Position numbers and translations under genes: made by a program. A stretch of DNA of 64,000 nt, from positions 6,954 through 70,953 of the forward strand of contig CAWBGV010000030.1 of NCBI GenBank assembly GCA_963788395.1. The letters are read 5' to 3'. This stretch comes from Candidatus Doudnabacteria bacterium. GTDB lineage: Bacteria > Patescibacteriota > Doudnabacteria > UBA920. Shown here in pieces: positions 1 to 64,000 of the stretch. Each line of letters begins with the position of its first letter. Position 1 is the first letter of the stretch. The notes under the pieces were generated by a model, which had not been told where the DNA came from, searched no databases, and saw nothing but the letters and a program-made list of their open reading frames with translations.

Positions 1-2
1 AA

Positions 3-1217
3 GATACTTTAAGCACCTCCCGGCCGAGCGTTAGTACCACCTTACCTTCCGGAGCAGGCAGCGGCGCGACTACTATTACTACCGCCACCAACGGTACCAA
101 TGGCATGGAACCGGGCGATACCGTGACCTTTTGTACTTCGGCAATCTCCTGTGCCACGACCGAAACAAAAGTCATATCCACCATTCCCAACGGCACAACC
201 CTAACCCTAACCGTCGGTCTTACCAACTCCTACTCAGCCAATGCCGGATTATTCTATAAATCTACCCCTACCCATACGCTCTCTTTCACGACCCATTCGA
301 CCGTAGCGGCGGGCAGCTTTTTAATCAGCTTTCCTAATGCCTCGAGTTCGCCCAACGACGGCTTACCCGACGCTGGTGGATTTGATTTTAACGGTTTTAC
401 TTTATCTACCACTACCAATGTTCAAACCATCGGCTTTACGGCTGGAACAGTTAGCACCAGCAGTGGCTCGAGTTTAATTAATATTTTTGTTCCTTTTACT
501 TCCTCGATTGCTTCTAATACCGCAATTACGATTACTCTGGGAGCGGCAGCGCCGCTGCTTAGTCCACTCAAAACCGCCACCGCCGGTACCGCCGATGTCT
601 GGAACGTCAGTATTGCTGAACAAGATACCGTCCCGAACGTGATTGATAACGCCGCGGTAGCTATAGCCACGATTGAAGCGGCGATTGTAACCGCCACCGT
701 TAATCCTTCCTTAACTTTTAGCATCGCCGGAATCGCGACTGCCCAACCAGCTTTCTCTTCCACGACGACCAGCGTAACCACTACCAGTATCACCGTCCCG
801 TTTGGAAGCCTAATCCCCGCATTTCACTATTACGCCGCCCAACTCCTGACTGTGGGAACCAGCGCTTCTACCGGCTATACGGTAACCGCTACCCAGGACG
901 GCAATTTACGTAAAACCAACGGGACGACGATTCCGAGTTTTAACACCACCGCGGCCGATAACATCGCAACTAACGGCTTTGGCTTCACTCCGGTTTCAGT
1001 AGCCGGCTCTCCGACCTTACCGTTTACCTACAACACTTCCGGTGGTTTGTTCTACTCCAGTGGCTTTAGCACTTCCACCCCCACTACCATATTTTCCAAC
1101 ACTGGCCCTACCGGCAGCGATCAAGTTCGTGTTGTTTATGGCTTAATGGTAGCCAGCAGCCAAGCTCCGGGCAACTATCAAAATTTAATAACTTACGTGG
1201 CCACGGCAATATTTTAG
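3..1217 (+). CDS. Thr/Ser-rich secreted surface protein, paralog A (5' end lies outside the window)
   Basis: The frame is open from the window edge. The translation from nt 3 (DTLSTSRPSV...) is colinear with residues ~50-452 of the downstream paralog at 1323-2681. No catalytic motif recognised. Confidence 0.75.
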   Translation, partial: DTLSTSRPSVSTTLPSGAGSGATTITTATNGTNGMEPGDTVTFCTSAISCATTETKVISTIPNGTTLTLTVGLTNSYSANAGLFYKSTPTHTLSFTTHSTVAAGSFLISFPNASSSPNDGLPDAGGFDFNGFTLSTTTNVQTIGFTAGTVSTSSGSSLINIFVPFTSSIASNTAITITLGAAAPLLSPLKTATAGTADVWNVSIAEQDTVPNVIDNAAVAIATIEAAIVTATVNPSLTFSIAGIATAQPAFSSTTTSVTTTSITVPFGSLIPAFHYYAAQLLTVGTSASTGYTVTATQDGNLRKTNGTTIPSFNTTAADNIATNGFGFTPVSVAGSPTLPFTYNTSGGLFYSSGFSTSTPTTIFSNTGPTGSDQVRVVYGLMVASSQAPGNYQNLITYVATAIF

Positions 1218-1243
1218 GTATATAAGAGTGTGGATAACAAAAT

Positions 1244-1272
1244 TTGCTAAAAAATAAGTTTTTCATTATAAT
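1244..1272 (+). promoter_or_regulatory. Sigma70-type promoter for paralog B
   Basis: TTGCTA (1244-1249), 17-nt spacer, TATAAT (1267-1272), about 50 nt upstream of the ATG at 1323. Confidence 0.55.
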
Positions 1273-1322
1273 CATTAGAGAACTTAGATTCCTGCTTGCA
1301 GAGATAAAAACTAAATCCCAAT

Positions 1323-2681
1323 ATGTCATACGATTTTTTGAAGATGTTCTCACGACAACGAACAGGCTTAACTAAAGGTGTAATTTTTTTATTGATGTTA
1401 GTTTTGGTTTTTACTTGTTTCCAAGGAACCGAAACCGCCCAAGCCGCCGGATCTTTAGTCAGCGTTAAAGATACTTTGAGTACCTCCCGCCCCAGCGTCG
1501 GCACCACCTTACCTTCCGGAGCAGGCATTGGCGCTACCACCATTACCACCGCGACTAACGGTACTAACGGCATTCAGCCGGGTGATACCGTGACCTTTTG
1601 TACTTCGGCCGTTTCCTGTGCCACCACCGAAACCAAAGTAGTTTCCACAGTACCTAACAGCACCACATTAACGCTAACAGTCGGTCTTACCAACTCCTAC
1701 TCGGCCAACGCCGGATTGTTCTACAAATCTACCCCGGTTCACACCCTATCATTTACCACCCACTCTACCGTAGCTGCCGGCAGTTTCTTAATCAGTTTCC
1801 CTAACGCCTCCACCTCACCCAACGATGGTATTCCTGATAGCGGCGGCTTTGATTTTAATGGCTTTACTTTATCCACCACTACTAACGTAGTAGCTACCGG
1901 TTTTACAGAAGGCGTAGTCAGTACCAGCAGCGGATCGAGCTTGATTAACATTCTTATTCCCTTTACTTCTTCGATTGCTTCCAACACAGCTATTACTATC
2001 ACATTAGGGTCTGTGGCTCCCCTCCTTAGTCCAACCAAAACCGCCGCCGCCGGTACCGCTGATGTCTGGAACGTCAGTATTGCTGAACAAGATACCGTCC
2101 CCAACGTGATTGATAATGCCACCGTAGCCATAGCCACGATTGAAGCAGTCCAAGTTACAGCTACGGTTAATCCTTCCTTAACCTTTACCATAGCCGGCAT
2201 TAACAGCGGCCAGACAGCTTTCTCTTCCACCACGACCAGCGTAACCACGACCAGCGTAACTGTACCGTTTGGTAGCTTAGTAGCGGCAACTCACTATTAT
2301 GCCGCCCAGCTCCTGACTGTGGGGACTAATGCGGCTTCGGGGTATACTGTCACCGGGTACCAAGACGGTAATTTAAGAAAGACCAACGGAACATCCATTC
2401 CCAGCTTTAGTACTACCCCGGTAGATAACATCGGGACTAATGGTTTTGGCTTTACTCCGGTCTCAGTAGCCGGTTCCCCCACTTTACCCTTTACTTACAA
2501 CACTTCCGGTTTGTTCTACTCCAGCGGTTTTGGGACTTCCACTCCTTCTACCATCTTCTCCAACTCCGGACCGGCCAGTGGTGACCAGGTTAGAGTGGTC
2601 TATGGCCTGGACGTGGCCAGCAACCAGGCTCCGGGCAACTACCAGAACTTGGTGACCTATGTGGCTACGGCGACGTTTTAA
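1323..2681 (+). CDS. Thr/Ser-rich secreted surface protein, paralog B (signal peptide present)
   Basis: 452-aa ORF. The N-terminus is a signal peptide: a hydrophobic helix (GVIFLLMLVLVFTCF) followed by AQAAG. The rest is highly similar to ORF 3-1217, making a tandem duplication. A terminator follows. Confidence 0.8.
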   Translation: MSYDFLKMFSRQRTGLTKGVIFLLMLVLVFTCFQGTETAQAAGSLVSVKDTLSTSRPSVGTTLPSGAGIGATTITTATNGTNGIQPGDTVTFCTSAVSCATTETKVVSTVPNSTTLTLTVGLTNSYSANAGLFYKSTPVHTLSFTTHSTVAAGSFLISFPNASTSPNDGIPDSGGFDFNGFTLSTTTNVVATGFTEGVVSTSSGSSLINILIPFTSSIASNTAITITLGSVAPLLSPTKTAAAGTADVWNVSIAEQDTVPNVIDNATVAIATIEAVQVTATVNPSLTFTIAGINSGQTAFSSTTTSVTTTSVTVPFGSLVAATHYYAAQLLTVGTNAASGYTVTGYQDGNLRKTNGTSIPSFSTTPVDNIGTNGFGFTPVSVAGSPTLPFTYNTSGLFYSSGFGTSTPSTIFSNSGPASGDQVRVVYGLDVASNQAPGNYQNLVTYVATATF

Positions 2682-2696
2682 ACCAACTCAGTTATA

Positions 2697-2727
2697 AACC
2701 GCTCCTCTTAAAGGAGCGGTTTTCATT
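2697..2727 (+). terminator. Intrinsic terminator of the paralog pair
   Basis: 10-bp stem AACCGCTCCT/AGGAGCGGTT followed by TTTT, 16 nt after the stop codon. Confidence 0.75.
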
Positions 2728-2832
2728 TACCCCCAACAACAAGAAACCAAGGATCCAAAAATCCAAATCTTCCAAACCCCAACCCTGATCCACAACACCC
2801 TAAAAATCGCGGCAATGAAAATATTTTCCATT

Positions 2833-2875
2833 CAATAAAAAACAAAAGCCGCCCTTTATTGAAGGCGGCCTTTTC
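2833..2875 (-). terminator. Intrinsic terminator of rpoC
   Basis: GC stem GGCCGCC/GGCGGC. On the minus strand it is followed by TTTTGTTTTTT, about 55 nt after the rpoC stop. Confidence 0.7.
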
Positions 2876-2928
2876 TATCCTACCTAACTACCTGCCTTGC
2901 CGGTGACCAGGTCACTTCTCACTACCTA

Positions 2929-5900
2929 CTATTCCGTTACATCCACCACTGCCGCGGCTGCAGCTGGTTCGGTGACTTTTAAGCTTTCGTTGGCGGCGTC
3001 CTGGTTAAAGCCAGTGCCGGCAGGAATGAGTTTACCGATAATAACGTTTTCTTTCAATCCGCGCAGATAGTCAGTTTTGCCGGTAACCGCAGCTTCAATC
3101 AAAACGCGGGTGGTTTCCTGGAAGCTGGCAGCGGCCAGGAAGCTTTCGGTGTTCAAAGAGACTTTGGTAATACCCATGAGCAGCTGCTCGGCTTTGGCTG
3201 GGCGCTGGCCTTGGTTAGCCAGTTGTTCGTTCATAAAATTGAACTTGGATTTATCGACAATCTCGCCGACTACAAACTGGCTGTCGCCGGAATCAGCAAT
3301 CCGCATTTTTGAAAACATCTGGCGCACAATTACCTCAATGTGCTTATCGTGGATATTTTGTCCTTGCGACACATAAATATCCTGCACTTCTTTGGTGATA
3401 TATTTTTGCGCGGCCTCTAAGCCCCGCAATTCCATAATCTGAGCCGGATTGAGGTTGCCTTCGGTCAGCTGCTGACCTTTGACAATCAAGTCGCCTTCTT
3501 TGACCAACAGCGAAAATGAAGCCGGAATCACATATTCTTTCACATCGTCACTCTCATGAACCACTACGACTTTACCTTTTTCAATCCGTACCAAGCCGGT
3601 ATTTTTGGCTTTAACCGTCTTACCGCTTTCGTCGACAAACAAGGTTTCGCCCGAGGCTACTTTAATTCCGTCTTTAATGGCCGAATGCGCGTTTCCCAGT
3701 TCGTAAGAATCAGATTCCACGTCCGCGCCCTGAACGCTGACCACATATTCTTTATTGTTCGGTTTAGCAATGTGGACCTGGCCGTCGATTTCCGCCACGG
3801 TAGCCTGTCCTTTTGGCTCGCGAGCCTCAAACAATTCTTCCACCCGCGGCAATCCTTGAGTAATATCTTTAACCGAAGCCGATCCACCGGTATGGAATGT
3901 CCGCATGGTCAGCTGGGTTCCCGGTTCACCAATGGCCTGGGCGGCCACAATTCCCACCGCGGCGCCAAACTCCACCATGTTGTTAAACCCTAAATCGTAT
4001 CCATAACACAACCGGCAAATACCGCGGGTCAGTTTGCATTTGAGCACGCTCCGGCATTTTACTTCCGTAAAACCCGCGTCAACAATTTCTTTGGCCTGCT
4101 GGTCGTCTATCCCCTGATTTTTTTCAACAATAATCTTGCCGGATGCATCTTTTAACTGTTCAGCGGCTACGCGGCCGAACAAACGCCGGTCAAACGGTTT
4201 GCCCATGCGTTCACTTTCAGCCAGAGTAATTACATCATATTCCTCGGTACCGCAATCTTCGGCGTTAACCACAATATCTTGAGCGACATCCACCAACCGG
4301 CGGGTCAAATAACCGGCATCGGCGGTCCTTAACGCGGTATCGGACATACCTTTCCGCGAACCGTGAGTGGAAATAAAGTATTCCAAAACCTGCAGTCCTT
4401 CTTTAAAAGAACCTTTAACAGGTAATTCAATAACATCGCCCGAAGGGTTAACCACCAAGCCTTTCATGCCGGACATCTGGTTAATCTGGGACATGCTGCC
4501 GCGGCCACCGCTGGTAAAAATATAGTTCACCGAGCTGTGATCTTCCACGGTACCGGCCACATCTTTGGCCAAACGTTCGGAAACACCCGCCCAGATTTCT
4601 ACTACGCGATTTTTGCGCTCTTCTTCGGTCAGCAAACCTTCGTGGAATTGCTCGTACGCCGTTTCTACTTCGTGGTCGGCAATTTTGAATAAACCATACT
4701 TAGTATCCGGTACGCGCAAATCATCCATCCCCCAAGAGATGCCGGATTTCTTCATGTAGGTAAAACCGGTGCGTTTGATTTCATCGATCAATTCCGCGGT
4801 ACGGTCATTGCCAAACAGGCGGTGAGCTTCGCGCACCAAAGCTTGTAATTTTTTCTTGTCAAAATGTTCATTGCGAAAACCCAGTTCCGGCGGCACCACT
4901 TTATTAAAAATCAGCCGGCCAACCGAGGTTTCCACCAGTTCGCTGTTGCCGTCCAGTCTGACTTTAATTTTAGCCTGGATGTTCACATAGCCATTATTGT
5001 AAGCCATAATAGCTTCGGAAGGAGCGGAAAAAACTTTACCTTCGCCCTTTAAGCCATCGCGGAGTTTGGTAATGTAGTAACATCCCACCACAACGTCTTT
5101 ATCCGGCGTCATAACCGGGTCGCCGGATGCCGGCTTGAGCAAGTTATGGGCGGAAACCATAATCTCCCGGGCTTCGCGCTGCGCCGCTTCAGTCAGCGGG
5201 ACGTGCACAGCCATTTGGTCACCGTCAAAGTCGGCGTTAAAAGCCGCACAGACCATGGGGTGCAATTGAATGGCTTTTCCTTCTATTAATACTGGTTGGA
5301 AAGCTTGGAAACCCAAACGGTGAAGGGTTGGAGCGCGGTTTAACAAAACGTAGTGATCTTTCGTGACTTCTTCCAAGATATCATAGACTTCGGTCCTGCC
5401 CTGTTCAATCAAACGATTAGCGGAACGAACGTTATGAGCGTATTCCCGACCGATAAGTTTAGAAATGACGAACGGTTTGAATAATTCCAAAGCCATCATT
5501 TTGGGCAAACCGCACTGATGCAAACGCAAGTGCGGACCAACAACAATGACGCTGCGGCCGCTGTAGTCAACGCGTTTTCCCAGCAAGTTCTGGCGGAAGC
5601 GTCCCTGCTTGCCTTTTAACATGTCGGCTAAAGAACGCAATTTGCGCTTTTGTCCGGTCGAGGCCGTAACTTCTTTTCCGTGGCGAATTGAATTATCGAT
5701 AAGCGCGTCAACAGCTTCCTGGAGCATGCGCTTTTCGTTTCTGGTAATAACTTCCGGGGCTTTAATTTCCAGCAGTTTGCGCAAGCGGTTGTTGCGGTTG
5801 ATTACGCGGCGATACAGATCATTCAAGTCAGACGCGGCAAAACGGCCGCCGTCCAGCTGGACCATAGGACGCAAGTCCGGCGGAATCACCGGCAGGTTAC

Positions 5901-6831
5901 CGATCAACATCCATTCCGGGCGGAGTCCGGAATTAATAAGCGACCTGACTAATTTTAAGCGTTTTAAAACCTTGCGCTCGGCTTGGCCTTCTAATTCCGG
6001 CAATTGCTGCTGCAAATCCGCGGCCAGCTGTTCCAAATTAACTTCTTCCAATAAACCTTTTAAAGCTTCGGCGCCGATGCCGGCGTTGAATACCGGACCG
6101 TACTTTAAGCTCAAGTCGCGGTACTGTAATTCGGAAATAACCTGCATCTTCTTAATTGATTTCAGCTCGCTTCTGGCCTGGTCGCGAATATCTTCCAAAC
6201 CATCCAGCTCTTTACTCCAGGCATCTTTTAAACGGGTAACTTCGGCGTCGATTTCAGCCTGAACCAAATCGGGATCTTTTTGTCCGGCGCCTTGCTGAAT
6301 CTGCGAGCGGGTCTTGCCAATCAAGGTCTCGTATTTATCTTCAATAACTTTCTTCTTGGCTTTAAATTCTTTCTCAATCTGGTCCAAGGTCGAAAGACGG
6401 GCCTCTTCGTCAACTTGGGTAATAATGTAGGCGGCAAAATAAACCACTTTTTCCAATTCCTGCACGCCCAAATCTAAAATTAAACCCAAGCGGGAAGGGA
6501 CGCCGCGCAAAAACCAAATGTGGGCCACCGGCACGCTTAACTTAATGTGCCCCATGCGCTCGCGCCGCACCGAGGACTTGGTGACTTCCACGCCGCACTT
6601 ATCGCAAACAATTCCTTTATAGCGAATGCGCTTGTATTTGCCGCAGTAGCATTCCCAGTCTTTAATCGGTCCAAAAATTTTCTCGTCGAACAAGCCGTCC
6701 TTTTCCGGACGCTGGGTGCGGTAGTTAATGGTTTCCGGCTTGGTAACTTCTCCGTGCGACCATTGTAAAATAGTATCGGGAGAAGCCAAACGCAAGCGGA
6801 CACCTTTGAATTCTTCGGTTTGGGTTAACAT
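2929..6831 (-). CDS. rpoC: DNA-directed RNA polymerase subunit beta'
   Basis: 1300-aa ORF with the catalytic NADFDGDQM motif and an N-terminal zinc-binding CxC...CxxC. Sits directly downstream of rpoB. Confidence 0.98.
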   Translation of the reverse strand: MLTQTEEFKGVRLRLASPDTILQWSHGEVTKPETINYRTQRPEKDGLFDEKIFGPIKDWECYCGKYKRIRYKGIVCDKCGVEVTKSSVRRERMGHIKLSVPVAHIWFLRGVPSRLGLILDLGVQELEKVVYFAAYIITQVDEEARLSTLDQIEKEFKAKKKVIEDKYETLIGKTRSQIQQGAGQKDPDLVQAEIDAEVTRLKDAWSKELDGLEDIRDQARSELKSIKKMQVISELQYRDLSLKYGPVFNAGIGAEALKGLLEEVNLEQLAADLQQQLPELEGQAERKVLKRLKLVRSLINSGLRPEWMLIGNLPVIPPDLRPMVQLDGGRFAASDLNDLYRRVINRNNRLRKLLEIKAPEVITRNEKRMLQEAVDALIDNSIRHGKEVTASTGQKRKLRSLADMLKGKQGRFRQNLLGKRVDYSGRSVIVVGPHLRLHQCGLPKMMALELFKPFVISKLIGREYAHNVRSANRLIEQGRTEVYDILEEVTKDHYVLLNRAPTLHRLGFQAFQPVLIEGKAIQLHPMVCAAFNADFDGDQMAVHVPLTEAAQREAREIMVSAHNLLKPASGDPVMTPDKDVVVGCYYITKLRDGLKGEGKVFSAPSEAIMAYNNGYVNIQAKIKVRLDGNSELVETSVGRLIFNKVVPPELGFRNEHFDKKKLQALVREAHRLFGNDRTAELIDEIKRTGFTYMKKSGISWGMDDLRVPDTKYGLFKIADHEVETAYEQFHEGLLTEEERKNRVVEIWAGVSERLAKDVAGTVEDHSSVNYIFTSGGRGSMSQINQMSGMKGLVVNPSGDVIELPVKGSFKEGLQVLEYFISTHGSRKGMSDTALRTADAGYLTRRLVDVAQDIVVNAEDCGTEEYDVITLAESERMGKPFDRRLFGRVAAEQLKDASGKIIVEKNQGIDDQQAKEIVDAGFTEVKCRSVLKCKLTRGICRLCYGYDLGFNNMVEFGAAVGIVAAQAIGEPGTQLTMRTFHTGGSASVKDITQGLPRVEELFEAREPKGQATVAEIDGQVHIAKPNNKEYVVSVQGADVESDSYELGNAHSAIKDGIKVASGETLFVDESGKTVKAKNTGLVRIEKGKVVVVHESDDVKEYVIPASFSLLVKEGDLIVKGQQLTEGNLNPAQIMELRGLEAAQKYITKEVQDIYVSQGQNIHDKHIEVIVRQMFSKMRIADSGDSQFVVGEIVDKSKFNFMNEQLANQGQRPAKAEQLLMGITKVSLNTESFLAAASFQETTRVLIEAAVTGKTDYLRGLKENVIIGKLIPAGTGFNQDAANESLKVTEPAAAAAVVDVTE

Positions 6832-6877
6832 AGTATAGTGGTTAGAAATTAGTAGTTAGAAAACAGATTTCTCTTTT

Positions 6878-9800
6878 CTACTTAACAGCTTTCTTCTCCC
6901 GCTTTCGTTTCTTTTCCTTGGCTGACGGTTCATCCGCGAACAGTGAAGCTTCTGCCGCTACTGCTACTGCGGCTTGCTGGGCTTCGGAAGGGGTAATGAT
7001 TTCGCTTTCTTCCGCAGCGGACGAAACTTGTCCATCAGAACCTAACAGTTCAACGTCCAGACACAAGCTTTGCAATTCTTTAACCAACACCCGGAAGCTT
7101 TCCGGCACGTTTGGCTTTTTAATCGGTTCGCCTTTGACAATCGCTTCGTAGGTTTTGCTGCGGCCGACTACATCGTCGGATTTAATCGTCAGCATTTCCT
7201 GCAAGGTGTGAGCGGCGCCGTAGCCTTCCAAGGCCCAGACTTCCATTTCTCCAAACCGCTGCCCGCCGAACTGAGCTTTTCCGCCCAGCGGCTGCTGAGT
7301 AATTAAGGAGTACGGTCCGGTGGAACGCGCGTGCATCTTATCATCCACCAAGTGATGAAGCTTGAGCATGTAGGCTACACCCACGGTAACTTTTTCATCA
7401 AAGCGCTCGCCGGTCTTACCGTCAAACAAATACACTTTACCATCGGTCGGAATGCCGGATTTCTCCAACTCGCTCTTAATTTGAGATTCAGTAATTCCGT
7501 CCAGCACCGGAGTAGCTACTTTGTAGCCCAGCCGGAGCGCGGCCATACCCATGTGGGTTTCTAAAATCTGACCCAGGTTCATACGGGAAACCACGCCTAA
7601 AGGATTTAAGATTAAATCCACGGGCGTGCCATCGTCCATAAACGGTAAATCTTCCACCGGAATAATTTTGGAGATAACCCCTTTGTTCCCATGGCGTCCG
7701 GCCATCTTGTCGCCAACCTGGATTTTGCGGAGCACAGCTACCGAAACTTGGATCGAGCGGATTACGCCGCTGGGCAATTTGTCCCCGGCCTGGCGGGAAA
7801 ACTCGCGGATGTTAACTACCTTGCCATATTCGCCGTGAGGTAAAGTTAAGGAGGTGTCTTTTACATCCCGCGACTTTTCACCAAAAATAACGCGCAGCAA
7901 CTTTTCTTCCGCGGTCAGGTCGGTCTCGCCTTTCGGAGTAATCTTACCAACTAAAATATCACCAGCTTTAACTTGAGCGCCAACCCGGATGACGCCGGTT
8001 TCGTCGAGATCTTTAAGTTTTTCCTCGCCGACATTCGGGATATCGCGAGTGACCTGTTCGGGGCCGAGCTTAGTATCACGGACATCGATTTTAAAATCAT
8101 CAATATGAATGGACGAGAAGCGGTCCTGCTGGACCATGCGTTCGGAAACTAAAATCGCGTCTTCGTAGTTACCGCCTTCCCAAGACATAAAAGCTACGAC
8201 TACGTTTTGGCCCAGGGCCAGTTCACCGTGTTCGGTAGAGGCGCCGTCGGCCAGGTAATCCCCTTTCTTAACATGCTGTCCCTTGTGGACGCGGGGAATC
8301 TGGTTAATCGCGGTAGCGCTGTTGGTACGCAAAAACTTGAGCAAGCCGTATTCTTTTTTCTTGCCTTTATCGTTTACTACAACAATTTTATCACCGGTAG
8401 AAGAAGTGACTTCACCGTCTTCTTCGGCCAAAATAACCTGGCCGCTGTCGCGGGCGGCTTTAGATTCCATGCCGGTACCCACCAACGGAGCGGCGGGGCG
8501 GATGCACGAAACCGCCTGGCGTTGCATGTTGCTGCCCATCAAAGCGCGGTTAGCGTCGTCGTGTTCCAAAAACGGAATCAAAGAAGTAGTCACAGAAATA
8601 ATCTGCTTGGGAGACACATCAAGACAATCAATATCATCGGTCGAAGCAATCGTCGGCGATGAATGAACCCGCACGCTGGCACGGGCGTCTAAAAAGTAAC
8701 CATCGGCGTCGTTGTTGCTGTTGGACTGGCCAATCGTCAGCTGTTCTTCTTCGAACGCGTCCATATATTTAATCTCGTTGGTCATGCGGGGCTTGATCCG
8801 GAATTCTAAAATGGTATCAAGTTTAGCGGCGGCTTTGGCCTGTTCGGCGGTGGCTTTTTGCCCGGCGGCAACAATAATTTTGCCGTCGGCGTCTTTAATA
8901 TCAAAGAAAGAAATTTCATCGGCTAAATCTTTACCGTCATTCTTGGCGTACTTTTTCACCATGCGGTAAGGAGTTTCGATAAAACCAAAATCGTTGACCC
9001 GGGCATAGGTGGCCAAGTGAGCTACCAAACCAATATTTGGTCCTTCGGGAGTGGTAATCGGACACAAGCGGCCATAGTGGCTGCGGTGGACATCGCGGAC
9101 TTCGAAGCCGGCGCGCTCGCGGCTTAAACCGCCGGGGCCCATGGCTGAAAGCCGGCGCTTGTGTTCCAATTCGGCCAGCGGGTTAGTTTGGTCCATAAAT
9201 TGGGACAACTGGGAAGAAGAAAAAAACTCTTGCATGGTGGCCACAATCGGACGCACGTGAATCAGCTGGGCCGGCGTGACGGTCTCCAGGTCGGCCAGCG
9301 ACATGCGGTCTTTGGCAATTCTGGCCATACGAGCCAAACCTACTCGAAAACGGGCCTGGATTAATTCACCCACGGCGCGGACCCGGCGGTTCGCCAAATG
9401 GTCAATATCATCCGGTAATTCCTGGGTGTTGTTCAGGCGGATAATTTCTTTAACCACCATGACTAAATCTTCTTTGGAAAGCAAAGCACGGTTGTTATCT
9501 GCAACATGCAAGCGCTGATTGAACTTGTAGCGGCCCACCGGAGAAAGATCATACCGTTCTTCGTGAAAAAACATGCCGCTAATTAACGACTTGGCGTTAT
9601 CTACGGTAGCTAAGTCGCCGGGACGGATTCTCTTATAGACTTCTTTATAACCTTCGTCGGCCGAGGTCGATGCATCTTTTTCCAAAGTGTTCTGAATGTA
9701 CTTGGTGTCCGGATCGGTATCTACGTCGCGGAAGGTTTCTAAAATTTCTTCGTTGCTGGTTAAACCAAACACGCGGAGCAAAGCGGTAATGGGAATTCTG

Positions 9801-10390
9801 CGCTTGCGGTCAATCTTGACGCCAATAACGCCGGCAGCGTCGGTATCGAGCTCCAGCCAGGCGCCGCGGTTAGGAATAATTTTAGCGCCGTAAAAATTCT
9901 TGCCGCGCTGAAACTCAGCGGTAAAAAATACGCCGGGAGATTTAATCAGCTGATTGACCACCACGCGCTCTACGCCGTTGATAATAAAAGTGCCGCGCGG
10001 GGTCATAAGCGGAAAATCGCCAAAATACACGTCCTGAGTTTTGGTTTTACCCGTAACTTTGTTGGCCAGTTTGGCGCTGACGTACAGCGGAGCTTCGTAG
10101 GTCGAATTCTTTTCGCGCGAACCGATTTCGTCGTACTTGGGTTTATCAAAAAAATAGTCGCCAAAAAACAATTCCAGGTTTTTCCCGGTAAAGTCGCGAA
10201 TAGGGTTAACTTCGCCCAGCAGTTCCTTCAGTCCTTTTTCTACGAACCAGCGGTAGGAGTTAAGCTGGACTTCTATTAAATTAGGCAGCGGCGCTACGTC
10301 TTGGTTGTGATCGGTAAAAAACTTGCGGGGAGCGGCGGTATCAGCCACGTAAAGTGCTGTGTTTTCTGATGTTTTAGCTGTCTTGGGCAT
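6878..10390 (-). CDS. rpoB: DNA-directed RNA polymerase subunit beta
   Basis: 1170-aa ORF with conserved beta-subunit blocks (GDKMAGRHGNKGVISKI, FGEMEVWALE). Confidence 0.98.
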   Translation of the reverse strand: MPKTAKTSENTALYVADTAAPRKFFTDHNQDVAPLPNLIEVQLNSYRWFVEKGLKELLGEVNPIRDFTGKNLELFFGDYFFDKPKYDEIGSREKNSTYEAPLYVSAKLANKVTGKTKTQDVYFGDFPLMTPRGTFIINGVERVVVNQLIKSPGVFFTAEFQRGKNFYGAKIIPNRGAWLELDTDAAGVIGVKIDRKRRIPITALLRVFGLTSNEEILETFRDVDTDPDTKYIQNTLEKDASTSADEGYKEVYKRIRPGDLATVDNAKSLISGMFFHEERYDLSPVGRYKFNQRLHVADNNRALLSKEDLVMVVKEIIRLNNTQELPDDIDHLANRRVRAVGELIQARFRVGLARMARIAKDRMSLADLETVTPAQLIHVRPIVATMQEFFSSSQLSQFMDQTNPLAELEHKRRLSAMGPGGLSRERAGFEVRDVHRSHYGRLCPITTPEGPNIGLVAHLATYARVNDFGFIETPYRMVKKYAKNDGKDLADEISFFDIKDADGKIIVAAGQKATAEQAKAAAKLDTILEFRIKPRMTNEIKYMDAFEEEQLTIGQSNSNNDADGYFLDARASVRVHSSPTIASTDDIDCLDVSPKQIISVTTSLIPFLEHDDANRALMGSNMQRQAVSCIRPAAPLVGTGMESKAARDSGQVILAEEDGEVTSSTGDKIVVVNDKGKKKEYGLLKFLRTNSATAINQIPRVHKGQHVKKGDYLADGASTEHGELALGQNVVVAFMSWEGGNYEDAILVSERMVQQDRFSSIHIDDFKIDVRDTKLGPEQVTRDIPNVGEEKLKDLDETGVIRVGAQVKAGDILVGKITPKGETDLTAEEKLLRVIFGEKSRDVKDTSLTLPHGEYGKVVNIREFSRQAGDKLPSGVIRSIQVSVAVLRKIQVGDKMAGRHGNKGVISKIIPVEDLPFMDDGTPVDLILNPLGVVSRMNLGQILETHMGMAALRLGYKVATPVLDGITESQIKSELEKSGIPTDGKVYLFDGKTGERFDEKVTVGVAYMLKLHHLVDDKMHARSTGPYSLITQQPLGGKAQFGGQRFGEMEVWALEGYGAAHTLQEMLTIKSDDVVGRSKTYEAIVKGEPIKKPNVPESFRVLVKELQSLCLDVELLGSDGQVSSAAEESEIITPSEAQQAAVAVAAEASLFADEPSAKEKKRKREKKAVK

Positions 10391-10820
10391 GGATTAGTTT
10401 CCTTTTAATGATAAACTTAAGTTTATATAAAAAAATTAACTAAAGATAAATTTTTCAGCCGTAACAGAGACACAAAAACATATCCTTTTCTGCATACGCA
10501 AAAAAGGCGTTTTTGTTTTCTAGATTTTCTTATGCGATTTTGCCAACTGACATGTTGAACGTCAAGCTTAGTATTATTCGCTTGGTACCGTTACGCCAAA
10601 TGCGGGTCCGGCACACACACTTTTATCCCCAATTCGTGTGCAATGTGTATAACTATATTAACCATAGGAAAACACCTTGTCAAGCCCAAAAGGGTTAAAA
10701 CTATATTTATTAGACAATATTTTTACCTATTGTGTCAAATATATACTACATTCCCCATTTTTTAAGCCAGAAAATATCTTAGACAAAATAAATATTTTCT
10801 ATGATATACTTTAAATACTT

Positions 10821-19089: not shown

Positions 19090-19159
19090 TTATTATAATT
19101 ATATTAGGTGTCAATCTATAATCAATTACTTTTACCACTTGGCAAACTTACCCAAACCA

Positions 19160-19184
19160 CCCCGCCGCTCCGGCGGGGTTTTGG
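19160..19184 (+). terminator. Orphan GC-rich intrinsic terminator (possible sRNA end or rpsT-leader attenuator)
   Basis: Stem CCCCGCCG/CGGCGGGG followed by TTTT. No ORF lies between it and the preceding terminator. Confidence 0.5.
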
Positions 19185-19390
19185 TTGAATAGAATATTTT
19201 TCCTTTAATCTTATATTTATTTACCCTCTTGTTTTTTTCAGCAGTTCCTGCTAAAATCTATTTATCTTGAAGACAGCTGCTGTGTTTTCAAACTTGTGCC
19301 GTTTAATAAACTTATAACAATTAACCCATAACTGATAACTTAACTCTGTTGTTATAAGTTATCAATCTCAAGTTATTAGTTCTCAACACT

Positions 19391-19654
19391 ATGCCCAATA
19401 CCAAATCGGCCGCCAAGGCCATGCGACAAGCTATCCGCCGCAATGTCCGAAATATTGCCGTTAAAGATTCCTTTAAGACAGCCGTAAAAGATGTTAAAAA
19501 ACTGATTGCCGCCGGTAAAAAGTCCGAGGCCATGACTGCCATGAAAAAGGCTATGTCGAGCTTAGACAAGGCCGCCAAAAAACACGTCATCAAAAAAAAC
19601 AGCGCCTCCCGGAAAAAGAGCCGCCTGGCCAAAGCTATTGCCAAGATTGCTTAA
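19391..19654 (+). CDS. rpsT: 30S ribosomal protein S20
   Basis: 87-aa basic protein starting MPNTKSAAKAMRQ, typical of S20. Confidence 0.95.
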   Translation: MPNTKSAAKAMRQAIRRNVRNIAVKDSFKTAVKDVKKLIAAGKKSEAMTAMKKAMSSLDKAAKKHVIKKNSASRKKSRLAKAIAKIA

Positions 19655-19657
19655 TTC

Positions 19658-19697
19658 AATAACTGTCATCAGCCGAGGCTGATGACAGTTATTTTTT
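19658..19697. terminator. Bidirectional terminator hairpin (rpsT / DoxX)
   Basis: ~16-bp perfect stem AATAACTGTCATCAGC/GCTGATGACAGTTATT followed by a T6 tract. Confidence 0.8.
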
Positions 19698-20246
19698 AAA
19701 CATTTGTCCCGGCTGCCATGGTGTACCCAAAAGCGGCAACAGCCACCGGTCAAAGCCATACCATCCGGCTACTCGCCAAGCCAAAATTAAAAACAATTCC
19801 AGCAAAAACAAAATTGGATTAATACTAACCGTGCCCGCCAGCAAATAATTCATGTTCATGAACGCTCCAAAAAACGCCGCAATACCAGTAAAAATTCCTA
19901 TTATCAAAGCTATTCCAACCGCTAACTCGCCAAAACTAACAACGTAAGAAAACCCCACCGCGTGAGGAATAATTATTTGCTTTAAAAAAATTCCGTACCA
20001 CGATTGAACATCAGGATGCGCGCCCGAAGCTTTTACCAATGCGCCTTGCAAAAAACCAATTAACGCGGTCCCTGCCTTCGCCCCGACCCAACCGCCGGTA
20101 ATTTTTTCATACCCTGCCGTAACCCACTCCCAACCAACGTACAGCCTAATTACAATCCATAACCAGGCTAACCGGGTATCCGCGAACAAAAACCGTGACA
20201 ATGCCGGTTCAGGAATTTGGATGCCGGTATTTTTTGCTTTTTGCAT
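19689..20246 (-). CDS. DoxX family membrane protein
   Basis: 185-aa, 4-TM protein with a DoxX-like profile (RLYVGWEWVTAGYEKI). Confidence 0.7.
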   Translation of the reverse strand: MQKAKNTGIQIPEPALSRFLFADTRLAWLWIVIRLYVGWEWVTAGYEKITGGWVGAKAGTALIGFLQGALVKASGAHPDVQSWYGIFLKQIIIPHAVGFSYVVSFGELAVGIALIIGIFTGIAAFFGAFMNMNYLLAGTVSINPILFLLELFLILAWRVAGWYGFDRWLLPLLGTPWQPGQMFKK

Positions 20247-20299
20247 ATTGGCAAAAATTAATATTTACATCTATAGTATAACACACTGTAAAAAAAACA

Positions 20300-20339
20300 A
20301 GCGTCTAAGATTTGGACGATCGTCCACATCTTAGACGCT
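20300..20339. repeat. Palindromic hairpin of the GTCTAAGA...CGATCG...TCTTAGAC family (also a minus-strand terminator)
   Basis: 12-bp outer arms AGCGTCTAAGAT/ATCTTAGACGCT with a CGATCG centre. A T-run follows on the minus strand. A related palindrome lies at 42201. Confidence 0.6.
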
Positions 20340-20366
20340 TGCGGGGCTAGTCTGGGGATTTCAACC

Positions 20367-20519
20367 TTAGGTGTTAGGACCGCTCGACCGGCGCATAAAG
20401 TGGGCGATTCCGGAAATCAGCGCCAGGACCAAAAAGATCCAGACGAACGCTCCAAGCAAGTGCAGCGCCAGGCTGCCAAAAAATATCACCAGCAAAATTA
20501 TTGCAATAATACCAAGCAT
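20367..20519 (-). CDS. Small two-TM membrane protein (50 aa, below the ORF-track cutoff)
   Basis: Manual translation: MLGIIAIILLVIFFGSLALHLLGAFVWIFLVLALISGIAHFMRRSSGPNT. Resembles small lmo0937-type membrane proteins. A terminator lies downstream. Confidence 0.5.
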   Translation of the reverse strand: MLGIIAIILLVIFFGSLALHLLGAFVWIFLVLALISGIAHFMRRSSGPNT

Positions 20520-20536
20520 GAGATTATTTTTAATGA

Positions 20537-23520
20537 TTAAGGACCTGTTACATAATAGGTAATACTCTTAGGTGACAGACTATGTTCGCCAGTTACGGTA
20601 ATAGTCAGCGGGCCTCCGGTAAAGCTGGTGGGTAACGTATACCCGCTGTTGTTAAACGAACCCGAAGCGTCGGCGGTAAAACTGTAATCTATGGTTGAAC
20701 CGGTCCTATCAGTGGTAATATCTATTGGTTCATTAGGCAGATATCCGCTCCCAATAAACTGAATCGCCGCGCCCGGGGCTCCGGCATACGCGCCTAACTG
20801 CAAATTTACATACACTTGCGGCTCGGTAAAGTTAGCAGTAGCATTGACGCCGGAACTATTACCATGAGCTTGAACCGTCTTACTGCCAGCGGCAGCATAC
20901 GGCACAGTCGTGGCCAGCGCAAAATTACCGCCCGCATCTGTAGTCATGCTTCCCAGCGCAGTACCGTCAAACGTCACCGCTACTGTCTCTCTCCCGCCAA
21001 ACCCGCTGCCATACACCGTCAATGGTGAGCCACCCTGATCGTAATACGTGCTGAGCCAAATAGTCGGCGAAAGTGCTGCCACTCCGATATTAAAACTGTT
21101 GCTGATGTGCGTAATCGAACTACTAAAAACAAAGTTGGCGGAAGTAGCACTATAAGGGATAGTCACCGGCGCGGTGGTCACAGTCCCGCCGCCAGTAACC
21201 GTGGAAGTCGCGGTGGTACCTAAATAAGTTTCAGCCACCAGTTCTCCGGGCGCAAAGCCGGTTCCGGAAAAAGTAATTTGAGATCCCGGCGCCGCGTACC
21301 AAGAGCTGGGAGTTATTTGCGGAGAGAAGCCGGAAAGTCCAACACTCACGCTCGTGGATGCGCCGCTGGTCGCGCCGGTAAACTTAAACTGAGCCGCGCC
21401 GGCCGAGACAGGAATAATAATAGCGCTCGTGCTAATATTGCCCTGAGTATCCGCTATCACCGAACCGGCCGAAGCGTTATTTAAAGTAATAGCGACCGTT
21501 TCTCCGGAAGCAAACCCACTTCCGGTAAAGCTTACCCAGGTACCCGGAGCAGTATACCAAGTACTGGGAGTAATTTGGGGAGCAAACGGGGCGAGAGTAA
21601 TAGTCGTAAATCCGCTGGCGTGGCTGGAGTCCCCCGTGGCCACAACCTTAATTGTCTCCGCAGTTGTAAACGGCAAAACTATCGGTGTGGACGAAGCATT
21701 ACCGCTGCTATCAGCTACCACATGCGCGGTCGCGCTGCCTGCCGTAATCGTTACGCCTTCACCCGCGGCAAAACCGGTAGCCGAAATATCAACAGTACTG
21801 CCAGGCGTAACGTAGTAATTATCAGCGGAAACCACCGGCGATAACGTAGCAATAGTTAGAGTAACCGAAGCGCTGGCCTGACTGCTGTTACCGGTAAAAC
21901 TATAAGTCACGCTGCCGGAAGCGCCAAATGGTACCGGGAATGCGGCTCCGGAAAAAGCGCCGGTGCTATCAGTAGTTATACTACCAATGGTGCTGGATGA
22001 CTGGGTGATACTGACACTTTCTCCGCCCGCAAAACCGCTGCCCGAAAAAGTAATGGTATGCCGGGAGTAATATAATAGCTGCTGGGGGTAAGACTGGGGT
22101 ACAGGCCACCAAGCGTCACGTCCACACTGTTTGATACCCCGCTGGAGTTACCGGTAGCTACCACCTGAATTGTTCCGGAATAAGGAGCAGTAAAAGGACC
22201 AGCTGCCGCAAACGCGCCACTACTATTGGTAGTCGTCGAAACGGGAGAGCCTCCATTCATCACCAACTGGACAACTTCGCCGGGAGCAAATCCATTACCG
22301 GCCACCGTAAATTCCTGACCCGGCGCTACATAATACGCCGAAGGGGTAATCTGAGGAAAAAAACCTTGAGCCGTAATGTCCACGCCAGCCGAAGTCCCGC
22401 TGCTCAAACCGGTTACTGTATACTGTTTGGTGGTACCGGCATCGCTAAAGGGAATCGTAATATTACCCGCATTGGTAAAGGTACCCTGGGCGTCGGCATT
22501 AAAGGTCGCCGCCGGAGTGGTGTTACCGGCTACTGTAATCTGGACAGTTTCGTTCGGCGCAAAACCCTGGCCGGAAAAATTCAAAACCTGGCCGGGAATG
22601 ACATAAAAACTGGAAGGAGTGATTATGCCATTAAACACACCTACGGTAACCATAACCGGAATAGACGCGTCGGTTTGAGAAGAAGTCAAAGTAAATATCC
22701 TGACACCCCCAGAAAGAGAATTAGGAATAATGATTTGACCGGCATTAGTAAAGCTGCCGGAACTGCCGACGGTAAAACTGGCAAGTGGGGTAGCGGTGGC
22801 TGTAAATCGGACAGTCTCTCCGGGCGCAAAGCCGCTGCCGTTAAAACCAAGAGTCTGGCCCGGAAGTAAATAGTACGTCGAAGGGGAAGCCAACGGATAA
22901 AAACCGCCGACATAAAAATAATCCAGGCCATCCGCTCCCGAAGACGCACCAACTCCATGGAGCTGGTAGGTCCCCACCGATAAGTTAGGAATCGTAAAAG
23001 AAGCTCCGGTAAAATTGCCGCTGGAATCAGCAACTGCCTGGCCGCCATTAGTACCGTTAATACTAAAATTCACTGTTTCGCCCGGGGCATACCCCTGGCC
23101 AGCCAACAACACGCTGCTGCCCGGCGTGTTCGGAGCATTGGCCGCGGTCAGAGTTGGAGTAAACTGGACCACATAAAAAGTATCTGTCCGGTAAAACCGC
23201 TGCTGCTGCCAACCGCAATAATCGGCAACACCCCTTGCGGAGTATTGGCCGGAATTACCAGGTTAGTCGGACCAAATTGACTGTCCACGCCGGCCACCGC
23301 TGTTGCGGCGGGCGAGCCCGAAGTACTGTTTAAATAAATATCTACCGCCTCACCGCTCTTATAACCCCAACCGCTGACCTCAATGGTCTGTGGAGTGCCG
23401 CTAAAAAATATTAGGAAGCTAAGGCCCGCAGCCGCCCAGGCTGTTCCGGCAAACGGCAAGACTGCCGGTCAGCCGCAACGGCAATTACCGCTAAAATCTT
23501 GATTGCTATTTTATTTCGCA
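20537..23520 (-). CDS. Very large repetitive beta-sandwich/Ig-like surface protein, interrupted by at least 3 frameshifts
   Basis: Signal peptide MRNKIAIKILAVIAVAA at 23520. About 90-aa modules recur (F.PQITPS.YY..PG....F.G.GFAPGE.V). Fragments 23148-23459, 21976-23172 and 20537-21910 are colinear. Confidence 0.75.
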
Positions 23521-23659
23521 TAGGTTTCTGTTTATATATAAAACTAGCCCATATCCAGGCACTTGCTATGGTTATAGAGCTTGTTTCCTTAAACTTAACA
23601 AAAATAGAAAATGAGCACCTTTATGCGCTCATTTTATCTATACTTCGGCAAGGATTGCA

Positions 23660-24670
23660 CTATTTTTTGCTAATCAAGTGGCAACCAACTTTACATACTT
23701 CTTTTTGATCAGTCCTGCTTTCGGCAATTAACAGCGCCAAAGCCGCCAGGGCGGTATCGTTAATCTTACGTTCTCCATGGCGATTGTAAAGGCATCGATT
23801 TTCTATTAAATACAAAAGGAAGGTTAACGATCCAATTCGTTTATTGCCGTCGGCAAAGGGATGGTCTTTCACACAAAAATATAATAAGTGCGCGGCTTTT
23901 TCTTCTATGGATGGATAGAGCTCTTTGCGGTCAAATGTTTGATATACGTTTCCTAATACTGCCTTGAACTTGCCGCTCACTTCTTTTCCAAATAAATCTC
24001 CGGCTTCTTTTTTTGCGGACAGCCTGGCTTTAAACTTTTCCACGGCTTTTTTGACTTCTTCGTAATCTAAATTTACCGATTTGCGCTTACTGACATCTTC
24101 CAACCCCAATTCACCTTTATCGTACTTATTGAGAATAACCCAAGTGTTGGTGTAGTCGGTAATAATCTTGAGCAGTTCCTTTTCATAACCTTCAGCCCGC
24201 CGAGATTCTATAACCTGTAAAAACAATCTATTGGCCTGCTCCAGTTCCTTAAGTTTCTTCTCCTGGTTTTCTCGCAGGCGCTTTTCATTGATGACAAAAC
24301 CCTGCAAAATATAGTCACGCAGGCGCTGAGTAGCCCAAATCCGAAATTGGGTACCATGCTTAGACTTAACTCGGTAACCGACCGAGATAATAACGTCCAG
24401 GTTATAAAAATTGGTATTATAAGCTTTGCCGTCAGCGGCAGTTATCCGGAATTTCCGGATAACTGAATTCTGGCTTAACTCAGACTCTTTAAAGACATTT
24501 TTTATGTGCTCATTTATAGTACGCACATCTTTCTGAAACAAAACACCCATTTGCGCCTGGGTAAGCCAAACAGTTTCATCTTCAAGTTTTACCTGCAAAT
24601 CGGGTCCTTCTAAATTTTTATAAATAACAATTTCCCCGCCCGGCAATATGCTTTTTTTTGTTTCTGCCAT
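23660..24670 (-). CDS. RhuM-family N-terminal domain fused to a Fic/Doc domain
   Basis: The N-terminal half matches the RhuM virulence-protein family (FRITAADGKAYNTNFYNLDVIISVGYRVKS). The C-terminal half carries the Fic/Doc motif HPFADGNKRIGS. Confidence 0.85.
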   Translation of the reverse strand: MAETKKSILPGGEIVIYKNLEGPDLQVKLEDETVWLTQAQMGVLFQKDVRTINEHIKNVFKESELSQNSVIRKFRITAADGKAYNTNFYNLDVIISVGYRVKSKHGTQFRIWATQRLRDYILQGFVINEKRLRENQEKKLKELEQANRLFLQVIESRRAEGYEKELLKIITDYTNTWVILNKYDKGELGLEDVSKRKSVNLDYEEVKKAVEKFKARLSAKKEAGDLFGKEVSGKFKAVLGNVYQTFDRKELYPSIEEKAAHLLYFCVKDHPFADGNKRIGSLTFLLYLIENRCLYNRHGERKINDTALAALALLIAESRTDQKEVCKVGCHLISKK

Positions 24671-24732
24671 ATTTTATTCCGTAGTCTGGGTACGACCACC
24701 ATGAGTACCCAATGGTCCCTAAATATAATTTT

Positions 24733-24761
24733 ATAGTATACGTTTGTACACCACTTGTAAA
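24733..24761 (-). promoter_or_regulatory. Promoter of the rhuM-fic gene, sharing a duplicated motif with 25382-25410
   Basis: Minus strand: TTTACA, 17-nt spacer, TACTAT. The spacer contains GGTGTACAA and GTATAC palindromes. 24 of 27 nt are identical to the second copy. Confidence 0.55.
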
Positions 24762-24774
24762 GTGGATAACTAAA

Positions 24775-24801
24775 CGAAAAAGACTCTCTGAAAAAGAGTC
24801 T
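24775..24801 (-). terminator. Intrinsic terminator of the degraded upstream ORF
   Basis: Stem AGACTCT/AGAGTCT, followed on the minus strand by TTTTT. Confidence 0.6.
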
Positions 24802-24938
24802 CTAGTTCGTAGTCTTGGCAGTTTTCAATTTTGGTTAGTTCACCAATGGGGCGCCATGTGGTAATAATCGCGTGTTGACCGCTTGGCTTTACCGACCCCC
24901 CACCCGGATGTCCCGCTAATCTCTGACTTGCCTAGAAC

Positions 24939-25331
24939 TTAATTAAACCGCAGGGTTTGCTGCTGCAACGGGCTGAACTGGAACCGGAACGGCTTGTACA
25001 TGAAAACGTGGTACTTGCCCAGATTGTTGAGCAAATCCTCTTTGACATTTCCGCTTGAGCGGAGATGTTTAATCTGGAATTTTTTGTCCGGGGATAAGTT
25101 CCCCAAAACATAGACTCCAGGTTTTCCGGATCTACAATCCGGTCTATGTTGCGCTGGTTGAGCACATAGGGCGTAAACCAGCCGCGATTCGTGCTTGGCA
25201 TAAGCACCTCCCATAACTGCCCTGTTCCCTTAGTGGGCCGGGCGAGCCCAAATCCGTGATCTCCTATTTTCACAACAGCTAAGCCAATTAGGTATGAAAA
25301 TGGAGGATCACGGAGAGGACGCAAAGCTCAT
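24939..25331 (-). pseudogene. Degraded ORF of unknown function (about 130 aa if at least 2 frameshifts are repaired)
   Basis: ATG at 25331. The reading frame switches twice (fragments 24932-25324 and 24939-25214). Has its own promoter and terminator. No motif recognised. Confidence 0.4.
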
Positions 25332-25381
25332 TTTTCTAATGGAATAAATCAGCAGGGCGCTTTAATTCTCTTTAGACTTAT

Positions 25382-25410
25382 ATGGTATACGATTGTACAC
25401 CAGTTGTCAA
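25382..25410 (-). promoter_or_regulatory. Promoter, second copy of the duplicated motif
   Basis: Minus strand: TTGACA, 17-nt spacer, TACCAT, with the same GGTGTACAA/GTATAC spacer. Confidence 0.55.
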
Positions 25411-25482
25411 GTCCTAAACTAAAAAATACCTTATTTAAAAGGTAATTTTAAGGCATATATATGGCAAAAGAAATATTTTTTA

Positions 25483-26127
25483 CTATAAAGTAAAGTTTTC
25501 AAGTTGCTGAAAGACGGGCGCAATCGCCTGATTGGTAATCTCGGACGGGCTCAGGTTCGCCTTTTCAAAAATTTGCCGCTGAATTGTCCGCAGCGATTCC
25601 TCAAACATCAAAACTTCTTGGGGCGGCGTGAGAGCGCGTTCGCCATTGTAGCGTTTCCGCAAATCAGCAAAACGCTCTTCCAAACTTACCACTCCCCACG
25701 GATTAACCCGCATATCAGCGTAAGCGCAAATTTTTTGGTCATACTTATCTGTCGCGGCATTTATTTTATCTTCTAAAAATCCCACGCGATCGACCAGTTC
25801 CACCACCCGCGGCGGCACTCCCAGCTCTTGCGCAATCCTAACACTGGCTTGATGCTCGTCCTTACCGTACTTTTGCCTATACTCCTGCTTAACCCGTTCC
25901 CAATATACTAACCCTTGCGGCTGCAGATATTCCGGGAATAAAGTTAGGTCAAACTTTAAAATATTCCCCATATCGTGCAATAACCCCGCCGCGACAATTT
26001 CTTGTTTATTTATTTTGTCTCTAAAACTATCGCAAATTAAACTCCCTACCGCGGCCACGCGGAGCTGGTGGGCTTGTAATTGCGGCATAATATTATACAG
26101 CCGGTAAATTTCAGAAATACTTCTCAC
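25483..26127 (-). CDS. HD-domain phosphohydrolase
   Basis: 214-aa ORF with the H...HD motif (AHQLRV...GLLHDMGN). Confidence 0.75.
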   Translation of the reverse strand: MRSISEIYRLYNIMPQLQAHQLRVAAVGSLICDSFRDKINKQEIVAAGLLHDMGNILKFDLTLFPEYLQPQGLVYWERVKQEYRQKYGKDEHQASVRIAQELGVPPRVVELVDRVGFLEDKINAATDKYDQKICAYADMRVNPWGVVSLEERFADLRKRYNGERALTPPQEVLMFEESLRTIQRQIFEKANLSPSEITNQAIAPVFQQLENFTL

Positions 26128-26141
26128 CGTTATAGGTATGA

Positions 26142-28925
26142 TTATTTGTTATAGCTAAATCTTCCCCATTTCTCCCAATTCTTCCCCGCCTTTGCGTCCA
26201 CATGAACCGGCACCGAAAGCGTAATTGCGTTTTCCATAAGCGGTTTGATTTTCTTGGCCCAAAACTCCACCTTGTCTTCTTTGACCTCAAAGACTAATTC
26301 ATCATGCACCTGAAGCAGCATTTTAATCTCCGATTCGCTGTTCGCTGTTCGCTGTTCGCTGATCACTTTATGAATATTGATCATGGCCACTTTAATTACA
26401 TCTGCCGCTAAGGACTGGATGGGAAAATTAATGGCCGCACGTTCGGCCGCAGAACGAATAAAAAATTGCGAAGATTTAATTTCCGGAAACTTGCGAATGC
26501 GCCCGAGCTCATTCCTGACAAACCCCTCTTCGTGCAGCTGCAGCTTGATCTGCTCAATGTACTGTTCCACCTGCGGATAGGCCTGAAAATATTTCTCAAT
26601 ATACTTTTCGCGTCCTGCCGGGTCATTTCCTGAATCCGATACGAAAGCCCAAAACTCGACACGCCGTAGAGAATCCCAAAATTAATGGTTTTAGCGTCGC
26701 GCCGCATATCGGGCGTGACCTTATCGGCTGCTACCCAAAAATTTCCATGGCGGTTTTGGCGTGAATATCTTGCTTATTCTTAAAAATTTCCATCATCCTT
26801 TTGTCTTGTGCCAAGTGGGCCACAATGCGCAGTTCTATTTGGGAATAATCGAGCGAAAGTAATTGATAACCCTTTTCCGCCACAAAAGCTTTACGGATCT
26901 CACTGCCCATCCCCTGCCCGCGCACCGGGATGTTCTGCAAATTGGGGTCCATGAAAAAGCCGGCCGGTCGCCGCAATGGTCTGATTGTAACTTGTGTGAA
27001 TACGTCCGGTTTTTTTGTTGACCAGCTCGGGCAATGCCAAAAGGTAAGTTGACTGCAGCTTGCTCAATTCGCGGTACTCCAGCATTTTTTCTATAATCGG
27101 ATGCTGCCCGACCATTTTTTCCAATTCACCGGCCGCGGTAGAAAGGCCCGTTTTAGTTTTTTTATTCTCAATCGGTTCCAATTTTAACTTTTCAAACAAA
27201 ACTTCCTTCAGCTGTTTCGGAGAATTTAAATTAAATTCCTGACCCGCCAGTTTATAAATATCTTGTTCTAAATTTTTAATGCTGATTTCAGCTTCGCCTG
27301 AAAGCTTGTTTAAAAATTTGACATCCACCTTGATTCCATTGCGTTCCATATCCGCCAGCACTTCAATCAGCGGCATTTCAATATCATAAAATATTTTATT
27401 AAGCCCTTCCTCTTTTAGTTGCGGCTCATATATATTTTTTAGGCGCAAGGTCATGTCGGCGTCCTCGGCGGAATACCAGGAAACTTTTTCGACCGGCACC
27501 TCAGCCATAGAAATTTGCTTTTTCCCTTTGCCGATCAATTCCTCTATGGATTGCATTTGATAGCCCAAATCGTTAAAGGCTAAGCTATCGAGATTATGCT
27601 GCCGGGAGCCGGGATTCAGCAGGTAGGAGGCGATCATGGTATCAAAAAATAAAGGCTTTAATTGGTAATCAGCAGTCTGAAGGACCAAAAAATCGTATTT
27701 TAAATTGTGGCCAATTTTATTTATTTTTTTGTTAGATAGAATTTCTTTAAAGTTTTCATCAATTATTTCTGCCAACAGATAATAAGCCTCACCTTCTTTA
27801 AAAGACAGGGAAACGCCTAGCAATCGCGCGTCGATGGCATCTAAACCGGTAGTTTCCGTGTCTACCGCTAACTCTTCGGCTTTGGAGAGCTTCGGTAATA
27901 GCTTGTGAAGTTTTTCAGGAGTATTTACTAACGTATAATTCTGCTCAAATTTTGTCGTGATTGTAGTTTCTGTGCCAGGCAATGCTTCTGCTCCAGCTTC
28001 AGACGGCTCTCCTGACCCAGTCGTGGCTTCCGGCAGTCTGGGTACCAGGCTCTTAAACTCTAATTCCTGAAATAAGGCAATAATTTTTTGCCGGTGCTGC
28101 GAATCCAGCTCATACGGCGGCACGACCACTTCTAATGGCACCGTGCGCACAATCTGCGAAAGCTCGTACGATTGCAACGCTTGTTTTTTCTGTTCTTTCA
28201 GCAGCCCTAATACCCGCGGTTTGATTTTATCTTCTGCCTTGCCGCTTTCAATGGCTTTGTACAGCCCATCCAAACTTTTAAACTGTTGGATCAGTTCGCT
28301 GGCGGTTTTTTCTCCAATCCCGGTCACCCCGGGAATATTGTCGGAAGGGTCGCCGCGCAAGGCTTTATAATCGACCATCTGATTGGGATTCAACCCGTAG
28401 CGCTCCCGCACGGCTTTTTCATCATAAATAAAAATATCCGTAATCCCTTTACGCATGGTATAGACTTTAACATGGCTGTCCACCAGCTGCAGCGTGTCTA
28501 AATCACCGGTCACAATAATAACTTCCCCCACTCCATCTACGCGTTTCGCAAGCTCCAGCGACAAGGTTCCCAGCACATCATCAGCTTCAAACCCTTCTTT
28601 GGTAAAAATAGGGATACGCAGATCGGTTACGACTTCGTGAACCCGGGGAATTTGCATCGTACAAGTCCTGCTCGGCCTTCACGCGATGGGCTTTGTACTG
28701 ATCATACATTTTGTGGCGAAATGTCGGGCCGGGCAAATCAAAACTCATGGCAATATGAGTCGGCTTAATATCTTTAATCGCATTAAGTAAAATCATGGTA
28801 AATCCGTACACGGCCCCGGTAGGCTCGCCTTTTTTGGTGGTTAATCCTGGGACAGCGTGAAAACCGCGGTGAATCAGGGCATTACCGTCTACCAGCATAT
28901 AACGTTGTTTTTTGGGCTTCATCAT
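26142..28925 (-). CDS. polA: DNA polymerase I, interrupted by at least 4 frameshifts
   Basis: Five colinear fragments. They carry the 5' nuclease domain (LVDGNALIHRGFHA), the polymerase motif A DYSQIELR and motif C QVHDELVFE. Confidence 0.92.
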
Positions 28926-29089
28926 AGCTTTATTATAATTGATCCTGGAATATTTTTATAGAGCTTGGCTTAGTTACAGGAAGTTTAAAATATTTTAAAT
29001 AACTAGGGCTCGTTCTTTAAAATTACAAGTCCTGGTTCGTCAAAGTATGGGTAAGAAAGGTCATTTATTAACTAAAAGAAAGGACTTTT

Positions 29090-29269
29090 ATGTGGCAACA
29101 ATGGGTCAACTTTATTTTAGGAATTTGGACGATTATCGCCGCGTATGCCTACATCCCTTCCGGAGGAGGGCGGACGCTATTGATGCTGACGGGAATTGTA
29201 GTAGCCATATTGGCCGCTTGGGGAGGCGCAGTGGCAGGGTCTCCGAACCGACCCCATGGAGCGACCTAA
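29090..29269 (+). CDS. Small membrane protein (59 aa)
   Basis: Manual translation: MWQQWVNFILGIWTIIAAYAYIPSGGGRTLLMLTGIVVAILAAWGG... (two TM helices). A strong terminator follows. Preferred over the overlapping track ORF 29047-29292. Confidence 0.5.
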   Translation: MWQQWVNFILGIWTIIAAYAYIPSGGGRTLLMLTGIVVAILAAWGGAVAGSPNRPHGAT

Positions 29270-29291
29270 TTTCAGATTATCCGCCTCTGTG

Positions 29292-29328
29292 ACATCACCA
29301 CGACCGTAACGGTTGTGGTGATGTTTTT
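29292..29328 (+). terminator. Intrinsic terminator
   Basis: 10-bp stem ACATCACCAC/GTGGTGATGT plus an inner stem, followed by TTTTT. Confidence 0.75.
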
Positions 29329-29409
29329 AAGTAAACTTTTTTTCGATTAACTCGTCATCTATTATGGAATTAAAGTTGGATAAAAAAACCACTGCCGGAA
29401 AGGTTTACT

Positions 29410-30018
29410 ATGGACCATAATGACCTAGCTGACCACTTGATTCGTACCGGAATACTGAAAACGCCGCCTCTGCGGCAGGCTTTTCGTAAAGTCGACCGCA
29501 TTGATTTTGTACGCAATGATTATGTCGATTTAGCCTACCAAGACCACCCTTTACCCATTGGTTTTGGCCAGAGTATTTCCCAGCCTTACACGGTGGCGTT
29601 CATGCTGGAGCTGCTCCAGCCGCAAAAAAACCAGGTGATTTTAGATTTGGGTTCCGGGAGCAGTTGGACGACCGCTCTGTTGGCTGAGATTGTCGGGCCG
29701 AAAGGACGCGTCTATGGGGTAGAAATCATTCCTGAGCTGTTAGAGTTCGGCAGTAAAAATTTAGAGCGGTACCGCTACAAAAACATCACGCTCAAACCGG
29801 CCCAGCAGCGTTTAGGATTACCGGAATTTTCGCCTTTTCAAAAAATACTGGTTTCGGCCGAAGGGCAGGATTTACCCGCCATTTTAACCGATCAATTGGC
29901 CACGAACGGCACTTTGGTCATGCCCATAAACGGAACGATTACAAAAATCGATAAGTTCTCCGATACCTACCTCGAGACCCAAAGCTTTCCAGGATTTGCT
30001 TTTGTGCCGCTACAATAA
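29410..30018 (+). CDS. pcm: Protein-L-isoaspartate O-methyltransferase
   Basis: GQSISQPYTVAFMLELL and the SAM-binding motif VLDLGSGSSWTTA. Confidence 0.88.
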   Translation: MDHNDLADHLIRTGILKTPPLRQAFRKVDRIDFVRNDYVDLAYQDHPLPIGFGQSISQPYTVAFMLELLQPQKNQVILDLGSGSSWTTALLAEIVGPKGRVYGVEIIPELLEFGSKNLERYRYKNITLKPAQQRLGLPEFSPFQKILVSAEGQDLPAILTDQLATNGTLVMPINGTITKIDKFSDTYLETQSFPGFAFVPLQ

Positions 30019-30037
30019 AAGCTCCAAATTATAGGGA

Positions 30038-30655
30038 CTATTCCGGATGATAGCTAATTTCCGCCGGATTGGCGGCAGGCATGGCAAACTGCTTTTTTGG
30101 AGGAATTTTTTTTATAGTTCTTTCAATCGCCGTGGCGACTACTGGTTCGGGAAAATCTTTTTCCACTTGTTGCAAAAAATCCCACAAAACTTTGGCATCC
30201 TCCAGCGCCCGATGACGGCGCTCGCACTGAAAATTAAAACGCTCAACAAGTGCGCTTAAATTATGGCGCTTGAACTTGGGATACAGCACCCGCGACAGAC
30301 GGACTGTGCAGAGCGTATCCAAAGTGAAGGCTAAGCCGCAACGCCGAAATTCTTGTTTTAAAAAATGGTAATCAAAATTACTATTATGAGCCACCAAAGT
30401 AGCATCTTCAAATAACGCCAAAACCTCTTCGGCTACGGTTTCAAATTCCGGAGCGGTATCGACATGCTCTTGAGTAATACCCGTCAGTTTTGTTATGAAT
30501 TCCGGCAACTGGCATTGGGGATTAATAAAACTCCGATACTCATCTACCACATCTCCTCTTTCTAAGCGCAAAATACCAACCTCAATAATCCGGCTAAAAA
30601 ATGGACTGCCGCCGGTTGTTTCTACGTCTACAATGGTAAAATTTCTGTCTCGCAT
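30038..30655 (-). CDS. DEDDh 3'-5' exonuclease (DnaQ/PolIII epsilon-like)
   Basis: Exo I FTIVDVETTG, Exo II HNSNFDYHFL, Exo III HRALEDA. Confidence 0.85.
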   Translation of the reverse strand: MRDRNFTIVDVETTGGSPFFSRIIEVGILRLERGDVVDEYRSFINPQCQLPEFITKLTGITQEHVDTAPEFETVAEEVLALFEDATLVAHNSNFDYHFLKQEFRRCGLAFTLDTLCTVRLSRVLYPKFKRHNLSALVERFNFQCERRHRALEDAKVLWDFLQQVEKDFPEPVVATAIERTIKKIPPKKQFAMPAANPAEISYHPE

Positions 30656-30760
30656 AAATTTTATTATAATTCAATTTAAAACGCTTCGCAATTAAGAATC
30701 GGGCCGTAATTGCATACTTTCGGCTCCAAAGCGAGTTTTGAGACTACTTTTTAGATAACA

Positions 30761-30798
30761 AAAAACGGCCAGCTCTGTATATAGCTAAGGCCGTTTTA
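30761..30798. terminator. Terminator hairpin downstream of the pilin gene
   Basis: Stem AAAACGGCC/GGCCGTTTT with an inner AGCT...AGCT stem. A T-run follows on the minus strand. Confidence 0.7.
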
Positions 30799-30810
30799 TA
30801 AATAGTGAGC

Positions 30811-31302
30811 TTACCTTACGCCCGCATTCGTCAAAGTATGGACTCCCGCAGAGACACCGGAAGTTCCACCTACCCCATAGCCTAAGCAGAAGGTAATGGT
30901 GTAGACGTTACCGGTGGGAGTAGCAAGGTAGTAAAAGGGGTTATTAGCTGTGGTGCAGCTGCCATCAGGAGGGTTGGGAGATACCGGGAGACTGCCTAAG
31001 TAAGAAGGGGTAAAGTTGTAGAGTATTCCGGTTTGGGCGTTGTAGGCCTGCATGACTGCAGAACCCAAGATAGCCCCTGAACCAGTGGTATAGCCGGTAC
31101 CGGTAGGATAGGCTAAGGCGTCATTGTAGAAGTTTTCCAGGGCTTGGGACATCTGGTTGATATCCCCGATTCTGGTGGCATCACGGGCTTTCTGGCGGGC
31201 AGTATTGAGGGCTACTAAGACTACGGAGGCTAACAGGCCAATAATCGAGATGACTACCAGGAGTTCGATGAGGGTGAAGCCAGAAATTTTATTTTTTTGC
31301 AT
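30811..31302 (-). CDS. Type IV pilin / pseudopilin with an N-terminal prepilin methylation motif
   Basis: MQKNKISGFTLIELLVVISIIGLLASVVL, the class III signal peptide (G|FTLIE). Confidence 0.9.
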   Translation of the reverse strand: MQKNKISGFTLIELLVVISIIGLLASVVLVALNTARQKARDATRIGDINQMSQALENFYNDALAYPTGTGYTTGSGAILGSAVMQAYNAQTGILYNFTPSYLGSLPVSPNPPDGSCTTANNPFYYLATPTGNVYTITFCLGYGVGGTSGVSAGVHTLTNAGVR

Positions 31303-31377
31303 ATTTTAACTTATAACCTGAGGCTATTATGGCATACTATTCATATTTACGCCAATATTTTAGAATAAAAAACCGGA

Positions 31378-31953
31378 TTATTGAATAATCCGGTCGATAA
31401 TACCATATTTTTTTGCTTCGTCCGCAGTCATAAAATAATCGCGGTCAGTATCGTGTTCGATCTTTTTAATATTTTGTCCGGTGTGCTTGGCCAGAATCTG
31501 GTTCAGCTGGTTCTTAATTCGGAGCATTTCACGGGCCTGAATTTCTACGTCTTTTTGCTGGCCTTCTACGCCTCCCATAACTTGATGGATGAGTACGCGG
31601 GCATTAGGCAGTGACAGGCGCTTGCCGGGAGCGCCGCACGCTAACAAGACGGCAGCGGCAGAAGCAGCCTGGCCAATACAAATAGTCGAGACATCGGCTT
31701 TAACGTGCTGCATGGTATCGTATAAGGCCATGGCAGAAGTAACTGAGCCACCGGGCGAGTTAATATAGAGTTTTATATCTTCTTTATTGCTTTCCGCGTC
31801 CAAAAACAACAGCTGAGCAATTAAGGTATTGGCGACCGCGTCGTCAATCGGCTCGCCTAAAAAAATGATTCGTTCCTTAAGCAAACGGCTATAAATATCA
31901 TACGCTCGTTCACCTTCAGGACTTTTTTGAATAACCATTGGTACTAAAGGCAT
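31378..31953 (-). CDS. clpP: ATP-dependent Clp protease proteolytic subunit
   Basis: Ser-His-Asp context ([18 protein letters not shown]) and an overall ClpP profile. Confidence 0.96.
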
Positions 31954-31986
31954 AGGGATGTAAGTTAAGGGATTAAGGACTAAGTG

Positions 31987-33174
31987 TTAGGGGTTTTCTT
32001 GGGGAATTTCTGCTGGCTGTTCTTCGGCCGGTTCAGCAGAAACCTCCTCCGACTGAACTGCTGATTCGCTGACCTGCTGTTCAGCTGGTTCGCTGGCCGG
32101 CTGACTTTCGGCAGTTTCTCCGCCCAGCTTTTCTCCATTGATATCAATCTTCCAACCGGTTAAGCGAGCTGCTAATCGCACGTTCTGTCCGGCTTTTCCA
32201 ATCGCCAAAGAGAGCTGATCTTCTAATACGCCGACTTTAGCTTCTTTAGATTCCTCGTCTAATTGGACGTTGAGGATTTTCGCCGGTGACAAGGCATTGG
32301 CAATAAACTTTACCGGGTCTTCGCTCCATTCTATAATATCAATTTTTTCGCCGCCCAATTCAGCCATAACCGTCTGGACGCGGCTGCCCTTTTGGCCTAC
32401 ACAGCTGCCAATGGGATCAATCCCGTCTTGAGTCGAAAAAACAGCTATTTTAGATCGTGAGCCAGCTTCGCGGGCCACAGATTTAATTTCGACGCTGCCG
32501 TTATAAATTTCCGGCACTTCCAGTTCAAATAACTTGCGTACCATGTCCGGATGAGACCGCGACAAAGTAATTTTTGGCCCTTTAGTGGCCGGCTCTACGT
32601 GTAAAATTAAAACTTTTAAGCGCTGGCCAATGGCATATTTCTCACCGCGAATTTGTTCCGACGGAAACAGCACGCCGGTGGCTTTACCCATGTCCACTAA
32701 AATCGTATCGCCTTCAATTCTTTGAATAATTCCGTTTTGCAGCGTCCGTTCCTTAGCTTTAAAATCACTGAACTGCACGTTGCGTTCGGCTTCGCGTAAT
32801 TTTTGGATAATTACCTGCTTGGCGGTTTGAGCGGCAATGCGCCCAAAAGAAGTACCAGCTTTTGGGGTAATTTCCGTGCGGATTTCATCTCCGATCGAGG
32901 CGCCTTTTTTTAATTTTTTAGCCGCATCAATGTCAATAAATTTTATGGGATCCTCTTCGACTTCTGTCTCGGTTTCGACCACTGTTTTCACGTCAAAAAC
33001 TTTGGTGGCCAAATTTTCGGGATTGAACTCCACTACTATATTCTGGTTTTTTTCTCCGTAATCCTTGCGAAAAGCCGCGGCCAAAGAGGCCTCAATCATG
33101 CTAATAATTTCTTCCCGGCTAATCCCTTTTTCCTCGGCGATTTGTTCTAAAGCTTGTTCAAGTTGTTCGTTCAT
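31987..33174 (-). CDS. nusA: Transcription termination/antitermination factor NusA
   Basis: N-terminal domain, S1 and two KH domains (GSCVGQKGSRV, AIGKAGQNVRLA), plus an acidic C-terminal tail. Confidence 0.95.
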   Translation of the reverse strand: MNEQLEQALEQIAEEKGISREEIISMIEASLAAAFRKDYGEKNQNIVVEFNPENLATKVFDVKTVVETETEVEEDPIKFIDIDAAKKLKKGASIGDEIRTEITPKAGTSFGRIAAQTAKQVIIQKLREAERNVQFSDFKAKERTLQNGIIQRIEGDTILVDMGKATGVLFPSEQIRGEKYAIGQRLKVLILHVEPATKGPKITLSRSHPDMVRKLFELEVPEIYNGSVEIKSVAREAGSRSKIAVFSTQDGIDPIGSCVGQKGSRVQTVMAELGGEKIDIIEWSEDPVKFIANALSPAKILNVQLDEESKEAKVGVLEDQLSLAIGKAGQNVRLAARLTGWKIDINGEKLGGETAESQPASEPAEQQVSESAVQSEEVSAEPAEEQPAEIPQENP

Positions 33175-33307
33175 AGATTGCTTAGTTAATTAGCGATATA
33201 GTAAATAGCGAATAGCGAATAGGCAATAGCGAGGTTGTGTCTTATCTATTCGCTCTAGTAACAAAAAAGATGAGCCCAGCTCATCCAAAAATCGGCGATA
33301 TCGGTAA

Positions 33308-33706
33308 CTAGTTCCAGTCGTCTACTGCATTCGGTATTATTATAGCAGAAAACGGTGGCTTGTCAAATTCACGATAGGTTACTAAACAAACATCAATTTG
33401 AGGCACAAAGGCCTCATATTCCGGATATTCCAAAAAAAACAGCTTAACCGCGCGCAATAATTTAAGCTGTTTAAAATGATTTACCGACTCCGCGCCGCCT
33501 CCAAATGCGTCTTCCAAAGCGTCTCGAGTTTTGACTTCTACAAAAATAATTTGCTGGCCGATTTTGGCGATAAAATCGATTTCGCCTTTCCGCAACCCTG
33601 TTTTGTTAAAAAAATTAGCTGCGATGATTTCGCAGCCATGGTTTTTATAATGCTGCTGGGCAAATTCCTCACCCAATTGGCCTAAGGATTTTTCGTTGAT
33701 ACCCAT
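33308..33706 (-). CDS. yraN: YraN-family (UPF0102) endonuclease
   Basis: GEIDFIA...FVEVK, a PD-(D/E)xK-like core typical of YraN. Confidence 0.8.
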   Translation of the reverse strand: MGINEKSLGQLGEEFAQQHYKNHGCEIIAANFFNKTGLRKGEIDFIAKIGQQIIFVEVKTRDALEDAFGGGAESVNHFKQLKLLRAVKLFFLEYPEYEAFVPQIDVCLVTYREFDKPPFSAIIIPNAVDDWN

Positions 33707-33710
33707 GTTT

Positions 33711-33781
33711 GATTATCTACGAAATTACGAATAAATACGAAAGTACGAAAAAAACCAAGTTTCGTACTTTCGGAGATAATC
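33711..33781. repeat. Long intergenic hairpin built from TACGAAA words
   Basis: Outer arms GATTATCT/AGATAATC and an inner 13-bp stem CGAAAGTACGAAA/TTTCGTACTTTCG. It exactly fills the gap between two minus-strand genes. Confidence 0.7.
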
Positions 33782-34180
33782 TTATTTTGGCAAATACTTA
33801 AGCTTGACCTGCGTCTTCTCCCACGTTACCCGTTCACGGCGATAGTTTTTTATAATGTAGGACACGATAAAGCCAAACCAAATTAATCCAATGAGTAAAA
33901 TTCCCAAGGCCATAGCGTGAGTACCAAAGACATAGACGTTCTCGTCTTTGGCCCCGAACCACAAAATTTCCAAAATGCCAATGGTCAAAAATAACCGATA
34001 CAGCTTCTCCCGAACGACTTTGTCTATGGGAGTCGGGGCATACAATGCGGCCAGTTTTAAAATAATAGCCAATACTACGCTGATGCTGCCAATCAAAAAG
34101 AACAATTTGTCGGAATTAGTGATGACCGGCGTGACATTAAATAAGTACGAAGGTGAGAGAAGATGTTGTAAGTGTTGCAT
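33782..34180 (-). CDS. Hypothetical membrane protein (4 TM)
   Basis: 132-aa hydrophobic ORF. No motif recognised. Confidence 0.6.
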   Translation of the reverse strand: MQHLQHLLSPSYLFNVTPVITNSDKLFFLIGSISVVLAIILKLAALYAPTPIDKVVREKLYRLFLTIGILEILWFGAKDENVYVFGTHAMALGILLIGLIWFGFIVSYIIKNYRRERVTWEKTQVKLKYLPK

Positions 34181-34210
34181 GGCTTGATTATCTACGAAAT
34201 TACGTTAGTT

Positions 34211-34738
34211 CTATTTTTCAAATAAGATGGCATAGTGATAGCCGTCTGCTTCTAAACTTTTAAGCTTTCGGAGGCCTTTTTGCATGAGCAAAACTTCTAA
34301 CTGCTGCTGCTCAATGCGCTTGTCCAGAGGGGGGCCGAGCGGCGTAAGCTCACGCTTCCACTCAACTACCAACAAGTGGCCACCGGTTCGCATAATCCGG
34401 TAAATATTGCGCAAAAGCATCCCGCGATCGGATATTTCATGAATAATATTGCCGGCAATAACCAAATCGCAAGTATTTTCCGGCATCTCCAGCAATGGCT
34501 TGGTCAGGTCAGCCTGGACCACGCGGACATTTTTATACCCAAACTGGTTGGCAATGGAAACTGTAGCGCCAAGCTTGCTTTCAACCACATCTACCGCATA
34601 GACCATGCCACTCCCGCCAACCAATTGCGCGGCCGGAAGCACATAAAATCCGTTACCGCAGCCAAGGTCGGCCGCCACCTGCCCGGCCATTAAGCCAGTT
34701 TGCGCGATTACTGAAGATGGGTTGATAAATTTAGGCAT
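34211..34738 (-). CDS. Class I SAM-dependent methyltransferase
   Basis: SAM-binding motif ADLGCGNGFY. The ATG at 34738 (MPKFINPS) is preferred because the upstream part of the track ORF overlaps a palindrome. Confidence 0.8.
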   Translation of the reverse strand: MPKFINPSSVIAQTGLMAGQVAADLGCGNGFYVLPAAQLVGGSGMVYAVDVVESKLGATVSIANQFGYKNVRVVQADLTKPLLEMPENTCDLVIAGNIIHEISDRGMLLRNIYRIMRTGGHLLVVEWKRELTPLGPPLDKRIEQQQLEVLLMQKGLRKLKSLEADGYHYAILFEK

Positions 34739-34747
34739 TTTGTTTTG

Positions 34748-34800
34748 TCCACGGATCGCGGATACCACGAATTTTTGATTCGTGCTATCCGCGATCCGTG
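34748..34800. repeat. Perfect 16-bp-arm palindrome with a nested hairpin
   Basis: CCACGGATCGCGGATA ... TATCCGCGATCCGTGG enclosing CACGAAT-TTTTG-ATTCGTG. Confidence 0.75.
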
Positions 34801-34807
34801 GAAGATT

Positions 34808-35632
34808 TTAAACTTCTTGATACAGCTTCTCGATTTTTGCCGCTTGTCCCTTATCGCTTGTCTCTATTAATACCCCATTAATCATCGCCGGCCCTTCTTC
34901 TTCCGGTTCCATCACGAACTTGCCGCGGCCGAGAAATATATTCAGGGAATTTTCTATTTTTACGCCAATGACGGAATTCAGGGGTCCGGTCATACCGGCG
35001 TCGCTAATATAGGCCGTGCCGTTGGGTAAAAGCCGGGCGTCGGCTGTTGGGACGTGGGTATGAGTGCCTAAAACAGCCGTAACTTTCCCGTCGGCATAGA
35101 ATCCAAAGGCTATTTTTTCGCTGGTAGCCTCGCTATGGAAATCTACTACTATTATATCACCTTTTTGAGCCTGTTCTGTCAAGAGCTGGTCAAGGGCTAC
35201 AAAAGGGCTGCTGATCTCCCCGTGGTATTGCTTTTCAAAAAAGACGGTGGCGTTGAGATTAAAAATCAGGTATTGTTGGCCGTTTTTTTCAAACCGATAG
35301 TAGCCGTGACCGGGAACCGGCAACTTTTCTCCGTTTTTATCGGTCAGCGACTCATAGTTGGCCGGCCGGATAAGATTGGAATATTTGTCGAAAGCGTCAT
35401 TTGATAGCGCTCCCTTGTCGAAAACGTGATTGCCGCTGGTGTAACAATCAATGCCTAGGTCGTCGATGTTGGCCATGGTATTGATGGTTACTCCCTTGCC
35501 ATGGGCAATATTTTCTACATTAACAATCACAACATCGGGTTGATACTTTTCCTTCCACTCCGGCAAAACCGCCCGCAGCGCTCTCCGCCCGGGTTTGCCG
35601 ACTATATCACCGATGAATAAAATTTTAGCCAT
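34808..35632 (-). CDS. ymdB: YmdB-like metallophosphoesterase (2',3'-cyclic-nucleotide phosphodiesterase family)
   Basis: MAKILFIGDIVGKPGR...NVENIAHGKG. Sits directly downstream of rny, as in Firmicutes. Confidence 0.88.
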   Translation of the reverse strand: MAKILFIGDIVGKPGRRALRAVLPEWKEKYQPDVVIVNVENIAHGKGVTINTMANIDDLGIDCYTSGNHVFDKGALSNDAFDKYSNLIRPANYESLTDKNGEKLPVPGHGYYRFEKNGQQYLIFNLNATVFFEKQYHGEISSPFVALDQLLTEQAQKGDIIVVDFHSEATSEKIAFGFYADGKVTAVLGTHTHVPTADARLLPNGTAYISDAGMTGPLNSVIGVKIENSLNIFLGRGKFVMEPEEEGPAMINGVLIETSDKGQAAKIEKLYQEV

Positions 35633-35640
35633 TGTTATTC

Positions 35641-35703
35641 GTTAATCGGCAGCGCCGCGCGTATCGACAACCGTTAGGCGAAACGCGGCCATACACCGAT
35701 TAT
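35641..35703. repeat. GC-rich hairpin element, copy 2 of 2
   Basis: GTTAATCGGCAGCGCCGCGCGTATCG... shares its first ~26 nt with 15483. Arms TAATCGG/CCGATTA and GCCGCG/CGCGGC. Overlaps the rny stop codon. Confidence 0.6.
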
Positions 35704-37238
35704 CTTGCGTATTCAATCACCCTCGTCTCTCTAATCACGTGGACTTTAATCTCCCCCGGGAACTTCAATTCATTTTCTAACCGATTCGCAATATCCCTGG
35801 CCAGTTTGGAGCAACCATAGTCGTCCAATTTCTCCGGTTTGACGAACACGCGGATCTCGCGGCCGCCCTGAATGGCATAGGTTTTTTCCACACCCTCAAA
35901 GGAATTGGCAATATTTTCCAAATCAGTCAGCCGTTTAATGTAGTTTTCTAAAGTATCTTTACGAGCACCGGGCCTGGCGCCGGAAATGTTGTCGCAAGCG
36001 TCAACAATAATTGCCTCAACAGATGTAGCAGCTTCGGCTTTGCCAGAGACATCGGTATCAGCGTGGTGAGAAGTTATAGCTTCAACCACCCGTTTGTCTA
36101 AATTGAATTTTTCAGCAATTTTACGGCCAATTTCCACGTGGGTTCCTTCTAAATCCTGATCGAGCGCTTTCCCAATATCGTGCAGCAAAGCACCCTGCTT
36201 GGTAATCTGAACGTCAGCACCAAGCTCTTCAGCCAACAAAGCCCCAATTTTTGCCATTTCAACGGAGTGGCGAAGTATATTCTGACCATACGATGTTCTA
36301 AATAACAACCGTCCAATTAAATGCACCAGCTTTGGCGGAAAGGTGGTAATACCCAATTCAAACACCGCCTGTTCGCCGGCAGTTTTAATTTGTTCGTTAA
36401 TTTCAGCCTTGCTCTTTTCGTAAGCTTCTTCAATCCGCGCCGGATGGATCCGGCCGTCGGCTAGCAACTTTTCCAGTGTTAATTTGGCAATATGGCGCCG
36501 AATCGAATTAAATCCGGAAATAACAACGGTATCCGGAGAATCGTCTATTAAAATTTCTACGCCCATCATTTGCTCAAAGGCGCGGATATTCCGGCCTTCT
36601 TTACCGATAATCCGACCCTTCATTTCTTCGCTGGGAATTTGGACGGTAGTAGTCGTCACTTCAGCCGTTACCTCGCTTGCGACACGCTCAATGGCCTGGG
36701 CAACAATGGTCCGAGCGTCCCGGTCGGCATTTTCCCGGGCTTCGGCCACTAACTTTTTTTGCAGCCCCATCATTTCTTCACGAACACTGCGTTCGGCATT
36801 GTTAAGCAAAACCTGGGAAGCTTCTTCCCGGGTCATTTGAGCGATTCTTTCTAAATTAGCTACCTGCTTTACTTTTAAGTCTTTAATTTCTTCCTGAATT
36901 TGTTTGATTTCTTCGCCTTTGAGTTCCAAATCCTGCTTTTTGTGGTCAAGCTGGGTGGACTTTTGGTCTAATTCTTTTTCGCGGCGTTCCATCCGCTCTT
37001 CAAAACGCACAAACTGGGACCGAAACTCGGCTTCCTGCTTTTTGGCCTGCTCGATCATTTCTAAACTGCGGGTCTTGGCGTCTAAAACGATTTCTTTTTC
37101 CCGATTCTTGGCGTCTTCTAAAATCTTTTCGGCTTTGGCCTCGGCGCTGCCAATTTTTTTGCCCGCCTGAGATTGGCGATAAGCGTAACCGCCCACAGCC
37201 CCAACTATCAACCCAATAACAATATAAACGATTATCAT
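35700..37238 (-). CDS. rny: Ribonuclease Y
   Basis: N-terminal TM helix, coiled coil, KH domain (GRIIGKEGRNIRAFE) and HD domain (LLHDIGKA). Confidence 0.96.
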   Translation of the reverse strand: MIIVYIVIGLIVGAVGGYAYRQSQAGKKIGSAEAKAEKILEDAKNREKEIVLDAKTRSLEMIEQAKKQEAEFRSQFVRFEERMERREKELDQKSTQLDHKKQDLELKGEEIKQIQEEIKDLKVKQVANLERIAQMTREEASQVLLNNAERSVREEMMGLQKKLVAEARENADRDARTIVAQAIERVASEVTAEVTTTTVQIPSEEMKGRIIGKEGRNIRAFEQMMGVEILIDDSPDTVVISGFNSIRRHIAKLTLEKLLADGRIHPARIEEAYEKSKAEINEQIKTAGEQAVFELGITTFPPKLVHLIGRLLFRTSYGQNILRHSVEMAKIGALLAEELGADVQITKQGALLHDIGKALDQDLEGTHVEIGRKIAEKFNLDKRVVEAITSHHADTDVSGKAEAATSVEAIIVDACDNISGARPGARKDTLENYIKRLTDLENIANSFEGVEKTYAIQGGREIRVFVKPEKLDDYGCSKLARDIANRLENELKFPGEIKVHVIRETRVIEYAR

Positions 37239-37633
37239 AAAAAACCTTACATCCGCAAGCGTAAGGGGTTGTGTATAAAATGCAAAAACTCTGACTAAAT
37301 AAGATTAGTCAGCTAATGTTCCAATAGAGATAACTTCTGTACTCGATAACTGAATCGGAGACATGAAGGAATTTAAGAAAAAAATGTCCTGAGTTTGCAT
37401 GATTATAGAGTACATCCACCACTCGGTTGCGGAAAAAATAATCAATGATTACAACAAGCCTATATTACCATAGTTTGCGTAACCTGTCAAAGATGGTTAT
37501 AATTAAAAGAACTTCTGACAATTGACTGGCTGGTCCGTTTGTTTTCAACGGCTTGATCCTGCTCGATTGTAGGAAATTAAACTACTGTTCGTCAAAAGAT
37601 ATAACGTTCAATAAAAAAAGAAAGGATTTTATT

Positions 37634-38214
37634 ATGAAGTTTAGATTACCCAAGCTTCCCTACGACTACGATGCGCTGGAACCATACATTGACGCAAAAA
37701 CTATGGAAATTCATTACACCAAGCACCATCAGGCCTATGTGGACAAGCTAAATGCGGCTGTGGAGAAGTATCCTGATTTGGAGAAAATGACCGTGGAAGA
37801 GTTGCTCAAAGACCTCAATAGCCTAAAAGTTGACGAAAAAGACAGAACGGCTATCCGCAACAACGGCGGTGGCCACGCCAACCATTCGTTTTTTTGGAAA
37901 ATTATGGATCGGGAAAAAGAATTGGATCCGGAACTTTTGACCGGGATCAACACAACGTTTGGTTCTTTAGATGAATTTAAGAAAAAATTTACCGAAGCTG
38001 CCACCAATCGTTTTGGCTCCGGCTGGGCTTGGCTGGTAAAAACGCCGGACGATAAACTGGAAGTCTACTCTACCCTCAACCAAGACTCCCCCCTAATGGA
38101 AAATAAGCTTCCGCTTATCGGCTTAGATGTCTGGGAACACGCCTACTACCTAAATACCAGAACCGCCGACCGGAATATATAGAGAATTGGTGGAATGTGC
38201 TGAAGTTAATATAA
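37634..38214 (+). CDS. sodA: Fe/Mn superoxide dismutase with one frameshift near the 3' end
   Basis: [34 protein letters not shown]. The expected C-terminus [22 protein letters not shown] is recovered if one A is added to the AAA run at 38152-38154. Confidence 0.92.
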
Positions 38215-38221
38215 AAAATTG

Positions 38222-38260
38222 AGCCGGACCTGAAAACGAATGACTCGTTTGGGTCCGGCT
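38222..38260. terminator. Bidirectional terminator hairpin
   Basis: 9-bp stem AGCCGGACC/GGTCCGGCT between convergent genes. Confidence 0.65.
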
Positions 38261-38284
38261 TTATAATTGTTTGCAACCTAACTT

Positions 38285-38662
38285 TTACGTCTCCGACTCT
38301 CTGGTCGCCAGGCTGCCACGCAACCAAACTTCCAGCCTGGGATCTATGCGACGCTCTTGGGCAGAATGAGGTACGGCACCAAGGCCCTTTTGACGGAACG
38401 TCTCCTGTAATTGCCCAAAAGCGCGAGTAAGCTGGGATTCTTGATCCTTAAGATCGTTTTTAAAAGCTCCCCACTCCTCTTTTTTACTATGAATCTTAAA
38501 GTTCAGGACACGGGTTTTCCAAGAACCCATTTCCATCTCTAGAACATAGTAGCACGACCGCCCCTGCTGGACATCGGTATCAAATAGCCCGTCAACATCC
38601 GCGCAACGCTCAACGAGACACTTCCCGTCTGCGATTAGCGCAGTAATAGTAGGTGTTTCCAT
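38285..38662 (-). CDS. Hypothetical protein
   Basis: 125-aa ORF with a GGGAGG ribosome-binding site. No recognisable domain. Confidence 0.5.
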   Translation of the reverse strand: METPTITALIADGKCLVERCADVDGLFDTDVQQGRSCYYVLEMEMGSWKTRVLNFKIHSKKEEWGAFKNDLKDQESQLTRAFGQLQETFRQKGLGAVPHSAQERRIDPRLEVWLRGSLATRESET

Positions 38663-38772
38663 TTATTCCTCCCTTATAGCCTCTGCTCAAAAAAATTTTG
38701 ACACAATGCGTTTTGTCAAAAATATCATTGACCAGCGCGCAAAATAAAACCCGCCAACGAGGCGGGTAATAA

Positions 38773-39126
38773 TTATTTTTTCACCACTTTCTGCTTTTTG
38801 GTGCGGGGGGCATTATCTTGGCGGGAACGAACATAGTATAATTTAGCTTTTTTGACGTCCGGGGATTTGGTAACTTCCAATTTGACGATATTGGGAGAAT
38901 GTAAAGGAAAAATGCGTTCCACCCCAACTCCGGAAGCGATTTTGCGGACCATAAACGTGGCGTTCACGCCGGTGCCGCCCTTGCGGGCAATCACTAAGCC
39001 TTCAAAAATCTGAACGCGTTCTTTGCCACCTTCTTTAATGCGGTTATGCACGCGAACGGTGTAGCCGGGCTTAAAGTCGGGAAGCTGCTTAAGTTGAGTA
39101 TCGGAAATATGTTTGATGATGGGCAT
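38773..39126 (-). CDS. rplS: 50S ribosomal protein L19
   Basis: 117 aa with a typical L19 sequence (PDFKPGYTVRVH.RI.EG.KERVQ.FEG). Confidence 0.96.
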   Translation of the reverse strand: MPIIKHISDTQLKQLPDFKPGYTVRVHNRIKEGGKERVQIFEGLVIARKGGTGVNATFMVRKIASGVGVERIFPLHSPNIVKLEVTKSPDVKKAKLYYVRSRQDNAPRTKKQKVVKK

Positions 39127-39130
39127 GGAA

Positions 39131-40078
39131 CTAAAGTTTACTGATAGCTTTACTGTTAAGATGGACTAAAACCTGTTTTAAATCGCTCGGTAATTCACTT
39201 TCTGCTTCTATCCAAGTGCCATTGGGCAGCTGGACCTCGATCCTTTGAGCGTGGAGAAATTGTCGGCCAAGATCAATCCGCTGTGTTTTTTTGTTACCAT
39301 ACAGGCCATCCCCAATCAACGGGTGACCCAGCGAGGCAAAATGGACGCGAATCTGATGTGTCCGTCCTGTATGCAATTTTATCAGAACAAGGCTGTACTC
39401 GTCAAGACTAGCCGGATCCTGTAAAAACTCCAAAACCTTGTACTCAGTCACCGCCCGCTTCGGCTCAATCATGTTTTTCGTTGAATATTTACGAAAATCC
39501 GTCTTACTTCTGCCAATGGCAGTGTCGATTATGCCCTGCGGCTTTTCCAGTTTACCGGAAACTAAAGCAATATATTCTTTCTTAATTTTACGTTCCGCAA
39601 AGGCGTCTTTTAAAAACTCGTACATTTCTTGAGTTCGAGCTACTAAAATTACCCCACTCGTATCTTTATCTAACCTATGGACAATCCCTGGACGATGATC
39701 TTCGCCGACTACATAAATATCCTGAAAATTATATAATAAAGCCGAAGCCAAGGTTTCGCCTTTAAACCCGGCACCCGGATGGACCGTTAAACCAGCCGGC
39801 TTATCTATAATTAATAACCCGTGATCGTTATAAAGAACTTTTAGCGGTGTGTTGGTGGCTTTCAACGTTTCGTTTTCCACCGCCGATTCACGGTAACTCA
39901 CTTTATTTCCCTGCCTGACCGCAAAGTGGGTCATGGTAACTGTTTTACCATCCACCAAGACCTGGCCCGCTTCGATATCGCGCTGAATATGGCTTCGGGA
40001 TACACTAGAAAGCTGGCCGGCCAAGTATCGGTCAAGGCGAATTTTTAAATCTTCCACGACAAAATGATGTTCAGGCAT
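39131..40078 (-). CDS. rluD: RluA-family 23S rRNA pseudouridine synthase (RluD-like)
   Basis: N-terminal S4 domain and the catalytic motif HRLDKDTSGV. Confidence 0.88.
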   Translation of the reverse strand: MPEHHFVVEDLKIRLDRYLAGQLSSVSRSHIQRDIEAGQVLVDGKTVTMTHFAVRQGNKVSYRESAVENETLKATNTPLKVLYNDHGLLIIDKPAGLTVHPGAGFKGETLASALLYNFQDIYVVGEDHRPGIVHRLDKDTSGVILVARTQEMYEFLKDAFAERKIKKEYIALVSGKLEKPQGIIDTAIGRSKTDFRKYSTKNMIEPKRAVTEYKVLEFLQDPASLDEYSLVLIKLHTGRTHQIRVHFASLGHPLIGDGLYGNKKTQRIDLGRQFLHAQRIEVQLPNGTWIEAESELPSDLKQVLVHLNSKAISKL

Positions 40079-40086
40079 ACAAAAAT

Positions 40087-40812
40087 TTAGACTAATAAGT
40101 CGGGTCTCCGTTTTTTGGTGCGCTTCTGCGATTCAGCGGCGCGGAACGCCTCAATATTTTTATGGTGTCCGCTGCGAAGCACTGCCGGGACGCTTAAGAT
40201 TTTCCCTTTTAATTTCCCGCTCGGGACTTTCCACTTCTCCGGCTTGGTATAGTGGGGATATTCCAGCACTCCCTCGCTAAAAGATTCCGCCACCGAAGAT
40301 TCGTCTTTGCCTAAAATTCCGGGACGCAAACGCATAACCGCCTCGCTGACCACCAGCGCCGGCAACTCACCGCCCATGAGTACATAATCGCCAATAGAAA
40401 GTTCTTCGTCCACAAACTTGCGCACCCGTTCGTCAAAACCCTCGTAACGTCCACAAACTAGGATTAACTGATCATACTTAGCCAGCCGACGCGCCCCACC
40501 CTGGTCAAACCTTTTCCCCTGCGGCGTCAACATAATAGTCCTAATTTTTAATTTGGAATTTTTAATTTGGAATTTACGCGCCGCTGCTATAGCTTTGTAT
40601 AAAACATCCGGCCGCAAGACCATCCCCACTCCGCCCCCATACGGCCGGTCATCCACCGTCTGGCGCCGGTCTAACCCAAATGAACGCAAATTAACGGCCT
40701 GAATATCTAACAGACCATTCTTAATAGCTTTTTTTATGATCCCAAAATTATCAACGAACTGGTCAATAAAGTTGGGGAAGAGCGTAATGATTTTTATGGA
40801 GAGCTTTTTCAT
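40087..40812 (-). CDS. trmD: tRNA (guanine37-N1)-methyltransferase
   Basis: ITLFPNF, GRYEGFDERV, GDYVLMGGELPA. Confidence 0.95.
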   Translation of the reverse strand: MKKLSIKIITLFPNFIDQFVDNFGIIKKAIKNGLLDIQAVNLRSFGLDRRQTVDDRPYGGGVGMVLRPDVLYKAIAAARKFQIKNSKLKIRTIMLTPQGKRFDQGGARRLAKYDQLILVCGRYEGFDERVRKFVDEELSIGDYVLMGGELPALVVSEAVMRLRPGILGKDESSVAESFSEGVLEYPHYTKPEKWKVPSGKLKGKILSVPAVLRSGHHKNIEAFRAAESQKRTKKRRPDLLV

Positions 40813-40824
40813 CTGTAATTGAAT

Positions 40825-40944
40825 TATACTACGGAAACTATAATATTTTCTACAGAAAGCTACGGAAGTTTAGGATAAAAACTCTAGAGATTTAAACCAA
40901 TGCTTCCGTAGCTTTCCGTAGTAATTTATAGCTTCCGTAGTATA
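40825..40944. repeat. ~120-nt imperfect hairpin built from CTACGGAA / TTCCGTAG words
   Basis: Terminal arms TATACTACGGAA / TTCCGTAGTATA. Three CTACGGAA-type words on one arm are mirrored by three on the other. Confidence 0.65.
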
Positions 40945-41010
40945 ACTCATTATCTCAACAAAATAAACCCGCTCTTACGAGCGGGATTATTATAATATAA
41001 ATTCAGCGAT

Positions 41011-41361
41011 TTATAATTTGAAGTCGTCGATTGCGTCGGCAGACTCTTCGGCTGGTGCGCTGGCGCCCATGCCCATTCCCGTGCCGCGATCTTCACGGCG
41101 GGGTCCGCGGTGAGAGCCTTCTGGTTCGTAAATCTTCAAGTTAACGCGAGCCTTGTGCTTAGCTCCCACAACCCTTAACAGCGTGCGGATAGCCTTAGCA
41201 GTCTGGCCCATGCGGCCAATGACCTGGCCCATATCTTCGGGGTTTAAATGCAGGGTAATTAACACACCCATTTCATCAACCACGCGCTCGGTCTTCACAT
41301 CATCAGGATGATCGACCAAAGCCTTTACCAGGTATTCAACAAATGCTTGATCTTGCTCCAT
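41011..41361 (-). CDS. KH-domain RNA-binding protein (YlqC/UPF0109-like) with a C-terminal extension
   Basis: VIGRMGQTAKAIRTLL matches the KH GxxG region. Sits in the conserved position between rpsP and trmD. Confidence 0.8.
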   Translation of the reverse strand: MEQDQAFVEYLVKALVDHPDDVKTERVVDEMGVLITLHLNPEDMGQVIGRMGQTAKAIRTLLRVVGAKHKARVNLKIYEPEGSHRGPRREDRGTGMGMGASAPAEESADAIDDFKL

Positions 41362-41428
41362 AGTAGTATCGTTTCTGGATAGCGTAATTCAGCTTCGACC
41401 TTTCTCTAGCGGTTGCTATCTTGCCGTT

Positions 41429-41457
41429 AGTATAGCGGCATTTTTTTTTGATGTCAA
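41429..41457 (-). promoter_or_regulatory. Sigma70-type promoter for the KH-trmD-rluD-rplS transcription unit
   Basis: Minus strand: TTGACA, 17-nt spacer, TATACT. Preceded by a terminator-like hairpin after rpsP. Confidence 0.6.
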
Positions 41458-41549
41458 CGGCGTAAGGAAAACAATAACTATAAAAATAACCATAGCCCTT
41501 TTGGTTATAGTTATAGTTATTTTTAGAGTTATTTTATTGCTTATCCATC

Positions 41550-41999
41550 CTACGCTGCGGGCTGATCCGGGTTAGCCGGAGCTTCGGCGGGAGAAGTTTC
41601 GGTATTTTCTGGCTTAGCTTCCACTACCGGCTCGCCAACGCTGACTGCCGCTTCCATTTCCTGCGTGGCTTCGGCGACTTCAGCCGGAGTTTCTTCGGCT
41701 TTTGCGGGAGCAGCTTCTGGCGCAGCTTCTTTTTTAGGAGTACTAAAAGCTTTAACCTTAGTACCCTGCATGACGCCTTTGGTAATAAATAGATTATTGA
41801 CGGTAGCCGAAAGCGCTACGTGCTGGCCAAGCCAATATTGCAAGCGTTCGGTTTTGACTTTGAAATCTTTTTTGCGCGGGTTATAGCTGCCTAAGATTTC
41901 ATTAAACTTTTTATTGACCGGCGCGGTCTTCTCAGCCAAGACAATCCGAAAATCAGCTTGGTTTTTCTTGCCGGTTCTTTGTAAGCGAATAATAAGCAT
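41550..41999 (-). CDS. rpsP: 30S ribosomal protein S16 with an Ala/Glu/Pro-rich C-terminal extension
   Basis: MLIIRLQRTGKKNQADFRIVLAE is a typical S16 start. The ~60-aa tail is low-complexity. Confidence 0.93.
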   Translation of the reverse strand: MLIIRLQRTGKKNQADFRIVLAEKTAPVNKKFNEILGSYNPRKKDFKVKTERLQYWLGQHVALSATVNNLFITKGVMQGTKVKAFSTPKKEAAPEAAPAKAEETPAEVAEATQEMEAAVSVGEPVVEAKPENTETSPAEAPANPDQPAA

Positions 42000-42200
42000 A
42001 GTAACTTGTCATTGCGAGTGCATCCAAAGCTATCTCTATCGAGCTACTGAGGATGTTCCCGTGATTATTTAAATTAAGGGCAAATTATTTAAGACTTTTG
42101 ATGAGTAAAACCTCTAGCAGCATTGGTGAGATTTTTTGTTCGTCCGAAAATCTTAAGTGAGCGTGGATACAGTTTAACATCAAAAGCATGGTTCGTCAAC

Positions 42201-42236
42201 TGTCTAAGAAATAAACGATCGTTTATTTCTTAGACA
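42201..42236. repeat. Perfect 36-nt palindrome of the GTCTAAGA...CGATCG...TCTTAGAC family
   Basis: TGTCTAAGAAATAAACGA|TCGTTTATTTCTTAGACA, immediately after the dedA stop. Confidence 0.7.
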
Positions 42237-42252
42237 CATTAATTTTATATGA

Positions 42253-42870
42253 TTATCGGGGTTTGGCATGTTTAACGTGCCGCCAGACCCACAGGATAAT
42301 AAATATAACTATAACGATCACTATAACGGCATCGAATTTTTGAAAATTAGAATGTAGGGCCGGCCAATTTTGGCCCAGCTTCATCCCAATGTATCCCAGG
42401 AGCAGACTCCAAAGGAACGAACCAATAAAAGTATAAGCTAAAAACTTTTTATAATTAACTTCGGCAATGCCGGCGAAGAAAGAAATAAAGCTGCGGATGA
42501 TTGGCAATAACTGGCCAATAAACACGGCCCAAAATTCAAAACGGGCAAAAAACCGCTCAGTACGGTTTAGGTCGTGATGAGAAATCAGAATATATTTGCC
42601 GTAGTGTTCTACCAACGGCCGGCCGCCTTTATAACCAATCCAGTAGGCAATACTAGCCCCCACGCAGCTACCCACGCCGCCGACAATGGCCAAAAGCAAC
42701 AAATTAAACCGTCCGGTGGAAACCAAAAATCCCGCAAACGGCAAAATCACCTCACTGGGAATCGGAATCGCCACCGTCTGCAAAGCCATTAAAAAACCCA
42801 CACCGGCATAGCCGAGGGTGGAGATGGTGTGGATGATGAGGGTGGTGAGAGAAGAAAGGACGGTAGACAT
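42253..42870 (-). CDS. dedA: DedA family membrane protein
   Basis: 205 aa with the SNARE-associated/DedA profile (IPSEVILPFAGFL, GGRPLVEHYGKY). Confidence 0.85.
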   Translation of the reverse strand: MSTVLSSLTTLIIHTISTLGYAGVGFLMALQTVAIPIPSEVILPFAGFLVSTGRFNLLLLAIVGGVGSCVGASIAYWIGYKGGRPLVEHYGKYILISHHDLNRTERFFARFEFWAVFIGQLLPIIRSFISFFAGIAEVNYKKFLAYTFIGSFLWSLLLGYIGMKLGQNWPALHSNFQKFDAVIVIVIVIFIILWVWRHVKHAKPR

Positions 42871-42879
42871 GAAAATTAT

Positions 42880-45497
42880 TTATTTCGCAAACGCCTTCGC
42901 CTGCTCCAATTTTACTGACAGCAACTTGCTCATCCCATCATCTCCCATGGTCACCCCGTACAAAATATTAGCCTGTGCCATAGTCTCGCGGTTATGGGTA
43001 ATGGTAATAAACTGAGTTTGGTGGGCCAGAGTGCCTAAAATTTGGCCAAACCGGATGGTGTTGGCGTCGTCGAGCGCCGCGTCGACTTCGTCGAGTACGA
43101 CGAAAGGCGAAGGAAAACATGTCAGTAAACTACATAGCAGCGCAATCGAAGTCAGCGCCCGCTCCCCGCCTGAAAGTGCCTGAATCGAAGCCAATTTTTT
43201 ATCCGGCGGCGTGGCTTTAATATCCACGCCTAAAACATTGCTGGCTCCGTGCTCATATTTTTGCACCACTTTTTCTTCCGGTCTCAACTCACTCTGCGGC
43301 GTGGCGTCTTCTTCCGCATCTTGTTCCTCTTCGGTTTTTTCCGCTTGCGGCTCATCTTTCAACAAACTCAAATACGCCCGGCCGCCGTTAAACAAGACTC
43401 GAAAATAGTGTTCGAATTTTTCATTAATTTTGTAAAAAGCTTCCTGAAACTTAGTTTTAATATGCTCATCCAGCTCGTCCATCACATGCCGCAGGTCTTC
43501 CATGCCGTGTTTTAAATCTTCCACTTGAGTGCTCAGCGTCGTATACCGCGTTTCTGTTTCTTGATACTCCTTAAGCGTCAGCTCGTCCATGCCGCCAATC
43601 ATTTCCAGTTGATTTTTCAACTTGCCGATCTTTGCTTCCAAATCCTGGGTCTCGGCAATAACGGCTTGCTGCTTAATATTTGAAAAAAGTTCTTCGCCCA
43701 AATTCCGGAGAATGTCATCGGTCAAAACCTGCATTTGGGTATCAACCTTGGCCTTTTCTATATTAACCACAGCTTCTTGGTCTTTAAACTTATTAACGTC
43801 GTCTTGCTTGCGCCGAAACTCGCCTTCTAAATTGTGCAGTTCCCGCTGTTTTTGCGATTCCAGCTGCTGCTGGTCCTTAAATAAATTTTCCAGGCCGGAA
43901 ATTTGCCCAGCCAGAGCCTCAATTTCGCCGTTAACCCGGGTTTCTTCCTCAATCAGACTCTTTAAAAAATCATCATACGAATTACTTTCGGATTTTTTCA
44001 GCTCCAAATCTAAGTGCAGCTTTGCCTGTTCCAAATTTTTGCGCTCTTTTTCCAAAAATTCCAACTGAATTGATGACTTAGAAAGATCTAGTTCCAACTT
44101 GCCGACTTCCGCTGTTAAGCGGTCCCGTTCGCCGGTCAGCTGATTTAATTGGCTCTGCAATTTTACCATTTCGCCTTCGGGATTTTTGGCGGCGTTTTTG
44201 GCGATGGATTTAAAGTTTTGGAATTGCTGGCGCAAATTGTCGGCCAGCTTGCGCACCTGTTCCGCCGGCAACCCCTGGCCCAGCTGGTTATAGAAATCAT
44301 CAACTAAGTGCTCCATGTTATTTAATTCCAACTCAAACAAACTCCAGTCGATGGCCCGCGGAGTCTGCATGGTCTTATAGAGTTCATTGAGCTTATGGGT
44401 TATTTTAACAAGGCCGATTGCTGGTGCACCGCTTGCCGCGCCATGGACCGATCTTGGGTAGTGGTAGTAATCTGCGCCACAACTTCCTGTAAGCGGCGCT
44501 CCGATTCGTGCAATTGCACTTGCAAAGTCTTAACGTCTACGGCTCCGACGGTTTTTTGGCTTTGCATTTTGCCCCGAATTAAACTGCCGTCTTCCAAGAG
44601 CTTGTTCTTTTTTTCCTGTAACGTAGCAAGTTGTTCCTGAATTTCCTTAAACTTGCCGATTTGGCCAATGCTTTCCGTTTCCTGATTTTCGGCCTGCATG
44701 CGCAGAGTTTGCATTTCGTCTTCCAGAGCAGTCCGCTTCTTTAGGAGTTCGGCCAGCTGCTGGGCGAAACCGTCGATTTGCTTCTTTAAAGTCCAGTAAC
44801 GGTCGCCTAAAAATTCACGCTGAAAGACTTTCAGTTCCTGTTCAATTTCCGTCCGCGCTTCCATGCGCTTGGCCTGCCGCCGCAGCGATTTTAGGCGCGG
44901 CTCAATTTCCGCTATCAAATCTTCGGCCCGCATCAAATTTTGCGCTGTCTGCTCCAGCCGCCGCAGGGTTTTTTCGCGTTTAATATAATACGTTTTAACC
45001 CCGCTGGCTTCATCAATTAAATTTTTAACTTCCGAGGGACCGGCCAAAACCATTTGGTCAATAGTTCCTTGGCCAATTACGGTATAGCGGGAAGTGCCAA
45101 TATTACTCTTTAACACCAAGTCGACAATATCCAACAGCCGAACGCGGTTGCCGTTAATTAAATATTCGCTCTCACCGCTGCGGTCAACGCGGCGGCCAAT
45201 ACTAACCTCGGCGGCATCTACCGGAATCCGGTGGTCGCGATTATCAAAAGTCGCAATGGCTTCCGCAAAACCCAAGCGTGTTTTTTTATCTGAGCCGGCA
45301 AATATTACATCGTCGCTCTTTTTTCCGCGCATCAACTTAGCGCTCTGCTCACCTAAGAGCCACCGCAAACAATCGGCAATATTGCTTTTACCGCTGCCAT
45401 TGGGTCCGACAATCGCAATAATTCCCTGAGCAAACTCCATAGTGGTTCTTTGCGCAAAGGATTTAAAACCGTGAATTTCAAGACGTTTGAGATACAT
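42880..45497 (-). CDS. smc: Chromosome partition protein Smc (short form), split by one frameshift near 44370-44400
   Basis: N-terminal fragment with Walker A GPNGSGKSN. C-terminal fragment with the signature LSGGERALT and Walker B VLDEVDAALD. Coiled coils lie between them. Confidence 0.9.
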
Positions 45498-45503
45498 GAA
45501 TTT

Positions 45504-45545
45504 ATGTTAACATGCTGTCATTTTAACATTTTTGCATTTTAACAT
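45504..45545. repeat. Three direct ATGTTAA(A/C)AT(G) repeats at 16-nt spacing just upstream of smc
   Basis: Minus strand: ATGTTAAAATG-caaaa-ATGTTAAAATG-acagc-ATGTTAACAT, ending 6 nt before the smc ATG. Confidence 0.5.
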
Positions 45546-45607
45546 TTCATCATTAGCTGGCGTCCTTGGTATGATAATATGATAGGATGCTAAAATGATA
45601 AAATTTT

Positions 45608-46300
45608 TCAAAAATTATTTTGTTTCAACGCATCTTCTGCTGCCGCCAATTCTGCTTCCTGTTTGCTGGGACCGGTGCCGCGACCGGCTTCGTCGGGGCC
45701 AATGTAAGCGCCCACAATAAAGACCTTATTATGATCCGGGCCGGATTCGGAAATCACGCCGTAAGTTGGTGTGACTCCCCGTTTTTCCTGGACTAATTCC
45801 TGCAGCTTGGATTTTGGGTCTAAGTAGCTGCCGCCTTCTATAATTTCCGGCAGTTCGGTTAAAACTTCGCGTTCAATAAACTTGGCGGTTTCGGCGTAGC
45901 CCAAGTCCAAATACAGCGCGCCGATAACAGCCTCAATACAATTCGCCAAAATTACCTGCCGGGCGCGGCCAATATCTTTAGCCTCGCCGCGGGACATTAA
46001 CAAAAATTTTTCCAGGTTTAACCGCTTAGCAATAGCTGACAGAGTTTTATAATTGACCAGCGCGCTCCGGAAATTGGTCAGCTCGCCCTCGGGATGGTTA
46101 TAGTGGGTATATAAATATTCCGTGGCCACCAGTTCCAGCACTGCGTCTCCCAAAAATTCCAGCCGCTCATTGTGGGGCAAATGGAAACCCCGGTTCTCAT
46201 TCAGGTATGACCGGTGAGTAAACGCCGAAAGGTATAAATCTGGATTTTTCATTTTGATGCCGAGAACTTTTTCCAGTTCCGGCTGATTGAGTGTGGGCAT
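45608..46300 (-). CDS. rnc: Ribonuclease III
   Basis: Signature ERLEFLGDAVLEL and a C-terminal dsRBD (GPDHNKVF...GRGTGPSKQEAE). Confidence 0.96.
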   Translation of the reverse strand: MPTLNQPELEKVLGIKMKNPDLYLSAFTHRSYLNENRGFHLPHNERLEFLGDAVLELVATEYLYTHYNHPEGELTNFRSALVNYKTLSAIAKRLNLEKFLLMSRGEAKDIGRARQVILANCIEAVIGALYLDLGYAETAKFIEREVLTELPEIIEGGSYLDPKSKLQELVQEKRGVTPTYGVISESGPDHNKVFIVGAYIGPDEAGRGTGPSKQEAELAAAEDALKQNNF

Positions 46301-46315
46301 GAACTTGAGAAGGAG

Positions 46316-46370
46316 CGCAAAATTCAGAATTCAGAATCGCACCCGGCTATTCCGCGTTCTGAGTTTTGCG
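46316..46370 (-). promoter_or_regulatory. Long hairpin in the rnc 5' leader (candidate RNase III autoregulatory site)
   Basis: 14-bp outer stem CGCAAAATTCAGAA / TTCTGAGTTTTGCG (one G-U) plus an inner stem, 16 nt upstream of the rnc ATG. Confidence 0.45.
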
Positions 46371-46430
46371 TTAAAATTATAAATAAACCTGCACTAACCT
46401 ATCCCCCCAACAAATTTTCTCGTAGAATCC

Positions 46431-46776
46431 AAATGGAAAATTTGGGGAAAGGGGCAACAATCCGAACGAAGCGGAGTCCGCCCGAGGCGGACGAAGCACA
46501 GTGAGGGTAACTTGATTGTTCCTTTTCGGGGCCCCCAAATTTCCCATCCCTAGAAAAAAATCATAGGGAAAATTGGGGAAAGGGGCAACAATCCGAACGA
46601 AGCGGAGTCCGCCCGAGGCGGACGAAGCACAGTGAGGGTAACTTGATTGTTCCTTTTCGGGGGCCCCAATTTTCCATCCCTAGAAAAAAATCATAGGGAA
46701 AATTGGGAAAGGGGCAACAATCCGAACGAAGCGAAGTCGCGTCCGACGCGACGAAACGCAGTGAGGATTGATTGAC
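46431..46776. repeat. Tandem array of three ~131-nt units, each a ~110-nt long hairpin (candidate structured ncRNA array)
   Basis: Apical stems lie at 46476-46492, 46607-46623 and 46736-46752. Copies 1 and 2 are nearly identical. Copy 3 has 4 compensatory base-pair swaps. No ORF and no unique spacers. Confidence 0.8.
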
Positions 46777-46779
46777 CCG

Positions 46780-46855
46780 TGGTGGGCACTAGAGGAATCG
46801 AACCTCTGACCTATTCTACGTCAAAGAATCGCTCTACCAACTGAGCTAAGTGCCC
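46780..46855 (-). tRNA. tRNA-Val (anticodon GAC), CCA encoded
   Basis: The reverse complement GGGCACTTAGCTCAGTTGGTAGAGCGATTCTTTGACGTAGAATAGGTCAGAGGTTCGATTCCTCTAGTGCCCACCA folds into a canonical 7/4/5/5 cloverleaf with anticodon loop TTGACGT. Confidence 0.93.
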
Positions 46856-46859
46856 ATAT

Positions 46860-47759
46860 CTATCTTGCGGGTGATGCTGCTAATTGAACCACTTTCTTTT
46901 CTTCACTTTCTATGGGAGTAATTAACTCCAAAAAAAATAGCAGCAATGCCGTATTATAGAATACACTGAGGATACTAATCAAGGCCGCCAGCAGTATTCC
47001 CACCACCAATTGCGCCAAGCCTGTTACTATAATAGCAGAAAAACCGGAAATACTGAACTTCCCAAAGCTTAAGATGATTAACTTTAAAAACAGCCCTAAT
47101 AAAAATACTACGGAAAGCCCCAGAACCAAAAAAACCACATATATAAGCATTAAAATAATCAGTAACCCTAAAATTTCCGGCCACTTGGATACAAAAAAGT
47201 CAGTTCCCAGGTTCAAAGCGGCGCCAATAGATTTCTTAAAAAAAATGATAAAGTAGGTGGTGAAAATGTTCAGGCATGACACCGTAAAGGCCAGGGGTAA
47301 AAACAAAATTACCGCTAAAATCCACAACAAAGTCTGGCTTTGTGGATCATTAACCAATAAAAATGGCGCAAAAAACAAGCCGCCGCTGACCACCACAATC
47401 AAAGCGGCAGTCAGGAGGCTTAATTGAATGACCGGACTCAAAAAGATTTTACTTTTTTGAAATTGTGTCCGCAAATCCAAAAATCGTTCCTGAACAACTT
47501 GCTGGATGGCTAAAATTAATACAATTCGCGACCAATTAGTCACCACTAATCCGATCGCCGAAACTAAGAGTAGCGAAAAACTGGCTGTCGCCAGCAGCGC
47601 CGGATGCAGTTGAAAAAAATTCAGCCACTGGCGCCACCCCGTCAGTATTCCAATTCCGGCTTGGGTCGTACCGGAAGAATGGGGCAGAAAAAAATTTAAA
47701 CTAAACGTCCCGGCCGCAAATAAACCAAAAATCCACAGGCTCGGCCGATGCAGCGCCAA
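46860..47759 (-). CDS. Hypothetical polytopic membrane protein
   Basis: 299-aa ORF with at least 6 hydrophobic helices. No motif recognised. Confidence 0.6.
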   Translation of the reverse strand: MALHRPSLWIFGLFAAGTFSLNFFLPHSSGTTQAGIGILTGWRQWLNFFQLHPALLATASFSLLLVSAIGLVVTNWSRIVLILAIQQVVQERFLDLRTQFQKSKIFLSPVIQLSLLTAALIVVVSGGLFFAPFLLVNDPQSQTLLWILAVILFLPLAFTVSCLNIFTTYFIIFFKKSIGAALNLGTDFFVSKWPEILGLLIILMLIYVVFLVLGLSVVFLLGLFLKLIILSFGKFSISGFSAIIVTGLAQLVVGILLAALISILSVFYNTALLLFFLELITPIESEEKKVVQLAASPAR

Positions 47760-47884
47760 ACTGTATGACTGCTTAATAATGCGGGAATAGAAAGCATGTT
47801 AGAAAAAATTCCAAATTTCAAATGTCAAAATCTTGAACAACCAACCTGACATATGCTTGAAATTTGGAATTTAGAGTTTAGAAT

Positions 47885-49790
<1,906 letters not shown>

Positions 49791-49859
49791 TTACTGAACC
49801 ACACTGCTACTTAAAACGAGCGATCAGGCATTTCGGCTCTCGCAATAAGAATTGAGTCT

Positions 49860-49888
49860 ATTATACAAAACTTTTGACGAAAAATCAA
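49860..49888 (-). promoter_or_regulatory. Candidate ftsH promoter
   Basis: Minus strand: TTGATT, 17-nt spacer, TATAAT, about 95 nt upstream of the ftsH ATG. Confidence 0.5.
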
Positions 49889-49913
49889 CCCTCAACTTAG
49901 GCTTATTTACATG

Positions 49914-49944
49914 AAAAAACCTCTTCGCAACTCGCGAAGAGGTT
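49914..49944 (-). terminator. Intrinsic terminator
   Basis: 9-bp stem CCTCTTCGC/GCGAAGAGG, followed on the minus strand by TTTTTT. Confidence 0.75.
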
Positions 49945-49952
49945 AATAATCT

Positions 49953-50978
49953 TTAAAATTGTCCGTTGGGGGGAGTGCCCGAAGCATGACCCATAGCCGG
50001 CGGAGGGAAACCGCCCTGAAAATTAGATGGAGCCCCGGGGGAAGAACTGGCAGAATCATTACCTGGACCCATTGGAGACTGCTGACCAGGCCGGTGCATG
50101 GTTGGAGGCGTACCGCTGGCCGAAGCATTACCCTGTCCCTGCGGATTATTAGCAGATTGCGGACGGGCAGGCACCACCATGCCCACAACGGGGAGGGCCT
50201 GGTCGCCGCTGCTGGCCGCCGGAGCGTTGGCAGCCCAGGCGCTAAACTGTCCTGCTTGAGGCACGGCCAATTTTCCGCCAGGGACGATTAAGAACAAGCT
50301 GCCTTGGTCGGTCACTATAGTTCCGATCGGATGCGTATTGGCGGGATTAGAAATATCGTGGAAATTATCATCAGGACCGTTCAAAGCGGTCGCTGGTAGG
50401 ACTGTAAAAAGTTTACTTACAACAACACTCCCTTTACCCCCAGCTTGAGTAAAATACACTAAACGATGCCTGGTGCCGGACTTAAAAATATTATCGGTAG
50501 TTATGGAACCGGAGCCGCTGGCATCATTAACAATTAAAGTTTTATCAATAGTAATTGAACCGGCCTTGTTAGCAGCGCGGTTCCAGTCTATCTCGTAACT
50601 CCAAAGGCTGCTGCTGGCATCCACATCAGCCGGCGTGAGCGTAAGGGTCAACGCACTGGAAGAAGCTAGTGTAATAATCTGGTAAGTCTGAGCCCCCAAT
50701 ACAAACTGCTCCGAATCCACATTTACGGCAGCTACAGCAAAAGTAGTGTGGTGCGGGATGGTGTCAGGCTGGTAGGCAGAAGCGCTGATCTCGGTGCTGG
50801 CAACAGCCGTAATGGCACCCAACGATACCGACGCTAAAGCAATAAAGGCTACGGCCAAAACTCCGTGAACCTCGGACAAAAATATTTCTTTAACAAAAGC
50901 TAAACCTGAGCCGAGCAAACCGGACGGCTGGGCCGGGCTCGGTAAGCCCGGACCTTTGGTGTAGGTATATGGGTTCAT
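49953..50978 (-). CDS. Hypothetical membrane-anchored/secreted protein with a Gly/Pro-rich C-terminus
   Basis: 341-aa ORF with one N-terminal TM helix (VLAVAFIALASVSLGAI), a beta-rich middle section and a low-complexity PGxxP tail. Confidence 0.6.
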   Translation of the reverse strand: MNPYTYTKGPGLPSPAQPSGLLGSGLAFVKEIFLSEVHGVLAVAFIALASVSLGAITAVASTEISASAYQPDTIPHHTTFAVAAVNVDSEQFVLGAQTYQIITLASSSALTLTLTPADVDASSSLWSYEIDWNRAANKAGSITIDKTLIVNDASGSGSITTDNIFKSGTRHRLVYFTQAGGKGSVVVSKLFTVLPATALNGPDDNFHDISNPANTHPIGTIVTDQGSLFLIVPGGKLAVPQAGQFSAWAANAPAASSGDQALPVVGMVVPARPQSANNPQGQGNASASGTPPTMHRPGQQSPMGPGNDSASSSPGAPSNFQGGFPPPAMGHASGTPPNGQF

Positions 50979-51426
50979 GTGTTTTTTCGCGTGCTAAGAA
51001 TCATCCAAACAATGCTTAACGCGCCTTTTCTCCGAGAAGTAGTTTTAAAGACTACTTCCTAATTTATTTAATTGTTATTTTGTTTCTTAAATCTAAAGCA
51101 CTAATTTTGGTGCTTTGATAAATTAAACTTGTAAATACATTATAGCAGATTTTACCTTACTTGTCCAGCAAAATTCTCCAGCTCACATCATCGAGCAGCC
51201 CCGAAACCAAGGCGATTTTTTTGCTGCGGAACTCGCCGCTATATTTATTTAATATAAAGTTGGCTCAGACAGCCTGCCCGCCGACGCGGCCAAGGCGGAT
51301 CCTCGCTGCAAAAATCGTCTTGCTTCCGGGGCCTGTCATTAGTCAGTTTACTTAGACCAATTTTGTCAATTAGTATCTTTGAAAACAAATCATCGCCTAT
51401 CAGGTTCTGATCCAAATTTATAAAAG

Positions 51427-53069
51427 TTATTCTCCAGCAACCCTAAAAACCTCTTCAACGTCGGTAATTCCCTCCAGGGCTTTAAGGAGTCCGTCTTGGG
51501 TCATAGTAATCATACCCTGCTCCAAGCCCGCTTTTCGAAAGGCGCTCATGGGCGATTCTTTCATAATCAAATCTTGAACCGCTTCGGTATTCTCCAAAAC
51601 TTCATAAATCCCAATCCGCCCCTGGTAGCCCAAATGATGGCATTGGTCGCAGCCGGGAGCATGGTAAAACTGCAATTCCGCAGGCAACTTAATGCCTGAT
51701 TTTTCCGGAAGAGCTTTCAGGAGATAGGCGATTTTTTCCATCACCATAGGCGACAGCGCCGCTTTAACCTTGCAATGCAGGCATAATTTACGAACCAGGC
51801 GCTGGGCAATGACCACCGAAAGCGCTGGACCGGCCACAAACGGTTTGACACCCATATTGATCAATCGCGGAATAGCGCCCGCGGCATCGTTCGTGTGCAG
51901 AGTCGATAGAACTAAGTGCCCGGTCAGCGCCGCTTGCAGCGCAGTTTCGGCCGTTTCCTGGTCGCGGATTTCTCCCACCATAACTATATCCGGATCTTGC
52001 CGCAAGATTGCTCGCAAGCCTTTAGCAAAATCAAAATCCACATTATGATCTATTGGTGTTTGAATAATTCCTTCCAGTTTATATTCTACCGGATCCTCTA
52101 AAGTAATAATTTTCACACCCGGTTGATTGAGCTCGTTTAAAAACGCGTACAACGTGGTTGCTTACCGCTGCCGGTGGGACCGGTAGTCACAATCATCCCG
52201 TTGGGCTTGGCTATAGCGCGTTCAACAATGACCAAATCTTGTTCCCGCATGCCTAAATCTTTTAATTTCAAACTAGTGGCCCCTGTCCCTAAAAATCTCA
52301 TAACCACCGATTCCCCGTATGCCGAAGGTAAGGTAGAGACGCGGACATCAATCGGCGTGTCGAGATAATAAAAAGTAATTCGCCCGTCTTGCGGTAAGTT
52401 TTCAACGTTGATTTTAAGTTTAGCCAAAATTTTTACTCGGGTTAACAAAGACTGCTGAAAGGGCTTGGCCACGTGCAACATATCCTGCAGCACTCCATCC
52501 AGACGATACCGGGCCTTTACAAAGTGTTCTTCAGGTTCCAAGTGCAAATCACTGGCTTTATAAAAAATCGCCGCGCCAAGCAAAATATCCAACAGCTGCG
52601 TGGCGGTTTCGTGCTGCTTGGTTGGGTCTTTTAAATTTTGAAAGAGTTCGGAATAGTTTTGCTCCTGGGTAATGCGCACCACATCGTCTTTATGTTCGGT
52701 GGGCCGCAAAACCTTTGCATAAAATTTCAGCGTTTGGTCAAAACTAAATTTAGAAATGAGGTAGAGCTTAACTTTATTTTTATTTGAAAAATCTTTAATT
52801 TTTTCTTTTAAAAGCTGGTTATCCGGGTCTATGGCTCCAATTCGTAAATCTTTCCCTTCTTTGTAAAACGGCACAGCTCCTGTTTGACGCGCCTCCGCTT
52901 CAGTAAACATGCCGAGTACGTTGAGGTCCACCGGAAAATTGTGGAGGCTAATGTACGGCATTCCCAAAGTTAAAGCCCGCGCCGCGGCTTCCTGCTCGGC
53001 CATTTTACGATTTACGTCCGTCAGCGCGTTAGCAAAATCCTGAGGAGTGCTGTTTAAAAAATTGGGCAT
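51427..53069 (-). CDS. pilB: Type IV pilus assembly / type II secretion ATPase (PilB/GspE family), one frameshift right after Walker A
   Basis: The N-terminal fragment ends GPTGSGK, then shifts frame. The C-terminal fragment continues YAFLNELN... with the Asp box, Walker B (IVMVGEIRD), His box and a CxxC...CxxC tetracysteine. Confidence 0.92.
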
Positions 53070-53150
53070 TTTTGTTTCAAAAAAGATCTTTAGTATTGAT
53101 ATTATAGCACTTTTAAATAATCGCGGAAACGCGAATTACCGCGATTATTC

Positions 53151-54310
53151 CTACGCCCCCTGCGGAGTCATTCGTTCTGAGGCGCGAAGCAGTTTAGCTT
53201 CGGCTTCCTGGAGTGAGAGATTCTCAAATTCTATATCGGCCATATTGTACGACCCCAGTAACGGCACCGGGGAAACATCGGCACGCCCTAAATTTTCCAA
53301 TAACTGCGACAAGTTAATTTGAACATGCGCGGCAATGGCCATGCGGCTGCCCTTGGAAGTTTCTGCCATCAATCCAATAATCTTATAACTGGAAATGTTT
53401 TCCACCATTTCTTTTAAAACATTCGGGATTTCTTCGGTCCAGCCTCCGACCGTTCAAAATCACCCAAATTTAAAAGCGAGTAGACCATCTGCCGATCCTC
53501 TTCGGTCTTCAGCCGCGCCAGGGCCCGCCCCCACAGCTTGAGCAGCGCGAAAGATTTAGTTTTATAAACATACTTAACCACTTCCTGCTGCCGTCCACCC
53601 AAGCTGACCAGCTCCGAAGCCTTTAAAAATACCTGGGGAGTGGTATGTACATGCTGGAAGCTATTGGTTTTTGTAATAATGCCCGTTAACAGGCAGGTGG
53701 CAATGTCTTCATCAATAAGCTGCGTTTCGTAGGCCGCGAATAAATTAGAAAGGATTTCGGCAATCGAGGTGGCATTAATATCCACCAAATTAATAGCTCC
53801 AAAGTATTCGTTCTCTGGCTTATTATCGATATTAATTTTTGGGGTATTAAAGAAGACATCCGCGTGCTGCTCGAACAAACTCCCCACGTGCTCCAAAGAA
53901 GCGCTGCCTAATATAACTATAGTATCCACAGCCGGCTTCTCGGAATCAAAGCTGACATCTTCCTGCGTAAACGCGCCCTGTTTCGCTTTTAAAAAAATAT
54001 GGACTTTTCCATCTAAAGTTTCGTAGCTCAGTTCATCCAACCCCTTTGGCTCAGCATTGACGATCACTACAAAACTTTGAGAGCTCGACATAGCAGTCTT
54101 GATTTCGCCCGCCCCCGGTAAAAACTGGCACTCCTTGGGGATAGGCGCCGAAGAAACAATCTCAACATTTTTCTCCAATTTTTGTAAAAACAAACGCAAG
54201 GCCAAGGCACTCCCGGTGGTGTCGGCGTCTATGTTCTTAGGCAAAACTACCAAAATGTTTTTGGCTTTGTTCAGCTGATCAAAAATTTGTTGGTGGGTTG
54301 AGAGTTCCAT
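53151..54310 (-). CDS. DHH-family phosphoesterase (NrnA-like), one frameshift
   Basis: The N-terminal DHH domain region (ILVVLPKNIDADTTGSALAL) and a C-terminal DHHA1-like fragment are in different frames. Confidence 0.75.
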
Positions 54311-54371
54311 ATATACAATGTATTAGTGTAATAAATTTGAGTAATTCCGTCAATACGGCTAAAATACTGAT

Positions 54372-54770
54372 ATGAAAAAGCCCCTTACAGTCCAATTGGC
54401 GGATGTCCAACAACTGGCCCAAACACTAGCGCCCACTCTGCGCGGCGGGGAAATTTTAGCGCTCATCGGCGACCTCGGCTCGGGCAAAACCACCTTCACC
54501 CGAGCCCTGGCCAAACGTCTTAAGGTCAGAGACGTGGTGACTAGTCCGACCTTTATACTCATGAACCGCTACGCGGCACAAACCACCAATCGCTCGAAAA
54601 TCCACCTCTACCATCTCGACCTCTATCGCCTCAAAAACTTTCGCGAAGCCAAGGCCCTGGGCCTGACCGAAATTTGGCAAGACCCCAAAACTATTACCGT
54701 CATTGAATGGGCCGATAAAATAAAAAAACACCTGCCGCCTTCCTCGATAATTATTAACTTTGTAACTTGA
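54372..54770 (+). CDS. tsaE: tRNA t6A37 biosynthesis ATPase TsaE
   Basis: P-loop GDLGSGKTTFTRALAK, SPTF, and a HLDLYRL-type motif. Confidence 0.92.
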   Translation: MKKPLTVQLADVQQLAQTLAPTLRGGEILALIGDLGSGKTTFTRALAKRLKVRDVVTSPTFILMNRYAAQTTNRSKIHLYHLDLYRLKNFREAKALGLTEIWQDPKTITVIEWADKIKKHLPPSSIIINFVT

Positions 54771-55975
54771 TTGTGAAAAGCGCTTTACTGCTTACAACAA
54801 CCGCCCTCTTACTACTGGCTCCTCGCATAAGTTATGGCGACGCGCTTTTACGCGGGGTCGAACCGACATTAACTCTGGTCGGGCCCGATCAAAACTATCA
54901 AGTCAGCGGGGAAACTTTGGCGCAGTGGCGACAACCGGCGACGGTACCGGCGAATAATTTTTTAATACACTCCCCAACCGGGACCGCCACTTTAATGGCC
55001 AACTTTTTAGGACAACTCTTGCCGGCGCCGGAGCAGGCCACCATCACCTACCCGGTCGACGCCCAGGCTATTTATAACTATGTTGCCAACCTTGCTCAAC
55101 AAATCGACCACCCGCCCGTGGAACCGCAATTAACCATAGCCGGAAACCGGGCCAGCGACTTTGTGCCGCCGGAAGATGGTCGCACGACCGACATTTACGA
55201 TACTACTTTAAGTATTATCCAAAGCTTAGACGATAACGCTACTTCTGTGCCCCTTATAGTCAGCACTACCTCGCCTCAACAAACTTTAACCGAACTCAAT
55301 AATTTGGGAATTAGCGAACTGATTGGTGAAGGCGTTTCAACTTTTAAAGGCAGCCCGAACAACCGCAGGCATAATATTGCGGTAGGCATTAAAACCATGA
55401 ACGGACTCCTGATTGGCCCCGGACAGACGTTTAGTTTTGACAACGCGCTTGGGCCGGTAACCGCGGCCCAAGGGTATCTGCCGGAATTGGTTATTTTAAG
55501 TAACGAGACGGTTCCGGAAGACGGAGGCGGCCTGTGCCAGGTTTCGACGACAATGTTCCGCGCGGCCATGGCGGCAGGCCTTCCGATTACCGACCGCAAA
55601 AACCACGCCTATGCCGTTAGCTACTATTCACCCCAAGGTACAGATGCTACTATATATCCGGGGTCGGCTGACCTTAAATTTGTTAATGATACTCCCGGTA
55701 CCATTTTAGTTTCAGCCTACGAAAAGGACAGTAATACGGCGGTCTTCGATTTTTACGGCACTTATGACGGGCGCCAGACCACTTTAGAAAAACCCGTAGT
55801 CTACGACCGTAAAGCCGACGGCTCAATGAAAGCCACTTGGACCCGGCTAGTCGAAAAAGACGGCCAAACACGAACCGATGTCTTGAGCTCCAATTATCTT
55901 CCGCCGGCGCTGTTCCACGAAACCGAAACATTTGTCAGCGCCACCGGAACGCCGGAAGCGGCACGGTCGCAATAG
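54767..55975 (+). CDS. VanW-family protein
   Basis: The C-terminal region GGGLCQVSTTMFRAAMAAGLPITDRKNH is the VanW domain signature. 4-nt overlap with tsaE. Confidence 0.85.
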   Translation: MIVKSALLLTTTALLLLAPRISYGDALLRGVEPTLTLVGPDQNYQVSGETLAQWRQPATVPANNFLIHSPTGTATLMANFLGQLLPAPEQATITYPVDAQAIYNYVANLAQQIDHPPVEPQLTIAGNRASDFVPPEDGRTTDIYDTTLSIIQSLDDNATSVPLIVSTTSPQQTLTELNNLGISELIGEGVSTFKGSPNNRRHNIAVGIKTMNGLLIGPGQTFSFDNALGPVTAAQGYLPELVILSNETVPEDGGGLCQVSTTMFRAAMAAGLPITDRKNHAYAVSYYSPQGTDATIYPGSADLKFVNDTPGTILVSAYEKDSNTAVFDFYGTYDGRQTTLEKPVVYDRKADGSMKATWTRLVEKDGQTRTDVLSSNYLPPALFHETETFVSATGTPEAARSQ

Positions 55976-56014
55976 GACCCCTAGGTCCAATAGGTCCTAT
56001 ATTAATCCTTGTTT

Positions 56015-57058
56015 ATGCTCCAATCCAACAAACCAAAAAATGATATATCCCCGCTCGATGCCGCGGCGCTCGACGATGACGACCGCACTATCGAACAAAA
56101 CCTGCGGCCTTCAACATTAGACGAATACATCGGCCAGGGCCAGGTTAAACAGAACCTCAAAATTGTCATGTCCGCGGCCAAGCAGCGCGGAGAGTTTTTG
56201 GAACATGTCTTGTTTTATGGCCCACCCGGCCTGGGCAAAACCACGCTGGCTTTTATTGTGGGACGCGAAATGGGAGTGAACGTAAAAGTTACCAGCGGGC
56301 CGGCCATTGAACGGGCCGGCGACCTGGCTTCACTGCTAACCAATTTAAGCGAGGGTGATATTTTATTTATTGATGAAATCCACCGGCTAAACAAAGTGGT
56401 GGAAGAAGTTTTATACCCGGCCATGGAAGATGGGGTGCTTGATATTGTTTTAGGCAAAGGGCCCGGAGCCAGGAGCATCCGCATGGATTTGCCAAAATTC
56501 ACCCTAGTCGGCGCCACTACCAGAATCGGATTAGTCTCTTCTCCGCTCCGCGATCGCTTTGGAGCTACCTATCGGCTGGAATATTATACGGAGGCTGAGT
56601 TACAAAATATTATTACTCGAAGTGCTAAAATCCTCGGAGCGGATATTGATGATGCGGGCAGCCTGGAACTGGCCTCCCGCAGCCGCTTTACGCCGCGCAT
56701 TGCCAATCGGCTGCTTAAGCGCGTCCGAGATTTTGCCCAGGTTAATGGGCATGCTACAATTAATTTACCACTCACCCGTCAAGCGCTAACGCTACTGGAA
56801 ATTGACAGCTTAGGCCTGGACCGCAATGACCGGCGCATTCTAGAAGCACTCATAGATAAATTTAACGGCGGCCCAGTGGGCCTCAACACCTTAGCCGCGG
56901 CAACGAGCGAAGAAGAAGACACTATAACCGATGTCCACGAACCGTTTCTTATCCGCCTCGGCCTGCTCATGAGAACTCCCAAAGGCCGCCAGGCCACGGA
57001 ACTAGCTTATCGACACTTAAACAAAAAAGCTCCCGGAGGACAACAGACGATAATTTAG
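56015..57058 (+). CDS. ruvB: Holliday junction DNA helicase RuvB
   Basis: Walker [12 protein letters not shown], Walker [11 protein letters not shown], sensor motifs. The ATG at 56015 is preferred over the TTG at 56009. Confidence 0.96.
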
Positions 57059-57075
57059 TTTATAGTGGGCAGTCA

Positions 57076-57327
57076 TTGCAATCCTACAAACTACTCACTA
57101 TCAACTACCATCTTCCCATGCAACTTTCTCCGTTCAGTTTACTTCTCATCAGCTCGCTCTACTATATTTTAGTCGGCATTATGGCGTTTTTTTCTTTATT
57201 TGCCGTCTACTTAATAATTCGCTACGGCCAGAGCCGGGTGTTTAGCTTATTTGTGGCCGTGGTTTATTCAGCCCTCTTTTTAAGGTTAGTCGAACAATCT
57301 TACCATTTGCTCCAGGCGCTTTCTTAA
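57076..57327 (+). CDS. Hypothetical small membrane protein
   Basis: 83-aa ORF with two hydrophobic helices. Confidence 0.45.
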   Translation: MQSYKLLTINYHLPMQLSPFSLLLISSLYYILVGIMAFFSLFAVYLIIRYGQSRVFSLFVAVVYSALFLRLVEQSYHLLQALS

Positions 57328-57332
57328 AATTT

Positions 57333-57890
57333 ATGAGTCCTCGTAAATTATTTCCTTCCCAGCTAGCTAACGAACAAATTTTTTTGGTAGTCCGCGAACA
57401 TTGGTTCCACGTATTTCTTAAACTTCTGGTCTGGGCATTTTTTCTGGCCGCGTATGTGGTCGCCGATCGCTACGCCATGGCTAATTTTCCGCAAATGTTC
57501 TTGGGTCAATCCGGACAAGTTACCAACCTTTTTATCGATGTCTACTTAATCTTCCTAATTTTAGCTTTGTTTATTATCTATTTGCTTTATTATTTGAACA
57601 TCCAGGTTATTACCAGCATCCGGATTGTAGATGTAACCCAAGAAGGCTTATTCTCCCACACCGTCTCCGAACTGCATATTGATAAAATCGAAGATGCCAC
57701 TTCCCAGACCAACGGCGTGTTCGGCACTATCTTTAATTATGGGAATGTCTACGTCCAAACCGCTGGCGCCACTGACCGCTTTGAATTTAACGACGTGCCC
57801 AATCCGGCAGCTATTGAAAAATTGGTTTTGGATTTATACGAGAAGAATTCTAATTTTGCCAAAAACGCAACCGAAGCCGCCCAAGCTTAG
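57333..57890 (+). CDS. Membrane protein with a bacterial PH (YdbS/YdbT-like) domain
   Basis: Two TM helices followed by a bPH-like segment (IRIVDVTQEGLFSHTVSELHIDKIEDA...). Confidence 0.6.
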   Translation: MSPRKLFPSQLANEQIFLVVREHWFHVFLKLLVWAFFLAAYVVADRYAMANFPQMFLGQSGQVTNLFIDVYLIFLILALFIIYLLYYLNIQVITSIRIVDVTQEGLFSHTVSELHIDKIEDATSQTNGVFGTIFNYGNVYVQTAGATDRFEFNDVPNPAAIEKLVLDLYEKNSNFAKNATEAAQA

Positions 57891-57921
57891 TATTAAACGG
57901 GGGTTATCAACCATTTACTTT

Positions 57922-58353
57922 ATGAAAATTATTGCCGTCTCCGGAGGATTTGATCCAATTCATATTGGACACATAGAAATGATGAAAGAGGCCAAAGAGC
58001 TGGGCGACAAGCTGGTGGTTATAGTTAATAACGATAATTGGCTGAAAAAAAAGAAAGGCTTTGCGTTCATGAACGAACGGGAGCGGAAAGCAATCGTGGC
58101 AGCCATCCGGTACGTGGATGAGGTTATGTTAACAGCTCACCCGGAGAACCCCGAAGATATGTCGGTATGCGCGGAACTGGAAAAACTTAAACCTGATATT
58201 TTTGCCAACGGCGGCGATCGAAAGCCCGACGGCGACCCGGTCCCGGAAGTGGACCTTTGCGCCCGGCTCGGGATCAAAATGGTCTATAATATTGGCAAAA
58301 GCGGCAAAATCCAAAGCTCCAGCGATTTAATCAAAAAGAGCACACGAGGTTGA
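57922..58353 (+). CDS. Cytidylyl/adenylyltransferase-family nucleotidyltransferase
   Basis: VSGGFDPIHIGH matches the (H/T)xGH motif of the cytidylyltransferase superfamily. 143 aa. Confidence 0.8.
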   Translation: MKIIAVSGGFDPIHIGHIEMMKEAKELGDKLVVIVNNDNWLKKKKGFAFMNERERKAIVAAIRYVDEVMLTAHPENPEDMSVCAELEKLKPDIFANGGDRKPDGDPVPEVDLCARLGIKMVYNIGKSGKIQSSSDLIKKSTRG

Positions 58354-58380
58354 TCCCAAGCTGAAAAAATAAACATTTTA

Positions 58381-58402
58381 AAAACCGCCCTTAGCGGTTT
58401 TT
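58381..58402. terminator. Bidirectional terminator hairpin
   Basis: Stem AAAACCGC/GCGGTTTT between convergent genes. Confidence 0.65.
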
Positions 58403-58416
58403 AAAATTACGAGACT

Positions 58417-59130
58417 CTCACCCCTGCTGACAAACTGCCAATGCGGCAACAGCCGCGGTTTCGGCACGAAGGGTGAAGGGACTAAGCGAAACTAAACGAC
58501 AATTTTTCACTGTTCGAAGCTGGGCAAGCTCAGCGGCAGAAAGACCGCCCTCAGGGCCAATTAGCAGCCCTAGCTTGAGCGCAGGAAGCGCTCCCGTGGC
58601 ACACTTGCCGCCGCTGGCATCAAAGACTATAAAATCCTGCAGGCCCCGGCCAGGGCCATAAGTTCATCTACATTTGGAACAAACGCCAGCTCTGGCACGT
58701 AACCGCGGTCGCACTGCTTAGCGGCTTCCCAAAGAATTTTTTGCCAGCGTTCGTTTTTTTGGGCCACCATTTCCGAAGTGAGGCGAGTGGCCGTGTTTTG
58801 TGCATTAAACAGAACCACTTTAGAAGCACCTAGTTCGGTGCTTTTTTGCAAAATAAAATCCAGGGCCTTTTCCGCGACGAATGCCTGGAACAAAACTATC
58901 TGGCGCGGCAATTCCGGTGGAATACTAATCACCTGTTCCGGCAGGACGGTTAACTGCCGTTTACTAATTGCGGTGACTTGGCATAAATATCTGGCCGGGG
59001 TTGAATCTTGCAGAACTATTGCCTGTCCTTTTTTTATCCGGCGGGACAAAAGCACGTGACCGGCCTCAGGACCTGTTAAAATCGCCGGTTGACCCAGCCG
59101 CAGCGGCTGAGCCGAAAGAAAATAAGACAT
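58417..59130 (-). CDS. rsmE: 16S rRNA (uracil1498-N3)-methyltransferase RsmE, one frameshift near 58640
   Basis: N-terminal fragment 58627-59130. The C-terminal part in another frame reads GPEGGLSAAE...FTLRAETAAVAAL, the RsmE signature. Confidence 0.85.
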
Positions 59131-59426
59131 TAAAATTCCAAGCTAATTACACGAACCATATTCCAGCCTACGGATTTATTTAAAAACTCCATCAGGGGAC
59201 CTGTTTGCTCACCAATTGTATGAGTTGCGGCCCGCGTCAGACACGCTACGGTCAAAACTCCTTTTTCAAATTTAATCGCCTCTGTCAAGCCGGCCAGTTC
59301 CGGCAATAGCCGCCGAATTGCCTCCTGCCATTGGCTGAAAACTTTTTTTTGATAAAAAGCATCTTCCAACTGGTACCGCTTAGCCGCAGCCTTTAAAGGT
59401 TGTTTAATTGATGAGAAACCAGGCAT
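59130..59426 (-). CDS. DUF721 (DciA-like) protein
   Basis: 98 aa, in the conserved position downstream of recF in the dnaA-dnaN-recF cluster. Called mainly from position; sequence similarity is weak by eye. Confidence 0.55.
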   Translation of the reverse strand: MPGFSSIKQPLKAAAKRYQLEDAFYQKKVFSQWQEAIRRLLPELAGLTEAIKFEKGVLTVACLTRAATHTIGEQTGPLMEFLNKSVGWNMVRVISLEF

Positions 59427-59458
59427 ATTTTTAATTTTATTTTATTGGCTTGAGCCGC

Positions 59459-60548
59459 CTATTTTGCCTCAATCTCTTCTTCGGCCGGCGTTAAGGTAAT
59501 GTGTTGGGCTGGCATTTCCAGCGGATGAGTGGTGGTGATAAAAGTCTGAAATTTTCCCCGCAGATACCGGAGCAAGAAAGTTCTCCTGATTTTCGTCCAG
59601 CTCAGAAAGTACGTCATCCAAAAGCAGTATCGGCTTGTCACCTTGCTTGCTTAAATATTCCATTTCCAAAATTTTTAAAGCCAAGACCTGGCTGCGCAAC
59701 TCTCCGCGGATGAAAACGGGGAAAGATACAAACCGTCGCTGATTAAGAAAAAATCATCCCGATGCGGCCCGACCAGACAGCTTGAGAGTAAGGCTTCGCG
59801 ATTAGCTGCTTCGCTGAGTTTTGCCCGCAAACCTTCGGCTATTTCTTCTTGAGCCTCGCCCGGTACCGACTCGTAAACTACCTCAACCGGGCGATGAAAC
59901 CCGGATATCGTAGTGTAAATATCGGCAATACTGGTATTTAAGTAATTAACAAACTTTTTACGCTCTTGAATAATATAGCTTCCGACCGCTACCAACTGTT
60001 CGTTCCACGAATCCAATCCTTCTGCTGTGGCCCGGCCGGCTTTAATATCTTGCAACAAGCGATTTTTCTGGAACAGGATCTTTTTATACTGACCCAAGCT
60101 TTCCAGGTAGCGCGGCTCTTTTTGGGCCAGAACCATGTTTAAATATTTACGCCGATGCTCCGGGGTCTTACTGAACATATCCACGTCAGTTGGGGTCAAA
60201 AATGACCACACTGACAAACCCTTGGGCCTCACGGCGTTTTTTCTTGACGCCGTCGATTAAAAAATTAGCGTAAATTTTATCGCGCTTCTCTAAAAATATT
60301 TGCAGGGTATTTTCCTGACCCAACCGCTCAACCACCACCGCAATCTCCGCCGTTTGGGCGCCTTTCAAAAAAATAAATTCATTATCGTCGCGGAAAGATT
60401 TAAACAACGACGCAAAATAAATCGATTCCAGCAAGTTTGTTTTACCAACCGCGTTAGGGCCGGTTAAAACAACCACCTCGTTATTAATATCAATGCTCAA
60501 ATCCGGGTAATTCCTAAAGTTTTTTACATGGATGTTTTTTATGTTCAT
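59459..60548 (-). CDS. recF: DNA replication and repair protein RecF, at least 2 frameshifts
   Basis: Walker A GPNAVGKTNLLE, and a C-terminal LLLDDVLSELD...FITTTH recovered across frames. Confidence 0.9.
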
Positions 60549-60577
60549 GGGGTTTTGTGGTTACCTTATAGTCTTAA

Positions 60578-61677
60578 TTAAGTTTTTATTGGCATTACCA
60601 AATATAAATATTCTTCTTGTTTCTCGGGGAGAATGAGCGTTGGTGAATTATCATCCACAATTTTAAGAGTGACTTGTTCGCCGTCAATTACCGCCAGGCA
60701 ATCTAGCATATAATGGTAGTTCAGTAACAAAGAGCCCGATTCCCCCCCAACGCTGCTAGGTAGTTGGACCACGCTCTTACCTAACTCTGCGGATTCAGAG
60801 GTAACCACCAACTGTTGATCATCTTCGCTATAATCCAGCTTAATACTGCTGGTACTTTGGCTAAAAATACCACCCGCCCGGAGAGCATTCATCAACGGAG
60901 CTTTAGGAGTTTGAATAATGGTTAAAAACTTTGCAGGGATAATATTTTTATACTCCGGATACTGTCCATCAACCAGACGGCTAATAATCTCTGTTTGGTT
61001 AAAAGTGAATGAGATTTGCGTGTCGTTAATAACCATTACCACCACACCCTTTCCATTACCAATTACCCGTGAGAGTTCGAGCATGGTTTTTTGGGGTACA
61101 ATTGCTTGCTGGCCGCTATTTTTAACATTTTCTATGACCATCTTTTTTTCTGCTAAACGGTATCGGTCGGTAGCTACTAATTTGAGGTTACCACCCTCTA
61201 TTGCCACTAAAATCCCGGAAATCTCCGGCTGGGTCTGGTTAGTGGAAGCCGCAAAAACTACTTCATTAATTGCTTTTTAAACCCTAAAGCATCCAAGGGT
61301 TAATGTTTCTTTTCGTTCTACCTCAGGAATAAGAGGGAATTCTTCGGCAGGTAGAGTTTTTATGTTGTGTGGTAATTTTCCGTTTCTAATACTAATTCAT
61401 TGTTATAAGTTTGTAAAGTTATGTTTTTATTAGGTAAATTATTAATAAGGTCTAGAATAGTTTTAGAATAAACAGTTACCGCCCCTTCTTCTTCCAACCT
61501 TACAGCGAATTTGGTGGTGATCGCTACTTCTAAATTAGTCGAAGAGATTTTTAATAAACCATTTTCTGTTTTCATTAAAAGATTATTAAGAATTGGTAGG
61601 GTGTTACTAGGTGATATAATCCTTCCAACAGCCGCAAACCCCATTTTTAAATTTTCTTGGGTGCAAATAACTTTCAT
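60578..61677 (-). CDS. dnaN: DNA polymerase III beta sliding clamp, at least 2 frameshifts
   Basis: N-terminal fragment MKVICTQENL...LPILNNLL and a C-terminal fragment with ...PIKT. The middle section is in a third frame. Confidence 0.9.
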
Positions 61678-61880
61678 ATATAAAATTTAATAAATAATAA
61701 AATTAATAATAGTAATAAGTCTTGGGGATTTGTGGATAGTAAACATTTCTAAGAAATACTAAAATGGTTATAAATAACAGTAGATAACTTTATGGGTTTT
61801 TGTGGATGAAAAGTGGAGAGGGTAAAAAATAAACATAAATATATTAAATTTACACACACCCTGCACCAACTTATACCACA
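61678..61880. other. Candidate oriC segment (dnaA-dnaN intergenic): AT-rich unwinding region plus DnaA boxes
   Basis: A ~40-nt A/T-only tract lies at 61681-61720. Boxes TGTGGATAG (61731-61739) and TGTGGATGA (61801-61809) each differ by one base from TGTGGATAA. Confidence 0.6.

Positions 61881-64000: not shown

Follow-up and report, generated by a model that had tools for sequence, protein, structure and literature searches.

A tandem array of hairpins between a tRNA gene and the gene for RNase III in a Candidatus Doudnabacteria genome raises the question of what such an array is, and whether it serves the tRNA, the RNase or neither. The 64-kb window (the whole stretch of 64,000 nucleotides analysed here) carries on its minus strand a tRNA-Val(GAC) gene with encoded CCA (46780..46855, found by ARAGORN and scoring 71.7 bits with the Rfam tRNA model) and rnc (45608..46300), a 230-aa ORF whose homologues carry the Pfam domains Ribonuclease_3 and dsrm and are named ribonuclease III; the protein shares 77-84% identity with proteins from assemblies of Candidatus Doudnabacteria and other Patescibacteria. 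An earlier note on this DNA had described three tandem units filling the gap between the two genes, each a single long hairpin of about 110 nt, and had tied them to rnc. We find that the interval 46404-46779 is three complete tandem copies of a non-coding two-hairpin element.

Tandem Repeats Finder reported a repeat at 46435-46766 with a period of 131, 2.5 copies, 94% matches and a score of 574. A repeat search of the window gave start-to-start spacings of 131 and then 129 nt and placed 17-nt apical stems at 46476-46492 and 46607-46623; the third, GTCGCGTCCGACGCGAC at 46736-46752, was read from the sequence. Unit number, spacings and apical-stem positions thus agree with the first description. 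A 19-mer of the unit occurs three times in 64 kb, always inside the array (0.02 occurrences expected), and BLAST and nhmmer found no further unit copies outside the array in the window. Copies 1 and 2 are about 97% alike. When compared with intact relatives, window genes carry frameshifts (three in ftsH and one in smc), so single-base indels in this assembly are untrustworthy, including the homopolymer differences between copies 1 and 2. Outer-stem differences between these two copies are present as the earlier note had stated, but they cannot be read as matched compensatory changes, all of them being homopolymer-length shifts. The rewriting of the apical stem in copy 3, which had also been pointed out, is real and is unaffected by the indel doubt, since it consists of substitutions: GTCGCGTCCGACGCGAC stands where copies 1 and 2 have GTCCGCCCGAGGCGGAC, with four consecutive pairs altered on both sides and pairing intact. 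The overlap of the array with two short ORFs, of 56 and 42 aa, is mechanical; neither shows any sign of being a gene, and no conserved start codon for a small protein was found in the element. The statement that the array has no spacer-like segments stands: the units abut directly, with no CRISPR-type unique segments and no cassette ORFs between copies.

Homologues came from two sources. A synteny survey of 80 rnc loci yielded L052, L059, L068 and L037; in the distant relatives L052 and L059, homologous sequence starts at the base after the tRNA CCA. A pattern derived from L052 and L059 was used for a metagenome scan, which returned 14 matches, nine of them true loci (L084/85, L088, L090, L091/92, L093, L095 and L097 come from this source) and 5/14 chance matches in coding DNA. 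Because the presence of CCACCACGGGYCA and CCCTTTCCC was required when most of the metagenome members were retrieved, the conservation of these motifs and of the +1 junction is partly built in; the members free of this bias are L037, L052, L059, L068 and the additional L090 copies only. A covariance model, which the earlier note had proposed to build from the three window copies, was built from 11 members (model R1; cut-off E below 1e-4). Across the 64-kb window and short pieces of other genomes it identified 18 copies, three in the window and 15 in other Patescibacteria, all on the tRNA strand. An exact scan for the window-type unit ATCCGAACGAAGCG...CAGTGAGG found none in GTDB representative genomes and JGI metagenomes.

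Thirteen of the 18 copies begin at +1 after CCA, a figure to be read with the pattern-based retrieval in mind; the remaining five come behind another copy or behind trailer hairpins of other kinds. The hosts at +1 are tRNA-Val, tRNA-Leu (TAG and CAA), tRNA-Tyr, tRNA-Ala, tRNA-Arg, a truncated tRNA copy and tmRNA. Two tandem copies follow tRNA-Leu(TAG) upstream of ftsH in L088, and others lie after tRNA-Leu(CAA) upstream of parB (L093), after tRNA-Tyr (L097), after tRNA-Val upstream of rnc (L091/L092), after a truncated tRNA-Val copy upstream of the signal peptidase gene lepB (L095) and after the tmRNA gene upstream of infC (L084/L085). L090 has three copies at three tRNA loci within 1 kb, one of them after tRNA-Ala(CGC). 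Among copies that the pattern did not choose, L037 follows tRNA-Leu, L068 follows tRNA-Val, and two more lie in L090, one of these right after tRNA-Arg. The genes flanking the family copies are housekeeping genes. The family thus occupies the site immediately 3' of the tRNA or tmRNA CCA in Patescibacteria, in tRNA orientation.

Single-copy members of the family fold as two adjacent hairpins, A and B, when read in the tRNA direction, and not as the single long hairpin proposed at first. The element measures about 105-150 nt and consists of hairpin A, UUU, hairpin B and NCCCC. Hairpin A is opened by CGGGUCAA and closed by UUGCCCC, with GGGUCAA(U/C) and (G/A)UUGCCCC forming the stem base; it is a long imperfect helix of about 30 bp equivalents, variable in sequence and near-constant in length (67-73 nt in all members). 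The UUU that follows it is conserved across the family. Hairpin B spans 26-66 nt and is opened by CCCC and closed by GGGG, followed by NCCCC. We also considered a closing stem between the 5' CGGG and the 3' CCCC and rejected it, because changes at the 5' end are matched by covariation in the CCC that precedes the UUU and not in the tail.

With this plan, the first array match begins at 46779, next to the end of tRNA-Val at 46780, so that the array is indeed tRNA-linked, as had been noted. Copy 3 (46658..46779, minus strand), the tRNA-proximal one, is complete and matches the full model (positions 1-120) with 98.6 bits and E 3e-29. In the predicted fold its hairpin A runs from about 46778 to 46711, including the apical stem at 46736-46752, and its hairpin B, after the UUU, from about 46708 to 46664, ending in the tail GCCCCCG; in the repeat search the two arms of hairpin B, 46665-46675 and 46697-46707, are 100% complementary. 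Copy 2 (46527..46654, minus strand), also complete, matches the full model with 79.7 bits and E 4e-23, and its hairpin A folds with the apical stem at 46607-46623. The tRNA-distal copy 1 (46404..46522, minus strand) scores 49.8 bits with E 2e-13 over model positions 2-115 and folds hairpin A with the apical stem at 46476-46492, while the loop and 3' half of its hairpin B have diverged. All three match model R1 full-length, in tRNA orientation, and start at +1 after CCA or behind another copy, and are thus members of the family as we define it.

Several features of the first description turn out to depend on its framing. Its outer stem, which paired 46567-46578 with 46664-46675, joins half of one hairpin B to half of the hairpin B in the neighbouring copy; what is conserved is local pairing, for example between 46665-46675 and 46697-46707. 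The apparent lack of an outer 3' arm in copy 3 is an artefact of the same framing, and what looked at 46410-46430 like the remains of a fourth unit belongs to copy 1, as the distal half of its hairpin B. The U7 tract reported after each full unit is seen in the window, but it falls inside the loop of hairpin B and is not conserved in the family. The promoter-like arrangement TTGCCC-N16/17-TATGAT with U7, seen in the window units, is absent from other family members. A sense-strand promoter in the conserved TTGCCCC was likewise rejected because its -10 box is not conserved.

The earlier note had suggested that the structure is under selection. In the 18-row alignment, 90.8% of cells are paired compared with 65% in shuffles, 19/22 pairs show double-sided changes, and 0/500 shuffles reach the observed covariation score, all figures that lean toward the structure because the rows are related and were fitted to the model. 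Controls with slid partners pair at 40-55%. An alignment made independently with MAFFT and RNAalifold gave the same picture, with compensatory changes at 13/22 pairs. Homologues thus keep both hairpins through many double-sided changes; both hairpins are strongly supported by covariation and the fold is under selection.

The internal loops indicate which strand folds. In 14 elements, the symmetric internal loops hold 66 C-U oppositions on the tRNA strand compared with one A-G, and 80% of internal-loop bases on this strand are pyrimidines. A-C oppositions, which are G-U on the complement, number 18 on the tRNA strand compared with 8 G-U. All of the uniform 2x2 loops (7/7) read 5'-UC-3'/5'-UC-3', equivalent to 5'-GA-3'/5'-GA-3' on the complement, where the reverse order AG/AG never occurs; read on this strand, most 3x3 loops have the form GNA/GNA. 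The sequence 5'-GA-3'/5'-GA-3' is the classical tandem sheared G-A motif, and the reading of the window plus strand with tandem G-A pairs, already put forward for this array, therefore extends to a family-wide rule. The complementary strand is the more stable one in 13/14 members. In the window, plus-strand folds of the three units beat shuffled sequence (z = -3.0, -3.9 and -4.3), whereas sense-strand folds of copies 1 and 2 are no better than shuffles (z -0.4 to -2.1). Spacers with other hairpin types favour the tRNA strand (26/32), while spacers with the element favour the complement (4/4). A K-turn was considered for the internal loops and discarded, since they are symmetric.

These preferences suggest that selection acts on the fold of the tRNA-complementary strand (the window plus strand), as single-stranded DNA or RNA, with sheared G-A pairs stiffening it. 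A search for promoters that could drive transcription of the complementary strand turned up no conserved one, whether within the element or at a constant distance from it; the folded species may be bottom-strand DNA, cDNA or RNA from incidental transcription. Transcription is certain only for the tRNA-sense strand, and the element may act in cis on the processing, termination or stability of the tRNA transcript. Behind a tRNA promoter, the element would unavoidably be transcribed as a tRNA 3' trailer.

The distribution of the element is sporadic. Of the surveyed rnc loci 4/80 have it, as does one among the small number of tRNA-Leu loci sampled. The closest relatives, whose rnc is 77-84% identical, lack it between tRNA-Val and rnc, so that conservation of the element at this locus is not supported. 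Copy 3 of the window is 79% identical to the tRNA-Tyr copy of L097 compared with 64% to the L091 copy at the orthologous tRNA-Val/rnc locus, the elements of L059 (Val) and L037 (Leu) are 74% alike, and the three L090 copies, behind three different tRNAs, cluster together. Copy number per site varies from a decayed remnant (L040) through one copy with a partial second (L059, L095) and two copies (L052, L088) to three (window). Sporadic spread, similarity across tRNA loci and clustering within genomes together suggest a dispersed, probably mobile element, one that would be non-autonomous and inserted at, or copied to, the 3' ends of tRNA-like genes. The earlier note had counted a match to a known repeat or mobile-element family against its reading; what we found comes close in spirit, a dispersed repeat family, though one that is undescribed.

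The case for mobility comes from this distribution. The local DNA holds no transposase, integrase or reverse transcriptase near any copy. No target-site duplication or duplicated tRNA 3' end surrounds the window array, and no repeats of 12 nt or more of the tRNA-Val 3' end occur within 700 nt in the window. In L059 and L064 an unrelated insert of about 230 nt lies between perfect 21-nt repeats of the tRNA-Val 3' end, a site that is an insertion hot spot in the clade. The three window copies may have arisen by local tandem duplication, in which case the apical stem of copy 3 would reflect older divergence or conversion by another copy.

Taken as a whole, we favour an undescribed two-hairpin family at tRNA and tmRNA ends that is dispersed and probably mobile, folds on the complementary strand and lies beside rnc by coincidence, and we put the probability of this account at roughly 0.5. 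A more ambitious version is rather unlikely in our judgement and is offered tentatively: a new Patescibacteria-specific mobile element that would target the CCA end of any tRNA-like gene via a folded single-stranded bottom-strand intermediate. One candidate for this intermediate is a hairpin of DNA that recombines at the 3' end of the tRNA, like attC sites or CTX phage; another is a cDNA, either of the trailer transcript driven by the tRNA promoter or primed by the tRNA CCA end. Hairpin A, stiffened by G-A pairs and of constant length, would be the recognition structure, and tandem arrays like the present one would be the trace left by repeated insertion or duplication.

Three other explanations have to be weighed against this account, the one closest to the original proposal being that the array yields structured small RNAs or decoys that regulate rnc, either through their release by RNase III or by titrating the enzyme. 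The long imperfect helices of hairpin A are plausible substrates, the array lies upstream of rnc on the same strand, and E. coli RNase III cleaves its own leader. The order tRNA-Val then rnc is also conserved in Doudnabacteria: tRNA-Val(GAC) lies just upstream of rnc on the same strand in 70/83 related loci, with spacers of about 8 to 498 nt. The units leave part of the gap unfilled, however. About 100 nt of other sequence separates the array from rnc, and this stretch, outside the element, contains a perfect TATAAT (46376..46381, minus strand, read from the sequence as ATTATA on the plus strand) and, just 5' of the rnc start codon, a 25-bp hairpin (46316..46370, minus strand; repeat search, fold z -3.3) that begins about 6 nt past the TATAAT and ends 15 nt before the start codon. 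The TATAAT at 46381 to 46376 is a candidate -10 box of an rnc promoter, for which a promoter scan found no good -35. Relatives have hairpins of different sequence at the position of the leader hairpin, even where the whole spacer is only 60 nt. The hairpin at 46316-46370 is more likely to be the RNase III leader element than the array, which lies upstream of both the box and this position-conserved hairpin. Most family members are away from rnc, following other tRNAs or tmRNA beside ftsH, parB, infC, lepB and others, 76/80 surveyed rnc loci lack the element, and the promoter-like TTGCCC-N16/17-TATGAT with U7 is not conserved. With the element mostly elsewhere, and with a candidate -10 box and a leader hairpin belonging to rnc itself, a link to RNase III finds no support. 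The family distribution largely refutes this explanation, which we consider very unlikely. If transcribed, hairpin A may be cut by RNase III, but nothing ties the element family to rnc; the position of the array beside rnc looks incidental, rnc being merely the next gene along.

It is possible, if not likely, that the element instead serves the host as a cis-acting part of tRNA and tmRNA primary transcripts, working on the tRNA-sense strand. A hairpin after CCA would then mark the 3' cut (by RNase III, or by RNase Z cutting after CCA) or a transcription stop, the element would also insulate the downstream gene, and the three copies would be redundant duplicates. In favour of this reading, the element always has the tRNA orientation and starts at +1 after CCA, even behind tmRNA, whose 3' end matures as in tRNAs. 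The sense strand is surely transcribed, the UUU after hairpin A is conserved, and relatives without the element mostly carry other hairpins right after CCA, which suggests a general need for a hairpin there. The loop rules nevertheless fit the opposite strand (C-U 66 vs A-G 1; GA/GA 7 vs 0), sense-strand copies 1 and 2 fold like shuffles (z -0.4 to -2.1), and there is no U-tract past hairpin B and only three U past hairpin A. Copies of one genome have variable stem sequences in common, which would not be expected of independent processing signals, and the element is sporadic among close relatives. An extremely unlikely last reading takes the array for an ordinary intergenic palindrome that was neutrally duplicated in tandem not long ago, or misassembled, and that looks compensatory through template switching. 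Quasi-palindromes are known to mutate by templated correction, copies 1 and 2 are near-identical and differ only in homopolymer lengths, and the assembly has frameshifts in ftsH and smc. Against it, 18 copies from at least 11 independent loci share the same two-hairpin plan with extensive covariation, tandem copies are also present in the independent assemblies of L088 and L052, and neutral duplication cannot account for the strand-specific G-A rule.

In genomes as minimal as those of Patescibacteria, the retention and copying of a non-coding element at many tRNA and tmRNA genes needs explaining. If mobile, it would be a small bacterial element specific for the generic CCA end and not for one tRNA, of which we found no described example, and the G-A pattern confined to one strand would suggest that it passes through a single-stranded intermediate. 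If host-serving, it would reveal how Patescibacteria finish or insulate tRNA transcripts. Either way, the covariance model allows annotation of a recurrent unannotated feature, and the element explains large length variation of tRNA-adjacent spacers in Patescibacteria genomes.

We compared the element with known systems. In Rfam 15 scans of the window and 14 element loci on both strands, only tRNA and tmRNA passed the gathering threshold (in the window only tRNA, in line with the initial failure to place the unit in an RNA family), and the best sub-threshold scores over the array were 10-15 bits, with miRNA and lncRNA models. Ribozymes of the HDV, hatchet or hammerhead type were rejected, having no Rfam match and the wrong topology. 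A scan found no intrinsic terminator in the array, where hairpin A is followed by UUU only and hairpin B by NCCCC; another tRNA of the window, at 12677-12765, ends in a canonical hairpin and U-tract. Phage and plasmid records showed no similarity to the element, viral contigs gave at most chance matches of 10 bits or less against the model, and the literature searched held no description of such an element.

Among RNA-based systems, E. coli rncO resembles the array in being a long hairpin upstream of rnc on the coding strand, but the array precedes the likely rnc -10 box and its family has no relation to rnc; the 46316-46370 hairpin corresponds to rncO more closely. Small RNAs such as 3'ETS-leuZ, which come from tRNA 3' external transcribed spacers, are also encoded directly after a tRNA and freed by 3' processing; these are, however, locus-specific and largely unstructured sponges, whereas the element is a dispersed covarying family whose pairing rules favour the opposite strand. 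As for a tandem array of small-RNA genes, no promoter or terminator per unit is conserved across the family.

REP/REPIN, ERIC and Correia (NEMIS) sequences share more with the element, being short, non-coding, palindromic, intergenic dispersed repeats that are co-transcribed with their neighbours and more similar within than between genomes. Correia hairpins are cut by RNase III. None of these repeats is strictly tied to the base after a tRNA or tmRNA CCA or has the plan A-UUU-B-NCCCC. REPs have a GTAG head, a 20-40 nt palindrome, inverted pairs and a RAYT gene, whereas the element lacks the GTAG head and its copies are direct; Correia and ERIC have long terminal inverted repeats and target duplications, and neither is seen in the element. 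Nor does it look like a cut-and-paste MITE, as its ends share only CGGG/CCCG and no duplication flanks any copy. Integrative elements that target the 3' ends of tRNA and tmRNA genes through tyrosine integrases, and their derivatives without an integrase (CIMEs), use the same targets, and their tandem accretion at one site is known. The element differs in being about 120 nt long, without flanking repeats of the tRNA 3' end or a nearby integrase, and it follows many tRNA species, which a single attP of an integrative element could not.

In working principle the closest system is the integron attC site. Like the element, attC sites form imperfect hairpins of about 60-140 nt that lie in fixed orientation at gene 3' ends, with structure conserved over sequence, a conserved stem base, a variable top and the possibility of tandem arrays. 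The bottom-strand fold is the functional one in attC, and the loop rules of the element fit only the complementary strand, a resemblance and not membership. The attC motifs R'' (RYYYAAC) and R' (GTTRRRY) do not match the corresponding GGGUCAA and UUGCCCC of the element, which adds a second hairpin and C-tract motifs; no cassette ORFs, attI site or IntI gene were seen in the local DNA, and the partner of the element is a tRNA or tmRNA gene where that of attC is a cassette. The element is thus an undescribed dispersed structured repeat with an unusually precise link to tRNA-like 3' ends.

At least three further sequence families of two-hairpin modules, distinct from the main element, start at the base after the CCA of various tRNAs, with openings such as TGTACCATTCGCTC..., CTCGACTCGCT... 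and CTTCTTCGCTAAAGC.... Among the related loci, these modules were found in the trailers of tRNA-Val (L002, L004, L006-L009, L012, L015, L016, L018, L019, L023 and L025), tRNA-Leu (L001 and L002), tRNA-Pro (L093, from the metagenome pattern scan) and tRNA-Ala GGC (L090, from the same scan). In L004, one of them shows a tandem duplication of 60 nt. At L095 10679-10747, at L063 2204-2238 and, after tRNA-Leu, in L076, a complete tRNA gene is separated from its trailer module by truncated or degenerate copies of tRNA 3' halves, which have a terminal CCA.

Two loci carry homologous inserts of about 230 nt directly after tRNA-Val (L059 2003-2247 and L064 2114-2344). At either locus, a 21-nt stretch of the tRNA 3' end, running from the T-loop to CCA, is duplicated without mismatch on the two sides of the insert. 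Such a pattern is the hallmark of site-specific integration, yet the inserts themselves are too small to hold an integrase gene. In a further pair of loci, the 403-nt spacers between tRNA-Val and rnc (L028 2098-2500 and L070 192-594) appear to contain a small cysteine-rich ORF, starting ATGACAGGTACGAAAAAATTT..., instead of hairpin modules. On the L090 contig, a perfect palindrome, AATTGTTCCACGTGGAACAATT, is repeated upstream of each tRNA gene (about 2340-2375, 2620-2650 and 1770-1800, minus strand) and is possibly an operator or promoter-associated site.

Within the window, ftsH (47885-49766) is split by three frameshifts into four reading-frame pieces and smc (42880-45497) into two. Since the orthologues of both genes are unbroken in relatives, the breaks point to either an indel-error-prone assembly or pseudogenes. 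At 12677-12765, ARAGORN predicts an 89-nt 'tRNA-Ile(GAT)' whose extra arm is long; a canonical hairpin and U-tract terminator follow it. The prediction scores under the Rfam tRNA threshold and is of uncertain identity.

A long hairpin, often AU-rich, sits just upstream of the start codon in nearly every Doudnabacteria rnc, including that of the window (46316-46370) and those of L005, L012, L007, L002, L052 and others. Its place is conserved and its sequence is not; in most cases, the rnc strand is the better-folding one. We regard this hairpin as a candidate RNase III autoregulatory leader.
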